From: Alphaproteobacteria bacterium
GTDB lineage: Bacteria; Pseudomonadota; Alphaproteobacteria; JAAXGF01
Direction of reading: 5' to 3'
NCBI GenBank assembly: GCA_963555825.3
Contig: CAUVXB020000002.1
Span: forward strand, 512,001-576,000
Length of the DNA stretch: 64,000 bases
Shown: positions 1 to 64,000 of the stretch, in pieces
Numbering within the stretch: position 1 is the stretch's first letter
Layout of the letters: the number at the start of each line of letters is the position of its first letter
Translations under genes and position numbers: made by a program
Notes under the pieces: generated by a model
The model's input: only the letters and a program-made list of their open reading frames with translations
What the model was told of the DNA's origin: nothing
The model's database searches: none

Positions 1-606
1 ATCGACGACAAGTTGCCGAAGGAGCTCAACGACATGTCGGCGACGCTCACCAAGGTCAAGGCGGTCAAGCCCGACGTGCTGGTCGTCTCGGGCCATTCGA
101 AGGGCGCCGCGACGGTGATCCGCCAGGTCTCGGAGATGAAGGTCGACGTGCCGATGCTGGCCATCACGCACTGCGAGGCGGCCGACGTCATCGGCAAGTT
201 CGGCGCCGCCGCCGACTACACGCTGTGCGCGACGCAATGGGCCGAGACGATGAGCTACGCCGACCGCTGGTTCGGCTCGGCGAGCGACTACGCGAAGCTG
301 TACGAGTCGGAATACGGCTATGTGCCGCCCTACCAGGCGGCCGAATCGACCGCCGCGGTGCTGGTCTACGCCGACGCCCTGCAACGCGCCAACTCATTCG
401 ACACCGAGAAGGTGCGCGACGCGCTTGCGGCAACGATGTTGAATACTTTCTACGGCAACGTCATGTTCGACGGCACCGGCAAGAACATCGCCAAGCCGAT
501 GGCGCTGCGCCAGATCCAGGACGGCAAGTTGCACGTGGTGGCGCCGGCCGCCTGGGCCGCGGCCGACCTGATCCATCCGCGGCCGATGTGGAGCGAGCGG
601 GAATAG
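1..606 (+). CDS. Branched-chain amino acid ABC transporter substrate-binding protein (5' truncated by window)
   Basis: LivJ/K-like C-terminal motifs (KAVKPDV, RDALAAT..TFYGNVMFD); first gene of liv-type operon. Confidence 0.85.
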   Translation: MDDKLPKELNDMSATLTKVKAVKPDVLVVSGHSKGAATVIRQVSEMKVDVPMLAITHCEAADVIGKFGAAADYTLCATQWAETMSYADRWFGSASDYAKLYESEYGYVPPYQAAESTAAVLVYADALQRANSFDTEKVRDALAATMLNTFYGNVMFDGTGKNIAKPMALRQIQDGKLHVVAPAAWAAADLIHPRPMWSERE

Positions 607-674
607 CCAAGCGACGCGTTTGGGAATAGCGCCCGTCCCCTGCGCACGGCGGGGACGGGCGCAATCCCTCGGCC

Positions 675-1574
675 ATGGGTAACCTCGACATTCTGATCGC
701 GGCGCCGATATTCTCGGTGCAATTGCTTATCGACGGCCTTCTGATCGGCGCGATCTTCGCGATGGCCGCCTATGGCCTGGCGCTGGTCTGGGGCGTCATG
801 AACGTCATCAACATCGCCCAGGGCGACTTCGTCATCCTGGGCGGCTACGTGACGCTTCAGGTCTCGCTCGCCGGCATCCACCCGATGTTCGGCATACCGA
901 TTTCCGCGGTCGTCGTCGGCGGCGTCGGTTGGGTGATCTATCGCATCGTCATCTGCCGGGTCGTCGACAAGGACCTGTTCATCTCGATCCTGGCCACCTT
1001 CGGTATCTCGATCCTGCTGCAGCAGCTGATCGACCAGATCTGGGGCGCCGATATCCAGTCGGTCGAATCGGGCCTCGGCACGCAGTTCCTGTTCGACAAC
1101 ATGGTGACGGTCTCGGAGATCAAGTTCGTCGCCTTCGTCATCGTCATGGCGCTTGGCGCCGGCCTGGTCGCGTTCCTCAAGCGATCACGGCTCGGCCAGG
1201 CGATCCGCGCGACGGCGCAGAACGCGCGCGCCGCGCGCATCATGGGCATCGATACCGACAGGGTCTACGCCGCGACCTTCGCGCTGAATGCGGCGATCTG
1301 CGGCGCGGCCGGCGCGCTGGTCGTCATGACCTGGGTGATCCAGCCCTTCATCGGCCTGATTTACACGATCCGCTCGTTCATGATCGTCGTCGTCGCCGGG
1401 CTCGGCAATCTGGCGGGCGTCATCGCCGCCGGCATGGGCCTCGGCGTCGCCGAGCAGTTCGCCAGCTTCCTGCTCGGCGCCGAGTTTCAGATCGGCTTCG
1501 TCTTCGGCCTGCTGGTCGTCATCTTGGTCACCCGGAGCCTGTTGCTCGCGCGCAAGCGAAAGTACCTGAAGTGA
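675..1574 (+). CDS. livH: Branched-chain amino acid ABC transporter permease (LivH-like)
   Basis: GLALVWGVMNVINIAQG and LGQAIRATAQN motifs, hydrophobic. Confidence 0.85.
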   Translation: MGNLDILIAAPIFSVQLLIDGLLIGAIFAMAAYGLALVWGVMNVINIAQGDFVILGGYVTLQVSLAGIHPMFGIPISAVVVGGVGWVIYRIVICRVVDKDLFISILATFGISILLQQLIDQIWGADIQSVESGLGTQFLFDNMVTVSEIKFVAFVIVMALGAGLVAFLKRSRLGQAIRATAQNARAARIMGIDTDRVYAATFALNAAICGAAGALVVMTWVIQPFIGLIYTIRSFMIVVVAGLGNLAGVIAAGMGLGVAEQFASFLLGAEFQIGFVFGLLVVILVTRSLLLARKRKYLK

Positions 1575-2617
1575 GCGGCGTGGCGCGCAACGTCGTCTTG
1601 TACGGCGGCCTCGCGCTGGTCTCGCTGGCGGCGCCCTCGATTTTCCCGGCGTACCAGACCCAGCTCGCCTTCCTCTGGCTCATGGTGCTGTTCGCGCTGA
1701 GCTGGGACATCGTCGGCGGCCAGATGGGCTACAATTCGTTTGGCAACATCGTCTATTTCGGCATCGGTATGTACGCCACGGTCGTCGTGCAGCGCGACCT
1801 CTACTACACCGTCGAGGAGTACGCCGAGCTCGAGGGCAGCATCGAACTCATGCTGACGCCGGCCCAGTATCTCACGGGTCTCGGCCTGGGCATGGCTCTC
1901 GGCGCGGTCATCGCCATCGCCACGGCGGTGATATTGGGCACCGGCATCCTGTCGCTGCGCGGCCATTACTTCGCCATCTGCACGCTGGGATTGGGCGTCG
2001 CCGCCGGCGAGCTGGCCAGCGGCTGGGACTATATCGGCGCCGGCTCGGGCATGGTGGCGCCGTTTTTCCCCGACGACCTCGGCGAGCGCTCGCAGTTCTT
2101 CTATTACATCTTCTTCGCGCTCTCGGCGCTCGCCTTCGTCACGCTCCGCTGGCTCTACTCGGGCCGTTTCGGCCTCGCCATAAACGCGATCCGCGACGAC
2201 GAGGACAAGGCCGAGGCGATGGGTCTGCGCACGACGCGGTACAAGACGCTCGCCTGGTGCATCGCCGCGTTCTTCCTGGCCATCGCGGGTGGCGGCGCGG
2301 GCAACCTGATCGGCTTCATCGACCCGACCGACGTCGCCTTCGCGGGCGCCACCTTCGGCGTCTGGATGGTGCTGATGGCAGTGCTCGGCGGCAAGGGCAC
2401 GCTGTGGGGCCCGGTCATCGGCGCGGTCATCTTCCACGTCACGCAGGAGTTGTTCTGGACCTATCTGTTCGGCTGGCAGCGCGTCGCGCTGGGCGTGCTG
2501 ATCGTCGTCATCGTCGTCTTCTTCCCCGAGGGCATCATGGGCTATCTGCGCCGCATTCGGCCCGACTGGTTCGGCGAGACCGTCGCCGAGGCCGACGATG
2601 CCGGGGTCGGCCGATGA
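1571..2617 (+). CDS. livM: Branched-chain amino acid ABC transporter permease (LivM-like)
   Basis: GTG start overlaps livH stop; LRGHYFAICTL, GLAINAIRDDE, LGGKGTLWGP motifs. Confidence 0.85.
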   Translation: MSGVARNVVLYGGLALVSLAAPSIFPAYQTQLAFLWLMVLFALSWDIVGGQMGYNSFGNIVYFGIGMYATVVVQRDLYYTVEEYAELEGSIELMLTPAQYLTGLGLGMALGAVIAIATAVILGTGILSLRGHYFAICTLGLGVAAGELASGWDYIGAGSGMVAPFFPDDLGERSQFFYYIFFALSALAFVTLRWLYSGRFGLAINAIRDDEDKAEAMGLRTTRYKTLAWCIAAFFLAIAGGGAGNLIGFIDPTDVAFAGATFGVWMVLMAVLGGKGTLWGPVIGAVIFHVTQELFWTYLFGWQRVALGVLIVVIVVFFPEGIMGYLRRIRPDWFGETVAEADDAGVGR

Positions 2618-3357
2618 ATGCGATCCTCGAGGTCTCGAACGCGTCGAAGGCGTTCGGCGGCGTGATCGCCAACCACGACATCAGCCTGAGCGTCCCCGAG
2701 GGGCGCATCATCGGCCTGATCGGCCCCAACGGCTCGGGCAAGACGACGCTGTTCAACTCGATCGTCGGCTATCACCCGATCGACGCCGGCGGGATCCGCT
2801 TCGAGGGGCGCGAGATCTCGAACCTGCGCGTCCCCCAAATCGCCCGCCTCGGGCTGTTGCGCACCTTCCAGCAGACCCGCGTCTACGCCAAGATGACCTG
2901 CCTGCAGAACATGGAAATCAGCGTCGGCCAAAGCCACGAGGGTTTCGCCGACATGATCGCGCGGCCGAAACCCGAGGTCGTCGGGAAGGCCGAGGCACTG
3001 CTCGAGTTCGTCGGTCTGTTCACCAAGCGCCGGCTGCGCGCCGGCGATCTCTCGTTCGGCCAGCAGAAGCTGCTGGAATTCGCCATGGCGCTGATGAATG
3101 GGCCAAAGCTTCTGCTGCTCGACGAGCCGACCGCGGGCATCAACCCGACGCTGATCAACGGCCTGATCGACCGCTTGAAGCGCGCCAACGCCGACCTCGG
3201 CATCACGCTGTTCGTCATCGAGCACAACATGCGCGTGATCATGAACCTGGCCGAGCACATTTACTGCCTGGCGCACGGCGAGCTTCTGGCCGACGGATCG
3301 CCAGAGGCGATCCGCGACGACCAGCGCGTCATCGACGCCTATCTCGGGGCGCATTGA
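2614..3357 (+). CDS. livG: ABC transporter ATP-binding protein (LivG-like)
   Basis: GPNGSGKTT Walker A, LSFGQQK, LLLDEP, C-terminal VIDAYLG. Confidence 0.9.
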   Translation: MNAILEVSNASKAFGGVIANHDISLSVPEGRIIGLIGPNGSGKTTLFNSIVGYHPIDAGGIRFEGREISNLRVPQIARLGLLRTFQQTRVYAKMTCLQNMEISVGQSHEGFADMIARPKPEVVGKAEALLEFVGLFTKRRLRAGDLSFGQQKLLEFAMALMNGPKLLLLDEPTAGINPTLINGLIDRLKRANADLGITLFVIEHNMRVIMNLAEHIYCLAHGELLADGSPEAIRDDQRVIDAYLGAH

Positions 3358-4211
3358 TGGCCGAGGACAAGCGCATCGCGGGCTACGGCTTCGGCGAGGT
3401 CGACTCGGTCATCTCGGTCGATGACGTGGCGCGCGAGGCGCGCAGCCTGGCCGACCAAGGTCCCAGCACCCAGCGCCTCGCCGAGCTCGCCAAGGACGAC
3501 CCGCTGTTGGCCATTGACCGGCTCGTCGCGGGCTACGGCAAGATGGAGATCCTGCACGGTTTCGGCCTCCAGATCGCGCGCGGCCAATCGCTCTGCCTGA
3601 TCGGCCCCAACGGCGCCGGCAAGTCGACCGTGCTGCACTCGATCTACGGCTTCACCAACATCGTCGGCGGCACTATCACGCTCGATAGCGTCGACATAAC
3701 CCGGCTCAACCCGAACCAGAAGCTGCGCGCGGGCATCGCCTACATCCTGCAGGACAATTCGGTGTTCCCCGACATGACGGTCGAGGAGAACCTGTGGATG
3801 GGCGGCTATCTGATGGACAGCACCGACCAAGCCAAGGAGGCCGCCGAGCGCGTGCTGGGCAAGTATCCCCGGCTCGCCGAGCGGCGCCGCCAGCGCGCCG
3901 GCGTCCTGTCGGGCGGCGAGCGGCGCTTGCTGGAGATCTCGCGCGCGCTGATCATGGAGCCCGAGGTGCTGCTCGTCGACGAGCCGTCGATCGGGCTCGA
4001 GCCGCGCTTCATCGACATGGTGTTCGAGATCCTCGACGACCTGCAGCACAACGCCGGCAAGACGATCGTCATGGTCGAGCAGAACGCCAAGAAGGGCCTC
4101 GAGTTCGCCGATATCGGCTACGTCTTGGTCGACGGCTCTCTGGCGCTGGCCGGCGCGGGCGACGAACTCCTGGAAAACGAGGAAGTCGGCCGCCTGTTCC
4201 TCGGCGGCTGA
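3357..4211 (+). CDS. livF: ABC transporter ATP-binding protein (LivF-like) with N-terminal extension
   Basis: GPNGAGKST, LSGGE, LVDEPSIGL, VEQN; TGATG coupling to livG. Confidence 0.88.
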   Translation: MAEDKRIAGYGFGEVDSVISVDDVAREARSLADQGPSTQRLAELAKDDPLLAIDRLVAGYGKMEILHGFGLQIARGQSLCLIGPNGAGKSTVLHSIYGFTNIVGGTITLDSVDITRLNPNQKLRAGIAYILQDNSVFPDMTVEENLWMGGYLMDSTDQAKEAAERVLGKYPRLAERRRQRAGVLSGGERRLLEISRALIMEPEVLLVDEPSIGLEPRFIDMVFEILDDLQHNAGKTIVMVEQNAKKGLEFADIGYVLVDGSLALAGAGDELLENEEVGRLFLGG

Positions 4212-4810
4212 GCAGCCCTACTCGCCGCGCGGCGCCGGGAATGCCGCTCCCGCCACCCTACGACACGCCCGGTTGTGAGCGACCGCGCTATTTCATATAC
4301 GCCTGCTGCAGCATGTCGGCTGCCTCGGCATAGGCGAGCGCGGAGCCAGCCTTGGCCACCGAGCGACCGTGGTCATATGCGCCCTGCGGCTTCTCGTGAT
4401 TGTGCCTTGCCCCGGTCAGCAAATGCTTGGCGTCGTCGACAAGGGCGTGGACCAGCGCATGCTTTTCCTTCGACATCTGGTCCTTCATGCTCTTCATGTC
4501 GCCCGAGACCTTGTCGATCATCGCCTGCGCGGCGTCGAACCGATTGGGACAGTCGAATGCCTGGGCGGCCGTCGGCAGCTGGAGCATCAGCACTCCCGCC
4601 GTCGCGGCGAGAAACCATTTGTCAATGGCGGAGCAAAAAGGGACCACCTCGGCGGTGTAAGAAGGGACCGCTTGGCGGCTGCGGGCTTGTCCCCGTAGTC
4701 CACGGGAGGGCCCCGCGCGCGACGCGGCGTGCCCTCAACAGGCTGACGCGGCGGCGCGCGCGGGAGGGACCTGTGGGCCCACGGGGTCAAGCGTGGGCTG
4801 GGTGGTCGGT

Positions 4811-5575
4811 TCAGTTAGCAGTCGGGGTTTGACGCCTGCGGCTCTGGTTGAGCCTGTAGCTGTCACCGTTCATCTCGAGGATGTTGACGTGGTGGGTGAG
4901 GCGATCGAGGAGCGCGCCGGTGAGGCGCTCGGAGCCGAACACCTCGGTCCATTCGTCGAAGGGCAGATTGGTGGTGACCAGGGTCGAGCCCCGCTCGTAG
5001 CGTTGGCTGAACACCTCGAACAACAGCTCGGCGCCGGTCTTCGACAGCGGCACGAAGCCGAGTTCGTCGACGATCAGAAGCTTGTAGGTGGCGAGCTTCT
5101 TCTGGAACCTCAGCAGCTGCTTGTCATCGCGGGCCTCGATGAGTTCGTGGACCAGCGCGGCGGCGGTGATGAAGCCGACCGAGAGGCCCTTCTGGCAGGC
5201 CGCCAGGCCGAGACCGAGGGCGATGTGGGTCTTGCCGGTCCCACTGTTGCCGAGCGCGATGAGGTTCTCGCGGCGCTCGATGTACTCGCAGCGGGCCAGC
5301 TCCAGGACCAGCGCCTTGTTGAGCGAGGGGATGACCTTGAAGTCGAAGCTGTCGAGGCTCTTGACCACGGGGAAGCGCGCCGCCTTGATGCGCCGCTCGA
5401 CCATGCGGCGCTCGCGGTCGATCAGCTCGAGCTCGGCGAGTCTCAACAGGTAGCGGACGTGATCGACGCCTTCCGAGGCGCACTGCCGGGCGATCTTGTC
5501 GTACTCGCGCAGGAAGGTCGGCAGCTTCAGCGTCTTGAGGTGGTGGGCGAGCAGCACTTGCGGTGTGTCGGTCAT
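4811..5575 (-). CDS. istB: IS21 helper ATPase IstB
   Basis: GNSGTGKTH Walker A, IVDELG, LDRLTHH. Confidence 0.95.
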   Translation of the reverse strand: MTDTPQVLLAHHLKTLKLPTFLREYDKIARQCASEGVDHVRYLLRLAELELIDRERRMVERRIKAARFPVVKSLDSFDFKVIPSLNKALVLELARCEYIERRENLIALGNSGTGKTHIALGLGLAACQKGLSVGFITAAALVHELIEARDDKQLLRFQKKLATYKLLIVDELGFVPLSKTGAELLFEVFSQRYERGSTLVTTNLPFDEWTEVFGSERLTGALLDRLTHHVNILEMNGDSYRLNQSRRRQTPTAN

Positions 5576-6299
5576 GCGCCGAGCCCCGACAGCAGGCTCA
5601 TGTACGACTTGGCGGACGTCATCGCGACCCGGGCGCGCGGCAGATACGGATAGACGTCGAGGTTGAGCCTGGGCGGCCGCCGCTCGATGCGGCACAGTAC
5701 CAGGTGCTTCACCGCATCAAAGCCGATTGCGCCGAGCCGCAGGGCGTCGCCGACCGCACCCTCGACCTCCTCGAGCCGGAAGGTCTCCAGTAGACGGAGC
5801 ACCTGGACGTACTCGCGCTTGCCTGCCTTGCCCATACGAGCTTCGAGGAGCCGCCGCAGAGTGATGAAGGCCTCGGGCAGGTCCCAGCCCGCCAATGGCG
5901 CGGCCTGGTCGAGGGCGCCGATCTTCTGCTCGATCAAGGGCAGGTAATGCAGCGGGTCGAAGATCAGGTCCTCGCTGTCGTAGGACCGGCGGTGCCGGGC
6001 GATCACCTCGGCCCCGCAGCTGATCACCACCTCATCGACGTAGCCCCGGATGAGCACCTCACGGTGGCCGTAGGCCACGGGCACGGAATAGTCGTTGCTG
6101 CGGTAACGCACCAGCGACAGCGAACTCGCCCGTCCAGGGCGCTTATCGCAGGCATCATAGGGAGCAGGCGGCAATGGCAAGAGAACTTGACGATCCCGCT
6201 CGAGACGCTCGCCGATGGTCTCCTTATATGAGGCGTTTGCTGTCAAGGTGGATTTAATCTACGCCACATGATCGTCTCTTCCATTGGTTATGGCTTTGT

Positions 6300-6540
6300 A
6301 TCCAGGGCGGGTCTTGCGATGAGTTCCGTGTTTCGTGCGAGTGATCGCATCACCTTATATCCGGCAGCTCCGATCCGGCTTGCCACAATGCTGTATACAT
6401 GGACCATCACAGGACGGGGATGGGACTAATCTTGTGGACGGCACCTTCGCCAAGGAGACATGCAGTCACACATCCAACCTGCCAACAAGCGTTCCCATCG
6501 GGGAATGAAGCCCGTTAGAACGCTGAGCTGATCCGCAGTC
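6300..6540 (-). ncRNA. Putative bridge/seek RNA of IS110 element A (boundaries approximate)
   Basis: Contains segments matching both strands of the target (6431-6437, 6451-6459) and of the donor junction (6354-6360, 6388-6394). Confidence 0.8.
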
Positions 6541-7674
6541 CTATTTGACGACAGCACCCACCGGGATCAGCCCGGTTTCCAGATACCGCCAAAGCGCGAT
6601 CGCCAGTTTGCGGGCCAGGGCGACGATCATGACGCGCCTGATGCGCCCCTTCTGACCTTGGGTGCGGTCATGGAACCACTGGGTCAGAGCGCTATCGGGT
6701 TGATGGCGGACCCAAAGCCATGCGGCTTCGATCATGGCAACCCGTGCCAGCCGATTGCCCGCCTTGGAGATGCCTTGGCTGCGGCGCCCGTCGCCGCTGT
6801 CATAGGCACTGGGCGTGATCCCGATATAGCTTGCCACCTGTCGGCGATTGGCGAACTGGCGATAATAGACTTCCCGTGCGAGCGTCGTGGATAAGGCCGG
6901 GCCGAGGCCCTTTAAGCGCAGCAGCTGGTGACGCTTGCTTTCCGTGGCCACACACGGTGTCGGCGCTTGATCACGCTCACGCTCGACCTCGACGATCTGC
7001 GCTTGGACCTGGGCCAGTCTCGCGATCTCCCGCGCGATCTCGCGGCCGAGACGGTCCGGCAGGGGTCGGCCGTCTCCGGTGACCAGCGCCGCCGGTGTCA
7101 AGGTCTTGTAGCGCGCCTTGACATTGATGCCGCGAATGCCCTGACCGAATAGCAGACCCTTGATCCGGTTGATGTGGGCGGTTCGCTCGCGGACCAATCG
7201 GTCACGTTCCCGATGAGAGCGGCGAAGGTCCTCCTCCGCGACGCTCGGAATCACCACCATGGAGCAGACATGACGCTCGCCGCGGCACCAGGCGATCAGC
7301 GTATGAAGAATATTCTCGACATCGATGCGGTCGGTCTTCACCCGCCGCGCCCGGCGGTTGACCCGCAAGCTGGCCGGCTCCATGACCAGACACTCGATGC
7401 CGCGCTGCTCGAGGAACCGCGCCAACCAGAAGCCGTCGTAGCCGGCCTCGTAGCACAGCGTTATCGTCGGCGTTCGACCCGTCACCTTGACCACCCGGTC
7501 CCGCGCCGCGTCCAGCTTGGCCATCAGTCCTTCAGCGTCGCCGCCCTTGATCGGATGCAAGCTCGGATTGCCCCGCCCCGGAGCCTGGATCGCCAAAAGC
7601 CAGCTGTTCTTGCTCAACTCCAGTGCCGCATAAATAGCGTGTTCATTGGAGGTCGATACCGGAAACTGTGCCAT
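6541..7674 (-). CDS. IS110-family DEDD recombinase/transposase
   Basis: ALELSK, CYEAG, KTDRID, SG..ISKAGN, VALARKL motifs. Confidence 0.95.
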   Translation of the reverse strand: MAQFPVSTSNEHAIYAALELSKNSWLLAIQAPGRGNPSLHPIKGGDAEGLMAKLDAARDRVVKVTGRTPTITLCYEAGYDGFWLARFLEQRGIECLVMEPASLRVNRRARRVKTDRIDVENILHTLIAWCRGERHVCSMVVIPSVAEEDLRRSHRERDRLVRERTAHINRIKGLLFGQGIRGINVKARYKTLTPAALVTGDGRPLPDRLGREIAREIARLAQVQAQIVEVERERDQAPTPCVATESKRHQLLRLKGLGPALSTTLAREVYYRQFANRRQVASYIGITPSAYDSGDGRRSQGISKAGNRLARVAMIEAAWLWVRHQPDSALTQWFHDRTQGQKGRIRRVMIVALARKLAIALWRYLETGLIPVGAVVK

Positions 7675-8852
7675 CGTGTCGCTCCTTCTGATCGAGGTTG
7701 AAATAATCGAAGGAGCTTGAGGCTGCGTCCTTCAGCCTCATAGCATCTTGTGGCCCCGCAGCCGCGCCGCCTGGCGCCGGCGGCACTGTTCGGCGAGAGC
7801 ATCGTTGAGGGCCGCGAAGCTCTCGGCACGCGGGACGGGGACCAGGAAGTTCCGCCGGATGAAGCCGACCAGTCCCTCGACCTTGCCCTTGTCGTTGCCC
7901 TTGCCCGGCCGGCCGAACCTGTCCTCGAACAGATAGTGGGACTGAAGCTCCGTGAAGACGCGCGTTCGCTGCCGCTTCCCATCGCCCAGGATCCGGGCAA
8001 CCGCCAGCTTGGTGTTGTCGTACAGGATGGATCGGGGGACGCCGCCGAAGAAGGCAAACGCCGCGTTGTGGCCATCGCAGAATGCTTCGGTCGTCTCCGC
8101 CGGATAGGCCGCAACAAAGCAACCATCACTGTGGGGAAGGTCGAAGGCAAGGAAGTGGATCTTCCGTAACGCGCCGCCGATCACCGCCATCGCTTCGCCG
8201 AAGTCCGCCTGGGCGTGACCGGGGGAATGGGAGAGTGGCACGAACACCTCACGCGACCGAAGCCCCTGCTCACGAACGTAGTCCTTCACGATGGTGTAGC
8301 CGCCCGTGAAACCGTACTCGTCCCGGAGGCGGTCGAAGATGCGCTTCGCAGTGTGCCGTTGCTTGCGGTGGCTGGTCCGATCGTCTTCCAAGATCCGATC
8401 GATGATTCCCGTGAACGGACCCAGCTTTGGCCGCCTCGGCGGCGCGCTTCGGCGATACCCTGGCGGCACCGAGAACGACAGCATCTTACGGACCGTCTTG
8501 CGGTCTACACCAAACACCCGCGAGGCCTCGCGGGTGCTCATCCCCTCGACATGACACGCCCGCCGAACCCGTGCGTACAACTCCACCCGATACATCCCCC
8601 CCGCCTTCCAGTCAGAGCAACCCTGACAGAAGGCTATACGCGGTCCCATTTTGGTCCGCCGCAGCCGGATCGACCGGCCGCTTCAGTGGGGGATTATTGC
8701 TCTGCCGTTCTCAACCATTTCATCTTGTTCATCGAGTCCTCCTTGACCCTTGTGTTCGAAATCGAATGACCATTGCTCGGTACCCCCACCCCGTGCGCGA
8801 ATGACCGCATAGAACCTATAGCCGTTGGCTGGATTGGACAAGTGGGCGCGGC

Positions 8853-9596
8853 CTACCTGCCATGCGGGCAGACCACGACGACGGTGACGTTGTCGTTGCC
8901 GCCGGCGGCCAGTGCGGCGTCGATCAGCGCCTCGCCGGCGAAACGCGGATCGGGCAGCGCCCCGCGCATCAGCCGCGCGATCTCGTCGTCGCCGACCATG
9001 CCGGTCAGCCCGTCGCTGCACAACAGGAAGGCGTCGGCGCCGGCCGCGTCGACCGGCAAGACGTCGACCTCGAGCGCGGCGTCGAGGCCAACCGCGCGGG
9101 TCAGCCGGTGCCAGGCGAAGGAATGCTCCGCCTCGGCGAGTGTCATGACGCCGGTTCGCACCATCTCCATGCCGAGCGTGTGGTCCTCGCTGACTTGAAC
9201 CAGGTCCTCGCCGGCGAGCCGGTAGAGGCGGCTATCGCCGACATGGGCGGCATGGCCATGGGCGTCGTCTCCCAGCCAAAGCAGCGTCAGTGTCGTGCCC
9301 ATGCCGTGCAACGAAGGGTCGCTCTCGGCGCGATAGCGGATGCGGTCGTTGGCGTGCCGCACCGCCTCTTCGAGCAGCGCGGGCGCCGCGTCGGGCAGCC
9401 CGCCGCGGCCGTCATGGAGCGTCGCCAGCACGGCGTCGTGCGCCAGCGCGCTGGCCACGTCGCCGCCATGATGCCCGCCCAGGCCGTCGGCCACGAGGTA
9501 GACGCCGAGCGCGTCGTCGACGGCGTGGGCGTCCTCGTTGCGCGCGCGGACCAGCCCGATGTCGGTATTGCCGGCCCCTGCCCAATACGCCGCCAT
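8853..9596 (-). CDS. PP2C-family Ser/Thr protein phosphatase
   Basis: R..NEDA, VADGLGGH, GMGTT, HVGDSR, LCSDGL, GGNDNVT. Confidence 0.93.
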   Translation of the reverse strand: MAAYWAGAGNTDIGLVRARNEDAHAVDDALGVYLVADGLGGHHGGDVASALAHDAVLATLHDGRGGLPDAAPALLEEAVRHANDRIRYRAESDPSLHGMGTTLTLLWLGDDAHGHAAHVGDSRLYRLAGEDLVQVSEDHTLGMEMVRTGVMTLAEAEHSFAWHRLTRAVGLDAALEVDVLPVDAAGADAFLLCSDGLTGMVGDDEIARLMRGALPDPRFAGEALIDAALAAGGNDNVTVVVVCPHGR

Positions 9597-9600
9597 GGCC

Positions 9601-10032
9601 TCAGGCGCCGATCAGATGCAGCGCGAGGCGGCGCGTGTGGGGCGCCGTGCGGTGCTCGTAGAGATAGACCGCCTGCCAGGTGCCGAGCGCGAGCCGCCCC
9701 TCGGCGACCGGGATCGAGAGCTGGGTCTGGGTCAGCGCGGCGCGGATATGCGCCGGCATGTCGTCGGGCCCCTCGCTCGTGTGGCGGTAGCGGCCCGGCG
9801 CCTCGGGCACCAGCGTGGCGAAGAAGCTCTCGAGGTCGCGCAGCACGTCCGCATCGGCGTTTTCCTGGATGACCAGCGACGCCGAGGTATGGCGCAGGAA
9901 CAGCGTCAGCAAGCCCTCGCGCACCGCCTGGCCGGCGACCCAGGCGGCGACGTCGCCGGTCACGTCGTAAAGGCCGCGGCCGCGCGTCGCGACCGAAAGC
10001 TGGTGGCTCGCCTGCTGCACGCGTTGCCTCAT
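9601..10032 (-). CDS. yjbQ: YjbQ-family secondary thiamine-phosphate synthase (UPF0047)
   Basis: HTSASL.IQENAD, LGTWQ.VYL.EH. Confidence 0.9.
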   Translation of the reverse strand: MRQRVQQASHQLSVATRGRGLYDVTGDVAAWVAGQAVREGLLTLFLRHTSASLVIQENADADVLRDLESFFATLVPEAPGRYRHTSEGPDDMPAHIRAALTQTQLSIPVAEGRLALGTWQAVYLYEHRTAPHTRRLALHLIGA

Positions 10033-10232
10033 CGAATTGACCGCGTCCTCACGCTACACCCAAGGACCGGCACGGCCAAGCTGCGGGGCGCCCGGGTCGT
10101 GTCTCGGTTTGAAATTCAGTCGAAGCATCGCCCGATACGTCGGCTTTTCAGCAGATCATATCTGCGTTGCGCGTGACAGCAGACCTTGGCGCGCGGTCTT
10201 CGGCACAGCCATTTTTGACCCGAAGGAGGCAT

Positions 10233-11255
10233 TCAGAGAAGGTATCGGCTGAGCGCGCCGTGCTTGTAGCTAGGCTTGCCGAGGCGATCGAGGGTGATGA
10301 GACCAGGTTCGGCTCGAATGACGTCAGGAATCCGATTGACGATCGAACTGCAGGTGATGAAGCGGTAGGGCACAGTATCGTTTCGGAGATGAAGCTCTGG
10401 CTCGCCTCTGACCCGCCATTCGTTCGTGTCGGTTTCGCCTTCGCGGTAGACCCGCCCCTCCATTGCAAAGGAAAAGCGGGGGCCCTCGATCGTCTCGATT
10501 TCGGTGGTGTCCACAATGCCCAGCAGGTGGCCGGCCGGCACCGTACGCTTAAGGCTGAGACATGGCGTCGGTTCATCGGCAAGAACCGGCGCCACTTGTG
10601 ACGATATGGTCGAGACCGTTAATTTAAGCTCAGCGATCAGCGCCTCGAGTGTCTGGCGCGCGACAAATTCGGGCCAACCGTGTTCGGCGACGTGTCGTTC
10701 GAAGGATTCAGGCGTATCGCCTACGTGGACGTGAGCGGCGACATCTGGCCCATAGTCGTCAACATTCCACAAGCAGCGCCCCTCGACCGCCTCCACTTTA
10801 TGCGACGCGCCCAGAAGAGTCCCGACGAGGTGCATCCAGAACACATCCTGGGCGCCCGAAGCGGCGAGTGTGACCCCGTTGGCCTTGGCGAGAGTGTCGA
10901 GTTCCGCAGCATGGCCCGGAGCCGAATTCCAAGGAAAGACCGTCTCCTCCTCAATCGTGATGACGTTCACCTTGTGCTCTAGGCAGACGGCAAAATGGTC
11001 GCGCATGGTGCTTAGGTAGCTGCTACCGCAGACCACGGCGATATCGGCCCCGTCCGCGAGCGCCCGGTGGGGGTCCGAGTCGACCGCGACGCCAATCTTC
11101 CGCCCGAGACCTGCCACGTCTCCGAGGTCGCGCCCGACCTTCTCGGGGCTACGCCCGACAGCGCCGACAATCTTCACACTCTTGTCGAGCAACAGGCGTG
11201 TCAGGATCGACCCCATCTCCCCGACTCCATAGACGACAGCGCGCAGATCACGCAT
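10233..11255 (-). CDS. Dihydrodipicolinate reductase-like / 2,4-diaminopentanoate dehydrogenase-like NAD(P)-binding protein
   Basis: N-terminal YGVGEMG Rossmann motif, VNRIPDVI.AEPG C-terminal motif. Confidence 0.75.
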   Translation of the reverse strand: MRDLRAVVYGVGEMGSILTRLLLDKSVKIVGAVGRSPEKVGRDLGDVAGLGRKIGVAVDSDPHRALADGADIAVVCGSSYLSTMRDHFAVCLEHKVNVITIEEETVFPWNSAPGHAAELDTLAKANGVTLAASGAQDVFWMHLVGTLLGASHKVEAVEGRCLWNVDDYGPDVAAHVHVGDTPESFERHVAEHGWPEFVARQTLEALIAELKLTVSTISSQVAPVLADEPTPCLSLKRTVPAGHLLGIVDTTEIETIEGPRFSFAMEGRVYREGETDTNEWRVRGEPELHLRNDTVPYRFITCSSIVNRIPDVIRAEPGLITLDRLGKPSYKHGALSRYLL

Positions 11256-11667
11256 CAGCCTGAACGCCCTCTCGGATTTGCCGTTCGTAGTCCGCCGCAT
11301 CATATCCGCCGTCCGCTTCAAGGATGAGCAGATCGTCGGAAAGCCGCCAGTTTTGCCAACCGGCTATCCGCACCATATTGCCTGTGCCACCGGGTCCGCT
11401 GTTCGTGCCTTCAAGTGTCCAGAGGTAGATCGCCTGATTCCCCCCCGACCTAAGATCATCCATGCGCAAAACCAGATCGGGAAAATCTTCGAAGAAGGCC
11501 CCCATCGCTTCAGCGATTGCGGGTCGACCGAGAGTTGGCTCCCCCGCGTTGATGATGCTTGATGCGTTCTCTGCGAAGAAAGACGCAACGACCTCGCCAG
11601 ATCGAGAACACCAAGCCTGCGTTTAGCCTTCCGCCACTTGACGGATATCTGCAGGGTCCAAGGGCAT
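11248..11667 (-). pseudogene. SnoaL-like/ester cyclase (NTF2 fold) with in-frame TAA at 11623-11625
   Basis: MPLDPADIRQVAEG*TQAWCS...FPDL...WTLEGTN; GGAG RBS before ATG at 11667. Confidence 0.7.
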
Positions 11668-11713
11668 CGTGGACTCCTTTCAAGAAAACATTGGTCTGGG
11701 GCCTATCGAAAGG

Positions 11714-11987
11714 CTAGCCCGGATTTCTCACCATAGACAGGCGCGTCATCGCGTCGGGCGGTCGCCGATCCGCCAGGAGAAGGACGCAGAGCGTGGCCTG
11801 GGCCACGGTCAAGGCCTTCGACGCCGCGGGCGGCCCGCCCGGCGCGACCCGAAGGGCGGCGGATCTCGGACGACAGGCCGCGTAAAAGCGCTTGCCCGAT
11901 GCGGCAGCATCGCGCCGCGCGCTTTTCCTAGCCTGTCGGCCGATATCCGCCGTGCCGCACCTGTCCTTGGCGAGAAAGCCGGGCTAG
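11714..11987 (+). repeat. ~275-bp structured MITE-like repeat, copy 1
   Basis: CTAG at both ends, long terminal IR, internal hairpins; close homologue inverted at 38880-39155. Confidence 0.85.
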
Positions 11988-12112
11988 GCAGCAAAGGCGG
12001 GAATGTCGACCAAGATCATTACCGCTAGTGATGCGGTGGACGGCTCCCACCCGCAGGCATCTAGGTGCCAAAATGGTGGTTTCGATGAACCACAGGGAAA
12101 TAGGAGCCGTCC

Positions 12113-13135
12113 ATGAACGAAGTTATCACGATCGGTGTTGATCTTGCGAAGAACGTATTTCAGGTGCATGGCGTTGACGCCGAGGGAACCGTGGTCGTCC
12201 GCCGTCAGTTGAGGCGGCGTCAGGTGCTGGCCTTCTTCGAGAAACAGCCGCCCTGCCTGGTTGGTATGGAGGCATGTGCGACCGCGCATTACTGGGCGCG
12301 GGAGATCGCGGCGCTTGGGCATGAGGTCAAGCTGATGCCGCCGCGCTATGTGAAGCCCTACGTGAAGCGGAACAAGAATGACGCTGCCGATGCGGAGGCT
12401 ATTTGCGAGGCCGTCACGCGCCCGACGATGCGCTTTGTCGCGGTGAAGAGCGTCGAGCAGCAGAGCGTTCTGATGCTGCACCGAACGCGCGAGCTTCTGG
12501 TCCGCCAGAGAACCATGCTGGTCAACGCTACGCGGGCGCACATGGCGGAGTTCGGGGTGGTGGCGCGAACCGGGTTGCCGCAGGTCAAGGAGCTGCTCGC
12601 GGTGATCAGCGATGAGGCGGATGAGCGCATTCCGCCCCTGGCGCGGACTTGCCTGGAAGGGCTGGCGCGGCAGTTGCTGTCGCTGGAGCGGGAGATCGTC
12701 GGCGCTGAGAGGCGTATCCACGCCTGGCACCGGACGAACGAAGAGAGCCTGCGTCTCGAAACCACACCCGGCATCGGACCGATCACGGCGAGCGCGCTGG
12801 CATCTTCGATTGCCAATCCGTCGATCTTCAAATCGGGCCGCTCAATGGCCGCTTGGATCGGGCTGGTGCCAAGACAGAACTCGACCGGTGGCAAGGAGCG
12901 CATGGGGCGGATCTCCAAGCAGGGCGATCAATACCTGCGCTGGCTGCTGGTCGCCGGCGCCATGACGGTCATCCGCCACGCCAAGCGACGCGGCACGACC
13001 GATCCATGGCTTGCCAACATCATCGCCGACAAGCCGACCAAGGTCGCGGCCGTGGCGCTGGCCAACAAGAACGCCCGCATTGCCTGGGCGCTTCTGAGAC
13101 ATGGCGGAACCTATCGCAGGCCCGCGACGGCCTAG
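12113..13135 (+). CDS. IS110-family recombinase/transposase
   Basis: GVDLAK, MEAC, KNDAADA, STGG..ISKQG, VALANK. Confidence 0.95.
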   Translation: MNEVITIGVDLAKNVFQVHGVDAEGTVVVRRQLRRRQVLAFFEKQPPCLVGMEACATAHYWAREIAALGHEVKLMPPRYVKPYVKRNKNDAADAEAICEAVTRPTMRFVAVKSVEQQSVLMLHRTRELLVRQRTMLVNATRAHMAEFGVVARTGLPQVKELLAVISDEADERIPPLARTCLEGLARQLLSLEREIVGAERRIHAWHRTNEESLRLETTPGIGPITASALASSIANPSIFKSGRSMAAWIGLVPRQNSTGGKERMGRISKQGDQYLRWLLVAGAMTVIRHAKRRGTTDPWLANIIADKPTKVAAVALANKNARIAWALLRHGGTYRRPATA

Positions 13136-13169
13136 GCCGACGAAAACAAGGCGTTCACGAGTTTGGCGG

Positions 13170-13350
13170 AGTGTAAGTGACGTAATGCAAAATCGGTCGA
13201 ACCGAGGATCGGGAAAACCCGCTATAGCCACGGCGCCTCGAGCGCGTGCTTATGACTGGGACCCGACCCCGCGGATCGCATTAGGGCCAGCGGCCATGTA
13301 CGCCGCACCAAAAGGCCGGACACATGGCAGCACCCGACCAGCTTGCATCA
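13170..13350 (+). ncRNA. Putative bridge/seek RNA of element B (approximate)
   Basis: Target guides 13223-13231 and 13248-13254; donor guides 13303-13310 and 13320-13327; scaffold shared with element C. Confidence 0.78.
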
Positions 13351-13434
13351 ACGTCACAAAATCTCTTGCCAACAGGGGGCCGTCCACACATGGCTATGTG
13401 TGGACGGCCCCGATTTGGCAAGGGTTGTTTTGAC

Positions 13435-13615
13435 GGTCATGCAAGTTGGTCGGGTGCGGCTATGTGTCCGGCCTGTTGATGCGGTGCTCTTGACCGCTGG
13501 CCCTAATGCGATCCGCGGGATCGGGTCCCAACTAAACCCACGAGCTCGAGGCTCCCTAGCCATGACGGGTTTCTCCGATCCCCGGTATTCGACCGGTCTT
13601 GCATTACCTCACGAT
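13435..13615 (-). ncRNA. Putative bridge/seek RNA of element C (approximate)
   Basis: Scaffold conserved with element B RNA, differences concentrated in guide loops (13533-13539, 13557-13564). Confidence 0.75.
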
Positions 13616-13635
13616 CACCCTGCCAAAGGGTTTAA

Positions 13636-14810
13636 TACCAGTGAGCCTATGAAATCACCTTCATGATCCATGGATAGGCGCAGAGGGTTCGCATACGATC
13701 CGGTTCTGCGATGAGGTCGATCCATGCTTGGCAACAGGCGTCGATGATGGCCTCGGTGTCGTCGAGGACGCGGAGCGATAGGAAGCGTTCGCGTAGGTAG
13801 AGCCAAACCCGCTCGACGGGGTTGAGTTCGGGACTGTAAGGCGGCAACAGCGCCAAGGTGACGTTGTCGGGGACGGTGAGGGCGCGCTCGTCGTGCCAAC
13901 CGGCGCCGTCGCACATCATGACGGCGTGCGCATCCTGGTCCAGGGTATCGGCGAAGTGTGCGAGAAACAGGTCCATGACCTTGGCGTTGACGCTCGGCAT
14001 CACCAGGGTGACGTCGTCGCCGGTGTCCGGGCGCACGGCGGAGAAGATGTAGGCCCACTGGTAGCCGATTTGACGCGTCCCGGGGGCACGCTCGCCCCTG
14101 CGCCACCACCGGTGACACACCCGGCCCTTGTTGCCGACGCGCGCTTCATCCTGAAACCACAGCTGTAGGCGCTTGTCGGGATGCGCCGCGGCGGTCGCCT
14201 TCAGGATGTCGCGAAGCCCCCTTTTTTGAAGCGCTCCTGCGCTTCGGCGTCCCTTCGCGGGTGGCTCGGGCGCGCCTTCTGGCGGGAAAATCCCATCCGC
14301 CGTAGAACCCGGGTCATGCTCGAGGGGTGGTAGGTCTTGGCGAAGCGCTCCTCCAGCCAGCGGCACAGATCGGCCCGGGTCCAGGCGCAAACCCCGTCGC
14401 GCTCAGGCTCCGGCCCGGCGATGATGACCGCCGCCAGCGCCGCTTCCTCGTCTGCCGTCAGCCGCCGCGGCGAGTAGCCCTTTGGACGGTCGTGAAGCCC
14501 CTCCAATCCCTTTGCATTGTAACGAACAACCGCGTCGCGAAGCGTTTGGCGATCCATCCCCGCAAGCCGCGCGGCATCAGCCCGGGGCATCTCCTCCAAA
14601 GCATTCGCGATCCCATAGGCCCGCGCCGCCGCTCGACCGTACGATTCCACGCGAGCCCAGCGCCGAAGCTCCAAAGGCGTCAAATCATCCCGTATCTTGA
14701 GTGCTGATCCCATGACATCCCCCACATCTGGTGGGAGACCATAGAATCACAATCCGCCATCATCCGCCATCAATGAATATCCCGAGAGTCAATTCAGGCG
14801 CTCACTGGTA
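13636..14810 (-). mobile_element. IS630-family element (orfA 14201-14713, orfB ending 13647, AAAAAAGGGGG frameshift)
   Basis: TA duplication, TIR TACCAGTGAGC, WFQDEARVG/DGAGWH/SPELNPVE; second copy at 31642-32816. Confidence 0.93.
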
Positions 14811-14823
14811 TCAGGCGTCTGTC

Positions 14824-15855
14824 TCAAGCGGCGGTGACTGCTGGCTGACGGTAGGTTCCACCGTTGGCGAGCAGCGCCCAGGCGGTTCGTGCGTTCTTGT
14901 TGGCCAGCGCCACGGCGGCGAGCTTGGTCGGTTTGCGCGCCATGAGATCGCCCAGCCAGGGGTTCTTCTCGAAGTTTGATCTTCGCCCGTGGCGTATCAC
15001 CGTCATGGCGCCGGCGACGAGCAGCCACCGGAGGTAGTGGTCACCCGCCTTGGAGATGCGGCCGAGCCGCTGCTTGCCGCCGGTCGAGGTCTGTCTGGGC
15101 ACCAGACCGATCCAAGCCGCCAGTTCACGCCCCGATCTGAACACCGAAGGGTCGGCGATCGAGGCCGCCAGCGCACTCGCCGTGAGCGGTCCGATGCCGG
15201 GAATGGTCGCCAGACGTTGGCTGACCTCGGTCGCTCGATGCCAGGCATGAATGCGCTGCTCGGTGGTGGTGATCTCACGCTCCAGCGATAACAACTGCCG
15301 CGCCAGTCCTTCCAGGCATGTCCGTGCCAGTGGCGGGATGCGTTCATCGCCCTCATCAGCGATGACCGCGAGGAGTTCCTTCACCTGCGGCAGCCCGACC
15401 CGGGCGACAACCCCGAACTCCGCCATGTGCGCGCGGATCGCATTGACCAGCATGGTCCGCTGCCGGACCAGGAGTTCGCGCGTCCGGTGGTCCATCAACA
15501 CGCTCTGCTGCGCGGCCGTCTTGACCGCCACGAAACGCATCGATGGCCGCGTTACCGCTTCGCAGATCGCTTCGGCATCCGCCGCGTCGTTCTTGTTGCG
15601 CTTGACGTAGGGCTTCACGTAAGCCGCCGGCATGATGCGCACCTCATGGCCAAGCGCCCCGAGTTCCCGCGCCCAATGGTGCGACGTCGCGCAGGCCTCG
15701 ATACCGACCAGACAAGCCGGCTGCTTGCTGAAGAACGGCACAACCTGGCGGCGCCTCAGTTGCCGGCGGATCACGGTCTCGCCTGAGACATCGACCCCGT
15801 GAACCTGGAAAACGTTCTTCGCAAGATCAAGTCCGATCGTGTTAACCTCGGTCAT
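14824..15855 (-). CDS. IS110-family recombinase/transposase of element C (cut off from its RBS by IS1595)
   Basis: GLDLAK, IEAC, KNDAADA; close paralogue of 12113-13135. Confidence 0.93.
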   Translation of the reverse strand: MTEVNTIGLDLAKNVFQVHGVDVSGETVIRRQLRRRQVVPFFSKQPACLVGIEACATSHHWARELGALGHEVRIMPAAYVKPYVKRNKNDAADAEAICEAVTRPSMRFVAVKTAAQQSVLMDHRTRELLVRQRTMLVNAIRAHMAEFGVVARVGLPQVKELLAVIADEGDERIPPLARTCLEGLARQLLSLEREITTTEQRIHAWHRATEVSQRLATIPGIGPLTASALAASIADPSVFRSGRELAAWIGLVPRQTSTGGKQRLGRISKAGDHYLRWLLVAGAMTVIRHGRRSNFEKNPWLGDLMARKPTKLAAVALANKNARTAWALLANGGTYRQPAVTAA

Positions 15856-15857
15856 AG

Positions 15858-16962
15858 CTTGCCTATCCGGTTAACGCCCATGACCGCTACATGTAGGGTG
15901 CCGCCACTCTCCCGAGTAAAGCTCGGCATAGGTTGGAGCAGAGGTGTCGCCCGCGATGCCGAGCAATGAGCGGAAGGCGTTGAACGGGTAGAACCGCCTG
16001 TTGAAGCGGAAGGTGAACTCGTTGAGGTAGGCTTGTAGGTGCTGGTGGCTAACGCCGTGGTGGATACCGATCAGCCACGTCTTCAGGTTGGCGAAAACCA
16101 GATGGATGATCGGCAGGTATTGCTCGGCAACCTCTGGATCACCACACTCGGCAACAGCGAAGTGCTCATAGCCGCGCTTACCGAGGCCAGCATAGCCGCT
16201 CCAATCGTCAGTAACGATCAGCGATCCCGGCGCGACGGTGCTCTCGACGAACCCACAGAGCGACTCGGCGCTACGGTCGAGCACGACGGCGAGCCGAACG
16301 CGTCCGGCATAGCGTCCGTCTTTCCGGTTGTCGAGCTTGGTGCCCGGCTTTCGATGACGCACCTCGATGGCACAGGAGACGAGAACCTTGTGGTGAACAC
16401 CACGGCCTTCCCCACGCGTTCGCCCGCCAACCCAGGTTTCGTCCACCTCAACATGGTTCTTGGGCTGTCCACCGATCCTGTCTTGGTTGGGCCGCACCAT
16501 GCCCGAGCGGAGCTTGTGGAGAATTTGAAAGGCCGTCTCGTAGCGCGAAAGACCAAGTTGCCGCTGAAACTGCACGGCGGACATGCCGGGCGTCTGACTG
16601 GCGACCAGATAAGCGGCCCAGAACCAGACGTTCAGCGGAGTGTGGCTACGCTCCATCACTGTTCCCACCGTCAGCCCGGTGTTCTGGCGGCACTTGCGGC
16701 AGCGCAGGACGCCAGGGCGGTTTTCAAAGTGGAACGGCTCTCCCGCCGTGCCGCAGTGCGGGCAGGCAAAGCCGTCTCCCCAGCGGGCTTTCTCCAGGTA
16801 GGCGGCGCAGGCCGCATCATCGGGGAAAAGTCGCTGGAACTCGGGTAGCGAATGCGGGAATGGGAGATCGGCGCGGTCGAGAACATCCATGGCGCGCTCC
16901 CCTATATCCGGTTTGCGCCCATTCTAGCCCTAGTGGGTGTGGGTGTAAACCGGATAGGCAAG
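15858..16962 (-). mobile_element. IS1595-family element
   Basis: TIR CTTGCCTATCCGGTT; 8-bp TSD GGTCATAG (15850-15857 / 16963-16970). Confidence 0.93.
15871..16890 (-). CDS. IS1595-family transposase
   Basis: CPHCG..CRKC Zn ribbon, VEVDET, VTDDWSGY, YLNEF.FRFNRR. Confidence 0.93.
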   Translation of the reverse strand: MDVLDRADLPFPHSLPEFQRLFPDDAACAAYLEKARWGDGFACPHCGTAGEPFHFENRPGVLRCRKCRQNTGLTVGTVMERSHTPLNVWFWAAYLVASQTPGMSAVQFQRQLGLSRYETAFQILHKLRSGMVRPNQDRIGGQPKNHVEVDETWVGGRTRGEGRGVHHKVLVSCAIEVRHRKPGTKLDNRKDGRYAGRVRLAVVLDRSAESLCGFVESTVAPGSLIVTDDWSGYAGLGKRGYEHFAVAECGDPEVAEQYLPIIHLVFANLKTWLIGIHHGVSHQHLQAYLNEFTFRFNRRFYPFNAFRSLLGIAGDTSAPTYAELYSGEWRHPTCSGHGR

Positions 16963-17020
16963 GGTCATAGGACGGCTCCTTTGTAAGTGATCAGCCAACA
17001 GCTACCACTTCTGGCACTTA

Positions 17021-18182
17021 TACCAACGGCACTAATTATTGACCTGAAATCGCCCAATCTCTCATTCCGATGGACATGATCGTCTCGGGCTGGTCGATTA
17101 GTTTGTTCCAGGCTTGGCAACCGGCCTCGATGATGGCGTCGTAATCTTCGAAGACGCGGTTAGAGAGCCAATTCTGGCGGAGGTATTGCCAGATGTTCTC
17201 GACCGGGTTCAGCTCGGGCGAGCGCGATGGCAGCAGGATGATGGTGAGGTTCTTGGGGACCTTGAGCTGGTCGGTGCTGTGCCACCCGGCGCGGTCCATC
17301 AGGACGACGCCATGGGCCTTGGCGGCGACGTTGCAGCTGATCTCGTCGAGATGCATCTGCATGGCGGCTGTGTTGGCGAAGGGGAGCATGAGAGCGGCAC
17401 CCTTGGCTCCCATGGGACAGATTGCGCCAAAGAGGTAGGCGTTCGTGTAGCGCTGATCGGCGGGCAGGCGTGGCCTTGTTCCCTTCTTCGCCCAAATGCG
17501 CACACGCCCGTTCTTCTGTCCCAGCCTGGCCTCGTCTTGGAACCAGATCTCGACCCGCTTGGTCTTGGGCAGACCGGCTAGGTGGGCAGCGAGCGTGCGG
17601 GGGAAGTTTTTTTGAACGCCTCGATCACCCGCTGGTCCTGCTTGGGGTGCTGCGGCCGGGCGCTGATGTGGGAGAAGGACAGCGCGACGAGAAGGTCGGA
17701 GATCGCCCGCTCGCTATAGATCACGCCAAAGCGTTCTTCGATCACCCGTTTCAGGCGCAACCCGCCGCCAGCGAACCACACCGTCAATCTCTGGATCGGG
17801 GCCCGTTTCGACGATCACCGACAGTTCGCCCATCTGCTCGTCGGTCAAGAGCCGGGGGCGGCCCGCACCGGGACGGTTCTTCAAGCCGTCTGCCCCTTCA
17901 TCGTTGAAGCGGTGCGCCCAGTCTCTCAGCGTCTGGCGATCCATGCCGCCGACCTTAGCGGCTTCCGCTCGGCTCATGCCGTCGTAAACCGCCGCCAAGG
18001 CCAAAAGCCGGCGAACTTGGCGGGGATCGCGACTGTGCTTGGCCAAACACCGGAGCTCAATGCTGTCGTAGTCGTCCCGAAGAGCAATGCATACTGACAT
18101 GGCGAATCTCCTTCGCCAGCCTTGAATCACATCCAGCCCAAAAAGGGAATCCCTTGCGAGTCAGAATTTTGCGCCGTTGGTA
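17021..18182 (-). mobile_element. IS630-family element, orfA carries an additional frameshift
   Basis: TA ends, TIR TACCAACGGC; DRAGWH, SPELNPVEN; orfA frame breaks near 17760. Confidence 0.88.
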
Positions 18183-18338
18183 TTAGATGCCGTGTGGGGC
18201 CGTCCACCCCATTATACCCGGACTCGATGGCCGCACCGGAACGATGACCGCTTTCGGACGAATAGCCGACATACGGCGCCGTTTCCTGCTTTCGAGCCCC
18301 GTCAAATTTCAAACTGAAGCACTACCGGCGCCGTCTCA

Positions 18339-19512
18339 TACCGACTCCGCCTGAATGATTCGGTTGCGACGGATTCCCGTTGGAATCGGAAAGGGTTAGG
18401 ATCCGTAGTCATGATTCGCGGAGGGGCGGGACATGGCGCATGTCGAGGAACATTTGCAGCTTTCTGAGTTGGAGGGACGGTATCGCTCGGCGTCGGAGGC
18501 GACGGAGGCGCGGCACTTCCAGGTGATCTGGCTTTTGGCCAAAGGCCATACGGTTCGCGAAGTGTCGGAGATGACGAGTTTCGGCCAACGCTGGCTCGAA
18601 CAATTGCTTTCTCGCTACAACAAGCTCGGCCCGTCGTCGCTGGGCGATCGTCGACGCTCGAACGGCTCCGAGGCGACGATCCTGAAGCCGGAAGTCCTGG
18701 CGGTGTTGAAAGAGCGCCTGAAAAAGCCGCCGGCGGACGGCGGCTTGTGGTCTGGGCCGAAGGTGGCGGCTTGGATGGCGGGCGAACTGGGCTTGGAGAC
18801 GGTGGCGCCGCAACGGGGCTGGGAGGCGCTGAAGGCAGTCGAGTGGAGTTTGCAGGTGCCCAGGCCGAACAACCCCGGGGCGGCGAGCGAGGAAGAACGC
18901 CAGGCGTTTAAAAAAAACTTCACCGCCTGGTCGCGGAAGAAGCCGAGCGCCACCCCGGCACGCCGATCGAAGTCTTCGCCAGCGACGAACACCGGCTCGG
19001 TCTGAAGCCATTGGCCCGGCGCTGCTGGGCGCCGCGCGGGATGCGCCCGGTGGCGCTCGGCCACCACCGCTTCAAATGGCTCTACGTCACCGCCCTCGTC
19101 TCGCCGACCAGCGGAGAGACCTTTTGGTACATCTCCAATTGTGTCTCCAAGCCATTCTTCGAGAAGCTGCTCGCCCTCTTCGCCCGCGAGGCCGGCGCTG
19201 GGCAGAGCCGCATCATCATCCTGGTGATCGACGGCGCCGGGTGGCACACGGCGCCGAACCTCACGGTGCCGGAAGGCCTCCACCTCGTCTACTTGCCGCC
19301 CTATACGCCCCAGCTGCAACCGGCCGAATGTCTCTGGCCCGTACTCGACGAGCCGGTCGCAAACAGACACTTCGAGACCATCGAGGAACTCGACGCCGTC
19401 GTCGCCCGGCGCTGCCTCACTCTCGATGCCAATCCCGAACTCTTCAAGGGGCGTATCGACTTCCACTGGTGGCCCAAAACCATCTATCCGAACTGATCAG
19501 CCGGATGCGGTA
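18339..19512 (+). mobile_element. IS630-family element (orfA from 18433, orfB to 19496, A-run frameshift near 18910)
   Basis: TA ends with imperfect TIR; DGAGWH, PPYTPQLQPAE. Confidence 0.9.
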
Positions 19513-19615
19513 TCACGGCCTTTCACAAGCGCGTGTCGGCACGCCCCGCCGGCTTCCCTCGCGCGCGTCGGATGCGCTAGGCTGTGCCCGACGCGAAAAC
19601 AACGAGGTTGCCGCG

Positions 19616-19984
19616 ATGAAACGGCTCATGCTCGCCGCGCTGGTGGCGCTCGGCCTCTCGGGCCCGGCGGTGGCCGATTACTGGTCGGAATTCGAGGCCG
19701 GCGTCGACGCCTTCGCCGCGGGCCGCCACGACGCCGCGCTGGGCCATTTCCGGCCGCTCGCCGAGCGCGGCGACAACCGCTCGCAATACTGGCTCGGCAT
19801 CATGTTTTTCGAGGGCAAGGGCGTGCCCGAGGACTTCGTGCGCGCCCATATGTGGCTCAGCTTCGCGGCCCGGGGCGGCAACCGCGGCGCGCGCATCGGC
19901 CGCGACGGCATCGCCGACCGCATGAGCGCGGCCGAGATCGCCGAGGCGGAGCGCCTCGCGGCGTCCTGGCAGCCCAGCGAATAG
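19616..19984 (+). CDS. Secreted Sel1-repeat protein
   Basis: Signal peptide; LAERGDNRSQYWLG.M..EGKGVPED...A.MW. Confidence 0.85.
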   Translation: MKRLMLAALVALGLSGPAVADYWSEFEAGVDAFAAGRHDAALGHFRPLAERGDNRSQYWLGIMFFEGKGVPEDFVRAHMWLSFAARGGNRGARIGRDGIADRMSAAEIAEAERLAASWQPSE

Positions 19985-20002
19985 GCCAGGTCGCGCGACC
20001 GT

Positions 20003-21223
20003 TCAAGCGATGGCGGCGAGGTACCAGTCGACGAACCAGGCGCAGGGGTTCTCCATCGGCGCGTAAGGGCCGGGGACGTAGTAGCGCGAGTTGACGCCCT
20101 GCTGGTTGCGCTCGACGATCGCCTTGTCGGCCTCGGTAGTGACGCGCCACAGCCAGGTCACCCGTTCGACGTCGTAGTCGCGGCCCTCGACCGCGTCGTC
20201 CCTGACCAGCCAGACGACCTCGCATTCGGTCTCGTGCAAGCCGCGCGGCGTGAAGCGATAGACGACGGCGTGGTCGGCGTAGATCAGGAAATGGCTGATC
20301 GGGCCGAGCTGCAGGTCCGAGGCGCCGCCGTCGTGGCCTGTCAGATCGCCGAGCGGCGGCGCCGCCGGCTTGCCGTCCTCGGTGCCGGTCTGATAGCCAT
20401 CGAACAGCGCGTAGCGGCCGTAGTAGTACTGCAGGCGCGACGGGTCGTCGGGGCTCCAGGTAAAGTCGACGGTGCCAGGCGTCGCGCCGATCTCGCAGGC
20501 GCGCACGGCCATCGCCGCGTGCAGCTTGGCGGCGCGCGATTCGGGCAGCTTGATGCTGTGCGAATCGGAAAATTCAGGGTGCGACGGCGCGCAGTGGTAA
20601 CACTCCATGTAGTTTTCCAGCATCAGCTTCCAGTTGGCGTCGATCGTATAGGTCTCGCTCGCGACCACCTTGGTGTTCTCGAGACGGTAGGGCGCGAGGT
20701 GTTCGTCGAGCGCGCCATGCGCCGCGTCCAGGCTGCCCGCGTCGTCGGCGAAGTTGATGAAAATCAGGCCGTGAAACACGGCGGCGTGAATCGATCTCAG
20801 GCCGTGCGTCGACTTGTCGAAGTCCTTGGGCATCAGGCGCGCCGTCTGCAGGCTGCCGTCGAGGTCGTAGGTCCAGCCGTGGTAGGGGCATATGAGCCAG
20901 CGCGCGTTGCCGCAGGGCGCGTCGCAGATGCGCGAGCCGCGATGGCGGCAGACGTTGATTAGCGCGCGCACCGCGCCGTCGGTGCCGCGCACGACGATGA
21001 CCGACTCGCCGGCGATTTCGTATGTCAGATAGTCGCCCGGCTCGGGCATTTCGCTGACGTGACCGACGTAGAGCCAGTTGCGCAGGAAGATGCGTTCGAG
21101 ATCGCGCTCGTAGACCTCGGCGTCGTTGTAGAACGCCCGCCCCAGCGCGTGGCCCGGGCGGCGCTCGCCGATGAGCGAGGCGACCAACGCGCTCGATCCG
21201 GGTTTCGTCGCTGCCGCATGCAT
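20003..21223 (-). CDS. Rieske non-heme iron oxygenase alpha subunit (GbcA/betaine N-demethylase-like)
   Basis: CRHRG...CPYHGW Rieske motif, ANWK..ENYMECYHC...H. Confidence 0.9.
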   Translation of the reverse strand: MHAAATKPGSSALVASLIGERRPGHALGRAFYNDAEVYERDLERIFLRNWLYVGHVSEMPEPGDYLTYEIAGESVIVVRGTDGAVRALINVCRHRGSRICDAPCGNARWLICPYHGWTYDLDGSLQTARLMPKDFDKSTHGLRSIHAAVFHGLIFINFADDAGSLDAAHGALDEHLAPYRLENTKVVASETYTIDANWKLMLENYMECYHCAPSHPEFSDSHSIKLPESRAAKLHAAMAVRACEIGATPGTVDFTWSPDDPSRLQYYYGRYALFDGYQTGTEDGKPAAPPLGDLTGHDGGASDLQLGPISHFLIYADHAVVYRFTPRGLHETECEVVWLVRDDAVEGRDYDVERVTWLWRVTTEADKAIVERNQQGVNSRYYVPGPYAPMENPCAWFVDWYLAAIA

Positions 21224-21460
21224 GGACACCACTCCTCTCGTCGCCACGCCGCAACCGCTGGCGTCCTCAGCTATCGATGAGACGATGGCGATGGCCGCGT
21301 CGCACGCGTGCCTAGTGCGGCCGGTCTGCGTCTTGCAGCGCCGCGCTTCGCCCCGTCGCGCGCCAGCATAGCCGAACCAATTTCGGCGCGCCAGCGCCGC
21401 GTGACGCGTCGCGGCTTGGGCTATCCCGGGCGCGCGAATCGGGGTAGAAATCGGGTCGTC

Positions 21461-21838
21461 ATGGAGAACCCGAAACAACGCTCGCCGCGCGTCACGGCGC
21501 TCGCCTGGGGCCGCGTCGAGGTCGAGGGTGGCGCAAGCTTCAAGGATGCCAAGCTCTACCCGGGCGGCGCGCGCGAATGGGACTGGCGCGAGACCGGCAC
21601 GCGTCATGCGCCCGGCATCCAGCCGGCCGACGTCGAGGAGCTGATCGCGCGCGGCGCCGAGGTCGTGGTGCTCAGCCAAGGTATCTGGGAACGCTTGCGG
21701 ATCATGCCCGAAACGCTCCAGGCGCTGCGCCGGCACGGCATCGCGGCCCACGTGCTCGAAACCGAAGAGGCGGTGACGCTCTACAACGAGCTGTGCGAGA
21801 CATCGCCGGTCGGCGGCCTCATCCACTCGACTTGCTGA
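21461..21838 (+). CDS. Mth938-like domain protein (AAMDC)
   Basis: WDW.ETGT.H.PG, C-terminal IHSTC. Confidence 0.88.
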   Translation: MENPKQRSPRVTALAWGRVEVEGGASFKDAKLYPGGAREWDWRETGTRHAPGIQPADVEELIARGAEVVVLSQGIWERLRIMPETLQALRRHGIAAHVLETEEAVTLYNELCETSPVGGLIHSTC

Positions 21839-21845
21839 GCAGGGC

Positions 21846-22358
21846 ATGCAGCGCCGCACCCCGGCCAGACGACAGCCGCGCCGCGGCCCGATCATCGTTT
21901 CGGGCGGCCAGACCGGCGTCGACCGCGCCGCGCTCGACGTCTCGCTTGCGCTGGCCCTGCCGTGCGGCGGCTGGTGCCCGCGCGGCCGGCGCGCCGAAGA
22001 CGGCGTCATCGCCGCCCGGTATCCCCTGACCGAAACGCCGCGCACCGCCTATCTGCAGCGCACCGCCTGGAACGTCCGTGATGCCGACGCAACGCTGGTG
22101 CTGCTGCGCCGCGGCCCGACCGGCGGCACGCGGGCGACGATCCGCCTCGCCCGGCGCCGCGGACGGCGCTGCCGCGTCGTCGTCTTGGGTCCGAGCGCTC
22201 GGCCGGGGCCTGTAGTCGGCTGGCTGCGCGCCGCGCGCCCGCGCGTGCTCAACGTCGCCGGGCCGCGCGAGAGCGAGGCGCCGGGCGTCTACCGGGCGGC
22301 GTTCGCCTTCCTGCGAACGGTCCTCGCGGCGACACCGACGAACCGGTCGCGCCGCTGA
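21846..22358 (+). CDS. Putative molybdenum carrier / SLOG-family protein
   Basis: SGGQTGVDRAALD, GGWCP.GR.AEDG, LNVAGPRES. Confidence 0.85.
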   Translation: MQRRTPARRQPRRGPIIVSGGQTGVDRAALDVSLALALPCGGWCPRGRRAEDGVIAARYPLTETPRTAYLQRTAWNVRDADATLVLLRRGPTGGTRATIRLARRRGRRCRVVVLGPSARPGPVVGWLRAARPRVLNVAGPRESEAPGVYRAAFAFLRTVLAATPTNRSRR

Positions 22359-22418
22359 TTTCGCTGGCCAAGCCGAGGCGGCCAGATGCTATGGTGCCGC
22401 CCACGAAAGGAAATCAGA

Positions 22419-22640
22419 ATGCGCTGGATCGCCGCCGCCACCCTTGTGCTGCTGGTCGCCTGCGAAAATCGCATCGTCGAGTCGAGCCCGGCCGGTGTCT
22501 TGATCGAAGGCGGCGAGTTCGCACGCGAAGCCGAAGCGATGGCCAAGGCGCATTGCGCGAAGTACAGCAAGAACTACCAGCTCATGGCGGTCGAGCCGAT
22601 GACGTTTGTCACCTGGATCCACCACTACGATTGCATCTAG
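22419..22640 (+). CDS. Small lipoprotein
   Basis: Lipobox LVAC, AAGGA RBS, further Cys pair (AHCAKY...YDC). Confidence 0.7.
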   Translation: MRWIAAATLVLLVACENRIVESSPAGVLIEGGEFAREAEAMAKAHCAKYSKNYQLMAVEPMTFVTWIHHYDCI

Positions 22641-22678
22641 ACGACGGCATTCAGGGGCCAGGCCGCGGCCCGGAAACC

Positions 22679-22747
22679 GGTGGATAAGTGCATAGGCCTG
22701 TGGATAAATCCGCAAGCACCTGAAATCGCTTCAGAATTAAATCCACA
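22679..22747. promoter_or_regulatory. Cluster of DnaA-box-like 9-mers
   Basis: TGTGGATAA perfect (22699-22707), GGTGGATAA (22679-22687), AAATCCACA (22739-22747), followed by AT-rich tract. Confidence 0.55.
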
Positions 22748-22789
22748 AGAAATTTCAATCCTTTATCGATTATGCCTTGTCTTCGGCAA

Positions 22790-23420
22790 TAGTCCCGGAG
22801 ATAATTTAAATTGCGTGAAAGCGTCGGGGCAATGAATTTCCCGGTAGTATTGACAGTAAACTTTCGGGTTTGTTGTTTTTACCGCCAAGATGTTCAGAGT
22901 TCCGAGACAGACAAGCTCGTTCGCGAGCCTGCCTGTCGGGGGGCGGTCAGGTATTTCGCAAGAAATTCTCGATCGCCGGGCGGTTGATCCGCCTCCGCCC
23001 CGCACCGGGCTGTTCGCCCAACGCCAAGCGGCCTCCGGGTCGCCGACGCGGGCAGGCGAACGGGGATTGCCAAACGCCAAACGGTCTTCGGACCGTCGAC
23101 GCGCCCGGCAGTCGGGTGCCGACCCCTCGGGGACGGTTCCACCCACCGCCACGGAAGGTGCATCCTCGGATGCACCAACCGCTGGCCGGTAGGTCCGGCT
23201 AAGGATGGAATTGGATATCTCGCCTAAGGGCAGCGCGCCTCGCAAGGGGCAGCCGCCTTCATCGCCGACGATGGCTCTTCCCGGGGCACTCGTCCGGCAA
23301 TGAAAACGGCCAGCCGCCTGCCGGCTTTCGCCAACAGGAGTCTGACCGGCTCCAGAGACGCCAGGAGTGTCCCGCCCGGACACGTAGCGTTGGCCTAACG
23401 GCCTCGCTCCTGGCGTCTCG
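22790..23420 (+). ncRNA. Candidate large structured non-coding RNA, family unassigned
   Basis: More than 12 hairpins with UUCG/GCAA/GAAA/CUCG loops, G-U pairs favouring + strand, duplicated module with compensatory changes, no credible ORF. Confidence 0.65.
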
Positions 23421-23456
23421 ATTATTTATCAGGTCTCTCGCTCGAAAACAACAACA

Positions 23457-23643
23457 TATTGTGGTCGGCCCCGAAAAAGCTACAAGGGGTCAACACGGCG
23501 ATCCTGATCGATCGAAATTTTCCGGCCCACGCCAGTCTTATCCCAACAAGAGGGGAGCCGCCGACCGTTCGGCCACGCTTGATCCCATAAGACTGGCATG
23601 CGCGGCGATTGAGCGCAGGTCGCCGTAGGTGACCGCACAAAAT
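23457..23643. repeat. Structured motif, copy X (homologue at 48360-48489)
   Basis: Three identical blocks of 17, 26 and 16 nt shared with copy Y, separated by variable stems. Confidence 0.75.
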
Positions 23644-23675
23644 AACAACCGCACAATGAACGGCCAGACGAGCCC

Positions 23676-24428
23676 CTACCACTGTGACGTCGGCATGACG
23701 ACCAGCTCAGAAATCACGACGTGGGCCGGCTGCTCGAGGGCGAAGACGACGCAGCGCGCGATGTCTTCGGCGTCGAGCAGCGTCTCGTAGCCGTCGTAGA
23801 AGGCGCTGGCCTTCGCCTTGTCGCCCTGCCAGCGGGTCTCGCCGAACTCGGTCCGCGCGGTGCCCGGCAGGATTTCGGTGACGCGGATGCCGGTGCCGAC
23901 GTAATCGGCGCGCAGCGAGGCGGTGAAGCCGTGCACCGCGAACTTGCTGGCGGCATAGATCGTGCCGCCGGCGTAAGCCTTGAAACCCGAGATCGAACCC
24001 AGATTGACGATGTGGCCGCGGTCGCGTTCGACCATGCCGGGCGCCACCGCACCGGTCACGCGCATCAGGCCGGTGACGTTGGTCTCGACGATGCTCGCCC
24101 ACTGCGCCATGTCGCCCTCGTCGAAACGTCGGCGGCCGCCGATGTCGTGGCCCGCGTTGTTGACCAGGATGTCGATCGCGCGCAATTCCTCGGGCAAGCG
24201 CTCGATCAGGTTCCCGGTTGCCGCGGCGTCGGTGACGTCGAGCGTCAGCGGATGGCAGTTCGGCCCGAGCCGCTCGCCCAGCGCGCGCAGCCGATCGAGC
24301 CGGCGCGCCGCCGCGATCACGCGGCACCCCTTGGCGACCAGCGCCTCGGTGATGGCGACGCCGAAGCCCGCGCTGGCGCCGGTGACCAGCGCGACCGCGC
24401 CGGACGCCAGGATCGGCTCGCCGGCCAT
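23676..24428 (-). CDS. SDR-family oxidoreductase (YdfG-like)
   Basis: TGASAGFG, NNAG, YAASK. Confidence 0.9.
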   Translation of the reverse strand: MAGEPILASGAVALVTGASAGFGVAITEALVAKGCRVIAAARRLDRLRALGERLGPNCHPLTLDVTDAAATGNLIERLPEELRAIDILVNNAGHDIGGRRRFDEGDMAQWASIVETNVTGLMRVTGAVAPGMVERDRGHIVNLGSISGFKAYAGGTIYAASKFAVHGFTASLRADYVGTGIRVTEILPGTARTEFGETRWQGDKAKASAFYDGYETLLDAEDIARCVVFALEQPAHVVISELVVMPTSQW

Positions 24429-24435
24429 GCGCCGC

Positions 24436-24825
24436 TCAGTCCTCGCCGGGCAGCCGCTCGCCGGCGGCGAAGATGAGCTCAATCTTGACGCCGTCGGGGT
24501 CGTGCACGAAGACCTGGCGCAGGCCGAAACCCGGCACGGTGCGCAGCTCGTAATCGACGCCGTGGCCGTCGAGCCTGGCGACGGTGCCGGCGAGGTCGCT
24601 GGCACGGAACGCGAAATGATCGAACGGCCCGGTCGAGCCGCCCGCATCGCCGGCTGCGCGGCCGACCAGATGCACGATCGGCCTGTCGCCCTGGTAAAGC
24701 CAGGCGCCCGGCACGTCGAACGGCGGCCGTTCGCCGTCGACGAGACCCAGCACCTCGGCATAGAAGCGCCGCGACGCCGCCAGGTCGGCGGTCACGATCG
24801 TCATATGGTCCAGTCCATCGATCAT
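24436..24825 (-). CDS. VOC/glyoxalase-family protein
   Basis: LDH..I...DL.ASRRFY..VLG, DHFAF, DPDG.KIEL. Confidence 0.88.
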   Translation of the reverse strand: MIDGLDHMTIVTADLAASRRFYAEVLGLVDGERPPFDVPGAWLYQGDRPIVHLVGRAAGDAGGSTGPFDHFAFRASDLAGTVARLDGHGVDYELRTVPGFGLRQVFVHDPDGVKIELIFAAGERLPGED

Positions 24826-24851
24826 CTTTCCTTGCCCTTTCGCCCGGCTTT

Positions 24852-25457
24852 CTAGTCGACGATCTCGAAATGCGCGTCGGTCGGCGTCGCGTCGACGCCG
24901 TTGATCGGCAGCATGTCCTGCGGGCAGGCCGAGAACGCGACGATGCAGTCCATCTCGGCGCGCAGCATGACGTAATCGCCGGGCTTGTTCTCGGGCGGCA
25001 GGAAATCGAGCCGGCGGCCCTCGAGCACCGGGATGTTCATGAACAGGTTCAGGGGACTCGGCACCTCGGGCGGCGTCAGACCGAGCTCGGCCATCGAGGC
25101 ATGCAGGTTGTCGGTGCAGTTGTCGTGGTATTCGGTACAGCCGAGCATGCGGTAGCGGTGCACGTCGCACGCCGCCATCAAGGTGTCGTGGATGCCCGAC
25201 GAGGTGTCCTCGGTGAGCGTCAGGATCGCCCGGCGCTGGTTGGTGACCAGCGCGTCACCGACCTCGGGGACGATCGCGACGAGCGCCACCCGCGTGTGTT
25301 CCATCGACATGAACTCGCCGAGGTCGTCGGCGTTGAACGCCCAGGCATCGACGACCTGCTCGCCGAGCGTGTTGATGACCTTGACGCTCTGGCCCTTGGC
25401 GAGGTGCGCCGCTTTGCCCTTGCGCGCTGGGATGGTGATGGTTTCGCCCGCTGCCAT
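24852..25457 (-). CDS. Urea carboxylase-associated family protein (DUF1989)
   Basis: GEQVVD, HD.L..AC, NC.DN, LNLFMN, SACPQD. Confidence 0.88.
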   Translation of the reverse strand: MAAGETITIPARKGKAAHLAKGQSVKVINTLGEQVVDAWAFNADDLGEFMSMEHTRVALVAIVPEVGDALVTNQRRAILTLTEDTSSGIHDTLMAACDVHRYRMLGCTEYHDNCTDNLHASMAELGLTPPEVPSPLNLFMNIPVLEGRRLDFLPPENKPGDYVMLRAEMDCIVAFSACPQDMLPINGVDATPTDAHFEIVD

Positions 25458-25752
25458 GGCTCGACTCCCCAGGTTGTCCGCGTATACCCCGATTATGACC
25501 CGCGATTGGCCGTCACGCTAGACGGTCGTTGGGTAAACCACCCACAGATCGAAACGGCGGAAATTGTTTATGGCTTCAATTGGAAAACGGACCCGAACTT
25601 TTCTATCTTAAAGCTGTGACGGCTTTACCCCGAATCTCCGCCAGCACCGATATAGCATCCGAAAGCAACCGTCGAGGCCAGCCGTGGCTGCACAATGTCG
25701 TCATCTTTAAACTAGGATCAACGTCAAAGTAACGATCGACTGTAGGTCCAGT

Positions 25753-27172
25753 TGTATCGCACCCGGTTCCTTGGACACAAGTTTGTCTCATGCGGCGGGC
25801 CTGAGTGACATCGCGGTGTGCCACGCCTGACGAGCTTGAGCGGGGCTCAGGTAGCCGTTCTTCTCCACGATCCACTGGGCATTGTACTGTTCGACGAACC
25901 CGCGGACGGCGTTCCGCAGCTCCGCGATGTTGCGGTAGATGCGGCCATGGATGATCTGTTCCTTGAGCGTGCGATTGAACCTCTCGGCGACGCCGTTGGT
26001 CTGGGGCTGTTCGACGAAGGCGTAGGACGGCTGGATGCCCCAGAACTTGATCTGGTTGGTGAAGTGGTCCGACAGATACTGGGAGCCGTGATCCATCCGC
26101 AAGGCCAGCCCCCGCGCCGCACCGGCGGAGGTCGAGGCATACAGCCTCGCAAGCCCCATGGAGATCGGCTGAAGGGCGGCGAAGCGGTCGCCTCGCTTGC
26201 ACACATGCCAGCCGACGCACTCGGCGTTCCAATGCTCGATGGCGGTGAATATCCAGCCCCAGCCGTCGTCCACCGTGAACACCCGAACGCCGTCCGTGCC
26301 CCACATGAGGTTGGGGGCATGGGTGATGATCTCACCGACATGGGGATTTCCGCCACGGCGGCGGCAGCGATGGGGCGAGAGCAGGTTGTTCTCGCGCATC
26401 ACCCGGAGCCCCCGCTTGCGGGAAACACGGATGCCACGACAGACCCGAAGCCGAGCCCAGACCTTGCGGTGTCCCTCGCCCTCCCAGGGGGATGCCTCCA
26501 GGTCGGCCTCGATGGCCACCAGCAGAGCCTCGTCCGAGATCGAGGGCTTCGGTCCCCGGCGCTTTGCTGGTGGGCGCTCAGCGGTGGCCTGCTGCCGGGA
26601 TTTCATGGCGTAGAACGAGGAACGGGCAAAACCCCAGGCCGCACAGACCCGCTGGAGGCCGTAGGCCAAACCCGTGCCGGGAGAGGTGGCGGCACTCATC
26701 GCCGCGACCTCCGCCGCCCCAAAGGGCCGGACGTCTCCGTCTTGGCCTCCAGCAGTTCCACCTGCATGATCAACTCCCCGATCCGCTTCATGGCGATGTC
26801 CAGTTCCGCCTTCACCGGATCGCCCTTGCGTTCCTTGAGCGAGGCATCGATCCCGGCGATCGCCTTCTCACGCCACTGCTCGAGCCGGAAAATCTCCACG
26901 CCCAACTGCCGCGACAAAAGTTCCACCGGCTCGCCACGCAAAAGCCGCAGGGCAACCTCACGCTTGCGCGTCACCGTCCACCGCTGGCCAAGTCCCAGCG
27001 GGCCTGCCGGCGAAACCTGGCCCGGGGAAAACGTGGACGAGCCAAGCTCGCCCTCGTTTACCACAGGCCCATCAACAGCAACTTTGTTCTCAAAATTGTC
27101 GGTCATGTTCCGGTCCTCCTTGGACACTTCGATTAAGCCAATTCTGTGTCCAAGGAAATCGGGTCCGACTCA
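25753..27172 (-). mobile_element. IS3/IS481-like element (orfA 26696-27106, orfB 25788-26699) flanked by 14-bp direct repeat
   Basis: TG...CA ends with TIR; W.TD, DHGSQY, NGVAERFNRTLK; DR ACTGTAGGTCCAGT 25739-25752 / 27173-27186. Confidence 0.88.
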
Positions 27173-27232
27173 ACTGTAGGTCCAGTTACCAACGCCACCC
27201 CGAAATGTACCTCTCGCTTTGACAACGAAGAA

Positions 27233-28569
27233 TGAGGTGGTCCCAGAAAATCGGACAGGGAGCTAAGGTGTATTCCACCGGATAACGGAGGAATACGAGA
27301 TGACGAATCGACGCCGGTTTACGGCGGAATTCAAGGCCCGGGTGGCGCTGGAAGCGCTGCGGGGCGACAAGACGATCCAGCAGATCGCGGCCAAGCACAA
27401 GGTGCATCCGAACCAGGTGAGCGCCTGGAAGCGCCAGGCGGTGGACGGTCTGGGCGAAGTGTTTTCGAACGGCGCCAACCGCGCTTGCCGGGATCATGAA
27501 TCCGAGGTCCGCGACCTTCACGCCAAGATCGGCGAGCTGACGGTGGAACGGGATTTTTTAGCCAGAGGGCTCAAGCGATGAGCCGGGGGGAGCGCAAGGC
27601 GATGATCACACGCGACGCCCCCGAGCTGAGCTTGAGCCGTCAATGCCGCCTGCTTTCGATCGGCCGGTCCTCGTTCTATTATGCGCCCAGGGGGGAGAGC
27701 CCTTCGAGTCTGGCGCTGATGCGTCGGATCGACGAGTTGTTCATGAAGTACCCGTTCTACGGCAGCCGCCAGATGGTCCGCCAGTTGCGGCGGGACGGCG
27801 TTTGCGTCGGCCGTCACCGGGTTCGCAGGTTGATGCGATTGATAGGCCTGGAGGCGATCTATCAGGCGCCGAGAACCAGCGTGCCGCATCCCATGCACCG
27901 GATTTATCCTTATCTTCTCAAAGGGATGGCTATCGACCAGCCCAATCGGGTCTGGTGCGCCGACATCACCTATATCCCCGTCCAGCGTGGCTTTCTGTAC
28001 CTGGTAGCGATCATGGACTGGGCGACGCGCCACGTTTTATCCTGGCGGCTGTCGAACACCATGGACGCTGGATTCTGCGCCGAGGCCTTGGGCGACGCGC
28101 TGGCCCGCTACGGCCAGCCGGAGATATTCAATACGGATCAGGGCAGCCAGTTCACCAGCCTCGACTTCACCGGCGTGCTCAAGAACGCGAGCATCCGCAT
28201 CTCCATGGACGGTCGGGGCCGCTGCATGGACAACATCTTCATCGAGCGCCTGTGGCGGTCTCTCAAGTATGAGGCGGTCTACCTACACGAGCTCACCGAC
28301 GGCTTCCACGCCGAACGGGTCATCGGCGAGTGGATCGGCTTCTACAACACCGAGCGGCCCCATTCGTCCCTCGACGGTCAAACGCCGGCCGAGGCCTACG
28401 GGGCCGGTCAACCTGTGGATATGATGGACAAGGCTCGCGCCTTGCCCACATCCCCACAGGCTCAACAACAGCAACAGGATGTGATAAAAAGGATTTTGGC
28501 AGCATGATCAAACAACGGAATACACCTTAACCGCGCTGCCAAACTGTCCAACAAAGTGGGACCACCTCA
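27233..28569 (+). mobile_element. IS3-family element (orfA 27300-27581, orfB 27578-28507)
   Basis: TIR TGAGGTGGTCCCA; TSD GAA; WCADITY, TDQGSQF, DNIFIERLWRSLKYE. Confidence 0.93.
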
Positions 28570-28665
28570 GAACAACACCCCTTGCCCACCACCGCAAAAA
28601 GGACATATATCCCAAATCCAACGACACCATAGAAGATTACTTCCATCGGATTATCTACATGAAAC

Positions 28666-29849
28666 CTAGTGTCCTGATCGATAAATTGATATGATTATGT
28701 CTCTATTTGTTTTTAGGAGGCGCGATTGATGGCGAGAGTGGCGGTGACGATCTCTTTGAGCGATGACGAGCGCGCCGAATTGGAGGCGCTGTCTCGTCGT
28801 CGCAAGACGTCGCAGGGGCTTGCGCGGCGGGCTCGGATCGTCTTGGCGGCGGCGGAAGGGTTGGAGAACAAGGAGATCGCCGTTCGTCTCGAGGCGAGCG
28901 CGGACACCGTGGGCAAGTGGCGTCGCCGCTATGCGGCGGAGGGCCTCGACGGTCTGTACGACGAACCCCGCCCCGGCGCGCCGCGTCAAATCGGCGATGA
29001 CGCCATCGCGGAAGCGGTCCGGCTGACGCTGGAAGAGACGCCGCCGGACGCGACCCATTGGAGCCTTCGCTCGATGGCGCGGGCGAGCGGCCACGCGCCC
29101 TCGACCATTCATCGCATCTGGCGGGCCTTCGGCTTGCAGCCGCATCGCTCGGAGACCTTCAAGCTGTCGAGCGATCCCTTCTTCGTGGAGAAGGTCCGCG
29201 ACATCGTCGGTCTGTATTTGGCGCCGCCGGATCGTGCCCTGGTTCTCTGTGTCGACGAAAAGAGCCAGATCCAGGCCCTGGACCGTTCCCAGCCCCTCTT
29301 GCCGATGCGCCCCGGGCAGGCGGAGCGGCGCAGCCACGACTACAAGCGCCACGGCACGACCTCTCTCTTCGCGGCCCTCGACATCGCCACGGGAGAGATC
29401 ATCGGCAAATGTTTCCCGCGCCATCGGGCCCGAGAGTTCCGCAAATTCCTCGACCTCGTCGAGGCGAACGTCCCTGCTGATCTCGACATCCACATCGTCA
29501 TGGACAACTACGGGACCCACAAGACCAAGGCGATCCGCGACTGGTTCGCCAAACGGCCGCGCTGGCAGGCCCATTTCACACCCACCAGCGCCTCCTGGCT
29601 GAACCAGGTCGAGCGCTGGTTCGGGCTGCTGACCGACAAGCAGATCAGGCGCGGCGTCCATCGCTCCACCAAGGAGTTGGAGCGCACCATCCTCGACTAC
29701 ATCGACCGACAAACCAGAACCCCAAACCCTTCAAATGGACCAAATCCGCCGATGACATCCTCACCGCCATCCAGCGCTTCTGCCTCCGAACAATCGAAAT
29801 CGCTGAACAGCAGGCGAAAATCATGCGAACTTCGGAATCGGGACACTAG
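28666..29849 (+). mobile_element. IS630-family element inserted at CTAG; transposase (from 28729) has 1-bp deletion near 29707
   Basis: CTAGTGTCC...GGACACTAG ends; near-identical to 59849-61033; ATCGAC-CGAC vs ATCGACACGAC. Confidence 0.92.
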
Positions 29850-30365
29850 TAGTATCTGTGTCACCGTGTACACAGTACCGACCAATCCAGGAATCCCAGT
29901 AGCTGCCGCCACAATCCAAACTTGATGCTGATTCAATCCGTCGAATTTAACTACACTCACAGTTTGAGTGACAGTTCCTACGTTAATTTCACCGCCTGGC
30001 GTCATAAGTCTAACAACGAAGACAATTTGGTGAGTCGCTGATTGATTAAAGGTACAATTCCACGAGTATGATAATTTATTCGAAGGTAATGACTGTTTCT
30101 GCTTTTGATCTCCTGCGATCGTTAATGCAGCCGCTTGAAGTTCAATCTGAAGGAAGCAATTGTCAATGGAACCTGTGAAAGAACAATTGATCAATTCCGC
30201 CCCTTTGTTGTCCAAAATTCGAATCCCGCGAATCTCATTGGATGTCTCGCTTCCTTCGAAAGTTGGCACGAGCTCAACAATTATATTGTGAGAATTTCCG
30301 TGATAGATTCGTGCCGGTAGGCTAACAAATCCTTTATATGTGATGCGAATGTTTTTCATCTTCAT
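29849..30365 (-). CDS. Low-GC hypothetical protein with C-terminal TM helix; last codons displaced by IS630
   Basis: AT-rich ORF; removing the IS gives a ...QILLGFM* end. Confidence 0.5.
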
Positions 30366-30493
30366 AGGAAATCTGTTTGATTCGCATTTGCGTCAGTTGC
30401 AAATTTTTTTCGTAGTTGGGAATCTGGATCTACGGCTTGTGGTCAGCTTCTATTAATTCGTCAGCTTCTATTGATGAATTAAGTGCTTTAAAC

Positions 30494-30525
30494 CTTGCCT
30501 ATCCGGTTATCACCCACACCCACTA
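30494..30525. mobile_element. Isolated IS1595-type terminal remnant
   Basis: CTTGCCTATCCGGTT..CACCCACACCCACTA matches reverse complement of 16931-16962. Confidence 0.7.
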
Positions 30526-30661
30526 TATGTAGTGTGTCTCCTTGGACTGCAGGCAAGGGCCGGCGCAGGCGCATTGAGGAGGCGATCCGGCTAATTCTTG
30601 ATTGTTCTGAAAACCGAACCGGAGAATTCACGTCACGTACTTAACATCGGGGGACGGAACG

Positions 30662-30970
30662 GTGGCGACCAAGGGAAAAACGAAGAAACCCACGGCCAGA
30701 CGGGAAGCTGCTGATGAAACGACATCGTCTGAGCGATTGACGGCACTAGTCGAAGAAAGCGACGCGCTGGCACGAATCGTTGCGAAGAACCCGTCCGCGC
30801 CTGTTAGTCTCCTGCGCGTTTTGAGTCGCAGCGAAGACGAAGCGACACGCAAGAACGTGATCCTCAATCCGTTTACTCCATATGACGTATTGAGCGAACT
30901 TGAAAACCAGTTCACAGAGCTATTTGTGAATAATCCGGCACTCGAATCCTACAATTCAATGAAGCTCTGA
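30662..30970 (+). CDS. Variant leucine-rich-repeat (LRV)-like small protein
   Basis: VAKNPSAP..LL..LS / V..NP.TP..VL..L repeats. Confidence 0.55.
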   Translation: MATKGKTKKPTARREAADETTSSERLTALVEESDALARIVAKNPSAPVSLLRVLSRSEDEATRKNVILNPFTPYDVLSELENQFTELFVNNPALESYNSMKL

Positions 30971-31223
30971 TTTCCTGGAATATTATATCGGTGTCGTTCA
31001 CCTCCGATTTCAGATAAATTTCAATGAAGTGACGGTCCTTTATGCAACGTGGCGTTTTGCCAAATCCGACTCAATGATTAGGATTTCCACCACGCTAAAG
31101 TGTCGCCTAAAAGCCGCTACAATGCCGTCCGAGTCCCTGCTCGGCATCGCCGGAGATATCTCCGCTTCATAGATGCTCACCTTCAACTTGCACCGAGCTT
31201 TACTCAGGAAAATGGGTCAGCTT

Positions 31224-31568
31224 CTATAGTGGGTGTGAATTAAGTGCTTTAAACATCTTAACGACAGTAATTGGGAAATTCCCGACGAGTACTAAGGCCA
31301 ACGCCAGAATAACCAAATAAACAAAAATCGACATTCTATTGCCATAAACAACCTCATATCGCGTGAAGATCGTAGTTCTTTGATTTACGGTCTCAATTAC
31401 GCGTTTTATCCAATCAAGTACGATGGAATCCCGATGCAGTGGCGTAGCCGATTCTAAGAGCCGGCTTATTTCGAAATCGACTTTCTTAACGTGCGTCCTC
31501 GTGAGCCGCAAAAGTGAAATCGCCGTGGCGAGACAAATAATGCTTGCAAATGAGAGAAAAATTGACAT
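31224..31568 (-). CDS. Low-GC hypothetical membrane protein
   Basis: Two hydrophobic segments, GGGAG RBS. Confidence 0.45.
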   Translation of the reverse strand: MSIFLSFASIICLATAISLLRLTRTHVKKVDFEISRLLESATPLHRDSIVLDWIKRVIETVNQRTTIFTRYEVVYGNRMSIFVYLVILALALVLVGNFPITVVKMFKALNSHPL

Positions 31569-31641
31569 GGCGTCTCCCGTAAACAGTGCGCTCCCAGTGA
31601 AATGGACCCTAGCACAACGCGTAAAGGGCGAGCGGGTATAA

Positions 31642-32816
31642 TACCAGTGAGCCTATGAAATCACCTTCATGATCCATGGATAGGCGCAGAGGGTTCGCAT
31701 ACGATCCGGTTCTGCGATGAGGTCGATCCATGCTTGGCAACAGGCGTCGATGATGGCCTCGGTGTCGTCGAGGACGCGGAGCGATAGGAAGCGTTCGCGT
31801 AGGTAGAGCCAAACCCGCTCGACGGGGTTGAGTTCGGGACTGTAAGGCGGCAACAGCGCCAAGGTGACGTTGTCGGGGACGGTGAGGGCGCGCTCGTCGT
31901 GCCAACCGGCGCCGTCGCACATCATGACGGCGTGCGCATCCTGGTCCAGGGTATCGGCGAAGTGTGCGAGAAACAGGTCCATGACCTTGGCGTTGACGCT
32001 CGGCATCACCAGGGTGACGTCGTCGCCGGTGTCCGGGCGCACGGCGGAGAAGATGTAGGCCCACTGGTAGCCGATTTGACGCGTCCCGGGGGCACGCTCG
32101 CCCCTGCGCCACCACCGGTGACACACCCGGCCCTTGTTGCCGACGCGCGCTTCATCCTGAAACCACAGCTGTAGGCGCTTGTCGGGATGCGCCGCGGCGG
32201 TCGCCTTCAGGATGTCGCGAAGCCCCCTTTTTTGAAGCGCTCCTGCGCTTCGGCGTCCCTTCGCGGGTGGCTCGGGCGCGCCTTCTGGCGGGAAAATCCC
32301 ATCCGCCGTAGAACCCGGGTCATGCTCGAGGGGTGGTAGGTCTTGGCGAAGCGCTCCTCCAGCCAGCGGCACAGATCGGCCCGGGTCCAGGCGCAAACCC
32401 CGTCGCGCTCAGGCTCCGGCCCGGCGATGATGACCGCCGCCAGCGCCGCTTCCTCGTCTGCCGTCAGCCGCCGCGGCGAGTAGCCCTTTGGACGGTCGTG
32501 AAGCCCCTCCAATCCCTTTGCATTGTAACGAACAACCGCGTCGCGAAGCGTTTGGCGATCCATCCCCGCAAGCCGCGCGGCATCAGCCCGGGGCATCTCC
32601 TCCAAAGCATTCGCGATCCCATAGGCCCGCGCCGCCGCTCGACCGTACGATTCCACGCGAGCCCAGCGCCGAAGCTCCAAAGGCGTCAAATCATCCCGTA
32701 TCTTGAGTGCTGATCCCATGACATCCCCCACATCTGGTGGGAGACCATAGAATCACAATCCGCCATCATCCGCCATCAATGAATATCCCGAGAGTCAATT
32801 CAGGCGCTCACTGGTA
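31642..32816 (-). mobile_element. IS630-family element, copy of 13636-14810
   Basis: Identical ORF translations and TIRs, TA duplication. Confidence 0.93.
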
Positions 32817-32889
32817 TAAGGCTAGACTACTGCAACCAGCCGTCGGGAGGCAAGCCGAGGCGGCACGGCGGGGCGTCCGGCCGTCACGC

Positions 32890-36492
<3,603 letters not shown>

Positions 36493-36692
36493 CCCGTCGC
36501 CCCCGCGTCGTTGTCTTGGCCGCGCCATCCGAGGCACGATGCGCTTAAGGATAGGGCCATCGAATCGGTCGGCCCACACCCGATTTCCGCATAGCCGCCA
36601 AACGGAATTGTAGGACGCCGAGGGATCGGGCTGGGCAGCGCCATGGCCGGCGCGCTAGGCCGTGTGGACCAACGAAGGATGAGGACACGTAC

Positions 36693-37535
36693 ATGATACT
36701 GATCACCGGGGTGACCGGCACGGTCGGCCGTGCGGTGCTCGAACAGGCGGCGGGCGTCCCAGCACGCGTGCTGATCCGCGATGCGGCCAAGGCCACCGCG
36801 TTCGAGGGCGTCGCCGAGGTCGCGGTCGGCGATTTCGCCGATCCGGCGTCGCTCGAGGCCGCGGTGGCCAACATCGACGCGGTCTTCATGGCGTCGTTCG
36901 ACGGCGCCGAACAGCTCGGCCCGCAGGGCAACCTGATCGCCGCGGCCAAGCACGCCGGCGTGCGCCACATGGTCAGGCTCTCGGCGGTGTCATCCGATGA
37001 GAACGCCGAGGCGGGGCTCGCCCTCTGGCACGGCATCGGCGACCGCCAGCTCGCCGGTTCGGGACTCGGCTATATCCTGCTGCGGCCCGGCCTGTTCGCC
37101 CAGAACCTGCTCGAATACGCGGCCAGCGGCACCATCGCGCTGCCCGCCGGCCAGACCCGCGTCTCGTTCATCGACGTCCGCGATATTGCCGCGGTGGCCG
37201 TCAAGGCGCTGACCGAGCCGGGCCACGAGGGCCGGACTTACGAACTGACCGGCGCCGCGCAGCTGACCTACGGCGACGTCGCAGATATCCTCTCGACAGC
37301 GACCGGCCGGCGCTGCACGTACCAAGACCTGAGCGACGACGAATACCACGCCGAGATTCTGCGCCAGGGCCGCGAGCCGTGGGACGCCGACATGGTCGTC
37401 GAGCACTACCGGCGAATTCGCGCGCAAGGCACGCGCAAGACGACCGATACGGTCGAACGCCTGCTCGGCCGTCCACCGATCAGCATCGAGACGTTCGCCC
37501 GCGACCACGCCGCGGCCTTTGCCGGTGAAGGCTGA
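36693..37535 (+). CDS. NmrA-like NAD(P)H-binding SDR protein
   Basis: ILITGVTGTVG, IDVRDIA, GRTYELTG. Confidence 0.88.
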   Translation: MILITGVTGTVGRAVLEQAAGVPARVLIRDAAKATAFEGVAEVAVGDFADPASLEAAVANIDAVFMASFDGAEQLGPQGNLIAAAKHAGVRHMVRLSAVSSDENAEAGLALWHGIGDRQLAGSGLGYILLRPGLFAQNLLEYAASGTIALPAGQTRVSFIDVRDIAAVAVKALTEPGHEGRTYELTGAAQLTYGDVADILSTATGRRCTYQDLSDDEYHAEILRQGREPWDADMVVEHYRRIRAQGTRKTTDTVERLLGRPPISIETFARDHAAAFAGEG

Positions 37536-37719
37536 GCGGCTGGCTTGATTCAATTAACTATTGCTCAGTAGCTAGTTATCCATTAGACTTAATGTTTCGT
37601 CGTAATGACGACTATAAGCTGCCGACACTACGCCGGGTATGGCGTCAACGAAGTAGGTGGCCCAGGGATGCTCGCCGGTTCGCTATGCGACGCGGCATGT
37701 ATTGAGCAGGTAGTCGTCC

Positions 37720-38883
37720 ATGTTGAAATCATATTCGTTGCGCGCGGCGACCGCCGCGGTGATGGCATTCTCCCTCGTGGCGTTCGGCGGAGCAGCCCTG
37801 TCGACCGACGCAACGGCGGCCAACGGCCTCGCCTGGATCAAGCACCGGGGCGTCAACCTGATAGCGCTCGAGCCGGTCGCCGGCGCGAGTTTCGACGTCG
37901 ATATCGTCGGCAAGTCCAGGGCGCTCGGCACGCTGCGCGCGGCACTCGATACGCTGCTCGACCGTTCGCCGCTCAACGCGGCGGCGATCGCCAAGCTCAA
38001 GCGCAAGGGCGGCGTCTTCATCGTCTACGACCCGGGCTACCCCAAGGAGCCGTCGCCCGACATCCTCGGCGCGCGGCTCGCCGAATTCCGCACCGACCTG
38101 TTCGACAACGCGGCCGAGTTGACTGACGGCATCGCCTTCGCCGTCGTCATCGGCCGCTATCTCGTCACATGGCCGAGCGACGAGGTCGCCGCGATGCTCG
38201 CCCAGGAGATCGTCGGCCACGGCATGCAGCAGCGCGAGGGGCGCTTCGAGACGATGAACCAGCGCGACGCCCGCTGCGAGGCGGGCCTCTACAAGGAGAA
38301 GGCGCACCAGGACTTCGGCCTCAACAAGCACGCCGCGCTGCGCGTCAAGTTCCGCCAGACCCTCGAATGGCACTGGTGCAGCGATTTCAAACGCTACATG
38401 AAAGCGCGCGCGCCGGAGCGCATGGCGCTGTGGAAGACGCTGCATCCCGACGTGCCCGCGCTGCTCGCCATTTTCGCCGACTACGTCGCCGAGGGTCCCG
38501 TCGCGCCGGTCGCGATGGCGCCCGTGCCCGAACCGAAGCCAGCGCCGGCCGTCGTAGCCGAGCCCGTGGCGCCGCCCGTCGCCGTCGCCCTGGCGCCAGT
38601 CCCTGAACCGGTAGCGCCGGCCGTCGTGATCGCGCCCACTCCGGCGGTCGTGGCCGCGCCGGCCGTCGAGTCACCGGTCACGGAAGATCATCTCATCTCG
38701 CTGTTCGATGAGCTGGCCGAATGGTTCGGCGGCCCGGACGACGCGGCCACCGAGGTCGCCGCCGCGGCGGCGCCCGGCACATCGGATGACGAGATCGCCG
38801 CGTGGTTCGTCGAGATCGCCGGACTCTTCGAGCCGGACGAGACCCCGGCGAATGCGCGAAACTTGCCGGTGTCGCCGCGCTAG
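37720..38883 (+). CDS. Secreted hypothetical protein with degenerate zincin-like motif and Pro/Ala/Val-rich linker
   Basis: Signal peptide; LAQEIVGHG; low-complexity P/A/V tract. Confidence 0.6.
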   Translation: MLKSYSLRAATAAVMAFSLVAFGGAALSTDATAANGLAWIKHRGVNLIALEPVAGASFDVDIVGKSRALGTLRAALDTLLDRSPLNAAAIAKLKRKGGVFIVYDPGYPKEPSPDILGARLAEFRTDLFDNAAELTDGIAFAVVIGRYLVTWPSDEVAAMLAQEIVGHGMQQREGRFETMNQRDARCEAGLYKEKAHQDFGLNKHAALRVKFRQTLEWHWCSDFKRYMKARAPERMALWKTLHPDVPALLAIFADYVAEGPVAPVAMAPVPEPKPAPAVVAEPVAPPVAVALAPVPEPVAPAVVIAPTPAVVAAPAVESPVTEDHLISLFDELAEWFGGPDDAATEVAAAAAPGTSDDEIAAWFVEIAGLFEPDETPANARNLPVSPR

Positions 38884-39155
38884 ACCGGAATTCTCACCAT
38901 GGACGGGTGCGGCACGGCGGATATCGGACGACAGGCTAGGAAAAGCGCGCGGCGCAATGCTTGCGCATCGGGCAAGCGCTTTGACGCGGTCCTGTCGTCC
39001 GAGATCCGCCGCCCTTAAGGGTCGCGCCGGGCGGGCCGCCCGCGGCGTCGAAGGCCTTGCGCGTAGCCCCGGCCACGCTCGGCGGCCTTCTCCTGGCGGC
39101 TCGGCGACCGCCCGACGCGATGACGCGCCTGTCCATAGTGAGAACTCCGGGCTAG
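38880..39155 (-). repeat. ~275-bp structured MITE-like repeat, copy 2
   Basis: Inverted homologue of 11714-11987; CTAG ends; supplies TAG stop of upstream gene. Confidence 0.85.
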
Positions 39156-39164
39156 ACCGGAACG

Positions 39165-39815
39165 CTACTCGCCGCGCGGCAGCACGCCGCGCAGGATGAC
39201 GCCGCTGACCGCGTCGTCGATGCGCTCGAAGTCCTTCTTCTGGAGCGTCTTGCGGCCCCACACGGCGCGCACCTGAACCGCGAAGTCGGCATAGTGCTGG
39301 GTCGTCGCCCAGATCATGAAGATCAAGTGGATCGGGTCGACCGGCGCCAGCCGGCCCTCGGCGATCCACTGCTCGACGACCGCGACCTTGCGCTCGACGA
39401 GCTGGCGCAGATCGCCGCGCAGATGGTCCATCAGCACCGGCGCGCCGCGCAGCATCTCGCTGGCGAAGACACGCGACGCCTCGGGGTCCTGGCGCGACGC
39501 CTCGATCTTGCGCGCGATATAGCGGCGCAGCTCGGTCTCGGGATCGTTCGCCGCATCGAGCTCGCGCAACGGCTCGAGCCAGAATTCAAGCGTCTGCTCG
39601 AGGACCGCGCGGTAAAGCGCCTTCTTGTTCTTGAAATAATACAAGAGGTTGGGCTTCGACATCTCGGCGCGCTGCGCGATCTCGTCGACCGTGGCGCCAC
39701 GGAAGCCGTGCTCGGCGAAGACCCGCTTGGCGGCGTCCAGGATGCGCGCCTCGTTGATCGTCTGGATGCGGGTTTTGCCGTTGGCTGCCTTGCTCTGACG
39801 TCCTACAGTCGCCAT
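39165..39815 (-). CDS. rutR: TetR-family pyrimidine regulator RutR/PydR
   Basis: MSKPNLLYYF HTH, IWATTQHYADF; divergent from pyrimidine catabolic operon. Confidence 0.88.
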   Translation of the reverse strand: MATVGRQSKAANGKTRIQTINEARILDAAKRVFAEHGFRGATVDEIAQRAEMSKPNLLYYFKNKKALYRAVLEQTLEFWLEPLRELDAANDPETELRRYIARKIEASRQDPEASRVFASEMLRGAPVLMDHLRGDLRQLVERKVAVVEQWIAEGRLAPVDPIHLIFMIWATTQHYADFAVQVRAVWGRKTLQKKDFERIDDAVSGVILRGVLPRGE

Positions 39816-39851
39816 ACCATCCCCGAGCCGTCCCAATGTCTGGGAATATTA

Positions 39852-39900
39852 TTGACCAAATGGTCAACGCTCAATAGCATGTTCTTGACCAATTGGACAA
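39852..39900. promoter_or_regulatory. Two RutR operators
   Basis: TTGACCAAATGGTCAA (39852-39867) and TTGACCAATTGGACAA (39885-39900) fit TTGACCAnnTGGTCAA. Confidence 0.88.
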
Positions 39901-39958
39901 GAATTCGGAACGTCGCGACGATCGTCGAAACGGGGATGCGCGGCGTGGGAGGGACACG

Positions 39959-40822
39959 ATGACCAAGCTGAAATGCGGTTTGATCCAGATGGCGCTGAAG
40001 GGCGACACCGAGATGGCGCCCGAGGCGATCCGCGACGCCATGCTCGAGGCGCATTTTCCGCTGATCGACGAGGCCGGCGAGGCGGGCGTCCAGGTGCTCT
40101 GTTTCCAGGAGGTCTTCACCCAGCCCTACTTCTGCCCGAGCCAGGACGCCAAGTGGTACGCCGCGGCCGAGACAATCCCCGACGGCCACACGACGCGGCT
40201 GATGCAGGACTACGCCAAGAAGCACAACATGGTCATCGTCGTGCCGATCTACGAAGAGGAGATGACCGGCGTCTACTTCAACACCGCCGCGGTGATCGAC
40301 GCCGACGGCAGCTATCTGGGCAAGTACCGCAAGAGCCACATCCCCCACGTCGGCGGCTTCTGGGAGAAGTTCTTCTTCAAGCCCGGCAACTCCGACTGGC
40401 CGGTCTTCGAGACCGCCTACTGCAAGCTCGGCGTCTACATCTGCTACGACCGGCATTTCCCCGAGGGCTGGCGCGCGCTGGCGCTGGGCGGCGCCGAGTA
40501 CATCGTCAACCCGTCGGCGACCGTCGCCGGCCTCTCGCAGTATCTCTGGGAGCTCGAACAGCCCGCCTCGGCGGCGGCCAACGGCGTGTTCATCGGCGCC
40601 ATCAACCGTGTCGGCACAGAGGCGCCGTGGAACATCGGCGAGTTCTACGGGTCGAGCTACGTCGTCAATCCGCGCGGCGAGATCGTCGCCCAGGCGAGCG
40701 CCGACTCCGACGAGCTGCTGATCCACGAAATCGACCTCGATATGGTCAGGGAAATCCGCAACAATTGGCAATTCTTCCGCGATCGGCGGCCCGAGCTGTA
40801 CGATATGCTGATCGAGCTATAG
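39959..40822 (+). CDS. Nitrilase-family beta-ureidopropionase (N-carbamoyl-beta-alanine amidohydrolase)
   Basis: CFQE, YRK.HIP, FWEKFFF.PG, ICYDRHFPE; operon context. Confidence 0.85.
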   Translation: MTKLKCGLIQMALKGDTEMAPEAIRDAMLEAHFPLIDEAGEAGVQVLCFQEVFTQPYFCPSQDAKWYAAAETIPDGHTTRLMQDYAKKHNMVIVVPIYEEEMTGVYFNTAAVIDADGSYLGKYRKSHIPHVGGFWEKFFFKPGNSDWPVFETAYCKLGVYICYDRHFPEGWRALALGGAEYIVNPSATVAGLSQYLWELEQPASAAANGVFIGAINRVGTEAPWNIGEFYGSSYVVNPRGEIVAQASADSDELLIHEIDLDMVREIRNNWQFFRDRRPELYDMLIEL

Positions 40823-41011
40823 TGGATAGAATCCAACATATGGTGCCCATACGATCCCATATCCCGGTTTCTCGGCAGGCGAGCACCCGCGGGCGATGCC
40901 GAAGCATCGGCAAGGGTGTTCGACGCCCCGAGAAGCCGGGATATGGGACCCGAAGGACGGCGTCCCAAGGCCGCCGTCGTATGGCTGCCCTATGTTGGGT
41001 TCTATCCACTA
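40820..41011. repeat. ~190-bp structured MITE-like element
   Basis: 21-bp TIR TAGTGGATAGAATCCAACATA / TATGTTGGGTTCTATCCACTA, long internal hairpin, TA ends. Confidence 0.8.
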
Positions 41012-41043
41012 GGCAATCCGGCCGCGTCAGGGAGGCGTGACAC

Positions 41044-42288
41044 ATGGCAGACAGAAATTTGCGCATCGACGGTCAGCGGCTGTGGGAGAGCCTGATGGAA
41101 ATGGCCAAGATCGGCGCCACCGAGAAGGGCGGCGTGTGTCGCCTGGCGCTGACCGACCTCGACAAGGAGAGCCGCGACCTGTTCATCGAATGGTGCGAGG
41201 CAGTCGGCTGCTCGATCAAGGTCGACAAGATGGGCAACATCTTCGCCCGCCGTCCGGGCCGCGACAACGAGCTCGCACCGGTCATCACCGGCAGCCACCT
41301 CGACAGCCAGCCGACCGGCGGCCGTTTCGACGGCGTCTATGGCGTGCTTTCCGGGCTCGAGGTGCTGCGCACGCTGAACGACCTGGGCTACGAGACCGAG
41401 CGCCCGGTCGAGGTCGCGGTGTGGACCAACGAGGAAGGCTCGCGCTTCGCGCCGGCGATGGTCGCCTCGGGCGTGTTCGGCGGCGTCTTCGACCTCGAGT
41501 ACGGCCTGTCGCGCCCCGATCAGGACGGCAAGACGATGGGCGAGGAACTCGAACGCATCGGCTATGCGGGATCGGAAGAGGTCGGCGGCCGCGACGTGCA
41601 CGCCTATTTCGAGGCGCATATTGAGCAGGGGCCGATCCTCGAGGACCAAGACATCACGATCGGCGTGGTGACCGACGCCCAGGGCCAGCGCTGGTACGAG
41701 GCGACGCTGACCGGCGTCGAGAGCCACGCCGGGCCGACGCCGATGCCGGTGCGCAAGGACGCGCTGTTGGGCGCCGCGCGCATCGTCGATCTGGTCAACC
41801 GCATCGGCCTCGACAACGCGCCGGTCGCCTGTGCGACGGTCGGCATGATGAACGTCTATCCCAATTCGCGGAACGTCATTCCCGGTCAGGTCTTCATGAC
41901 CATCGACTTCCGCCACCCCGACGACGCCGTGCTGGCCGGCATGGACGCCGCGTTGCGCGAGGGCGTCCGGGCGATCGTCGACGGCATCGGGCTCGAGCTC
42001 GAGATCGAGCAGATTTTCTACTACGCGCCGATCCACTTCGACGACGACTGCATCGGCGCGGTGCGCGAGGGCGCCGCCAACTGCGATTATTCGATGCGCG
42101 AGATGGTTTCCGGCGCCGGCCACGACGCCTGCTACGTCTCCAAGGTCGCGCCGACCTCGATGATCTTCATTCCCTGCGTCGACGGCATCAGCCACAACGA
42201 GGTCGAGGACGCCAAGCCCGAGTGGGTAACGGCGGGCTGCGACGTGCTGTTGCACGCCATCCTCGACAAGGCGGGCCAGGCCGGTTGA
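41044..42288 (+). CDS. Zn-dependent M20 hydrolase (beta-alanine synthase/carbamoylase, PydC-like)
   Basis: GSHLDSQPTGGRFDG, NEEGSRF, EAHIEQGP, SGAGHDA. Confidence 0.9.
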   Translation: MADRNLRIDGQRLWESLMEMAKIGATEKGGVCRLALTDLDKESRDLFIEWCEAVGCSIKVDKMGNIFARRPGRDNELAPVITGSHLDSQPTGGRFDGVYGVLSGLEVLRTLNDLGYETERPVEVAVWTNEEGSRFAPAMVASGVFGGVFDLEYGLSRPDQDGKTMGEELERIGYAGSEEVGGRDVHAYFEAHIEQGPILEDQDITIGVVTDAQGQRWYEATLTGVESHAGPTPMPVRKDALLGAARIVDLVNRIGLDNAPVACATVGMMNVYPNSRNVIPGQVFMTIDFRHPDDAVLAGMDAALREGVRAIVDGIGLELEIEQIFYYAPIHFDDDCIGAVREGAANCDYSMREMVSGAGHDACYVSKVAPTSMIFIPCVDGISHNEVEDAKPEWVTAGCDVLLHAILDKAGQAG

Positions 42289-42316
42289 CGCGGTGGACGG
42301 CGACGGGACTCAGGCC

Positions 42317-43147
42317 ATGACCGAGGCGGCGCACGGCGGACCCGCCCAGAAGGGCGCGGCCGACGAACGACGCATCGTCGTCGACATCGCCGGCCTCGGC
42401 CTGACGTTTGAGACCGCCGATGCGCCGGTCTACGCGCTCGCCGACGTCGACCTCCAAATCCGCCACGGCGATTTCGTCTCGCTGATCGGGCCGTCGGGCT
42501 GCGGCAAGACGACGCTGCTGCGCGTCGTCGCCGACCTCGAGCAGCCGACCGAGGGCGCCATCACGGTCAACGGCACCTCGCCCGACGAAGCGCGGCTGGC
42601 GCGCGCCTACGGCTACGTCTTCCAGGCCCCGGCGCTCTATCCCTGGCGCAGCGTGTTGCGCAACGTCACCCTGCCGCTCGAGATTATGGGCCTGAGCGCG
42701 GCCGAGCGGAAGCAGCGCGCCCAGCGTCAGTTGGAGCTGGTCAACCTCACCGGCTTCGAGGGCAAGTTCCCCTGGCAGCTTTCCGGCGGCATGCAGCAGC
42801 GCGTCTCGATCGCCCGCGCGCTGTCGTTCGAGCCCGAGCTTCTGTTGATGGACGAGCCGTTCGGCGCCTTGGACGAGATCACCCGCGACCATCTCAACGA
42901 ACAGCTCCTCAGGCTCTGGGAGAAGACCAAGAAGACGGTCATCTTCGTCACCCATTCGATCCCCGAGGCGGCGTTCCTGTCGAGCCGCATCGTCGTCATG
43001 TCGCCCAGGCCCGGACGCGTCATCGACGTCATCGATTGCGACCTGCCCGCCGACCGCACTCTCGACATCCGCGAGACACCCGAGTTCCTCGACATCGCGC
43101 ACCGGGTGCGCGAGGGCCTGCGCGCCGGCCACGGTTATGGCGACTGA
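42317..43147 (+). CDS. Pyrimidine ABC transporter ATP-binding protein
   Basis: GPSGCGKTT, LSGGMQQR, MDEPFGALD. Confidence 0.9.
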   Translation: MTEAAHGGPAQKGAADERRIVVDIAGLGLTFETADAPVYALADVDLQIRHGDFVSLIGPSGCGKTTLLRVVADLEQPTEGAITVNGTSPDEARLARAYGYVFQAPALYPWRSVLRNVTLPLEIMGLSAAERKQRAQRQLELVNLTGFEGKFPWQLSGGMQQRVSIARALSFEPELLLMDEPFGALDEITRDHLNEQLLRLWEKTKKTVIFVTHSIPEAAFLSSRIVVMSPRPGRVIDVIDCDLPADRTLDIRETPEFLDIAHRVREGLRAGHGYGD

Positions 43148-44067
43148 CGCCGCCGTGATCGCCGGTGCGGCGGGCGGGGCCGGCCTCTGGCAGCGCGTCC
43201 GCGAGGGCAGGACCGGGCCGGTGTTGGTCATCGTCGCGGCGATCGTCATCGCCTGGTACGCCGGCGCGGTCTATCTCAACACGCCCTGGCAGATCGAGGT
43301 CTTCGAGCGCGCCAAGCAGGACTGGACCGCCCGGGACCTGATCGCCGAGACCTGGGCGCAGGAGCGCCCCGTGTTGCCGGCGCCGCATCAGGTGTTCGTC
43401 GATCTCTACAAGTCGACGATCGGCACGCCGCTGACGTCGAAGCGCATCCTGCTGTTCCACGCCTGGGTGACGGCGTCGTCGACGCTGCTGGGCTTCGCCA
43501 TGGGCACGCTGCTCGGCATCGTGCTGGCGGTCGGCATCGTCCACGTGCGCACGCTCGAACGCTCGCTCCTGCCCTGGATCATCACCTCGCAGACCATCCC
43601 AATCCTGGCGGTCGCGCCGATGATCATCGTCGTCTTGGGTGCGATCGGCCTCAAGGGTCTGATCCCCAAGGCGATCATCTCGACTTAATCTGTGCTTCTT
43701 TCCGGTGGTCATCGGCATGGTCAAGGGGCTGCGCGCGCCCGATGTCCTGCAGCGCGACCTGATGCGCACCTATTCGGCGTCGCGCTGGCAGGTCTTCTGG
43801 AAGCTGCGCGTGCCGTCGTCGGTGCCGTTCCTGTTCACCAGCCTCAAGATCGCCGCGGCGATCAGCCTGGTCGGCGCGATCGTCGGCGAGCTGCCGACCG
43901 GCGCGCAGGCGGGCATCGGCGCGCGGCTGTTGGTCGGTTCGTATTATGGCCAGACCGTGCAGATCTGGTCGGCGCTGATCATGGGATCGCTGATGGCCGG
44001 ATTGTTCGTCACCCTGGTCGCTTTGGTCGAGCGTATCGTCGTCGGCCGCATGGGGTTCAGATCGTGA
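43137..44067 (+). pseudogene. Pyrimidine ABC permease with +1 frameshift at ~43687
   Basis: Removing one A from ACT TAA TCTG restores ISTYLCFFPVVIGMVKG. Confidence 0.75.
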
Positions 44068-45197
44068 GCCGGCGCTGGAACATTTCGGCACTGGCGGCGC
44101 TGGCGGCGGCCGTGCTTGCGGCGGTAGTGCCTATCGCGACGCCAGGCACGCCGGCGATCGGCTTTTTCGGCGAGCCGGTCATGACGGTCGCCTGGCTGGC
44201 GGCGCTCGCCGTGGCGGCCTGGGTGCTGTGGCGACCCTCGACAACCGTCATCGCCGGCCTTGTCCTCTTGTGCGTCGTCCTGCTCGGCGGCCTCGCGACG
44301 CTGGCCGCGATTGTGCCGGGCGGCGCCAAGGGGTTTGGCGCCCTCGGTTTCTGGTGCTTCATCGTGGCGCTCGCCTTCCTGGTCTGGCGCGGCATGGCCG
44401 TGATGTCCGACTGCGCGGTCGAGAGCGCCGCCTTGCAGCGCTGCCTGAACGTCGTCGTGCCGGCCGCCTTCGGCTTCTGGATCCTTTATCTCTGGGAGAT
44501 CGTCGTCGTTGGCTTCGGCATCTCGCCGATCCTGCTGCCGGCGCCATCGGCGATCGGCGTATCGATCGCCCAGAACCTCGACGTGCTGGCGGCCGACTTC
44601 TACCAGACCTTCGCCAAGGCGGTGCTGTCGGGCTACGTCATGGGCTGCGGCGCGGGCTTCCTGGTCGGCGTGTTGGTCGACCGCGTGCCCTTCCTGCAGC
44701 GCGGTCTCCTGCCGCTCGGCAATCTGATCAGCGCGCTACCGATCGTCGGCGTCGCGCCGATCATGGTCATGTGGTTCGGTTTCGACTGGCAGTCGAAGGC
44801 CGCGGTCGTCGTCATCATGACCTTCTTTCCGATGCTGGTGAACACCATCGCGGGTCTCGCCGCCGCCGGCCGCATGGAGCGCGACCTGATGCGCTCCTAC
44901 GGCGCGAGCTATCTGGAAACCCTGATCAAGCTGCGCCTGCCGATCGGCTTGCCCTTCGTCTTCAACGCGTTGAAGATCAACTCGACGCTGGCGCTGATCG
45001 GTGCCATCGTTGCCGAGTTCTTCGGCACGCCGATCGTCGGCATGGGCTTTCGCATTTCGACCGAGGTAGGGCGCATGAATTTGGACATGGTCTGGGCGAC
45101 GATTGCGGTGGCGGCGCTCGCCGGATCGCTGTTCTACGGTGCGGTTGCGCTGCTCGAGCGGACCCTGACCTTCTGGCATCCATCGTTCCGGCGCTAA
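44064..45197 (+). CDS. Pyrimidine ABC transporter permease
   Basis: LLPAPS, FFPMLVNT, LIGAIVAEFFG; GTG start overlapping upstream stop. Confidence 0.88.
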   Translation: MSRRWNISALAALAAAVLAAVVPIATPGTPAIGFFGEPVMTVAWLAALAVAAWVLWRPSTTVIAGLVLLCVVLLGGLATLAAIVPGGAKGFGALGFWCFIVALAFLVWRGMAVMSDCAVESAALQRCLNVVVPAAFGFWILYLWEIVVVGFGISPILLPAPSAIGVSIAQNLDVLAADFYQTFAKAVLSGYVMGCGAGFLVGVLVDRVPFLQRGLLPLGNLISALPIVGVAPIMVMWFGFDWQSKAAVVVIMTFFPMLVNTIAGLAAAGRMERDLMRSYGASYLETLIKLRLPIGLPFVFNALKINSTLALIGAIVAEFFGTPIVGMGFRISTEVGRMNLDMVWATIAVAALAGSLFYGAVALLERTLTFWHPSFRR

Positions 45198-45248
45198 CAG
45201 CCGGGCGGAGACAACACGAGAAAACCATTACTCAAGGGAGACAAACCG

Positions 45249-46247
45249 ATGCGTAGACTAATGACAATGGCGATGGCCCTGACCCTGGGCCTCGGACTTG
45301 CGGTCCAGAGCGCCGCGGCGGCCGACGCGGTCACCATCCAGCTCAAATGGGTGACCCAGGCGCAGTTCGCCGGCTATTTCGTCGCCAAGGACAAGGGGCT
45401 CTACGAGGCCGAAGGTCTCGACGTCACGATCAACCCCGGCGGCCCCGACATCTCGCCGCCCCAGGTCATCGTCGGCGGCGGCGCCGACGTGATCATCAAC
45501 TGGATGCCCTCGGCGCTGGCGTCGCGCGAGAAGGGCGTGCCGCTGGTCAACATCGCCCAGCCGTTCAAGCGCTCGGGCATGATGCTGACGTGCCGCAAGA
45601 AGACCGGCATCAAGGGACCGCAGGACTTCCGCGGCAAGACCCTGGGGGTCTGGTTCTTCGGCAACGAGTATCCCTTCCTCAGCTGGATGTCGCGGCTCGG
45701 CATTCCGACCACGGGCGGTGACGACGGCGTCACGGTGCTGAAGCAGGGCTTCAACGTCGATCCGATCCTGCAGAAGCAGGCCGATTGCATTTCGACCATG
45801 ACCTACAACGAGTATTGGCAGGTCATCGACGCCGGCCTTCCGGCCGACGAACTGGTCGTCTTCAAATACGAAGACGAGGGCGTCGCGACACTCGAGGACG
45901 GCCTCTACGTGCTCGAGGACAACCTCGAGGACCCGGCCTTCGTCGACCGCATGGCCCGCTTCGTGCGCGCCACCATGAAGGGCTTCGACTGGGCGCGCGA
46001 GAACCCCAAGGCCGCCGCCCTGATCGTGCTCGACAACGACATGACCGGCGCCCAGACCGAGAAGCATCAGGTGCGCATGATGGGCGAGATCAACAAGCTC
46101 ACGGCAGGCAGCTCCGGCAAACTCGACCCGGCCGACTTCGACCGCACGGTCAACACGCTCTTGTCGGGCGGTTCGGACCCGGTCATCACCAAGGCGCCGA
46201 CCGGCGCCTGGACGCACGCAGTGACCGATAAGGCAGGCTTGATGTAG
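45249..46247 (+). CDS. ABC substrate-binding protein (NMT1/THI5-like)
   Basis: QLKWVTQAQFAG, signal peptide. Confidence 0.9.
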   Translation: MRRLMTMAMALTLGLGLAVQSAAAADAVTIQLKWVTQAQFAGYFVAKDKGLYEAEGLDVTINPGGPDISPPQVIVGGGADVIINWMPSALASREKGVPLVNIAQPFKRSGMMLTCRKKTGIKGPQDFRGKTLGVWFFGNEYPFLSWMSRLGIPTTGGDDGVTVLKQGFNVDPILQKQADCISTMTYNEYWQVIDAGLPADELVVFKYEDEGVATLEDGLYVLEDNLEDPAFVDRMARFVRATMKGFDWARENPKAAALIVLDNDMTGAQTEKHQVRMMGEINKLTAGSSGKLDPADFDRTVNTLLSGGSDPVITKAPTGAWTHAVTDKAGLM

Positions 46248-46320
46248 GGCGCGCATTGCGCGTTTGAGCTAGTACCAGTTCAGGGGGCGGCGCGGGCGCG
46301 CCGTCCCCCGAGGCAACTGA

Positions 46321-47796
<1,476 letters not shown>

Positions 47797-47906
47797 CCGG
47801 GCGGATATCGGGCGAACGACTGCGGGGCCGCATCGGCCGCGATGCGACGCCGCAGCCTTTGTTGTGTCCGCGGCCAAATCATGACCGACCGGAGGGGACG
47901 CGACCG

Positions 47907-48356
47907 ATGGGACAGTGGATCTTTCTTCTGATGGCGGTCGCGGCGGGCAGCTGCCTGCCGCTGCAGGCCGGCATCAACACCGGCCTCGCCAAGGGCCTGG
48001 GCCATCCGATCAGCGCCGCCTTCGTCTCCTTCCTCGCCGGCACGACAATCCTGTTCGCCTATGTGCTGGTCGCGCGCCTGCCGCTGCCGGCGCTCGGCCG
48101 GCTGCCGGTGCTGCCGTGGTGGACCTGGATCGGCGGCGGCTTCCTCGGCGCCTATTTCGTCTCGGCGACGATCATCGCGGCGCCCCGGCTCGGCGCCACC
48201 GTGCTGGTCGTGACGATCATCGCCGGGCAGGTCCTGGTCGCCATGCTGCTCGACCACAAGGGCTGGCTGGGCTTCGAGCAACGCCCGATCAGCCTGGGCC
48301 GCATCGCCGGCATCGCCTGCCTGATCGCCGGCGTCTACCTGGCCCGGAGATTTTAG
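47907..48356 (+). CDS. DMT-family (YdcZ-like) membrane protein
   Basis: Q.GIN, PWW.WIGG.LGA, GQ...A..LDH.G. Confidence 0.85.
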   Translation: MGQWIFLLMAVAAGSCLPLQAGINTGLAKGLGHPISAAFVSFLAGTTILFAYVLVARLPLPALGRLPVLPWWTWIGGGFLGAYFVSATIIAAPRLGATVLVVTIIAGQVLVAMLLDHKGWLGFEQRPISLGRIAGIACLIAGVYLARRF

Positions 48357-48359
48357 AGA

Positions 48360-48489
48360 TTTGTGCGATCGATCAGGATCGGTCCGGTTGTTTCAGCCCG
48401 CGACCGCGGGCCGCCGACCGTTCGGCGGAAGCATGCGCGGCGATTGAGCGCAGGTCAGCTTTGCGTGAGCCAAAGGTGACCGCACAAAA
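48360..48489. repeat. Structured motif, copy Y (homologue at 23457-23643)
   Basis: Closed by TTTGTGCG/CGCACAAA; shared identical blocks. Confidence 0.75.
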
Positions 48490-48509
48490 AAAGAAACAGG
48501 AGATAAACC

Positions 48510-49298
48510 ATGAGTGGACGGCTCGAGGGACGGACGGCGATCGTCACCGGCGCGGCGTCGGGCATCGGCCGGGCGATCGCGCTGCGCTTCGCGGCGGAAG
48601 GCGCCATCGTCGTCGTTGCCGATGTCACCCAGACGCCGCGCGAGGGCGGCGAGACGACGCTTGCGCTGGTCGAGGCGGCCGGCGGGCGCGCCGCGTTCGT
48701 CGAGACCGACGTCGCGAGCGACGCCCAGGTCGCGGCGCTGATCGCCGGCGTCACCGAACGACACGGCCGGCTCGACGTCATGGTCAACAACGCCGCGGTC
48801 TCGACCGGCCAGCGCCTGACCGAGACCGAGGAGAAGGATTGGGACCGGGTCATGAGCGTCAACCTCAAGGGCGTCTACCTGTGCTGCCGCCGCGCGGTCG
48901 AGCAGATGCTGCGCCAGGAGCCGCGCGGCGCGGCGGGCAACGAATGTCGCGGGCGCATCGTCAATATCTCGTCGCAGCACGGCATGGTCTCGGCGCCCGG
49001 CGACTTCGCCTACGGCGTGAGCAAGTCGGGCGTCGTCTACATGACGCGCCAGATCGCCGCCGATTACGCCACCGACGGCATCATCTGCAACGCGGTCGCG
49101 CCGGGCAAGATCCTGACCGGCAAGGGCGGCGACGCGGTGACGCCGCAGGCGCTGGCGTATTCGCGCGCGCACACGCCGATGCCGCGCCTCGGCCGGCCCG
49201 AGGACGTCGCCAACGCGGCGCTTTTCTTGGCGAGCGACGAGGCGACCTACATCACCGGCGAGAACCTGATGGTCGACGGCGGCTGGCGCGCCGCCTGA
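48510..49298 (+). CDS. SDR-family oxidoreductase
   Basis: TGAASGIG, NNA, YGVSK, VDGG. Confidence 0.92.
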   Translation: MSGRLEGRTAIVTGAASGIGRAIALRFAAEGAIVVVADVTQTPREGGETTLALVEAAGGRAAFVETDVASDAQVAALIAGVTERHGRLDVMVNNAAVSTGQRLTETEEKDWDRVMSVNLKGVYLCCRRAVEQMLRQEPRGAAGNECRGRIVNISSQHGMVSAPGDFAYGVSKSGVVYMTRQIAADYATDGIICNAVAPGKILTGKGGDAVTPQALAYSRAHTPMPRLGRPEDVANAALFLASDEATYITGENLMVDGGWRAA

Positions 49299-49309
49299 CG
49301 ACCCGCATC

Positions 49310-49470
49310 TTTAAACGTAAGCTGTATACCTTTTCCACGAAAATTAAATCGTAAGCATTATATATTCTCTGTCGACATGATGGCGGTGTCGATCGCGGCG
49401 AAGCCGCTTTAAAATATATACTGCTTACGTTTTACTCGCGCGTCTTAAATGTATACCGCTTATGTTTAAA
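49310..49470. repeat. AT-rich quasi-palindrome with four TATAnnGCTTAYG sites
   Basis: Two sites on each strand, 34-35 bp spacing, between convergent genes. Confidence 0.7.
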
Positions 49471-50439
49471 TCAGGCGATGCCGTCGGTGCCGGCGCCGCA
49501 GACGATGGCGGCGATGGTGGCTTCGGGATCGGCCGCGATGCGGCCGGTCTGAACGGCGGCGAGCGCCGCGGCGCCAGAGAGTTCGGCCGCGATGCCGGCC
49601 TCGAACCACAGCCAGCGCGCCGCGGCGCGCATCTCGTCGTCGGTGACCAGCACGATCTCATCGACCTTGGAACGCACGATGTCGAGGTTGATCTCGGCGC
49701 TGCGCCGCGGCGCCAGCGTCACCGCGTCGGTCTCGACCGTTTCCAGCGTGGTCACCACGCCCGCCGCCAGGGCGGTGCTCAGCGTCGGCGCGCCGACCGG
49801 CTCGACGCCGATGACGCGGATGTCGGGCACCATCGCCTTGGCCGCCGTCGCGACGCCCGAGATCAGGCCACCGCCGCCGATCGCAACGACCAGGACGTCG
49901 ATGCCGGGCGACTGTTTGAGCATCTCGCGCCCGACCGTGCCCTGGCCGGCGATGACGGCCGGATCGGCGAAGGGGTGGATGTAGCTCAGCCCGTCGCGCC
50001 AGGCGCGCGCCATTGCGGCCTCGTTGGCGTCGTCCCACAGCGCGCCCTCGATGACCACCTCGGCGCCCCAGGCGCGCAATCTCTCGGCCTTCGCCGCCGG
50101 CACGTTCTCGGACAGATAGATGACCGTTCGTGCGCCCGAGGCGTGCCCGGCATAGGCCACCGCGATGCCGTGGTTGCCGCCCGAGGCGGTGATGATGCCG
50201 CGCCCGAGCGCCGCGGAATCGAGGCCGAGCACGGCGTTGTTGGCGCCACGCGCCTTGAACGAGCCGGTCACCTGCAGGCATTCGAGCTTGAGCAACAACG
50301 GGCCGTCGTGCAGCGGGTTCAAGGTGAAGCGGCTGCGCAGGCACGGCGTGCGGCGCACGCGGCCGGCGATGCGCTCGGCGGCGGCCTCGATATCGTCCAA
50401 GCTAACGCGGGGTGTCTCCGGGGCGGTCTCGGCATCCAT
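49471..50439 (-). CDS. PLP-dependent threonine/serine dehydratase
   Basis: KLECLQVTGSFKARG, SGGNHG, IGGGGL. Confidence 0.9.
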   Translation of the reverse strand: MDAETAPETPRVSLDDIEAAAERIAGRVRRTPCLRSRFTLNPLHDGPLLLKLECLQVTGSFKARGANNAVLGLDSAALGRGIITASGGNHGIAVAYAGHASGARTVIYLSENVPAAKAERLRAWGAEVVIEGALWDDANEAAMARAWRDGLSYIHPFADPAVIAGQGTVGREMLKQSPGIDVLVVAIGGGGLISGVATAAKAMVPDIRVIGVEPVGAPTLSTALAAGVVTTLETVETDAVTLAPRRSAEINLDIVRSKVDEIVLVTDDEMRAAARWLWFEAGIAAELSGAAALAAVQTGRIAADPEATIAAIVCGAGTDGIA

Positions 50440-50541
50440 CGCTGATCTCCCAATGGCGCGTTGACAACTTATCGCAAGCGCCCCTGAATAGCGCAAGACA
50501 TGCGGCCGATCGGGTCGAACTAACGATAAGGGAGACACCCC

Positions 50542-51420
50542 GTGTCACGCGACGTCATCGTCACCTGCGCCGTCACCGGCGGCCATCAGATGCACACCAA
50601 GCATCCCGACTATCCGATCACGCCGGCGCAAATCGCCGCGACCTGCCTCGAGGCGCGCCAGGCGGGCGCCGCGATCTGCCACATCCACGTGCGCGAACCC
50701 GAGACCGGCATGCCGACCGGCGAAGTCGCGCTCTACCGCGAGGTGGTCGAGCGCATCCGCGATTCGGGCAGCGACATCTTGATCAACCTGACGACCGGCT
50801 ACGGCGGCCGCTACGTGCCGAGCGCGGACGACCCGCGTGTTGCCGGCCCGGGCACCTCGCTGATGCAGCCCGAGGAACGCGTCGTCCACGTCGAGCAACT
50901 GCTGCCCGATATCTGCAGCCTCGACGTCGGCACCTTCAACTTCGGCGCCGCGGTGTTCATGAACACGCCCGACCACCTGCGCCGCATGGCGACGCGCATT
51001 CAGGCGTCCGGCGTCAAGCCCGAGATCGAGGTCTTCGATTCGGGTCACATCGTCTTCGCCAACGAGATGATCGGCCAAGGCCTGGTCGACGACCCGCCGA
51101 TGTTCCAGCTCTGCCTGGGCATCCCCTACGCCTCGCCGGCGACCGCCGACGCGATGGCCTATATGAGCAGCCTGTTGCCCGACAATGCGCGCTGGAGCGC
51201 CTTCGGCATCTCGCGCCAGCAGTTCCCGATGGTCGGCGAGGCGGTCGCGCGCGGCGGCAACGTGCGCGTCGGGCTCGAGGACAATCTCTACATCGCCAAG
51301 GGCGAGTTCGCGACCAACGCCGGGCTCGTCGAGAAGGCGGTCGACATCATCCGCGAGCACGGCGCAGAGCCCGCCGAACCGGCGCGCGCCAGGGAGATTC
51401 TGGGTCTGCCAGAAGCGTAA
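50542..51420 (+). CDS. 3-keto-5-aminohexanoate cleavage (BKACE) family protein
   Basis: TCAVTG, HIHVR, RVGLEDN. Confidence 0.92.
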   Translation: MSRDVIVTCAVTGGHQMHTKHPDYPITPAQIAATCLEARQAGAAICHIHVREPETGMPTGEVALYREVVERIRDSGSDILINLTTGYGGRYVPSADDPRVAGPGTSLMQPEERVVHVEQLLPDICSLDVGTFNFGAAVFMNTPDHLRRMATRIQASGVKPEIEVFDSGHIVFANEMIGQGLVDDPPMFQLCLGIPYASPATADAMAYMSSLLPDNARWSAFGISRQQFPMVGEAVARGGNVRVGLEDNLYIAKGEFATNAGLVEKAVDIIREHGAEPAEPARAREILGLPEA

Positions 51421-51471
51421 CCGACACCACCTCGACAGCGTCCGACGCGATCCGGCGGCTTTGCTCGCTAG

Positions 51472-53454
51472 TCAGATCTCGGTCGCGACCTTGAAGCCTT
51501 CGAAGACGGCCTCCTCGGCGGTGCGGGGGCTGAGGCAGTCGCCGATCAGGTGGAGCTCGCCCGGGTAGTCCGCCAGTGCCTGTTCGAGGCCGGTGACCGG
51601 CTCGTGGCCGAGCGACGTGACCAGGGTGTCGATGCCCTCGCAATAGATCGGCTCGCCGCTGGTGGTGTGCTGGAGATAGACGGTGTCGGCGTCGACGCCG
51701 GCGAGGCGCGAATAAGTGACGATGTTGACGCCCAGTTTGTGCAGCTCGCCGACCCAGCGGTCGCGGACGTACTGCTGGATCGACTGGCCCGCCATGCTGC
51801 CGTTGACCGCGAGCGTAACGATGCAGCCGTCGCGCGCCAGCTTTTCGGCGACGCCGAGCCCGATCCAGTCGCAGCGCCAGTCGGCGATGACGACGTTGGT
51901 GCCGACGTTGGCCTCGTCCTTGATGACCTGCCAGGCGTCGACGACGTGGGCGTCGGCGGCACCCTCGATCGGCGGCCGGCGCACCGTCGCGCCGGTCGCG
52001 ACGATGACGACGTCGGGACGCTCGGCGTCGATCAGCGCGCGCGTCACCTCGGTCCCTTTGACGATCTCGACGCCGGCCAGTTCCATCTCGCGCGCGAAGT
52101 TCGTGACGATGCCGCCGAACTCGGCCCGCCCGGGCAGCAGCTGGGCCAAGAGCGCCTGGCCACCGAGCCGGTCGGCGCGCTCGTAGAGCGTCACCCGGTG
52201 GCCGCGTTCGGCCGCCACCGCCGCCGCCTTCATGCCGCCCGGACCGCCGCCGGCGACGAGCACCTTGCGCGGCGTCTCGGCGCGCACCTGTGTGCCGTAG
52301 ACCGTCTCGCGCCCGGACACCGGGTTCTGGATGCACGAGACCGGAAAGCCCTGCCACATATGCCCGATGCACGCCTGATTGCAGGCGATGCAGGCGCGGA
52401 TGTCGTCGAGCCGGCCGGCCGCGGCCTTGCCGGCCATCTCGGGGTCGCAGATCATGGCGCGCGTCATGCCGCACATGTCGGCCTGGCCCGAGGCGACGAT
52501 GCGCTCGGCGACCTGCGGCTGGTTGATGCGTCCGGCGACGAAGACCGGCACCGAGACCCGGGCCTTGATCGCCGCGGCGTAGGGCGCGACATAGCCCGCC
52601 TCGATGTTCATCGGCGGCACGATATGGACCGAGCCGGCCAGCCCGGTCGACGACCCGGCGATGACGTTGAAGTAATCGAGCCCGCCGTCGCTGTCGAGCA
52701 GCACGGTGCTCTCGAGGCTCTCGTCGGGGGTCAGCCCCTCGTGCTCCAGCTCGTCGCCCGAGATGCGCATGCCGACGACCATGTCGCGGCCGATCCCGTG
52801 GCGCACCTCGGCGACGATCTCGCGGTGCAGCCGGAGCCTGTTTTCGAGGCTGCCGCCGTACTCGTCAGCGCGCCGATTGACCCGCGAATTGAGGAACTGG
52901 GAGAGCAGGTAACCTTGGCTGGCCGAGATCTCGACGCCGTCGACGCCCGCCTCACGCATGCGCGCCGCGGCGGCGCCATAACCGGCGACGATCTCGCCGA
53001 TCATCGCCTTCGAAAGCTCGCGTGGCATGACGTGGAAGCGCTCGTTGGGCATCGCCGACGGCGCGAAGGCGACCGGCGCAACGCCGTCGAGGCTACCGAT
53101 ATTCTCGCGTCCCTGGTGGCCGAGCTGGGCAAACAGCTTGCAGCCGTGGGCATGCACGGCCGCCGCGATGCGCGCGTAGCCCGGGATGCAGTCGTCGTCG
53201 TAGAGCTTGATCAGAATCGGGTTGCCGCTCCAGTGGACCGACGCCGATTCGGTGATGATCAGACCGGCGCCGCCGGCCGCCCGCGCAGCGTGATAGGCGA
53301 CCAGCTCGTCGCTCGGCAGGCGGTCGCGCGCCAGCACCGTCATATGCGCGGTCGAGAAGATCCGGTTGCGCAGCGTGATTGGACCGACGACGAGCGGCGA
53401 GAACAGGTTGGGCAGCGGCATGACGTTCCTCGCGATGGTGGCGGTCCTCGTCAT
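51472..53454 (-). CDS. NADH:flavin oxidoreductase (OYE-like with Fe-S; StcD/DgcA-like)
   Basis: LRNRI, N.R.DEYGGSLENR, CIACNQAC, GGGPGG; start uncertain (53454 or 53421). Confidence 0.88.
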   Translation of the reverse strand: MTRTATIARNVMPLPNLFSPLVVGPITLRNRIFSTAHMTVLARDRLPSDELVAYHAARAAGGAGLIITESASVHWSGNPILIKLYDDDCIPGYARIAAAVHAHGCKLFAQLGHQGRENIGSLDGVAPVAFAPSAMPNERFHVMPRELSKAMIGEIVAGYGAAAARMREAGVDGVEISASQGYLLSQFLNSRVNRRADEYGGSLENRLRLHREIVAEVRHGIGRDMVVGMRISGDELEHEGLTPDESLESTVLLDSDGGLDYFNVIAGSSTGLAGSVHIVPPMNIEAGYVAPYAAAIKARVSVPVFVAGRINQPQVAERIVASGQADMCGMTRAMICDPEMAGKAAAGRLDDIRACIACNQACIGHMWQGFPVSCIQNPVSGRETVYGTQVRAETPRKVLVAGGGPGGMKAAAVAAERGHRVTLYERADRLGGQALLAQLLPGRAEFGGIVTNFAREMELAGVEIVKGTEVTRALIDAERPDVVIVATGATVRRPPIEGAADAHVVDAWQVIKDEANVGTNVVIADWRCDWIGLGVAEKLARDGCIVTLAVNGSMAGQSIQQYVRDRWVGELHKLGVNIVTYSRLAGVDADTVYLQHTTSGEPIYCEGIDTLVTSLGHEPVTGLEQALADYPGELHLIGDCLSPRTAEEAVFEGFKVATEI

Positions 53455-53504
53455 CGGTGATACCCTACGGCCATGGCAACGGCCTGTCACGAAGGGCAAG
53501 ACGC

Positions 53505-54893
53505 ATGACGCGTGAGGCGGCGATCGCCGGCATCGGCGCGTATTTCGACGACGGCGGGTTCTTCGACGACCTGGCGCGCCGCGTCGCGATTCGCACCGAG
53601 AGCCAGGACCCGGCGCGGCGCGCCGAGCTTTACCGCTATCTGACCGACGAGATGACGCCGAGCCTCGCGGCGCTCGGCTTCGAATGCCGGGTTCATGAGA
53701 ACCCTGCCGCGCATGGCGGACCGTTCCTGGTCGCCCGCCGCCACGAAGGCGACGCGCTGCCGACGGTGATGAGCTACGGCCACGGCGACGTCGTGCTCGG
53801 CTACGACGAGCAATGGCGCGCCGGGCTGAACCCCTGGGTGCTGACCAAGGACGGCGCGCGCTGGTACGGCCGCGGCAGCGCCGACAACAAGGGCCAGCAC
53901 ACGATCAACATCGCCGCGCTTTCGCAGGTGCTGGCGGAACGAGGCTCGCTCGGCTTCAACGCCATCATGCTGATCGAGACCGGCGAGGAGGCCGGCTCGC
54001 CGGGCTTGCGCGAGTTCTGCGCCGCCAACGCGGCGCTGTTCACCGCCGACGTCTTCATCGCGTCCGACGGGCCCAGGCTCGCGCCCGACCGGCCGACCAT
54101 CTTCATGGGCTCGCGCGGCACCATGAACTTCGACCTCACGGTCGATCTGCGCGAGGGCGGCCACCATTCGGGCAATTGGGGCGGCTTGCTCGCCAACCCG
54201 GGTATCATCCTGGCCCATGCGATCGCCAGCCTGACCACGGCGAGCGGTGAAATCCTGGTGCCCGAATGGCGCCCGCCGCCGATCCCGGGCTCGGTGCGCG
54301 ACGCGATCGCCGGGCTCGAGATCGACGGCGGCGAGAACGCGCCGGCGATCGACCCCGATTGGGGCGAACCGGGGCTGAGCGCGGCCGAGAAGGTGTTCGC
54401 CTGGAACACCTTCGAGGTGCTCGCCTTCACGACCGGCAATCCAGAACACCCGGTCAACGCCGTGCCGCCGCGCGCCAGCGCGACCTGTCACATGCGCTAT
54501 GTCGTGCCGAGCCTGGCCGAGGATTTCGTGCCGGCGCTGCGCCGCCACCTCGACGAACGGGGTTTCGCCATGGTCGAGATCACGCCCCAAGAGGACAACA
54601 TGGCGGCGACCCGCCTCGACCCCGACCACCCCTGGGCGCGCTGGGCGGTCGCCTCGATCGAGGCGAGTACGGGCAAAGCCTGCGCGGTGCTGCCCAACCT
54701 GGGCGGCTCGCTGCCCAACGACGTGTTTTCCGAGCTGCTCGGCCTGCCGACCATCTGGGTGCCGCATTCCTACGCGTCGTGCTCGCAGCACGCGCCAAAC
54801 GAACACATCCTGGATCACGTCTCGCGCGAGGCGCTCGGGATCATGACCGGCCTGTTCTGGGACCTGGGCGCCCCCGGCACGCCGGGACGCTGA
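53505..54893 (+). CDS. M20-family metallopeptidase
   Basis: YGHGDVV, GRGSADNKGQH, GEE, QHAPNEH. Confidence 0.9.
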   Translation: MTREAAIAGIGAYFDDGGFFDDLARRVAIRTESQDPARRAELYRYLTDEMTPSLAALGFECRVHENPAAHGGPFLVARRHEGDALPTVMSYGHGDVVLGYDEQWRAGLNPWVLTKDGARWYGRGSADNKGQHTINIAALSQVLAERGSLGFNAIMLIETGEEAGSPGLREFCAANAALFTADVFIASDGPRLAPDRPTIFMGSRGTMNFDLTVDLREGGHHSGNWGGLLANPGIILAHAIASLTTASGEILVPEWRPPPIPGSVRDAIAGLEIDGGENAPAIDPDWGEPGLSAAEKVFAWNTFEVLAFTTGNPEHPVNAVPPRASATCHMRYVVPSLAEDFVPALRRHLDERGFAMVEITPQEDNMAATRLDPDHPWARWAVASIEASTGKACAVLPNLGGSLPNDVFSELLGLPTIWVPHSYASCSQHAPNEHILDHVSREALGIMTGLFWDLGAPGTPGR

Positions 54894-55060
54894 GCGGCGG
54901 CGGGCGATCGGGCTCACCCGACACTATCGGTGATTCAGTTGTCGCCAGCTTTCGAAGCCGTCCGGTCTCGAAAACCTTCGTCCCCTCGCCGCACTCAAGC
55001 AGTGCAACACCAACAATGACGAGAAGGGCGTCGCGCAATTACTAGGCCGTCTCGCCCGTT

Positions 55061-55948
55061 TTATCGCTCGGCGTACTGATTGCGTCTGGGTGTATTGCCG
55101 TCCGATGCGGATGGCGGTCGCCGCTCGAAAAGTTCCGGATGGGGATAGATGAGCTCGGTTTGCCGTGTAACCAGATCGTTGCGCTCGACATAGCGCCAGA
55201 TCGCCTTGACGGTATTGGTTTCGAATTGTCCGCGATGCCGCGCTGCCGCGGGATGATCATCGAAGAAGACGTTTGATCGGGTCATCGTGGCCAGCATCTG
55301 CTTGAGCGGCGAAAGGTGAATCATGGTGCCTCGGTAGCCGAGCCGTTGGTAGAGCGCCTGCGCCTCGTGGCGTTGCGTGATCGACATGCCGACGAGGTCA
55401 CCCTGCGCGGCGGCGAGGATTTCCAGCAGCCACTGGTTCGAGTTCTGATACTTCGTGCTGAACGGGTTGGCCACGGTGCTGTACGCGCGATGGTAGAAGC
55501 GACGCGCGTAACCCGCCTCGATTCGCGCCACGATCGCCTCTTGGAGCCGGCTGTCGAGCTCGAGAATGAGTATGTCCAGCGCGAAGGGGTCATCCAAGAG
55601 GAAGTTCAGCAAGCCTTGATCATAGATGTGTCCGATGTCGCGACCACAGGTGTTCAGCAAATGCACCAGCCCCCAACGGCCCTTCGGGTGATCGCGCCAG
55701 ACGAAGCCGATATGCGTGTAGCGCAAGCCGTACTCGCTCACGTCGCTGCCGACCCGCGCGATGAGGGCCAGTTCGGGGTTCGCCCTGTCGAGCTCGCGGT
55801 AAATCTGGACGGCCCATTCCGCGCGCCGCGCCAACTCTTCGCCCGAGATCGGCGCGGCCGTGCAGCCACCGCCGGCCATCGCCGGCGTCATCGCACTCAA
55901 CATCGCGATGCCGGCGCAGGCCAGCGCCTTGGCGATGCGGGAAATCAT
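55061..55948 (-). CDS. DUF2145-like secreted protein
   Basis: ARVGSD.S.YGLRYTH, HLLN.C, YQNSNQW. Confidence 0.75.
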   Translation of the reverse strand: MISRIAKALACAGIAMLSAMTPAMAGGGCTAAPISGEELARRAEWAVQIYRELDRANPELALIARVGSDVSEYGLRYTHIGFVWRDHPKGRWGLVHLLNTCGRDIGHIYDQGLLNFLLDDPFALDILILELDSRLQEAIVARIEAGYARRFYHRAYSTVANPFSTKYQNSNQWLLEILAAAQGDLVGMSITQRHEAQALYQRLGYRGTMIHLSPLKQMLATMTRSNVFFDDHPAAARHRGQFETNTVKAIWRYVERNDLVTRQTELIYPHPELFERRPPSASDGNTPRRNQYAER

Positions 55949-56244
55949 GAGCTCTCTCCATGATAGCTGCTGTGCACGAGAGAATGACCGATCTCATTGG
56001 GGACGAAGGCCAACACCTCGCTGCCCTGGTAGAGAACGTGGCCGGCTGCCGTCGAAACGACCGCTATCGATTGACCGACGCCGATGGCCGACGCGCCCAG
56101 CGCTTCGCCCGCTCCGGTCAATACGATGTGGCTTGCTTCGCCGACGCCCTTGAGGACGATCACCACGCTTTCGCCGACCACCTTGACCGATTCGACGACC
56201 AGCTGCCCGCCGGCGACCAGAATTTCGCTGGATCCGCGCACCAC
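55945..56244 (-). pseudogene. Small beta-rich partner gene of DUF2145, 5' end removed by IS21
   Basis: Overlaps DUF2145 start (ATGA); frame runs into IS end. Confidence 0.6.
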
Positions 56245-56362
56245 TGAGAACGGCAGAGCAATAATCCCCCACTGAAGCGGCCGGTCGATCCGGCTGCGGC
56301 GGACCAAAATGGGACCGCGTATAGCCTTCTGTCAGGGTTGTTCTGACTGGAAGGCGGGGGGG

Positions 56363-57862
56363 ATGTATCGGGTGGAGTTGTACGCACGGGTTCGGCGGGC
56401 GTGTCATGTCGAGGGGATGAGCACCCGCGAGGCCTCGCGGGTGTTTGGTGTAGACCGCAAGACGGTCCGTAAGATGCTGTCGTTCTCGGTGCCGCCAGGG
56501 TATCGCCGAAGCGCGCCGCCGAGGCGGCCAAAGCTGGGTCCGTTCACGGGAATCATCGATCGGATCTTGGAAGACGATCGGACCAGCCACCGCAAGCAAC
56601 GGCACACTGCGAAGCGCATCTTCGACCGCCTCCGGGACGAGTACGGTTTCACGGGCGGCTACACCATCGTGAAGGACTACGTTCGTGAGCAGGGGCTTCG
56701 GTCGCGTGAGGTGTTCGTGCCACTCTCCCATTCCCCCGGTCACGCCCAGGCGGACTTCGGCGAAGCGATGGCGGTGATCGGCGGCGCGTTACGGAAGATC
56801 CACTTCCTTGCCTTCGACCTTCCCCACAGTGATGGTTGCTTTGTTGCGGCCTATCCGGCGGAGACGACCGAAGCATTCTGCGATGGCCACAACGCGGCGT
56901 TTGCCTTCTTCGGCGGCGTCCCCCGATCCATCCTGTACGACAACACCAAGCTGGCGGTTGCCCGGATCCTGGGCGATGGGAAGCGGCAGCGAACGCGCGT
57001 CTTCACGGAGCTTCAGTCCCACTATCTGTTCGAGGACAGGTTCGGCCGGCCGGGCAAGGGCAACGACAAGGGCAAGGTCGAGGGACTGGTCGGCTTCATC
57101 CGGCGGAACTTCCTGGTCCCCGTCCCGCGTGCCGAGAGCTTCGCGGCCCTCAACGATGCTCTCGCCGAACAGTGCCGCCGGCGCCAGGCGGCGCGGCTGC
57201 GGGGCCACAAGGAGACCATCGGCGAGCGTCTCGAGCGGGATCGTCAAGTTCTCTTGCCATTGCCGCCTGCTCCCTATGATGCCTGCGATAAGCGCCCTGG
57301 ACGGGCGAGTTCGCTGTCGCTGGTGCGTTACCGCAGCAACGACTATTCCGTGCCCGTGGCCTACGGCCACCGTGAGGTGCTCATCCGGGGCTACGTCGAT
57401 GAGGTGGTGATCAGCTGCGGGGCCGAGGTGATCGCCCGGCACCGCCGGTCCTACGACAGCGAGGACCTGATCTTCGACCCGCTGCATTACCTGCCCTTGA
57501 TCGAGCAGAAGATCGGCGCCCTCGACCAGGCCGCGCCATTGGCGGGCTGGGACCTGCCCGAGGCCTTCATCACTCTGCGGCGGCTCCTCGAAGCTCGTAT
57601 GGGCAAGGCAGGCAAGCGCGAGTACGTCCAGGTGCTCCGTCTACTGGAGACCTTCCGGCTCGAGGAGGTCGAGGGTGCGGTCGGCGACGCCCTGCGGCTC
57701 GGCGCAATCGGCTTTGATGCGGTGAAGCACCTGGTACTGTGCCGCATCGAGCGGCGGCCGCCCAGGCTCAACCTCGACGTCTATCCGTATCTGCCGCGCG
57801 CCCGGGTCGCGATGACGTCCGCCAAGTCGTACATGAGCCTGCTGTCGGGGCTCGGCGCATGA
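56363..57862 (+). CDS. istA: IS21 transposase IstA
   Basis: HTH, AQADFG, LYDN, KGKVE. Confidence 0.95.
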   Translation: MYRVELYARVRRACHVEGMSTREASRVFGVDRKTVRKMLSFSVPPGYRRSAPPRRPKLGPFTGIIDRILEDDRTSHRKQRHTAKRIFDRLRDEYGFTGGYTIVKDYVREQGLRSREVFVPLSHSPGHAQADFGEAMAVIGGALRKIHFLAFDLPHSDGCFVAAYPAETTEAFCDGHNAAFAFFGGVPRSILYDNTKLAVARILGDGKRQRTRVFTELQSHYLFEDRFGRPGKGNDKGKVEGLVGFIRRNFLVPVPRAESFAALNDALAEQCRRRQAARLRGHKETIGERLERDRQVLLPLPPAPYDACDKRPGRASSLSLVRYRSNDYSVPVAYGHREVLIRGYVDEVVISCGAEVIARHRRSYDSEDLIFDPLHYLPLIEQKIGALDQAAPLAGWDLPEAFITLRRLLEARMGKAGKREYVQVLRLLETFRLEEVEGAVGDALRLGAIGFDAVKHLVLCRIERRPPRLNLDVYPYLPRARVAMTSAKSYMSLLSGLGA

Positions 57863-58623
57863 CCGACACACCGCAAGTGCTGCTCGCCCACCACCTCAAG
57901 ACGCTGAAGCTGCCGACCTTCCTGCGCGAGTACGACAAGATCGCCCGGCAGTGCGCCTCGGAAGGCGTCGATCACGTCCGCTACCTGTTGAGACTCGCCG
58001 AGCTCGAGCTGATCGACCGCGAGCGCCGCATGGTCGAGCGGCGCATCAAGGCGGCGCGCTTCCCCGTGGTCAAGAGCCTCGACAGCTTCGACTTCAAGGT
58101 CATCCCCTCGCTCAACAAGGCGCTGGTCCTGGAGCTGGCCCGCTGCGAGTACATCGAGCGCCGCGAGAACCTCATCGCGCTCGGCAACAGTGGGACCGGC
58201 AAGACCCACATCGCCCTCGGTCTCGGCCTGGCGGCCTGCCAGAAGGGCCTCTCGGTCGGCTTCATCACCGCCGCCGCGCTGGTCCACGAACTCATCGAGG
58301 CCCGCGATGACAAGCAGCTGCTGAGGTTCCAGAAGAAGCTCGCCACCTACAAGCTTCTGATCGTCGACGAACTCGGCTTCGTGCCGCTGTCGAAGACCGG
58401 CGCCGAGCTGTTGTTCGAGGTGTTCAGCCAACGCTACGAGCGGGGCTCGACCCTGGTCACCACCAATCTGCCCTTCGACGAATGGACCGAGGTGTTCGGC
58501 TCCGAGCGCCTCACCGGCGCGCTCCTCGATCGCCTCACCCACCACGTCAACATCCTCGAGATGAACGGTGACAGCTACAGGCTCAACCAGAGCCGCAGGC
58601 GTCAAACCCCGACTGCTAACTGA
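57859..58623 (+). CDS. istB: IS21 helper ATPase IstB
   Basis: GNSGTGKTH, IVDELG. Confidence 0.95.
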   Translation: MTDTPQVLLAHHLKTLKLPTFLREYDKIARQCASEGVDHVRYLLRLAELELIDRERRMVERRIKAARFPVVKSLDSFDFKVIPSLNKALVLELARCEYIERRENLIALGNSGTGKTHIALGLGLAACQKGLSVGFITAAALVHELIEARDDKQLLRFQKKLATYKLLIVDELGFVPLSKTGAELLFEVFSQRYERGSTLVTTNLPFDEWTEVFGSERLTGALLDRLTHHVNILEMNGDSYRLNQSRRRQTPTAN

Positions 58624-59039
58624 ACCGACCACCCAGCCCACGCTTGACCCCGTGGGCCCACAGGTCCCTCCCGCGCGCGCCGCCGCGTCAGCCTGTTGAG
58701 GGCACGCCGCGTCGCGCGCGGGGCCCTCCCGTGGACTACGGGGACAAGCCCGCAGCCGCCAAGCGGTCCCTTCTTACACCGCCGAGGTGGTCCCTTTTTG
58801 CTCCGCCATTGACAGCAAGAGACGTGAACGACCGCTTTGTCCCCATCCATGCCGATCAGATAGACATTCACGACGGCCGTTTCGGGCCGATCTGAGACCA
58901 TCGCAATTGGCACGAGTCGACCCGAAGTGGTTATTCACAGCTGCCTGACCGAATGTCGGCTTCCGAATCGCGTACCGGCCGTCCACACTCGGCGATCGAT
59001 ACGGCTGGAGTTGGCTGATTTCTGGCTTTCCTCAGAAAC

Positions 59040-59726
59040 TCAGTCTTCCGCCACGATCTGCAGAGACCTTCGGCGGAAATAGGCGGCTACTTCCTTCTGA
59101 GACGCCTCGATGTGGGCGTGTAGGAGATGGACGGCCGATTCCACATCTTCCTCCCCACAGGCTTCCAAGAGTTTTGTGTGTTCGTGGTGTGGCCGCTCCA
59201 AACCGGACACCAAGGTCACCTGAAGGCGTCTGAAAAGCCCCATCTGATCATGAAGCTGTCTGATCATTCTGAGCAGACGGTGCCGGTTACAGGGCTCATA
59301 CAGCGCGAGATGAAACCGCAGATTTAGATCGCTCCACCGCTCGAAGTCTCCGGCTTCCACATAGTCATCAAGAATGTCACGGGCGAAACGAAGATCGGCT
59401 TCGACCATGTTCGGAACAGCGAGCTCCAATGCACGACATTCAAGCGCAATGCGGAGGTCGAACATCTCGGCGAAGTCTTCGGGCGTCAGCTCGACGACGA
59501 TAGCGCCGCGACGCGGCCGAAATTCGACCAGGCCTTCGGACTCCAGTTGCCTAAGGGCTTCGCGTACCGGGATCTTGCTGACGTTGAAGCGCCCGGCAAG
59601 CTCGTCTTGACGCAATGGTGTGCCGGCGGCCAACGCGCCCGCCAAGATCTCTTTCCGCAAGAGCGGCACTATGTTCCGGGCTGTTGTGCCACTCATTTTG
59701 AGTTTCCGCGGCGGGCGTTCCGTCAT
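59040..59726 (-). CDS. GntR-family (FCD) transcriptional regulator
   Basis: LRQDELA..FNVSKIPVREAL..LESEGLV, N..FH, EH. Confidence 0.9.
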   Translation of the reverse strand: MTERPPRKLKMSGTTARNIVPLLRKEILAGALAAGTPLRQDELAGRFNVSKIPVREALRQLESEGLVEFRPRRGAIVVELTPEDFAEMFDLRIALECRALELAVPNMVEADLRFARDILDDYVEAGDFERWSDLNLRFHLALYEPCNRHRLLRMIRQLHDQMGLFRRLQVTLVSGLERPHHEHTKLLEACGEEDVESAVHLLHAHIEASQKEVAAYFRRRSLQIVAED

Positions 59727-59844
59727 CGATACCCCATGGTCCAGCGTCCTATGGCCGATTTTATATTGACTACAATATGAATAAAATCGTATACGATCAA
59801 GCGCCTTGTGATCTGATTTTCTCATAGACCTGTGAGTCGCCAAC

Positions 59845-61164
59845 ATGGCTAGTGTCCCGATTCCGAAGTTCGCATGATTTTCGCCTGCTGTTCAGCGATT
59901 TCGATTGTTCGGAGGCAGAAGCGCTGGATGGCGCCGAGGATGTCATCGGCGGATTTGGTCCATTTGAAGGGTTTGGGGTTCTGGTTTGTCGTGTCGATGT
60001 AGTCGAGGATGGTGCGCTCCAACTCCTTGGTGGAGCGATGGACGCCGCGCCTGATCTGCTTGTCGGTCAGCAGCCCGAACCAGCGCTCGACCTGGTTCAG
60101 CCAGGAGGCGCTGGTGGGTGTGAAATGGGCCTGCCAGCGCGGCCGTTTGGCGAACCAGTCGCGGATCGCCTTGGTCTTGTGGGTCCCGTAGTTGTCCATG
60201 ACGATGTGGATGTCGAGATCAGCAGGGACGTTCGCCTCGACGAGGTCGAGGAATTTGCGGAACTCTCGGGCCCGATGGCGCGGGAAACATTTGCCGATGA
60301 TCTCTCCCGTGGCGATGTCGAGGGCCGCGAAGAGAGAGGTCGTGCCGTGGCGCTTGTAGTCGTGGCTGCGCCGCTCCGCCTGCCCGGGGCGCATCGGCAA
60401 GAGGGGCTGGGAACGGTCCAGGGCCTGGATCTGGCTCTTTTCGTCGACACAGAGAACCAGGGCACGATCCGGCGGCGCCAAATACAGACCGACGATGTCG
60501 CGGACCTTCTCCACGAAGAAGGGATCGCTCGACAGCTTGAAGGTCTCCGAGCGATGCGGCTGCAAGCCGAAGGCCCGCCAGATGCGATGAATGGTCGAGG
60601 GCGCGTGGCCGCTCGCCCGCGCCATCGAGCGAAGGCTCCAATGGGTCGCGTCCGGCGGCGTCTCTTCCAGCGTCAGCCGGACCGCTTCCGCGATGGCGTC
60701 ATCGCCGATTTGACGCGGCGCGCCGGGGCGGGGTTCGTCGTACAGACCGTCGAGGCCCTCCGCCGCATAGCGGCGTCGCCACTTGCCCACGGTGTCCGCG
60801 CTCGCCTCGAGACGAACGGCGATCTCCTTGTTCTCCAACCCTTCCGCCGCCGCCAAGACGATCCGAGCCCGCCGCGCAAGCCCCTGCGACGTCTTGCGAC
60901 GACGAGACAGCGCCTCCAATTCGGCGCGCTCGTCATCGCTCAAAGAGATCGTCACCGCCACTCTCGCCATCAATCGCGCCTCCTAAAAACAAATAGAGAC
61001 ATAATCATATCAATTTATCGATCAGGACACTAGGGATGGTAAGAGCCCGTATACGCAGCATGGAATCACGGCGATCGATTATCCGGTCGTCGCCATTGCC
61101 GACATGGAAGTGGCGCGGCGAAGATTCGAGCGCCTTGGCTTTGTGGTTCCACCACGCGGTCATC
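59845..61164 (+). pseudogene. VOC/glyoxalase-like gene disrupted by IS630 (codon 3) and IS256
   Basis: Rejoined frame MARDGKSPYTQHGITAIDYPVVAIADMEVARRRFERLGF..PRGH. Confidence 0.6.
59849..61033 (-). mobile_element. IS630-family element, intact transposase 59849-60970
   Basis: CTAG ends; [27 protein letters not shown]. Confidence 0.94.
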
Positions 61165-61182
61165 GAGCTATAACCGAATCTT

Positions 61183-62983
61183 GACGGGGCGGTAAAAAGT
61201 TGTTGGCCGATGGCGTGCTTGTACAGGTCTTTGCGGTTCGGTGAAGAATATTTGCCTGTCTCCGCGTTGCTGGTGGATAAAACCTGATATTACCTATCCT
61301 TGGCTTCTCCTTGGCTTCGTTTTTTATGGTGCGATTGCCGCGCAGCGTCGGATATTGAGGCCGAGGGCACGCAGATTGACCACGTAGCGCATGGCCGGCA
61401 TGCCGCGAATGCGTAGGTGAGCCAGGTTCATCTGGTACTTTAATCGCGACATGGTCGCTTCTATGCCGGCCCGCCATCTGTAGACGTCGCGGAAGGCATC
61501 GCTTTGTTCATAAAGCCGGCGCTTTTGGTTGGCAGCCCTGGCCGGGGTATATTGAAAGCGGGAAAATTGGCCGTCACGCTTGGCCGCCTGCACGGGACAT
61601 CGCAGTATATCGGGACATTTTTGGCAGATGGAGAGGTCGAAACGGGCCTGCAGCTTGGCTTTGGCGAGCGAGGCTGAAACCGGTTCGACGTTATTGGGAC
61701 AGCGCAAGACCAAGCCTTCTTCGTTGAGAGTGAAATCCTCCAACGTCAACCGTCCCGAGACGGCGCCTTTCGGCGGTCGCGCGGGCGCCACGAGATTGAT
61801 GTTCTGTTCGCGCGTCAGAGCCATGTTGTCACTGGAACCGTAATGTGAATCACCCAGCATCACCGCCGGCGTCAGCGCGCGCTCGCTCAGATCATCCAGC
61901 GCATCGGCCAAGCGATGGCCGTCATGCACCGTCATCTTGTGGACCTCCACGTGGGTGATGAGGTCCGGTGTCGCGGCAACCGCCTCGTTACTGTCATCTT
62001 CACAATAGGTTTCGACGATCTGCGCCATGTATCCCTGACCCTTGTGCGCGTTGTAGCTCGCGTCCGGGTCGGCCGGATTGCCGACGGTATCGCACGGCAC
62101 ATCCTTTGGATCTCGAATCGCGGCGCGCTTTGCGTCACGATCGCCACACTCATCATCAACGATCTCGAACTGATCGCGCAGAACCCTCTCCAGGATCGCA
62201 AAACTGGAAAGCTTTGCCGCCGCCGTGTCACGGAATTGCAGCACCAGGGCTAGGAGATACTGACCCGCTTCGCCGAGGCGCCGTTTTGAAACACTCGGCG
62301 CCGTATTCGCGAACGCGCCATTGCCCTCGCGATCGACATAGCGGCGGATCACCTCCTTGCTGATCTGCTCGTGCAGACCGGGATGATATCGCTCAAGCTC
62401 ACGGGCAAACTTCGAGATGCTCTCAACAACGATACCAAGTCGTGTCAGCGCCCGCATCGCCGAACGAAGGGCCGTCGAATCCATGCGTTGGTGGCTGGTA
62501 TCGACAGAGAACCCCTGCACCAGCCGATCCGTCAAACACCGGAACAGCAATTCATCGAGACCTTGTTCGATAAACAGACGGCGATAGTTGCGCAGGGTTT
62601 TCTCACAGAAATAGCTGTCCGCTTCGCTGCGCACGTCCAAGGCATAGTGCCACGCCATATTGAAGGCCAGGGCCTCGACGGTCTCTGCATCGCTCAGATC
62701 GTGCAGCTGCTGCAAAAGCAAGACCCCGATGACAACGTGTAGATCCTTCGATGGTCGGCCCATGCGTTCATCAAGGTGACGGCAAAGATCGTCAACCGGA
62801 AGTTCGACAAGCAGATGGTTCCGAAAAACCCCGGCCCAGGATTGCTCCATCAGGCGCCGACGTTTGTCCCCGAAATAGGACCAGCGATCAAACAATTCTC
62901 CGGTCCGTCGGTCGCGTAAAGTAAACATGCACAATTATAACCCAGCCGACTCTCATGAGGAATCGACTTTTTACCGCCCCGTC
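61183..62983 (-). mobile_element. IS1182/IS5-like element (transposase 61324-62928) inserted in the left end of IS256
   Basis: 18-bp TIR GACGGGGCGGTAAAAAGT; 7-bp TSD GAATCTT; MDST, DPDA, GDS.YGS, Y..RAGIE. Confidence 0.85.
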
Positions 62984-63071
62984 GAATCTTGTGTACGGCG
63001 TTGAAATGAAGGCGGCGTATCCTGGTGATTGTTGATGTCACCACTTGAGCTAAGCCAAGGAAGGATACGCC

Positions 63072-64000
63072 ATGAAAGAGAATACCGTTGTTGCTTTTCA
63101 AAACCCATCTGATTTTCAGAAAGATCCGTTGACGGAAGTCCTACAAGCTGGAGCTCGCGAGTTGTTGGCCCAAGCCGTTGAGGCCGAGGTCTCCGTGTTT
63201 TTGGGTAGCCATGCGGCGCTTGTTGACGCCGCCGGCCGCCGCCGGGTTGTCCGCAATGGATATCTGCCGGAACGCTTCATCCAGACCGGGATCGGCCCGG
63301 TGAGCGTGCGCCAACCCCGTGTGCGGGACCGGGGGGACGGCGCCATCCGCTTCACGTCGGCGATCCTGCCGCGCTATCTGCGCCGCGCCAAGAGCCTGGA
63401 AGACCTTTTGCCATGGCTGTATCTGAAGGGCATTTCCACCGGCGACTTCGGGGAAGCCTTGGCGGCGCTCCTGGGGAGCTCCGCGCCGGGGCTTTCGGCC
63501 TCCACGATCACCCGGCTGAAAGAGGTCTGGGGGGTTGAGGCGGAGCGCTGGCAACGGCGCGACCTCACGGCCAAGCGCTACGTCTATTTCTGGGTGGACG
63601 GCATCTATTTCAGCGCCCGCATGGAGGAAGAGAAGCAGTGCATCCTGGTGATCGTCGGGGCCACGGACAAGGGACAGAAGGAACTGATCGCCATCGCCGA
63701 CGGCTATCGCGAAAGTGAGCAGTCCTGGCTCGAAGTTCTGCTCGATCTCAAGCGGCGCGGCCTTGAAATGGGTCCGCAACTGGCGCTCGGCGACGGCGCG
63801 CTCGGCTTCTGGAAGGCGCTCCGCCAAGTCTACCCAGGCGCCCGCGAGCAACGCTGCTGGGTTCACAAGACGGGCAACGTCTTGAACAAGCTGCCCAAGG
63901 GTCTGCAAAAGAAAGCCAAGGGGCGCCTGCAAGACATCTGGATGGCCGAAACCAGGAAGGATGCCGAGAGCGCCTTCGACTTCTTCCTGGAAGCCTACGG
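63072..64000 (+). CDS. IS256-family transposase (3' truncated by window; element left end probably at 61165)
   Basis: Translated by hand: RNGYLPER.IQTGIG, LYLKGIST, WVDG, GDGALGFW, QRCWVHK. Confidence 0.9.
   Translation, partial: MKENTVVAFQNPSDFQKDPLTEVLQAGARELLAQAVEAEVSVFLGSHAALVDAAGRRRVVRNGYLPERFIQTGIGPVSVRQPRVRDRGDGAIRFTSAILPRYLRRAKSLEDLLPWLYLKGISTGDFGEALAALLGSSAPGLSASTITRLKEVWGVEAERWQRRDLTAKRYVYFWVDGIYFSARMEEEKQCILVIVGATDKGQKELIAIADGYRESEQSWLEVLLDLKRRGLEMGPQLALGDGALGFWKALRQVYPGAREQRCWVHKTGNVLNKLPKGLQKKAKGRLQDIWMAETRKDAESAFDFFLEAY

Follow-up and report, generated by a model that had tools for sequence, protein, structure and literature searches.

A ~1.5-kb insertion sequence of the IS110 family occupies positions 6226 to 7746 on the minus strand of the window, the 64,000-nucleotide stretch of an alphaproteobacterial contig that was analyzed, and splits istA of an IS21 copy at CCACAAGGAGAC. 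Judged from its sequence, this is very probably an active or recently active element of IS1111-type layout, in which a predicted bridge (seek) RNA of ~178 nt guides insertion. The element and the interrupted IS21 comprise the following features.

4811 to 5695: istB, after the C-terminal part of istA (open reading frame and Pfam)
5572 to 6222, minus strand: C-terminal part of the interrupted istA (Mu-transpos_C_2; open reading frame and Pfam)
6223 to 6225: CTT (AAG on the minus strand), common to target and element, at the right-end junction; contains the AG/CT core
6226 to 7746, minus strand: IS110-family (IS1111-like) insertion sequence, 1521 bp between two CTT/AAG copies, delimited by comparing the flanks with intact IS21
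6227 to 6234, minus strand: right sub-terminal inverted repeat GCCTCATA, paired with TATGAGGC of the left end
6241 to 6246, minus strand: outward TTGACA, candidate −35 of a promoter that would be complete only in a circle, with a 17-nt spacer and then GATGCT (core G plus left end)
6541 to 7674, minus strand: transposase/recombinase, 377 aa, with acidic residues E19, E76, D115, and D118 and Ser293 in GITPSAYDSG
7675 to 7746, minus strand: short left (5′) non-coding end, beginning with ATGC, followed by the sub-terminal inverted repeat TATGAGGC (7742 to 7735)
7747 to 7749: second CTT/AAG copy, at the left-end junction (sequence comparison)
7750 to 8649, minus strand: N-terminal part of the interrupted istA (rve domain; open reading frame and Pfam)
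57205 to 57216, plus strand: empty target CCACAAGGAGAC in an intact IS21 copy (56245 to 58814), from flank alignment

The boundaries follow from the intact IS21 copy, to which both flanks of the interrupted one are 100% identical (4620 to 6225 against 57209 to 58814 and 7747 to 8713 against 56245 to 57211). The two matching arms overlap by 3 nt, and CTT is therefore found at both junctions (6223 to 6225 and 7747 to 7749); with one CTT included, the insert is 1524 bp long. The sequence-only reading had located the empty target correctly, and its five minus-strand motifs were likewise all found in place: GTCTCCTTG (6459 to 6451), CCACAAG (6437 to 6431), ACAGCAT (6394 to 6388), ATATAAG (6360 to 6354), and TTGACA (6246 to 6241). 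Within istA, the insertion point (...HK|ET...) lies between the rve and C-terminal domains. The non-coding ends of the element are unequal (72 nt at the 5′ side versus 315 nt at the 3′ side), and its left end is kept in 13 relatives. The 8-bp sub-terminal inverted repeats, TATGAGGC (7742 to 7735) and GCCTCATA (6234 to 6227), are also kept in relatives, and outside them lie ATGC on the left, T on the right, and the shared AAG, a total of 8 bp. Insertion has the traits expected of IS110, i.e., one orientation, a motif-specific site, and a repeat limited to the 3-nt overlap.

The crossover core is the dinucleotide AG (CT on the other strand), since the left flanks of relatives end in AAG, GAG, TAG, or CAG and only AG is constant. 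The trinucleotide AAG was considered as the core and dropped because relatives show GAG, TAG, and CAG. A CT core had been proposed before; the arms do meet around a shared core, but AG is on the transposase strand of this AG/CT dinucleotide.

The 377-aa transposase carries both domains by which the IS110 family is recognized, RuvC-like DEDD (PF01548, DEDD_Tnp_IS110; E = 1.1e-9, residues 63 to 175) and Transposase_20 (PF02371; E = 1.6e-16). The NCBIfam model NF033542, “IS110 family RNA-guided transposase,” aligns with residues 15 to 368 at 204 bits, against a cut-off of 140. The conserved Ser-Gly motif of the family, stated as G--P----SG (PMC11187229), is present as GITPSAYDSG, with Ser293 at the position of the nucleophile. 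E76, D115, and D118 occupy their customary motifs (YEAG and KTDxxD), and the first position of the tetrad is Glu19, within ALELSK (residues 17 to 22); the PF01548 match begins at residue 63, leaving residues 1 to 62 outside the Pfam alignment. Replacement of the first Asp by Glu had been seen earlier as a feature of this copy; Glu19 was confirmed, but it is a trait of the whole clade, being found in 54 of 54 distinct relatives. The first-acidic column of 113 aligned family representatives (E in 96, D in 15, H in 1, and a gap in 1) conserves acidity rather than Asp itself, a pattern that fits a functional acidic residue.

Only the C-terminal half of the transposase aligned to the IS621 and ISCro4 transposases in a phmmer search against the PDB (E = 7e-8 for IS621), and no alignment of the N-terminal RuvC-like domain to the IS110 structures in the PDB was obtained with phmmer, so Glu19 cannot be placed on a solved structure. 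In tblastn searches against plasmids, the best match was 57% identical and annotated only as “IS110 family transposase.” The named plasmid elements ISSso6, IS5708, and IS1618 were 24 to 26% identical, and named enterobacterial IS110-like transposases on plasmids showed only 22 to 27% identity.

The 315-nt end 3′ of the recombinase gene, already suspected to be the guide region, is predicted from alignments (RNAalifold) to fold into two internal loops, each divided by a hairpin, with arms that match both target strands. Its parts are as follows.

6306 to 6483, minus strand: predicted bridge/seek RNA core, ~178 nt (RNAalifold), with outer stem 6483 to 6476/6313 to 6306
6451 to 6462, minus strand: 5′ arm of the target loop, CAUGUCUCCUUG, predicted to pair with the top strand (core and right flank)
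6439 to 6452, minus strand: small hairpin (UGGC...GCCG) dividing the target loop; helices 4 and 5, with one GC-to-UA compensatory change
6431 to 6439, minus strand: 3′ arm of the target loop, GUCCACAAG, in top-strand sense, predicted to pair with the bottom strand (left flank and core)
6387 to 6392, minus strand: 5′ arm of the donor loop, AGCAUU, predicted to pair with the first left-end bases (ATGCT) and to reach the core through a single G-U
6362 to 6385, minus strand: hairpin dividing the donor loop (UGGCAAGCCGGAUCGGAGCUGCCG); helices 9 to 11, 93 to 100% paired, with compensatory changes
6354 to 6360, minus strand: 3′ arm of the donor loop, AUAUAAG, the same sequence as the last right-end bases and core

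The structure is conserved across 50 distinct sequences, in which 85% of positions are paired (34 to 43% in slid controls) and 33 of 44 base pairs show changes on both sides; the observed values were reached in 0 of 500 shuffles, in a broad alignment that was fitted to a related model and thus favors structure. Pairing is weak in the donor-loop outer stem (59 to 64% in the broad alignment). A covariance model of the RNA found 68 places in 81 sources, all 3′ of the transposase gene, and 14 matches in the host genome. The whole 315-nt end folded alone was no better than shuffles (z = +0.91), and the structure emerged only from the alignments. A scan of positions 5800 to 8200 against Rfam with E values up to 10 gave two chance matches (E of about 9.6) and no bridge-RNA family. 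Contigs of RNA libraries cover the non-coding end (X17 on 6222 to 6618 and X11 across the whole element), which gives weak support, as libraries of this kind may contain DNA. No X17 contig lies on 6649 to 7685, while 6222 to 6618 is covered; the uncovered part proves nothing.

At the IS21 site the 5′ arm of the target loop is the complement of CAAGGAGAC, and at three further sites that of CAAGGAGACAT; the 3′ arm matches the left flanks CCACAAG (IS21) and GTCCACAAG (L001). The second loop had been taken to carry guides for the circle junction, and this was borne out for the 3′ arm, where ATATAAG co-varies with the right end. The 5′ arm tracks the left end only in part, and the match proposed as ACAGCAT is really AGCAU(U), of 5 to 6 nt, the C at 6393 being a conserved mismatch. 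This arm also lacks the full complement of the core, with UG where CU is expected, and it is the weakest of the four guides. When the 315-nt end was shuffled 20,000 times with its dinucleotides preserved, core-anchored matches of at least 7 nt on both sides arose 6 times; comparison with relatives gives much stronger evidence than this shuffle test.

In 27 distinct relatives, changes in the two target-loop arms are matched by changes in the flanks, the 5′ arm following the right flank and the 3′ arm the left. Right flank CGGACA is accompanied by target arm UGUCCG (L021, L024, and L031), GGGTTCTC by GAGAACCC (L069, L080, and L086), TCGAGCT by AGCUCGA (L070 and L071), and GATGACA by UGUCAUC (L087), and the left flanks GGTAGAG, GTAATAG, GCCAAAG, CCGCGAG, and CCCTGAG recur in the target 3′ arm of the relatives concerned. 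Some differences between arm and flank are rU-dG or rG-dT wobbles (L023, L031, and L057-L058). When flanks were permuted among the 27 distinct elements, the mean score was 13.4 of 16 for an element's own flanks and 10.4 (standard deviation, 1.15) for the flanks of others, and 13 of 27 own pairs scored at least 14, compared with 0.58% of 692 cross pairs. In the donor loop, 46 of 71 loci carry the 7-mer of the 3′ arm again at a right end, and the two change together through five variants (ATATAAG, ATGTGAG, ATACGAG, ATATGAG, and ATGTAAG). The 5′ arm co-varies with left-end position 3 in several clades (G:C, C:G, and T:A) and is mismatched to the left end in L043-L045, in L055, and in clades with A at that position. 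The right flank of the target is GAGAC here versus CGGAC in the nearest relatives, a natural retargeting.

The host genome contains 11 near-identical full-length copies: 8 are identical, including that in the window, 2 have one SNP, and 1 has a 2-nt length difference. Seven full and two truncated copies are at the same IS21 site (GGCCACAAG|GAGACCAT), in identical position and orientation. Four full copies and one left-end fragment are outside IS21, all at YYAYAAG-GAGAC; the full copies are at GTCCACAAG|GAGACGAG, CATCACAAG|GAGACATC, AGCCATAAG|GAGACATA, and GGTCACAAG|GAGACATT, and the fragment is at GGCTACAAG|-. The five distinct full-copy sites and the fragment thus have YYAYAAG|GAGAC in common, in one orientation. 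The natural left flanks TCACAAG (twice) and CCATAAG, as well as CTACAAG of the fragment, would give rC-dA mismatches with the arm.

The host has ~80 IS21 copies, ~70 of them intact, and 73 of 78 matching empty sites in its genome are within IS21. Most insertions split istA because the matching sequence occurs almost only in the istA of these ~80 copies, and 9 of ~82 istA sites are occupied. The expectation that other copies would share the flank motif and fall in istA therefore held for the motif, which is common to all, but only in part for istA, given the four full copies and one fragment elsewhere. Similarly, the proposal of RNA-guided insertion into IS21 gains from the site match and the covariation, but IS21 is the commonest matching site of the element, not its sole target. 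From the 11 near-identical copies and the natural retargeting, we infer that recombinase and RNA form an intact and programmable pair.

The element could be RNA guided as proposed and yet owe most of its IS21-borne copies to the spread of a single composite, IS21::IS110, mobilized by IstA supplied in trans from the ~70 intact IS21 copies. This is possible but doubtful. The seven full and two truncated IS21-borne copies do share exactly one position and orientation, but such identity is expected under either reading, because an RNA-guided element must hit the same position in the same orientation. IS21 has been very active, judging from its ~80 copies, and four of seven reconstructed IS21 hosts carry the majority haplotype of 34 intact copies, with nothing to mark independence. 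Against this, the interrupted copies share no private SNP, and three of the seven have different private variants; the four full copies and one fragment outside IS21 indicate that the element moves on its own; and a composite would depend wholly on trans-acting IstA because its own istA is split. Comparison of IS21 haplotypes did not separate independent insertion from composite spread.

Two further alternatives would remove the guide RNA or its activity, and both are improbable, the first to the point of being hardly credible. If the protein alone chose the target, the matches in the 3′ end would be leftovers of ends or target with no guiding role; the RNA is indeed deduced from sequence only, the matches are short (7 to 12 nt), and the 315-nt end is not unusually stable. 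Yet these matches keep their positions within a conserved, co-varying scaffold, and in 27 distinct elements they vary along with the flanks while the scaffold is constant, several of the differences are wobble pairs, which are sensible only for RNA-DNA pairing, and RNA guiding has been experimentally established for relatives (PMC11208160, PMC11208158, and PMC11187229). The window copy might instead be a dead relic, with old copies and an inoperative Glu19 recombinase or RNA, as the Glu in place of the canonical first Asp, the lack of a circle junction in contigs, and the lack of a promoter-like site inside the integrated copy could suggest. This is unlikely: the open reading frame is intact, Glu is present in 54 of 54 distinct relatives and 96 of 113 family representatives (Asp in 15), and of the 11 full copies 8 share the same 1521-bp sequence, two have a single SNP, and one is changed in length by 2 nt.

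Under the favored reading of an active or recently active RNA-guided element, the element would excise as a circle with a junction reading ...CATAT-AAG-ATGCT..., and the joined ends would form a promoter (TTGACA, 17 nt, and GATGCT). Insertion at GTCCACAAGGAGACATG or at the IS21 site would require the ~178-nt RNA. The donor 5′ arm AGCAUU would bind where the left end begins, and the RNA-recombinase complex would recombine the circle junction with any DNA reading about YYAYA-AG-GAGAC, with strand exchange at the AG/CT core and without duplication. The anatomy, the common flank motif, the covariation of guides with flanks and ends, the conserved structure, and the copy number are established here, whereas the synthesis and maturation of the RNA, the circle, catalysis, and the sequence of steps in this scheme are inferred. 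The outward TTGACA suggested earlier as part of a circle-junction promoter is consistent with its conservation: of 27 distinct right ends, 26 have TTGnnn at a distance of 16 to 19 nt from the end of the core, and in 15 it is a perfect TTGACA. The candidate −10, GATGCT, is weak, matching at only 3 of 6 positions, and the junction promoter was judged by eye. A promoter scan found no sigma-70-like site in the integrated element (0 sites), and no circle-junction joint was found among contigs of four sequencing runs. The joint from 6222 to 7747 in contigs of three runs represents only the uninterrupted form of IS21 (~70 in the genome).

Several features are shared with described IS1111-group elements (ISEc11, ISKpn4, ISPst6, and ISPa11), which likewise have a long non-coding region 3′ of the gene and sub-terminal inverted repeats (PMC11187229 and PMC11208160), site- and orientation-specific insertion without true duplication, and an outward −35 at the right end. 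The order of the arms, with the top-strand match 5′ of the bottom-strand match, is also that described for IS1111-family seekRNAs (PMC11187229). In contrast, the transposase has 377 aa versus the 330 to 350 aa given for IS1111-family enzymes (PMC11187229), and the 8-bp inverted repeat is at the short end of the range (usually 11 to 13 bp in PMC11187229 and 7 to 17 bp in PMC11208160). Terminal extensions in IS1111 are given as 7 (or 6) plus 3 bp, 9 to 10 in total, versus 8 bp here. Glu as the first acidic residue is a further difference. The element is IS1111-like in its layout, not a proven member of the IS1111 group.

The bridge RNA of IS621, at 177 nt, is nearly the same size as the ~178 nt predicted here and, as described in PMC11208160 and PMC11208158, likewise has two internal loops divided by hairpins, one arm per DNA strand, and the core within the pairings. 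The core is CT in IS621 and AG on the transposase strand here, and Ser is present in the SG motif of both. Unlike in IS621, where the RNA is 5′ of the gene and the order of the arms is reversed, the RNA is 3′ of the gene and its donor 5′ arm is without the full core complement.

In a literature search, no title or opening part of an abstract pointed to IS110-family elements aimed at IS21, but target logos in supplements of the 2024 papers, covering >300 IS, may list one. Some IS1111-type elements have a specific site within another mobile element, in that case a transposon end and not a coding sequence. A closer parallel is ISEc21 of the IS110 family, which is likewise RNA guided and in nature targets a conserved segment of IS3-family transposase genes (PMC11187229). 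It differs from the present element, in which the RNA is downstream and the target is istA of the IS21 family, at a point separating the rve domain from the Mu-transposase C-terminal domain. ISMch6 has been described as naturally retargeted through a few base changes in its guide (PMC11187229).

Bridge/seek RNAs in IS1111-type ends and an IS-targeting IS110 element are already published, and the element described here is a new example with no new mechanism. It adds an example and not a principle because the mechanism was published in 2024 and NCBI names the family “IS110 family RNA-guided transposase.” Its value lies in a compact recombinase-RNA pair, evidently active in recent times and belonging to a deeply diverged clade that has been little studied, with guide positions mapped base by base, natural retargeting readable from relatives, and an unusual Glu at the first catalytic position. 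A single genome illustrates the spread of such an element among the copies of another insertion sequence. The pair is a possible further orthologue for programmable recombination and a test case for parasitism of one insertion sequence on another.

Two lineages, with proteins only 47 to 48% identical, are both found in istA in the orientation of the gene, at different places. The second (the L057-L068/L077-L083 group) interrupts conserved codons (...DK|GKVE...) where the rve core ends, and does so in several different IS21 relatives and genomes. Tentatively, some lineages of this alphaproteobacterial IS110 branch, whose first catalytic position is Glu, may be specialized as parasites of the IS21 family. 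If selection and not accident lies behind the targeting of a multicopy transposase gene, such elements would ride on IS21 expansions and also curb them.

The IS110-family element occupies 6226-7746 on the minus strand of the window and splits the istA gene of an IS21 copy at 4620-8713. Every motif and coordinate of the sequence-only reading was found again in the sequence at 5900-8100 and on the minus strand at 6200-6560. The element and its site comprise the following features.

6541-7674, minus strand: transposase ORF, 377 aa, Pfam DEDD_Tnp_IS110 and Transposase_20
7738-8649: rve part of istA (Pfam), one flank of the element
5572-6246: Mu-transposase C-terminal part of istA (Pfam), other flank of the element
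4811-5695: istB, after the C-terminal part of istA
57205-57216: empty site CCACAAGGAGAC in the intact IS21 copy

The ORF matches NCBIfam NF033542 ("IS110 family RNA-guided transposase") at 204 bits (cut-off, 140) and is bordered by non-coding ends of 72 nt upstream and 315 nt downstream. In a repeat search, the flanks were 100% identical to the intact IS21 copy at 56245-58814, and the two IS21-matching arms share 3 nt, which makes the insert 1524 bp if one CTT is included (AAG on the transposase strand). Other repeats in the window, exact or nearly so (300-nt direct, 13628-13927/31634-31933; 1042-nt inverted, 28665-29706/59993-61034; 783-nt inverted, 79%, 12198-12980/14988-15770), are probably further insertion sequences.

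The claim that the target-loop arms match the two strands around the core is borne out by covariation with the flanks in 27 distinct elements. For the window alone, both core-anchored matches reached at least 7 nt in 6 of 20,000 dinucleotide shuffles. In a scan limited to one genome per species, relatives were encoded at 409 places, of which 80 loci were kept (47-89% protein identity, mostly alphaproteobacterial MAGs). When the 3' ends of the 13 closest relatives were aligned, a constant scaffold was broken by two variable patches, exactly at the positions first read as guides. Read as its reverse complement, the 5' patch gives the core plus the right flank: UGUCCG with CGGACA (L021, L024, and L031), CGUCCG with CGGACG (L027), and, with one U-G pair, CGGUAG with CTGCCG (L023). 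The 3' patch repeats the left flank (CCAAAAG in L024, GGTAGAG in L025, GGTAAAG in L027, CCCTGAG in L034, and CCGCGAG in L036). Distant relatives show the same pattern (GAGAACCC with GGGTTCTC, AGCUCGA with TCGAGCT, and UGUCAUC with GATGACA). Both ends were located in 42 loci, representing the 27 distinct elements, and each RNA region was scored against its own flanks and against those of all others with a different target. The mean match over 16 positions was 13.4 for own and 10.4 (sd 1.15) for foreign flanks; wobble pairs received no credit, so the own-flank score understates the fit. Scores of at least 14 were reached by 13 of 27 own pairs and by 0.58% of 692 cross pairs, the pairs being partly non-independent through shared ancestry of the elements.

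A few guide bases set the element apart from its nearest relatives (GAGAC for CGGAC; CCACAAG for CCAAAAG), a case of natural retargeting. These relatives (L021, L022, L024, and L031; 81-89% identical) sit in palindromes of the form ATGTCCGCTTT-N-AAAGCGGACAT that resemble REP or terminator hairpins.

The predicted ~178-nt RNA (6306-6483) has three layers in the RNAalifold consensus of 13 sequences.

6483-6476 with 6313-6306, minus strand: outer stem
6475-6464 with 6427-6418, minus strand: target-loop stem, enclosing a small hairpin (6452-6439)
6410-6401 with 6327-6316, minus strand: donor-loop stem, enclosing a longer hairpin (6385-6362)

From this structure a covariance model was built; it matched at 68 places in 81 sources, each time downstream of the gene and in its orientation. 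The model's 14 matches in the element's own genome are the 11 full copies, 2 truncated copies, and 1 distant relative. The last (C2:2829427-2829599) is weak, at 36 bits, with different arms (GUGCUUCCUU and CACUAUAG), and adjoins a 69-71% identical IS110-family remnant, a second, older relative in this genome. A hand-drawn structure was 85% paired in 50 distinct rows, versus 34-43% with partners slid, and 33 of 44 pairs changed on both sides, scores reached by 0 of 500 shuffles; the underlying alignment had been fitted to a related structure, which biases these counts in the structure's favor. Pairing is weak in the outer stem of the donor loop (59-64%). Folded alone, the 315-nt end showed no unusual stability (z = +0.91), and no Rfam family matched the 3' end of the element.

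The proposed CT core also stands: the last three bases of the left flank in relatives are AAG, GAG, TAG, or CAG, of which only AG is constant, and the IS621 core dinucleotide is CT, its opposite-strand equivalent (PMC11208158). That the window copy shares a third base (AAG) results from chance agreement between flank and element end. The match of the donor loop to the circle junction fared differently for its two arms. The 3' arm 7-mer recurs downstream, after a CTCAT-like inverted repeat, in 46 of 71 loci, and arm and right end change together in five versions (ATATAAG, ATGTGAG, ATACGAG, ATATGAG, and ATGTAAG). The 5' arm is weaker: its pairing with the left end, G-ATGCT, extends no further than AGCAU and a single U facing the core G, there is a conserved mismatch at 6393 (C), and the element has UG where IS621-style pairing expects the core complement CU, although some clades have CU or UU. 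Left-end position 3 covaries with this arm across clades (G with C, C with G, and T with A), but there are mismatches in clades with A at this position and in L043-L045 and L055. Three of the four guides can thus be regarded as established by covariation, and the fourth, the donor 5' arm, is probable.

The guides had further been read as matching IS21 istA, and the other copies show that this is not the only target. The 6.04-Mb genome (two contigs) holds 11 full-length copies, of which, over 1521 bp, 8 are identical, 2 have one SNP, and 1 has a 2-nt length difference. Seven full and two truncated copies occupy the same IS21 position (GGCCACAAG/GAGACCAT in transposase orientation), but four full copies (GTCCACAAG/GAGACGAG, CATCACAAG/GAGACATC, AGCCATAAG/GAGACATA, and GGTCACAAG/GAGACATT) and one left-end fragment (GGCTACAAG, left flank) lie elsewhere. 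These non-IS21 sites include the interior of a serine-recombinase-like gene, a position ~60 nt upstream of another IS110-family gene, an intergenic site, and one adjoining a DUF772 transposase gene. The flank motif itself, YYAYAAG-GAGAC, is common to all occupied sites, and at three of the four non-IS21 sites the right flank continues with AT, so that 10-11 nt match the RNA arm CAUGUCUCCUUG. IS21 is present in ~80 copies, most >99.9% identical (50 full-length at >99%, many more split by other insertions), a massive recent IS expansion. Empty sites that fit YYAYAAGGAGAC number 78, of which 73 are in IS21 and only 5 outside it, which makes IS21 the commonest matching sequence rather than a target in its own right. 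Two of the five (C2:2412046 and C2:2769914) are paralogues of the occupied L005 site and the L001 serine-recombinase-like gene; the non-IS21 targets are therefore themselves repeated, and probably mobile, DNA. The seven full IS21-borne copies may reflect separate insertions or composite transposition with IstA in trans; their host IS21s comprise four of the majority haplotype and three with different private variants, with no shared marker.

Another lineage (L057-L068 and L077-L083; 47-48% identical) sits at a different place in IS21-family istA of other genomes. These relatives share the istA orientation (L057, L058, L061, L064, L067, and L078, at ~1390-1400 and 2890-2960 in locus coordinates; also L059, L062, L066, L068, and L077-L083). 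The left-flank ORF ends at rve-profile position 100-102 of 102 in the six loci checked, and the Mu-transposase C-terminal domain follows in all four with the right flank scanned (L058, L064, L067, and L078). The flanks, GACAAG and GGCAAGGTCGAG, encode D-K/G-K-V-E at the very end of the rve core, a motif also present in the window's IS21 at 57069-57080, ~130 bp upstream of the element's site; the target arms fit through several G-U pairs. That two distant lineages of one clade appear to be aimed at istA may be more than accident. Among the titles and abstract openings searched, none pointed to a report of this.

The Glu in place of Asp at the first DEDD position (Glu19, in ALELSK) is present but is not particular to this copy. 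All 54 distinct locus-encoded relatives have it, and the alignment column holds 96 E, 15 D, 1 H, and 1 gap (112 representative proteins of 330-450 aa plus the element's); Glu19 therefore characterizes the clade, at a position where D and E replace one another, and is hardly a defect, given 11 near-identical copies. The other residues are E76, D115, D118, and Ser293 (in GITPSAYDSG). Alignment to the IS621 and ISCro4 transposase structures is confined to the C-terminal half, which leaves the structural role of Glu19 to be judged from the protein alignment.

A circle-junction promoter is known for the family (PMC11187229); the outward TTGACA (6246-6241), 18 nt from the core end, is consistent with one and may serve as one here. 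Its position and conservation hold, as 26 of the 27 distinct right ends carry a TTGnnn hexamer 16-19 nt before the core end (perfect TTGACA in 15), but the -10 that the circle would provide after a 17-nt spacer, GATGCT (core G plus left end), is weak (3/6 matches). A promoter scan found no sigma-70-like site within the integrated copy.

Sixteen public runs, including six RNA libraries, contain most of the window sequence, and contigs of three RNA runs and one DNA run were compared with the window. Contigs of X11, X17, and X5 contain the joint 6222->7747 (3 ambiguous bases), which is the uninterrupted IS21 form. The non-coding end is covered by RNA-library contigs in X17 (6222-6618), and the whole element in X11, which is compatible with transcription but no proof of it, as DNA can occur in such libraries. 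After 6369, one RNA-library contig of X11 (6331-6369, depth 8) switches to the right end of a related element (TATATGAGGCATTTTCTGTCAAGG...), apparently through insertion of a relative into another copy at its donor-loop hairpin region, though an assembly artefact could give the same picture.

Durrant et al. 2024 (PMC11208160) defined target- and donor-binding loops with the core in all four pairings and predicted that 93% of IS1111 elements carry a bridge RNA in their right end, and Hiraizumi et al. 2024 (PMC11208158) described a 177-nt RNA, a CT core, D11/E60/D102/D105, and S241. The element has the arm order of the IS1111-type seekRNAs of Siddiquee et al. 2024 (PMC11187229), with the top-strand match before the bottom-strand match. 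The layout is that of IS1111, but with a longer enzyme (377 aa versus 330-350) and shorter repeats, and a search of plasmids gave no named reference closer than 57% to the transposase; the element is IS1111-like rather than a proven IS1111 member. The concept as a whole, insertion into the transposase gene of another IS included, is already in print, the ISEc21 target being a conserved stretch in an IS3-family transposase gene (PMC11187229). The original observation is confirmed and its interpretation supported with minor corrections: the element is a new, well-resolved example of a known mechanism, for which we infer transcription, a circle, and catalysis. Natural retargeting has been described (Siddiquee et al. 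2024; PMC11187229). In X19, a marine-sediment RNA library, two contigs carry C and G at 6455-6456, giving the target arm the same CGGAC type as in the nearest relatives; different guide variants of the family coexist in nature.

Follow-up and report, generated by a model that had tools for sequence, protein, structure and literature searches.

Work published in 2024 described how RNA guides IS1111 elements to their targets, where this RNA lies, that its guides stand in reversed order, and that it is naturally re-directed between relatives (PMC11187229; PMC11208160). IS1111 transposases range from 330 to 350 aa and carry the C-terminal motif GL-P----S(t)G, and in the seekRNA of this group the match to the top strand comes 5′ of the match to the bottom strand, with an overlap at the insertion point (PMC11187229). 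In the bridge RNA of IS621, pairing is with the bottom strand for the left guide and with the top strand for the right guide, and all four pairings include the core (PMC11208160). By the criteria for a seekRNA or bridge RNA, a donor-binding loop corresponds to both element ends, and the RNA associates with the transposase and is needed for excision as well as insertion.

Two elements of the IS1111 type, B and C, were analysed in a window of 64,000 nt from an Alphaproteobacteria bacterium (CAUVXB020000002.1, positions 512,001-576,000; GCA_963555825.3), where their right ends face each other with 2 bp between them (Table 1). As in ISEc11, ISPa11 and ISKpn4, in the available text on these elements (PMC11187229), a DEDD transposase of about 340 aa is followed by a long non-coding region, the inverted repeats are subterminal, the left end has a 7-nt extension, and the top-strand match is 5′ to the bottom-strand one, overlapping it at the insertion point; those elements make no target duplication, and none shows in the reconstructed site of B and C. 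Unlike these three, B and C have other guides and another target, are known here from sequence alone, and place two diverged members on one site, 2 bp apart and in opposite orientation.

Both transposases (340 aa for B, 343 aa for C) showed PF01548 and PF02371 above the cut-offs, as DEDD/RuvC-like transposases, and the IS1111 C-terminal motif appeared in their alignment as GLVPRQ(T/N)STG. The two proteins were 79% identical and the 3′ regions about 80% identical. The subterminal repeat GTGGACGGC was present in all four ends, at 12036 (+), 13379 (-), 13400 (+) and 18199 (-). By eye, the left-end and right-end repeats of B were equal at 12 of 14 positions; IS1111 repeats measure 7-17 bp. The 3′ non-coding region of B was long (255 nt) and its left end short (82 nt), with core+ATGNNGTGGAYGG as a left-end pattern common to B and the relatives listed. 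B and C are IS1111-type siblings, diverged members of one clade. The earlier note had described two sibling IS1111 elements lying tail-to-tail, 2 bp apart, and the domains, the transposase identity and the junction coordinates agree with that description; the guide and junction coordinates it gave were all correct. The window is rich in IS (IS21, IS630, IS1595, IS3-like and IS110-family domains), and it contains a third IS110-family gene, at 6541-7674, that belongs to another type.

Table 1. Coordinates of B, C, their junction and the insertions nested in C (positions in the window).
Feature	Position	Strand	Details
Element B	12029-13392	+	IS1111-type
B left core TG	12029-12030	+	left flank GCTAG 12024-12028
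B left end, 82 nt	12031-12112	+	subterminal inverted repeat GTGGACGGC at 12036-12044
B transposase, 340 aa	12113-13135	+	intact ORF; Pfam DEDD_Tnp_IS110 1.7e-16, Transposase_20 7.9e-26; GLVPRQNSTG motif
B target-binding module (predicted)	13206-13271	+	outer stem; CCC/GGG stem; loop-1 guide UAUAGCCAC 13223-13231; apical hairpin 13233-13245; loop-2 guide GCUUAUG 13248-13254
B donor-binding module (predicted)	13272-13335	+	antisense donor guide CGCAUUA 13277-13283; hairpin 13290-13306; same-sense donor guide ACACAUG 13320-13326
B donor-module GGCC/GGCC stem	13285-88 with 13314-17	+	
B right end	13336-13390	+	TTGCCA (putative -35); subterminal repeat 13379-13387; terminal ACA
B/C junction ACACA-TG-GC-TA-TGTGT	13386-13401		ACACA 13386-13390; TG 13391-92; GC 13393-94; TA 13395-96; TGTGT 13397-13401
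Right core TG of B, spacer GC (2 bp), right core TA of C	13391-13396		
Element C	13395-18214	-	IS1111-type; interrupted by three later IS insertions
C right end and bridge/seekRNA	13397-13635 (RNA 13441-13613)	-	loop-1 guide CAUGGCUA 13564-13557; loop-2 guide GGGUUUA 13539-13533; donor guides 13510-13504, 13467-13461
Nested IS630-type, first	13638-14808	-	between C RNA region and transposase stop; TA duplication 13636-37, 14809-10
C transposase, 343 aa	14824-15855	-	ORF intact; 79% identical to B transposase
Nested IS1595-type	15858-16962	-	on C start codon; 8-bp duplication GGTCATAG at 15850-57, 16963-70
Nested IS630-type, second	17023-18180	-	splits C left end; TA at 17021-22, 18181-82
Terminal piece of C left end	18183-18214	-	subterminal repeat 18199-18207; left core TA 18213-14; flank TACCCGG from 18215

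The three unrelated IS nested in C arrived later and separated the transposase gene from its ribosome site and from the RNA. A left end of C at 17020 was rejected, the subterminal repeat close to 18214 and the alignment with the B left end showing that the third nested IS splits the end. A second copy of the first IS630-type insertion was found at 31644-32814, with 99.8% identity. With the left core TA and the flank TACCCGG assigned in this way, the empty site was reconstructed as GCTAG-TG-GC-TA-TACCC, the sequence that had been proposed before, which depends on the true left end of C lying at 18213-14. In this reconstruction from a single locus, the flanks rejoin, apart from the shared core, without target duplication. 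The empty site had to be reconstructed because no uninterrupted target was found in the plasmid collection with left-flank and right-flank queries. The word CATGGCTA was found on the plus strand across the junction (13389-13396) and on the minus strand in the C guide (13557-13564); these are two of its four exact matches in the window, where 0.78 were expected.

A profile scan of genome contigs gave at least 80 loci whose encoded relatives were 52-76% identical to C, which headed the query alignment, and a homologous 3′ region was present in nearly all of the loci listed. The closest relative of B among the matches listed was L001, whose right end was 87% identical. Relatives of the C transposase were also found in 35 protein clusters (P0001-P0035) at 89-98% identity, and many of these came from contigs of 1.2-2.5 kb. 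Neither blastn nor an nhmmer RNA profile detected a further copy of B or C in the window, and none was among the at least 80 loci listed, where the best identity was 76%. Against plasmids, megablast with B gave two weak partial matches only, and tblastn with the C transposase gave no further copy (best 63%).

Downstream of its transposase gene, each of the two elements encodes a predicted bridge/seekRNA, about 150 nt long. The fold was derived from an alignment of 63 sequences, B and C included, with the others taken from the matches listed. RNAalifold gave an outer stem and a short CCC/GGG stem, along with an internal loop, a 4-bp hairpin at the apex and, downstream, a second hairpin, and compensatory change was seen in 19 of the 20 pairs that it predicted. 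Pairs were also counted on the same alignment with the GGCC/GGCC stem added, using as controls partners slid by 1-3 columns and 500 shuffles. Paired cells amounted to 96.3%, compared with 30-39% when the partners were slid; both sides had changed in 21 of 24 pairs, and none of the 500 shuffles reached the observed values. Two of the compensatory pairs (13234/13244 and 13294/13302) distinguish B and C themselves. The closing stem of the donor module had no covariation support. The structure is taken from covariation, because single-sequence folds of B and C were not significantly more stable than shuffled sequence (z = -1.85, -1.28, -0.34 and -0.13). Rfam 15 at gathering thresholds gave no match in the whole window, and an nhmmer profile of the RNA alignment gave exactly two, those of B and C.

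The two RNAs differed in 34 of 177 aligned columns, and eight of these differences fell within the 16 target-guide nucleotides. Half of the guide nucleotides were thus changed, versus about 16% of the remaining columns, and the RNAs share a scaffold and differ in guides and core, as had been claimed. The guides do differ on one scaffold, as expected of the natural reprogramming pair that had been proposed, but this kind of pair has a published precedent in ISEc11 and ISXne4, where the stems were kept and the target-matching stretches replaced between transposases that are 72% identical, versus 79% here (PMC11187229). In the available description, ISEc11 and ISXne4 lie at unrelated targets, whereas B and C read overlapping bases of one 16-bp site on opposite strands. 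Unlike in that pair, the core dinucleotide of B and C differs too, and consistently in all four guide segments of C.

In the family, loop 1 forms the 5′ side of the internal loop and is antiparallel-complementary to the core and right flank over about 8 nt among the relatives listed. Loop 2, the 3′ strand, repeats the sequence of the core and of the 5 nt of left flank before it, which makes exactly 7 nt among the relatives listed; it has the top-strand sequence and therefore pairs with the bottom strand. Only positions 1-6 served to set the loop-1 register, so that the positions after them stay unbiased, and 50 loci reaching at least 5/6 were used. Watson-Crick matching at these loci was 0.76 at position 7, 0.64 at position 8, 0.46 at position 9, 0.28 at position 10 and 0.17 at position 11. 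Loop 2 had a sharp edge, with a match of 0.81-0.98 over positions 1-7 that dropped to 0.13-0.21 over positions 8-10 (47 loci). Cognate loop-1 pairs averaged 6.49/8 (n=67), with at least 7 in 37 of the 67, compared with 4.42/8 in the non-cognate control (n=4400), where 2.7% reached at least 7. For loop 2, the cognate mean was 5.87/7 (n=45) and the non-cognate mean 2.94 (n=1956). Guide and flank also changed together between close relatives, L001 having CGUAGCCA with TGGCTAC and B having UAUAGCCA with TGGCTAT. Covariation with the flanks across the relatives, exceeding the non-cognate controls, marks the loops named in the earlier note as the target guides.

The matches of B and C to their own site were recounted, and the earlier counts held. 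Loop 1 of B matched 9 nt on the empty site, that is 8/8 from the core plus one base left of the core, and its second guide GCUUAUG matched GCTAGTG at 5/7 independently of order; by count, nine of the relatives listed score 5/7 or lower. Loop 1 of C matched 8/8 with the right end of B present and 6/8 on the empty site, and its second guide GGGUUUA matched GGGTATA at 6/7, also independently of order. That the two elements are neighbours by chance, in a region rich in IS and without involvement of the RNAs, could be suggested by the crowding of the window with IS21, IS630, IS1595, IS3-like and IS110-family domains. However, 8/8 with 5/7 in B and 8/8 with 6/7 in C were found in loops that covary with flanks in dozens of relatives, and only 2.7% of non-cognate pairs attain 7/8 or more, so we regard mere chance as extremely improbable.

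On the donor side of the RNA, a segment downstream of the second hairpin copied the last five right-end bases in 77 of 80 rows, across five variants (ACACA, ATACA, ACAGA, ACATA and AGACA), and the three misfit rows were truncated or misaligned. At the core, this same-sense donor guide was ACACAUG in B and ACACAUA in C. The second donor segment, CGCAUUA in both elements, was complementary to the core and to the beginning of the left end; its UA pairs fully with the TA of C and forms a U:G wobble with the TG of B. In the family, the antisense segment matched partially (0.43-1.0 per position). TA was read in all four guide segments of C, and TG in three segments of B with a wobble in one. TG on both sides was the commonest state (32 of 75 rows listed), and TA on both sides occurred once, in C. 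The non-CT cores reported before, TG and TA, are therefore real, but TG is not special and only TA is unusual. The second core base looks fluid, because L001 and L028 show apparently mixed states: L001 has UA at the loop-2 core position although its core is TG, and L028 has ACACAUA with a TG core.

This organization resembles that of IS621, where the RNA likewise has a target and a donor module, the core enters every pairing, and in each internal loop the left pairing is with the bottom strand and the right pairing with the top strand (PMC11208160). In contrast to IS621, whose RNA is encoded in the left end, B and C encode theirs in the right end with the order of the target guides reversed, and the target loop arrangement is a mirror image of the IS621 target-binding loop. 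The guides measure 9 and 4 nt in IS621 versus 7 and about 8 nt in B and C, and the core is CT versus TG or TA (comparisons limited to the available text of PMC11208160).

The analysis covered the anatomy of the locus, how the RNA folds, where its guides lie and how many of their positions match; from these we infer the order of arrival, and the mechanism is transferred from ISEc11 and IS621. It is likely that B and C are diverged members of one clade, each inserted at GCTAG-TG-GC-TA-TACCC by its own RNA, B more likely first. Each element would have entered this site directed by its own RNA, B using core TG on the plus strand and C using core TA on the minus strand. Since B and C used opposite strands, their right ends would face each other 2 bp apart. 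In the second RNA module, two segments would recognize the element itself, one matching its own right end plus the core and the other the core plus the left end. C would have inserted after B, with its loop-1 guide paired across GC, the core TG of B and the two terminal bases of that element.

We consider it likely that B inserted first and C then followed. With B first, both loop-1 guides match 8/8; with C first, C has 6/8 and B has 7 plus a U:G wobble. C pairs 8/8 on the B-filled site because the terminal CA of B replaces AG. A rough likelihood ratio in favour of B first was about 50 from the C guide and about 5 from the B guide, calculated with family frequencies at positions 7 and 8 from relatives 52-76% identical, with the positions taken as independent and an irrelevant site as random. 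The B guide hardly separates the two orders, as on the C-filled site its loop 1 still reaches 7/8 with a U:G wobble at position 8, where the empty site gives U:A. The reverse order, in which C entered the empty site first with two distal loop-1 mismatches, B came later, and the 8/8 of C is coincidental, appears unlikely to us. It draws on this tolerance of the B guide, on positions 7 and 8 being mismatched in 24% and 36% of the relatives listed, and on the nested insertions, three later IS in C and none in B, which suggest a longer residence of C. All three falling in C has a probability of 1/8 under equal exposure, and less if B is older, and this distribution leans against B first. On the other hand, the reverse order needs both mismatches (about 0.09) and a 1-in-16 chance match to the terminal CA of B, and makes position 8 of B a wobble whereas the empty site gives a Watson-Crick pair; the combined ratio is roughly 250 to 1 against it, not yet counting the nested-IS argument, for which a factor of at most 8 can be allowed. 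The claim that B inserted first and C then used the new junction is thus reasonable in its first part, with the B-first order at this one locus fitting the guides better, while the use of the junction depends on 2 nt at that locus.

The same guides can also be read without any such use of the B end. The C lineage may tentatively be seen as reading the bottom strand of a quasi-palindromic repeat targeted by the B clade, so that either order could occur; the crossover would be shifted by 4 bp, with TA for TG and no evolved dependence of C on the B end, and tail-to-tail pairs would arise wherever both lineages meet one repeat. The target of L003 is a palindrome, GTCCGCTTTTG/GCTAAAAGCGGAC, which the targets of L001 and the window resemble (CCGCT..TG/GCTA....CGGAC), and the equivalent core on the bottom strand is TA followed by GCCA, as the C guides read. 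The ideal target of B, GCTTATG+GCTATA, would give loop 1 of C 7/8 without B, and the loop-2 guides of B and C share 3/7 bases. However, the empty site here gives C only 6/8, the repeat family is drawn from three sites, and the ideal sequence of C was found in no empty site, the best place in the window (54560-54572) having one mismatch in 13 and being unoccupied. A search of the window for the ideal targets of B and C gave no occupied or clearly cognate site. If C reads the opposite strand of such a repeat, copies of C should lie in uninterrupted repeats, in ..ATGGCTAAACCC-like sequence.

A stronger form of the B-first reading would have the C lineage programmed to home onto the right junction made by B-lineage insertions, with the sibling serving as a landing pad; from the sequences at hand we consider this quite unlikely. 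All the B-clade insertions seen (B, L001 and L003) end in CACACA-TG-GCTA, which includes all 8 bases read by loop 1 of C. Retargeting would have accompanied the switch of the core from TG to TA by single transitions in each guide, with L001 and L028 as putative mixed intermediates. If so, copies of C should adjoin a B-type right end at 2 bp, as ...CACACATG-GC-TA, and C would be an RNA-guided element with a 'safe harbour' inside the site of another IS. An IS1111-type element with its preferred target in the end of another mobile element has reportedly been described. Unlike in that precedent, the C guide reads only 2 nt of its neighbour plus the core, and the neighbour is a sibling. Among the relatives, L043 and L080 look like IS1111-type insertions in the end of another mobile element.

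The mechanism at this locus is ordinary for IS1111, and nothing here changes the known mechanism. What is new is the arrangement of two siblings on one site, on opposite strands and 2 bp apart, together with a coherent core switch across the guide segments and one guide reading across the end of the other element. A text search of the literature gave no paper combining IS1111 with 'tail-to-tail', and the papers retrieved on bridge RNA, IS110, junction and nested were on other subjects by title and abstract. If the reading of two RNA-guided insertions with B first holds, the locus is a natural record of the drift of bridge/seekRNA specificity between close relatives. It would bear on the evolution of new targets where changes are needed in several RNA segments at once, and on whether RNA-guided IS elements can target each other's junctions. 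The 63-sequence alignment, for its part, provides a covariance-supported model for one IS1111 clade undetected by Rfam 15, and gives sharp natural guide lengths of 7 nt and about 8 nt.

The joined ends were also compared with the textbook consensus hexamers of the -35 and -10 promoter elements. Joining of the right and left ends would give TTGCCA, a 17-nt spacer and CA-core-AT, which reads CATGAT in B and CATAAT in C. We infer that TTGCCA and CA-core-AT are the -35 and -10 of a putative circle-junction promoter, by analogy with ISEc11. If the C lineage was retargeted to B-type junctions, the accompanying core switch would also have turned this putative -10 from CATGAT into CATAAT. A promoter is formed at the circle junction of ISEc11 (PMC11187229, Fig. 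2a legend).

The right ends of the IS1111-type element B and its sibling C (13136-13640) form an inverted repeat of ~240 nt with ~80% identity across the 2-bp spacer. Read-through from the RNA gene of either element would yield a long foldback transcript. In a single-sequence fold of the B RNA (13203-13272), the two target guides base-pair together, as expected if the target is quasi-palindromic. In free B RNA, such guide-guide pairing might mask the target guides. The reconstructed B/C insertion site was spanned by no long ORF and no tRNA, and an imperfect palindrome lies to its left (see the table).

The junctions of relatives, fetched as loci encoding relatives of the C transposase, were also compared. 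In L020, L024, L006, L011 and others, the left junction and the right junction had different first bases in the core dinucleotide (TG against GG in one example), and it was the left junction that the RNA matched. Such unequal cores may record a mismatch between the core of the donor and that of the target. In two further loci, related elements were found in inverted pairs ~1 kb apart, at about 3790 and 4820 in L043 and at about 2120 and 3190 in L080, with the right flank TGTTGCA(G/C)AA common to the paired elements. This arrangement looks like the case reported for IS4321/IS5075, with a different small mobile element being targeted at both of its inverted ends. Variants of the RNA and of the element end were also observed. 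Within the right end of L025 (near 1680-1700), a 10-nt segment, CGTCCACACA, is duplicated, and the guide matches the flank that follows the second copy. L012 (3608-3792) has ~27 nt extra 3′ of the second hairpin of the RNA; this segment, itself hairpin-like, is missing from the other 62 sequences of the 63-sequence RNA set.

Additional features of the window
Feature	Position	Strand	Size	Remarks
Imperfect palindrome	11857-11952		98 nt	78% self-complementary; ~80 nt left of the B/C insertion site
Third IS110-family transposase	6541-7674	-	377 aa	PF01548 + PF02371

The third IS110-family transposase adjoins the remains of an IS21-type element, namely IstB and IstA-like fragments (4811-6246). No DNA similarity links this transposase to B or C, and its flanks gave no match to the RNA profile. 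GTGGACGGC is present at 6434-6442.

Among the elements nested in C, the IS630-type element at 13638-14808 has a second copy in the window (31644-32814) with 99.8% identity. Both copies have TA flanks and similar outer bases, GGGT(T/A)TAA-TA ... TA-T(C/A)AGGC, and this similarity suggests either a target preference broader than TA or terminal bases that were not recognised. The IS1595-type insertion (15858-16962) duplicated GGTCATAG, within which the start codon of C lies; the C transposase ORF retains one ATG copy, and its ribosome-binding site was left on the detached left-end piece.

Follow-up and report, generated by a model that had tools for sequence, protein, structure and literature searches.

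OLE, ROOL and GOLLD, large RNAs whose settings are Firmicutes or phage, are the closest described counterparts of the RNA analysed here. They resemble it in size (~0.45–0.9 kb), in their dense helices with stable tetraloops, in abundance and in being encoded by a stand-alone gene with no obvious coding partner. Our RNA differs from all three in that neither the window (the whole stretch of 64,000 nucleotides that was analysed) nor 22 homologous loci match any Rfam model, in its occurrence in a minority of alphaproteobacterial families, and in having a phased DnaA-box-like promoter array together with a central region that tandem duplication enlarges. Self-assembly has been reported for RNAs of the OLE/ROOL/GOLLD type (PMC12286853).

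Two other groups of RNAs invite comparison. CsrB/RsmZ and CrcZ share with the present RNA repeated stem-loops whose number varies between lineages, as well as high expression. By analogy, the locus may also be likened to the expansion segments and variable arms of rRNA, RNase P RNA and tmRNA, in which a peripheral helix is added at a fixed site of the core and drifts by compensatory change; the present RNA is none of these. We rejected the locus as RNase P RNA, tmRNA or 6S RNA, since each lies elsewhere in the genome (RNase P RNA at C2:327909, 274 bits; an alpha-type, two-piece tmRNA at C2:3187533, 262 bits; two copies of 6S RNA at C1:2210609 and C2:27081). At the level of DNA, the region upstream of the RNA resembles DnaA-controlled promoters and titration sites, with putative 9-base boxes that match TGTGGATAA, run head to tail with 11-bp phasing and include one inverted box.

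The locus carries a duplicated hairpin within an expressed, structured RNA that belongs to a family and has a promoter architecture of its own (Table 1). We consider it highly probable that the two repeated modules noticed in the window are the cores of adjacent hairpin arms, arm 2 being duplicated, in a ~613-nt, highly expressed structured RNA of an uncatalogued alphaproteobacterial family.

Table 1. Features of the RNA locus; positions are those of the window unless a homologous locus is named.
Feature	Position	Strand	Description
Upstream box array	22679..22707	+	GGTGGATAA 22679-22687, GTGCATAG 22688-22695, TGTGGATAA 22699-22707; phased 9-11 bp
Inverted box TTAAATCCACAAGAAAT	22737..22753	+	43 bp from the TGTGGATAA box, ~70 bp from the RNA start
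Sigma-70-type promoter	22777..22805	+	TTGTCT-17-GATAAT; predicted start ~22812-22813
Large structured RNA gene	22813..23425	+	~613-nt primary transcript; RNA contigs, fold, covariation, homologues
P1, 5′ hairpin	22813..22824	+	GCGU-GAAA-GCGU; helix 1, 90.8% of cells paired; conserved as ACGCGAAAGCGU in homologues
Arm 1	23010..23063	+	9-bp outer helix, internal loop, 3-bp CGC/GCG helix, CAA/CGAC internal loop, 6-bp inner helix, UCCG loop
Module copy 1	23020..23050	+	AACGCCAA-GCGGCC-TCCG-GGTCGC-CGACGCG
Arm 2	23065..23113	+	Architecture as arm 1, but 7-bp outer helix and UUCG loop; only in the window's clade
Module copy 2	23073..23103	+	AACGCCAA-ACGGTC-TTCG-GACCGT-CGACGCG
Terminal three-way junction	23355..23429	+	Base helix 12 bp, 23355-23366/23408-23419; hairpin a 23367-23383; hairpin b; U-rich tail 23421-23429
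Downstream motif AACAACAACATATTGTGG	23447..23464	+	Conserved; ~25-40 nt past the tail, outside the transcript; alignment, plus L109, L110, L112, L115
~150-nt junction element	L040:136-283; L024:1007-1154; L116:1501-1648; L085:1740-1837		

The sequence-only reading had described two 31-nt copies with the same flanks and differing stems, and both are found exactly where it placed them, with a spacing of 53 nt. Its compensatory changes are also correct: between the copies, pair 1 goes from G-C to A-U, pair 5 from C-G to U-A and pair 4 from G-U to G-C. The repeat extends beyond the limits it was given, forming a 35-nt ungapped block with 28/35 identical positions at the same 53-nt spacing; within this block, 5 of the 12 inner-stem bases differ and none of the 15 flank bases does. 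A pattern search of the whole 6.04-Mb genome returned the exact module at these two sites only. Three 1-mismatch matches elsewhere in the genome all lack the hairpin, and the reversed control pattern gave 0 forward matches and 1 reverse match. Two shorter recurrences had been pointed out as well, and they are present but unremarkable. CGCCAA occurs at 22883 and 23329 as claimed, but the hexamer is common (99 times in the window; shuffle mean, 54), and these two sites show no conservation in an alignment of 19 sequences. Likewise, GGCAATGAA does recur at 22828 and 23296, but ~0.7 repeated 9-mers are expected by chance in ~600 nt, and each copy is mutated in one of two close relatives.

In single-sequence folds, each module is the core of a 50-nt hairpin arm, and the identical flanks build its 3-bp CGC/GCG helix. 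The minimum-energy fold takes a share of 0.87 and 0.90 of the ensemble for arms 1 and 2, respectively; on their own, the two arms reach only modest z-scores for folding energy (-1.6 and -2.0), 16/200 and 6/200 shuffles folding equally well. The two double compensatory changes and the one G-U to G-C change of the inner helix are joined in the outer helix, as read from the folds, by two further double compensatory changes and one U-A to U-G change. Compared pair by pair, no pair is broken by any change. The modules are real RNA structure within a non-coding RNA, and the differences between the copies are compensatory. A DNA-level feature that is merely transcribed, such as a REP-like or mobile repeat or a set of protein-binding DNA palindromes, would account for units that are tandem and each palindromic in a genome rich in insertion sequences; however, the 6 Mb of the genome contain just two copies, pairing survives the changes, with G-U pairs (relevant only in RNA) among those kept, and the arm belongs to a covarying RNA in which it is a conserved hairpin. 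We give that explanation very little credence.

Two arms, with ~53 extra bases, are found in the window and in two relatives that are ~95–96% identical to it (L088 and L091). The 16 other non-redundant homologues have a single arm at the same place, as do the other 18 rows of the 19-sequence alignment, including two (L007 and L011) that nevertheless carry different extra units. An arm-only MAFFT alignment misaligned the outer helices across lineages and predicted only 4 arm pairs; single-sequence folds were used instead. All 20 arms examined fold alone as one 16–24-bp hairpin with a UNCG loop, despite widely differing sequences. As placed by the alignment, arm 1 is the counterpart of the single long UNCG-capped hairpin in every other family member. 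Because only the window and its two close relatives have two arms, arm 2 is a tandem duplication of 53 nt specific to that lineage.

Tandem duplications were found in 5 of the 8 RNAs examined and are independent between lineages. The duplicated units are 53 nt in the window's clade, 76 nt (two copies) in L007, 142 nt (two copies) in L011, 82 nt (four copies) in L109 and 216 nt (two copies) in L107. Since other lineages duplicate other central hairpin units, growth by duplication is a family trait. In this RNA family the 5′ and 3′ domains are conserved, and tandem duplication of hairpin units enlarges the central region.

The modules had been proposed to act as in a sponge or decoy RNA, in which repeated modules titrate an RNA-binding protein or small RNAs, the AACGCCAA/CGACGCG loop would be one binding unit, and copy number varies as in CsrB/RsmZ. 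Central repeat units that recur independently in five of eight RNAs, an abundant RNA, and flanks that stayed identical while the stems diverged at 5/12 bases all speak for it. What recurs in the family, however, is the duplication of hairpins; the repeated unit differs between lineages in sequence, length and hairpin number. AACGCCAA/CGACGCG itself extends only to the two ~95%-identical relatives and is missing from the other 16 non-redundant homologues, each of which has a single arm, so at the family level the module is not conserved at homologous loci, the very outcome that the sequence-only reading had named as refuting it. In this, the present RNA differs from CsrB/RsmZ and CrcZ. The hairpin loops in the window and its homologues are UUCG, CUCG, UCCG or GNRA, that is, generic UNCG or GNRA tetraloops and not a recurring loop motif of the CsrB/CrcZ kind; inside the RNA there is no GGA-in-loop motif, and no CA-rich motif was noticed by eye. 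The CsrA domain (PF02599) had 0 matches in the window's genome, which is 99.3% complete (controls matched in 3/14 genomes), and no Rfam model of Csr, Rsm or Crc RNAs matched. Finally, most of the molecule consists of large, non-repeated 5′ and 3′ domains that are conserved, and the modules are two arms of this ~600-nt RNA rather than the body of a sponge. The titration reading keeps some weight because modules recur, and loses weight because no motif is family-wide; overall, we regard it as unlikely.

The identity of the flanks deserves attention within the reading that we prefer, that of hairpin arms on a large structured RNA. By our own arithmetic, 15 unchanged flank sites would have a probability of ~0.005 if the per-site change rate were even 30%. 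Because 0/15 flank bases changed, the CAA/CGAC internal loop is probably under constraint, unless gene conversion, which could be the source of the identical flanks rather than selection, kept them so. We dropped the tetraloop-receptor and kink-turn readings of this loop, to which the sequences gave no support by eye.

The structure is not restricted to the arms. Region 22860-23425 folds with z = -6.2. An alignment of 19 non-redundant full-length RNAs, passed to RNAalifold slice by slice, yielded a composite structure of 143 pairs in 27 helices. Standard pairs occupy 83.6% of 2684 cells, a figure that leans towards this structure because the structure was derived from the same alignment; with partners slid by 1–3 columns, 40.6–45.8% of cells are paired. 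Pairs changed on both sides number 91, against 45–56 when slid, and the covariation score is 0.389, against 0.10–0.15. None of 500 shuffles reaches any observed measure. The window's own row keeps standard pairing in only 101 of the 140 consensus pairs. G-U cells exceed A-C cells in the 19-sequence alignment (331 versus 123), which favours the + strand. The terminal junction is the most conserved part of the family: its helices 25–27 are paired in 92.5–100% of cells, it is the part also matched by BLAST, and it is near-invariant in close lineages and covarying in distant homologues. A model-made alignment (A4), which mixes reverse-strand and partial matches, was read only and given no pair count. 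With helices kept by compensatory change beyond the controls, the alignment identifies this as a structured non-coding RNA.

The modules sit in a 1-kb intergenic gap. Upstream on the + strand lie a cpYpsA-family gene and an 84-aa frame, and the downstream neighbour of the RNA gene is a convergent short-chain dehydrogenase gene. Metatranscriptome contigs from four runs of three studies cover 22826-23382/23388, with a word depth of up to 27,499 in run X17 and the flanking genes at zero depth. Two of the four covering runs are labelled 'sponge metagenome'. There is no RNA cover at 22400-22822 or 23434-23527, an observation that carries no weight beyond the contig stops; neither the strand nor the true transcript ends can be read from the contigs.

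It was considered whether the region could be a cis-regulatory leader (a riboswitch or attenuator) or part of a protein-coding gene. Open frames of 110 aa (+) and 206 aa (-) do overlap it, yet they have no Pfam match, and neither the 53-nt insertion nor the other indels have lengths divisible by three. A terminator-like junction closes the RNA, the next gene is convergent, RNA cover ends at both ends of the element, and neighbour genes differ between lineages. Both versions of this proposal are, in our view, hardly tenable. Across lineages no gene neighbour is shared, and within lineages the surroundings are partly syntenic.

At the 3′ end, the 12-bp base helix is followed by GAUUAUUUAU. A terminator scan did not list this site because what its stem closes is a three-way junction instead of a short loop, and the RNA contigs end ~35 nt before the U tract. 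Contigs start at 22826/22827 in three runs, just after P1, and stop at 23382-23388 in three, just after hairpin a. These starts and stops, which coincide across runs, are a faint hint of processing at both ends; trimming there may leave the conserved CCAGAGACGCCAGGAG stretch of the mature RNA unpaired. Adapter sequence lies directly beyond the contig end in two runs. Past the transcript, AACAACAACATATTGTGG is conserved in many lineages as GCAACAAnATATTGTGG, an imperfect inverted repeat with a TGTGG half-site; box-like sites therefore occur on both sides of the RNA gene.

Elsewhere in the window, identical 301-aa frames at 4970-5269 (-) and 58165-58464 (+) recur at ~80 places genome-wide. They contain an AAA+ domain (40.7 bits to PF00308) and look like IstB-type helpers of an IS21-family element multiplied in this genome. 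A 680-aa frame at 20003-22045 (-) encodes a Rieske/ring-hydroxylating dioxygenase alpha subunit; its Rieske domain begins only at residue 323, and the listed start is therefore probably too far upstream.

The promoter region is shared across the family. TTGTCT-17-GATAAT is the sole promoter-like site in 22300-24000; in the homologues, the aligned position carries a TTGCA -35 element. When loci are aligned on the inverted TTATnCACArrAA box, up to four head-to-tail TGTGGAtaa-type boxes appear upstream with 11-bp phasing, and the TTGCA element lies ~25 bp downstream. The 43-bp spacing between the TGTGGATAA box and the inverted box is kept in the window and in 8/8 relatives with both motifs matched, among 10 relatives examined. 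A regular expression found the array in 32 of 36 homologous loci, and on reading it is also present in L106 and L112. Perfect TGTGGATAA sites number 16 in the window's genome, and most loci carry a perfect box whose position does not vary. Five genomes were tested for the phased three-box pattern; in four of them its single occurrence is at this promoter, with 0 control hits. The window's array is no unusual cluster of boxes within its own genome: its 2 boxes (at most one mismatch) per 200 bp are matched at 14 other places and lend no support alone.

The array boxes are the complements of TTATCCACA, which we take to be the DnaA-box consensus. An 11-bp spacing of direct hexamer repeats is likewise compatible with a winged-helix response regulator, and such a regulator is a fair rival to DnaA as the predicted binder of the array. 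The locus also differs from DnaA-box clusters in its position. We rejected it as a replication origin in one genome (G080), in which GC skew continues across it. In the window's genome, dnaA and hemE are 0.7 and 1.6 Mb away and do not adjoin it, and ~80 IS21-type copies scramble the skew. Cumulative GC skew of contig C2 of this genome has a broad, noisy minimum at ~500–680 kb (lowest at 578,075), and the window spans 512–576 kb. Because the minimum falls there, a replication origin may lie near the window.

No catalogued family accounts for the locus. The whole window had 0 matches to Rfam 15 at the gathering score, including OLE, GOLLD, ROOL, HEARO, raiA, CsrB/Rsm, CrcZ, 6S, tmRNA and RNase P. 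With E up to 10, positions 22600-23700 gave four chance-level hits only, all below 19 bits. Among eight homologous loci searched with E up to 0.1, the only match was mir-B6, on both strands of L040 at 1094-1176, beyond the RNA end; 14 homologous loci gave 0 matches with E up to 0.01. In the portions of the literature that we could consult, PMC11109978 included, no such RNA is described, and supplements could hold candidate motifs; those same portions tie no promoter array of the phased, DnaA-box-like kind to a non-coding RNA.

A BLAST query of the whole element hit 12 of 61 genomes: the window's own, 10 of the 12 other genomes of its family, and one of another family (G029). Only the 3′ 70–160 nt matched across genomes, and the match in G012 is 24 nt only. 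A pattern scan of one genome per species returned 53 loci, 16 of them in alphaproteobacterial/proteobacterial MAGs, where 9 of the 16 are redundant with loci found earlier. The other 37 (L026-L076) are actinobacterial and unrelated, all of them found by a 23-nt pattern variant. This variant is conserved in many Streptomyces genomes, and the actinobacterial matches are presumably a conserved gene segment unrelated to the large RNA. A metagenome scan gave 17 loci, two of them 95–96% identical to the window, and a search of a plasmid collection found no match.

A covariance model of the 3′ domain reached further. It matched 13 of 151 genomes, one per alphaproteobacterial family and the window's genome included, which corresponds to 12 of 150 other families; in a phylum-wide sample, the same model matched 2 of 151, the window's genome and one 28-bit match. 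Ten of the twelve hits in other genomes were read, and nine of the ten are complete, with the box array, the TTGCA promoter, P1 (ACGCGAAAGCGU, with CGRAGC after it) and the terminal junction. Two loci, L103 and L105, represent lineages already in the set. Across the family, RNA length ranges from ~450 to ~940 nt.

Variants of the element were also seen. L113 (G103:C20:46632-46818) is a short atypical form of ~200 nt, with the terminal junction and an upstream TTATCCAC/TTGCACAGAAAA site and without the long central region. In one lineage, a second element of ~150 nt with the same terminal junction lies just upstream of the large RNA's promoter and scores 64–76 bits to model R1. Possible identities for it are a small paralogous RNA and a shared structured terminator; G062, too, has two separate matches.

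How the duplicated arms could serve the molecule can be sketched. We hypothesize a stable RNA, architectural or protein-binding, whose conserved ends would form the core and on which the arms would be peripheral expansions, the central arms being tolerant or multivalent extensions. After the duplication, the helices diverged by pair-preserving changes only and the 15 flanking bases stayed unchanged, a pattern that suggests constraint on the CAA/CGAC loop as a putative docking site, either for a protein or for a different stretch of the RNA itself. Synthesis of the RNA may be set by DnaA, or by another repeat-binding regulator, at the predicted box array. Taking this further, we propose tentatively, as a possibility we ourselves doubt somewhat, a new class of large RNA whose transcription would read the state of DnaA through a once-per-genome array and whose central domain would be a multivalent series of hairpin modules, enlarged in different lineages through tandem duplication so as to tune the number of its partners, whether proteins or copies of the RNA itself, so coupling replication status to another process.

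The known large structured RNAs of bacteria are few, and every one of them has led to new biology or a new RNA architecture. The family described here is abundant in metatranscriptomes and occurs in about one in twelve of the sampled alphaproteobacterial families. A covariance model, ~35 loci, defined arms, an internal loop and a promoter array make it testable material, and its repeated, independent module duplication is a natural experiment on how large RNAs grow.

Follow-up and report, generated by a model that had tools for sequence, protein, structure and literature searches.

A probable new gene for a large structured RNA in Alphaproteobacteria, with a DnaA-box-like array upstream and a conserved Y-shaped 3' domain

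A segment of ~620 nt on the plus strand of an alphaproteobacterial genome (22811-23432 of the window, by which we mean the whole 64,000-nt stretch of DNA that was analysed) is very probably a real and new structured RNA gene. Judged by sequence comparison, the RNA is the founding example of a family of ~560-620 nt that is not in Rfam 15, and the gene appears to be composed of three conserved modules: an array of DnaA-box-like 9-mers, a promoter of sigma-70 type preceded by a T-rich element, and a Y-shaped 3' domain. The body between these conserved ends is predicted to consist of ~15 helices, many of them UNCG- or GNRA-capped, organised by two long-range helices. The explanation as a whole, an RNA gene with conserved modules and an inferred DnaA-linked architectural role, we regard as likely. 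The initial annotation of the locus had proposed a stand-alone large non-coding RNA and had named tests by which that reading could be refuted; the reading is supported, as all of those tests were run and none overturned it.

The genome that contains the window (G000) is 6.04 Mb in size, assembled in 2 contigs and 99.3% complete. The RNA gene occupies an intergenic gap, estimated initially at ~1 kb and measured here at ~1.03 kb, that extends from the stop codon of an 84-aa ORF (22640) to the stop codon of a minus-strand gene encoding a short-chain dehydrogenase (23676). That the gap contains no credible ORF was borne out: the longest frame, 206 aa on the minus strand (22763-23383), lacks a Pfam match and does not stay open in homologues (23 sequences examined), stop-free runs in any of the six frames reach at most 134 codons in one homologous locus (L008) and at most 147 in another (L027), and the alignment contains indels with lengths not divisible by three.

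Folding of the plus strand yielded -318 kcal/mol, compared with -262.4 +/- 7.6 for 20 dinucleotide shuffles (z -7.34), none of which equalled it, so the comparison with shuffled sequences that the initial annotation had suggested came out in favour of structure. The minus strand gave a z of -6.67, near the plus-strand value, and folding energy alone therefore cannot pick the strand. To count base pairs, we projected single-sequence base-pair probabilities onto an ordinary MAFFT alignment. It contains 25 non-redundant loci from genomes and metagenomes, across which the RNA is alignable from end to end, and it yielded 160 proposed pairs in 20 helices. These positions were paired in 78.6% of cases, compared with 69.2 +/- 0.4% in shuffled alignments (0 of 500 reached the observed value) and 36.9-46.6% with the partner slid, a comparison that is biased toward structure because the counted pairs derive from thermodynamic ensembles of the same sequences. 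Homologues and covariation, both of which the initial annotation had left to be checked, exist: both-sided changes occurred in 104 of the 160 pairs (78.3 +/- 4.0 in shuffles), a statistic that ignores phylogeny and in which related sequences can exceed shuffles even without structure. The body helices numbered 2, 6, 8-10, 13, 14 and 16 in the whole-RNA count keep their position and pairing despite many both-sided changes. RNAalifold, applied to raw MAFFT alignments, recovered partial structures only, because variable hairpins were misaligned. Among the alignment cells of the proposed pairs, 409 were G.U and 192 were A.C, in agreement with the earlier argument that G-U pairs favour the plus strand. 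This excess, the orientation of the promoter and the T-rich run that follows the terminal stem in most homologues back the plus strand as the putative RNA strand.

The stable loops that had been listed for the locus are present in the sequence (UUCG at 22863, 22920 and 23087; GCAA at 22958 and 23242; UCCG at 23034; CUCG at 23165), as is a GAAA loop, which lies at 22818-22821 and not at 22817, one base off the position first given. The multi-branch closures that had been proposed fared unevenly. GTTCGCC at 23012 and GGCGAAC at 23055 are both in the sequence; the letters of TTCCA (23137) and TGGAA (23206) are there too, with mixed comparative support, and those of ATTGCC (23066) and GGCAAT (23296) are likewise present, but this last closure involves an insert found in 5 of the 25 sequences and clashes with a well-supported hairpin. 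A better-supported long-range architecture had been overlooked.

In that architecture, all of it on the plus strand, the predicted primary transcript (22811-23432) is delineated by fold, alignment, base pairs and RNA-library contigs, with its start placed ~7 nt after the -10 hexamer and its end placed by the terminal stem and T-rich tail. At the 5' end, P1 (22814-22825) is a 4-bp hairpin with a GNRA-type loop that is 92.4% paired in 23 sequences. The bases of P1 can alternatively pair with 23323-23336 to form P0, a helix of 13 pairs that would close the whole molecule (82.4% paired, 6 pairs with both-sided changes). The 5' domain (22825-22977) comprises P2, a long irregular hairpin (22825-22903), and P3 (22907-22935), both capped by UUCG, followed by P4 (22942-22977), capped by GCAA; its 52 pairs are 79.3% paired, compared with 67.5% in shuffles (0 of 500 reached this value), and 40 of them show both-sided changes, compared with 30.7 expected. 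Long-range pairing of 22979-22988 with 23215-23224 closes the central domain (22979-23224) and forms a helix in which six of 7 pairs are standard in 21-24 of 24 sequences and the seventh in 20 of 23, with covarying pair types CG/UG/UA, GC/GU/UA and UA/UG/CG. A local hairpin at 22982-22997, which appeared in single-sequence folds, was rejected, as it is 63% paired and the long-range alternative is better. Within the central domain are hairpins at 23015-23058, 23115-23140 and 23149-23185 (helices 12-14 of the whole-RNA count) and a lineage-specific tandem copy of the first of these (23066-23108), which occurs in the window, L036 and L039 only among the 25 sequences. The 3' body (23235-23352) contains H-alpha, a short hairpin with a GCAA cap (23235-23250); H-beta, a long hairpin (23258-23304); a linker that is the 3' strand of P0 (23323-23336); and H-gamma, a hairpin (23338-23352) that has no single register in an alignment of homologues. 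The order of these elements is the same, with different letters, in all 24 sequences that were folded individually, and helices 15-17 of the whole-RNA count belong to this part.

The RNA is predicted to end with a Y-shaped domain (23355-23419) formed by a closing stem of 12-13 bp and two hairpins, a (GUGUCC-CGCCC-GGACAC, 23367-23383), which is nearly invariant, and b (23387-23407), the letters of which vary. The perfect 13-bp stem that had been reported (23355-23367 with 23407-23419) was recovered; its place at the base of a conserved three-way domain had been overlooked. In a set of 35 distinct sequences that extends to distant families, pairing reaches 99.3% in the closing stem, 99.5% in hairpin a and 91.4% in hairpin b, and both-sided changes are seen at 6 of 12, 4 of 6 and 7 of 8 of their pairs, respectively. 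Over the 3' domain as a whole the same alignment, which leans toward structure because it was fitted to the covariance model, is 89.4% paired compared with 79.0%, with both-sided changes in 41 of 51 pairs compared with 24.8. The word of hairpin a is found at a single place in the 6.04-Mb genome. Directly after the terminal stem is a T-rich tail (GATTATTTATCAGG, 23420-23433), which corresponds to CACTTTTTTAGCAG in the consensus of homologues, and stem and tail together probably constitute an intrinsic terminator. A simple terminator scan made no call at this site because the stem is branched. Like intrinsic (Rho-independent) terminators, the domain places a T-rich run behind a GC-rich stem where the gene ends; it differs from them in its branched stem, its three-way junction and its almost invariant hairpin, and from ordinary terminators in that its sequence is conserved across families and between two RNA genes with unrelated bodies. 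Two further candidate features of this region were rejected: a pseudoknot between the CGCCC loop and a conserved GGGCGG (in L010 the loop differs without a matching change) and a hammerhead-like ribozyme at the Y junction (the core letters of such a ribozyme were missing on inspection by eye, and Rfam found none).

Upstream of the gene, on the plus strand, is an array of DnaA-box-like 9-mers (22679-22752). GGTGGATAA (22679-22687) and TGTGGATAA (22699-22707) share one orientation, and AAATCCACA (22739-22747), located within the conserved word ATCCACAAGAAA, has the opposite one. The distance from TGTGGATA to TCCACAAGAAA is exactly 42 nt in 23 of the 23 rows that contain both (40 rows, duplicates included). 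Using TTATNCACA, the DnaA box consensus, and allowing one mismatch, we found 80 matches (39 of them perfect) in the ~100-nt upstream regions of 33 loci, a density of 2.5 per 100 nt compared with a background of 0.065 per 100 nt across the fetched loci as a whole, or ~40-fold. The same arrangement is present in 10 loci from distant families. The conserved module consists of two to four phased 9-mers and one inverted copy 40 nt downstream, just before the promoter. The array of the window itself is weak (one perfect box, one with one mismatch and one with two). By their sequence the 9-mers look like DnaA boxes and are candidate sites, which another protein could read. The predicted promoter (22777-22805, plus strand) is of sigma-70 type, with TTGTCT and GATAAT separated by 17 nt (9 of 12 matches) and a T-rich stretch before them, and was the sole promoter-like site in a scan of 22300-23900; the TTGCA-type -35 element, the preceding T-run and the spacing to the first hairpin are kept in near and distant homologues. 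The conserved array and promoter are absent from the earlier description of the locus, which had overlooked them.

The RNA is single-copy in G000. A model of the 3' domain matched 10 of the 13 genomes of the order (the three without a match are 94%, 93% and 57% complete), 12 of the 151 alphaproteobacterial families that were sampled, and, in a phylum-wide sample, 1 of 151, namely G000 itself. An exact 22-mer was found in 13 genome and 16 metagenome stretches and in 0 viral contigs. The neighbouring genes vary by lineage: a short-chain dehydrogenase gene and a glyoxalase-fold gene lie convergently downstream, or a phosphofructokinase gene lies upstream, or sdhC lies divergently upstream. Because the next gene is convergent in the window and in six other loci (L005, L008, L009, L010, L026 and L036), and neighbours differ elsewhere, a cis-regulatory leader or riboswitch was rejected. 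No conserved partner gene that would point to a protein complex was found among the neighbourhoods compared. With one copy and with neighbours that differ between lineages, the RNA gene is, on genomic grounds, apparently a stand-alone gene. In a second clade, another RNA gene, 576 nt long and unrelated in its body, lies directly upstream of the RNA gene. Its box array and promoter are of the same type, and it has the same Y domain, in which the stem carries compensatory changes; degenerate extra copies of the Y domain follow this paralogue.

Transcription, which had been proposed as a check, is indicated by assembled RNA-library contigs from three studies that contain 22826-23388, contigs of this kind giving neither strand, level nor true ends. 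Six RNA-library runs from the three studies contained about half of the words sampled from an 801-nt stretch (22700-23500). The contigs extend over 22826-23382 (X15) and 22826-23388 (X19), thus covering the body in one piece of 557-563 nt in two studies, and those of X17 are pieces within 22836-23297, with word depths (which cannot rank expression) of up to 26,402. The contigs of two studies share 22826 as their first base, and a contig from a DNA run continues through that position (22300-23614), a weak hint that 22826 is a 5' boundary. The contigs begin 14 nt after the predicted start and stop at 23382-23388, ~45 nt short of the predicted end, so that either the ends are mispredicted or the transcript undergoes processing. 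The bins 22300-22785 and 23434-23541 had no cover in three RNA runs and are covered by DNA run X6; absence from contigs is not evidence.

Scanning with the 4227 models of Rfam 15 (cmscan), which the initial annotation had recommended, gave no match that reached a gathering score, either anywhere in the window or in 15 homologous loci, and none at E<=1 in L056. At E<=10, the region 22600-23700 gave four chance-level matches of 16.9-18.8 bits, compared with cut-offs of 32-100. The housekeeping RNAs are located elsewhere in G000 (RNase P at 274 bits, alpha-tmRNA at 262, SRP at 65, and 6S at 59 in two places), and no tRNA or tmRNA was found in the 64-kb window, consistent with the claim that the gap bears no RNase P, tmRNA or tRNA signature. 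The companion claim that terminal inverted repeats are missing also held, as none were found around the unit. The Rfam library includes models for OLE, ROOL, GOLLD, HEARO and raiA as well as for parts of group I and II introns, and the description of the RNA as of the size class of OLE, ROOL and GOLLD and recognisably none of them agrees with its length of ~560-620 nt and with the lack of a family at threshold. Two reports describe OLE RNA as working within a ribonucleoprotein complex (PMC9723947, PMC12054373). OLE is similar to the window RNA in its ~600-nt length, intricate multi-helix fold, stand-alone gene and long-unknown function; it differs in being a Bacillota RNA located beside partner genes, whereas the window RNA is alphaproteobacterial and has no conserved partner gene and no match to the Rfam OLE model. 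To our knowledge, OLE has neither a DnaA-box array nor a Y-shaped 3' domain. ROOL and GOLLD are reported to be large ornate bacterial RNAs that form RNA-only homo-oligomers and have no known function (PMC12286853). Like them, the window RNA has many helices with stable loop caps; unlike them, it has no tRNA gene within 64 kb and no phage or viral match. Prophages and the vicinity of tRNA genes are frequent locations of ROOL and GOLLD.

Clusters of DnaA boxes away from the origin occur at the dnaA and mioC promoters, at datA and DARS in E. coli, and in B. subtilis. The array described here resembles DnaA-controlled promoters in having several TTATNCACA-type 9-mers at fixed spacing, in both orientations, near a promoter and off the origin. 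We know of no off-origin DnaA-box cluster that drives a large structured stable RNA. Among the abstracts searched in the open literature, those on DnaA boxes and noncoding RNA in Alphaproteobacteria mention no such RNA, and none describes an RNA like that of the window. CcnA of Caulobacter, also a non-coding RNA of an alphaproteobacterium, is reported to be linked to control of the cell cycle (PMC8959179). The window RNA is unlike it in being three times larger, in lying away from hemE and dnaA and in its different promoter architecture. CcnA is a small base-pairing RNA of <200 nt, located at the origin and under CtrA control.

The locus could in principle be a replication element acting at the level of DNA (an origin, or a site that titrates or recycles DnaA in the manner of datA or DARS), with a fold that is incidental or belongs to a by-product transcript. 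Phased DnaA-consensus boxes in both orientations adjoin an AT-rich stretch of ~70 nt, and the cumulative GC-skew minimum of contig C2 (578,074) is 43 kb from the locus (534,700), as such an element would predict; however, there is no skew sign change at the locus, the skew curve of this genome, with its many repeat copies, is noisy, and the gene neighbours vary between lineages. Alphaproteobacterial origins lie, as a rule, beside hemE, yet dnaA (C2:1,241,155) and hemE (C2:2,109,600) of G000 are 0.7 and 1.6 Mb away, and in 5 of 5 distant genomes checked both genes are on contigs other than that of the RNA. A DNA-level element would also leave unexplained the compensatory and G.U pairs over 600 nt and the RNA-library contigs, and we consider it very unlikely, even if the boxes may also titrate DnaA besides controlling the promoter. 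Another rival holds that only the ends matter, with the Y domain serving as a specialised terminator or stability element, the box array as a specialised promoter, and the intervening ~500 nt as a fast-evolving spacer that is no more than GC-rich, or as a small-RNA precursor. It would account for ends that are far more conserved than the body, for a distance from boxes to Y end that varies between 570 and 1073 nt among distant loci, for a paralogue that shares the ends alone and is followed by degenerate Y copies, and for RNA contigs that end within the Y domain. The preserved position and pairing of the body helices through many both-sided changes, the retention of the long-range helix at each of its 7 pairs in at least 20 sequences, and the 557-563-nt contigs that span the body in two studies all speak against it, and we judge it unlikely.

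It is highly improbable that the locus encodes a very divergent version of a known RNA (RNase P, tmRNA, 6S, SRP, a group I or II intron, OLE, ROOL, GOLLD or a transposon guide RNA) that the models missed. Its size class and tetraloop-capped helices do resemble those of several such RNAs, and Rfam models can miss far relatives; against this are the 0 of 4227 models at gathering score, a best score of 18.8 bits at E<=10, and four housekeeping RNAs found elsewhere at 59-274 bits, together with the lack of an adjacent reverse transcriptase, transposase or nuclease gene, of flanking exons, and of phage or plasmid matches. It is scarcely credible that the locus is a mobile or repeat-derived element of structured DNA, or that it is a protein-coding gene that has decayed or is unusual. 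The genome is rich in repeats, one of which lies just downstream, and the 206-aa minus-strand frame is open in the window, but the RNA is present in one copy per genome, has no detected terminal repeats and matches no plasmid, phage or viral contig, and the frame lacks both a Pfam match and conservation in an alignment with indels that are not multiples of three.

Within the preferred reading, that of a structured RNA gene, the RNA is predicted to begin ~7 nt past the -10 hexamer and to end at the Y stem, which would serve as intrinsic terminator, and the invariant hairpin would be a recognition site for a protein or for another part of the RNA. As to function, we tentatively propose a DnaA-controlled scaffold, a mechanism that is possible but, in our estimate, less likely than not. 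In this mechanism, DnaA would control transcription, such that the amount of RNA would track replication and growth state. The product would be plentiful and its role architectural, as a scaffold for proteins or as an RNA that assembles with itself in the manner of OLE, ROOL and GOLLD, rather than that of a base-pairing regulator or cis-acting leader. A bolder and less probable extension, which we offer as speculation, is that the gene belongs to an unseen class of RNA genes (at least two, with unrelated bodies and a common cassette of box array, promoter and Y domain), the very abundant products of which would couple the state of replication initiation to a cellular process, either via RNA-only or RNA-protein assemblies or by feedback on DnaA or replication, and that the transcript may be cut in the Y junction, its two pieces held together by the 12-bp stem.

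Large structured bacterial RNAs are rare, and RNase P, tmRNA, group I and II introns, OLE, ROOL and GOLLD each revealed unusual biochemistry. The RNA described here is strongly backed by sequence comparison and occurs in about a dozen alphaproteobacterial families, and its hosts are mostly uncultured lineages, which would explain its escape from earlier surveys. In the part of the literature we reached, a box-array promoter and a Y domain common to a second large RNA have not been described as an arrangement, and the conserved array provides a testable hypothesis, that synthesis of the RNA is tied to DnaA. Given the nearly complete genome, experiments on the RNA may be feasible if the organism is in culture, and a covariance model of the family would improve the annotation of many metagenome-assembled genomes.

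Three minor observations concern the surroundings of the gene. A dispersed repeat of ~135 nt, overlooked in the initial annotation, lies directly downstream of the RNA gene and occupies the 3' end of the gap. Also 3' of the gene is a near-palindromic conserved word, CAACAAnATATTGTGG (23449-23464, no strand assigned), which is missing in the second clade (L013, L014, L018, L019, L032, L033, L040 and L041) and is confined to the clade of the window. Close to hemE in G000, two boxes with one mismatch each were found along with a local dip in GC content, a weak hint that the classical origin is located there.

The RNA gene at 22811-23432 on the plus strand of the window is a single-copy unit of ~0.6 kb that bears a promoter, is conserved with covariation among its homologues, occurs in RNA libraries and falls outside the catalogued families. 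It lies in a 1.03-kb intergenic gap bounded by the stop codons of an 84-aa open reading frame (ORF; 22640) and a minus-strand short-chain dehydrogenase gene (23676). The initial annotation had proposed a stand-alone large non-coding RNA in a gap with no credible ORF, and this reading agrees with the conservation, covariation, single copy and lack of an Rfam match described here. The longest ORF in the gap (206 aa, minus strand) has no Pfam match, no reading frame is kept across the aligned homologues, and indels among the sequences of A2, a plain MAFFT alignment of 25 homologues after duplicate removal, are of arbitrary length. The tetraloops and complementary words on which the proposal rested were all present as placed, the GAAA loop alone being off by one base, and the perfect 13-bp stem was recovered as an inverted repeat (23355-23367/23407-23419). 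Folding of the plus strand of 22790-23420 gave -318 kcal/mol; 20 shuffles that preserve dinucleotide composition gave -262.4 ± 7.6 (z = -7.34, 0 of 20 as good), and the minus strand gave z = -6.67. Since both strands fold well below shuffles, self-complementarity is far above chance and energy does not decide the strand. The only promoter-like site found in a scan of 22300-23900 lies on the plus strand (22777-22805), a T-rich run follows the terminal stem in most homologues, and the proposed pairs comprise 409 G.U cells versus 192 A.C cells, in keeping with the earlier assignment of the RNA to the plus strand. The -35 hexamer, the T-run preceding it and the distance to the first hairpin are kept in near and distant homologues.

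RNAalifold predicted 68 pairs on the plain alignment, 29 of them with compensatory changes. Because MAFFT misaligns variable hairpins, we mapped the pair probabilities of the individual sequences to the alignment columns and selected the optimal nested set, which yielded 160 pairs in 20 helices on A2, an unfitted alignment. Standard pairs fill 78.6% of these cells, versus 69.2 ± 0.4% in 500 shuffles that do not correct for relatedness (none reached the observed value), and sliding the partners by 1-3 columns lowers the paired fraction to 36.9-46.6%. Changes on both sides occur in 104 of the 160 pairs (78.3 ± 4.0 expected from shuffles, relatedness uncorrected). The 5′ domain alone is 79.3% paired versus 67.5%, with both-side changes in 40 of 52 pairs versus 30.7, again with relatedness uncorrected. 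For the 3′ domain, we used an alignment of 35 distinct sequences, distant families included, fitted to R1, a covariance model of this domain; here, 89.4% of cells are paired versus 79.0% in shuffles, and both-side changes affect 41 of 51 pairs versus 24.8, relatedness likewise uncorrected. Pairs are thus kept through compensatory changes beyond the shuffle and slide controls, which leave relatedness uncorrected. When folded singly, 24 homologous 3′ parts form an identical series of five elements with differing letters. The A2 pair counts identify a long-range helix joining 22979-22988 with 23215-23224, which uses several pair types and in which six of seven pairs are standard in 21-24 of 24 sequences and the seventh in 20 of 23, and a second joining the 5′ end of the RNA with 23323-23336, both on the plus strand; two long-range closures proposed in the initial annotation gained no support from the same comparative check. 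Among the 25 sequences, one hairpin module of the central domain is tandemly duplicated (23012-23061 and 23066-23108) only in the window and in L036 and L039, its two nearest relatives from metagenomes.

A cmscan of the 64-kb window with all 4227 Rfam 15 models gave no match that reached a gathering score, and permissive filters across 22600-23700 returned four matches, at 16.9-18.8 bits versus cut-offs of 32-100. ARAGORN detected neither a tRNA nor a tmRNA in the window. The source genome has its RNase P RNA, two-piece tmRNA, 6S RNA and SRP RNA at other loci, each with a good score, which rules out a divergent housekeeping RNA and makes the RNA at 22811-23432 an additional one. Since no description of such an RNA was found in the literature at the level of titles and abstracts, we treat it as a new class, whose likeness to OLE, ROOL and GOLLD is one of descriptive size range. 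The 6S RNA gene occurs twice with identical score (C1:2210609-2210767 and C2:27081-27239 on the two contigs), reflecting either a duplicated region or an assembly overlap.

The stretch is single-copy in its own 6.04-Mb genome. BLAST matched its 3′ part to 9 of the 12 other genomes in the same family and its 5′ flank to several of those, and a first alignment of homologues extended over the whole ~700 nt; the A2 sequences split into two clades. A 22-letter word taken from the best-conserved block has exact matches in 13 genome-collection stretches, all titled as uncultured ‘Alphaproteobacteria bacterium’ assemblies, in 16 metagenome stretches and in no viral contig, and plasmid and phage collections held nothing similar to the RNA. 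Searches with R1 detected the 3′ domain in 10 of the order's 13 genomes (those lacking a match are 94%, 93% and 57% complete), in 12 of 151 genomes of a class sample with one genome per family, and in 1 of 151 of a phylum-wide sample, the window's genome only. In distant loci, 570-1073 nt separate the upstream boxes from the end of the 3′ domain, indicating that the RNA body varies in size.

The RNA ends in a three-way, Y-shaped domain (23355-23419). Its 12-13 bp stem is 99.3% paired, with compensatory changes at six pairs, in the model-fitted alignment of 35 sequences, and its 6-bp hairpin, capped by a CGCCC loop, hardly varies in sequence; covariation in distant members indicates that this hairpin is a real helix. 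Directly upstream of the homologue in the second clade lies another RNA gene of 576 nt (L056:2360-2935, minus strand; also in L013, L018 and L041), which folds equally well (-343 kcal/mol), is 95% identical among these assemblies and has no Rfam match. It has its own box array, promoter and Y domain with compensatory stem changes, followed by one or two additional degenerate Y-domain copies. Its body is unrelated, and only the box array, promoter type and Y domain are common to both genes. Judged from these shared modules, the box-promoter and Y domain are a cassette that serves at least two different large RNAs. Beyond the RNA gene by 17-30 nt, a near-palindromic word, CAACAAnATATTGTGG (23449-23464), is kept in the window's clade only and looks like a candidate protein-binding site.

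Upstream of the promoter, each homologue has two to four direct 9-mers spaced 11-12 nt apart and one inverted copy 40 nt past the main box, all of which match the DnaA-box consensus TTATNCACA. Together, 33 upstream regions, each ~100 nt long, contain 80 matches when one mismatch is allowed, 39 of them perfect, a density ~40 times that over all fetched loci, and the arrangement is retained in loci of ten other families. The window's own array is degraded: of its three boxes, one is perfect and the others carry one and two mismatches. Because of these boxes, we considered whether the locus is the chromosomal replication origin. The cumulative GC-skew minimum of C2, at ~578074, is 43 kb from the RNA gene, just past the right end of the window; however, the C2 curve is noisy, one repeat being present in the genome in 76 copies of identical score, and the skew does not switch at the RNA locus. 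Moreover, dnaA and hemE lie 0.7 Mb and 1.6 Mb away in the source genome, which is rearranged, and on contigs other than that of the RNA in five other genomes, making an origin here very improbable. DnaA would control synthesis of the RNA, and in addition to this role at the promoter the boxes may titrate DnaA.

Six RNA-library runs from three studies contain about half of the sampled words from 22700-23500, consistent with transcription, although assembled contigs do not prove strand, level or ends. We placed contigs from three RNA runs and one DNA run. A 580-nt RNA contig spans 22826-23382 and then carries 23 extra letters, presumably Illumina adapter; a 564-nt RNA contig of another study spans 22826-23388; and the third study contributed numerous fragments that lie within 22836-23297, with contig word depth up to 26,402. 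The DNA contig is continuous across 22300-23614, so the shared start of two studies' contigs at 22826 is a weak hint of a transcript boundary. The 580-nt and 564-nt RNA contigs stop ~45 nt short of the predicted 3′ end, which could reflect sparse coverage of the ends, breaks in the assembly graph at the invariant block or cleavage at the three-way junction. The exact transcript ends we infer from sequence. The Y stem would serve as terminator, the invariant hairpin would be recognised, and the role of the RNA would be architectural.

No conserved partner gene was seen among the neighbourhoods compared: convergent dehydrogenase and glyoxalase-fold genes lie downstream in the window's subclade, a phosphofructokinase gene lies upstream in another subclade, and a divergent sdhC lies upstream in the second clade. 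The 84-aa ORF (22386-22640, plus strand) has an N-terminus, MRWIAAATLVLLVAC, that resembles a lipoprotein signal including a lipobox cysteine; the ORF lacks a Pfam match, and other lineages do not keep it beside the RNA. The 3′ end of the gap is occupied by a dispersed ~135-nt repeat (23510-23650) with an internal imperfect inverted repeat (23525-23555/23573-23603), 183 BLAST matches over both contigs and a contig word depth of 1369-2049 in DNA run X6, versus 11.5 in the surroundings. Besides the real dnaA, the genome holds 76 identical-score matches to Pfam Bac_DnaA (40.7 bits, 301-aa open frames) on both contigs, two of them in the window (4970-5269, minus; 58165-58464, plus), and ~2.58-kb repeats of 99-100% identity; the 76 copies are probably the ATPase gene of a greatly expanded insertion sequence. 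Finally, 30001-32000 has a GC content of 0.484, versus 0.59-0.72 over the rest of the window, and may be foreign DNA.
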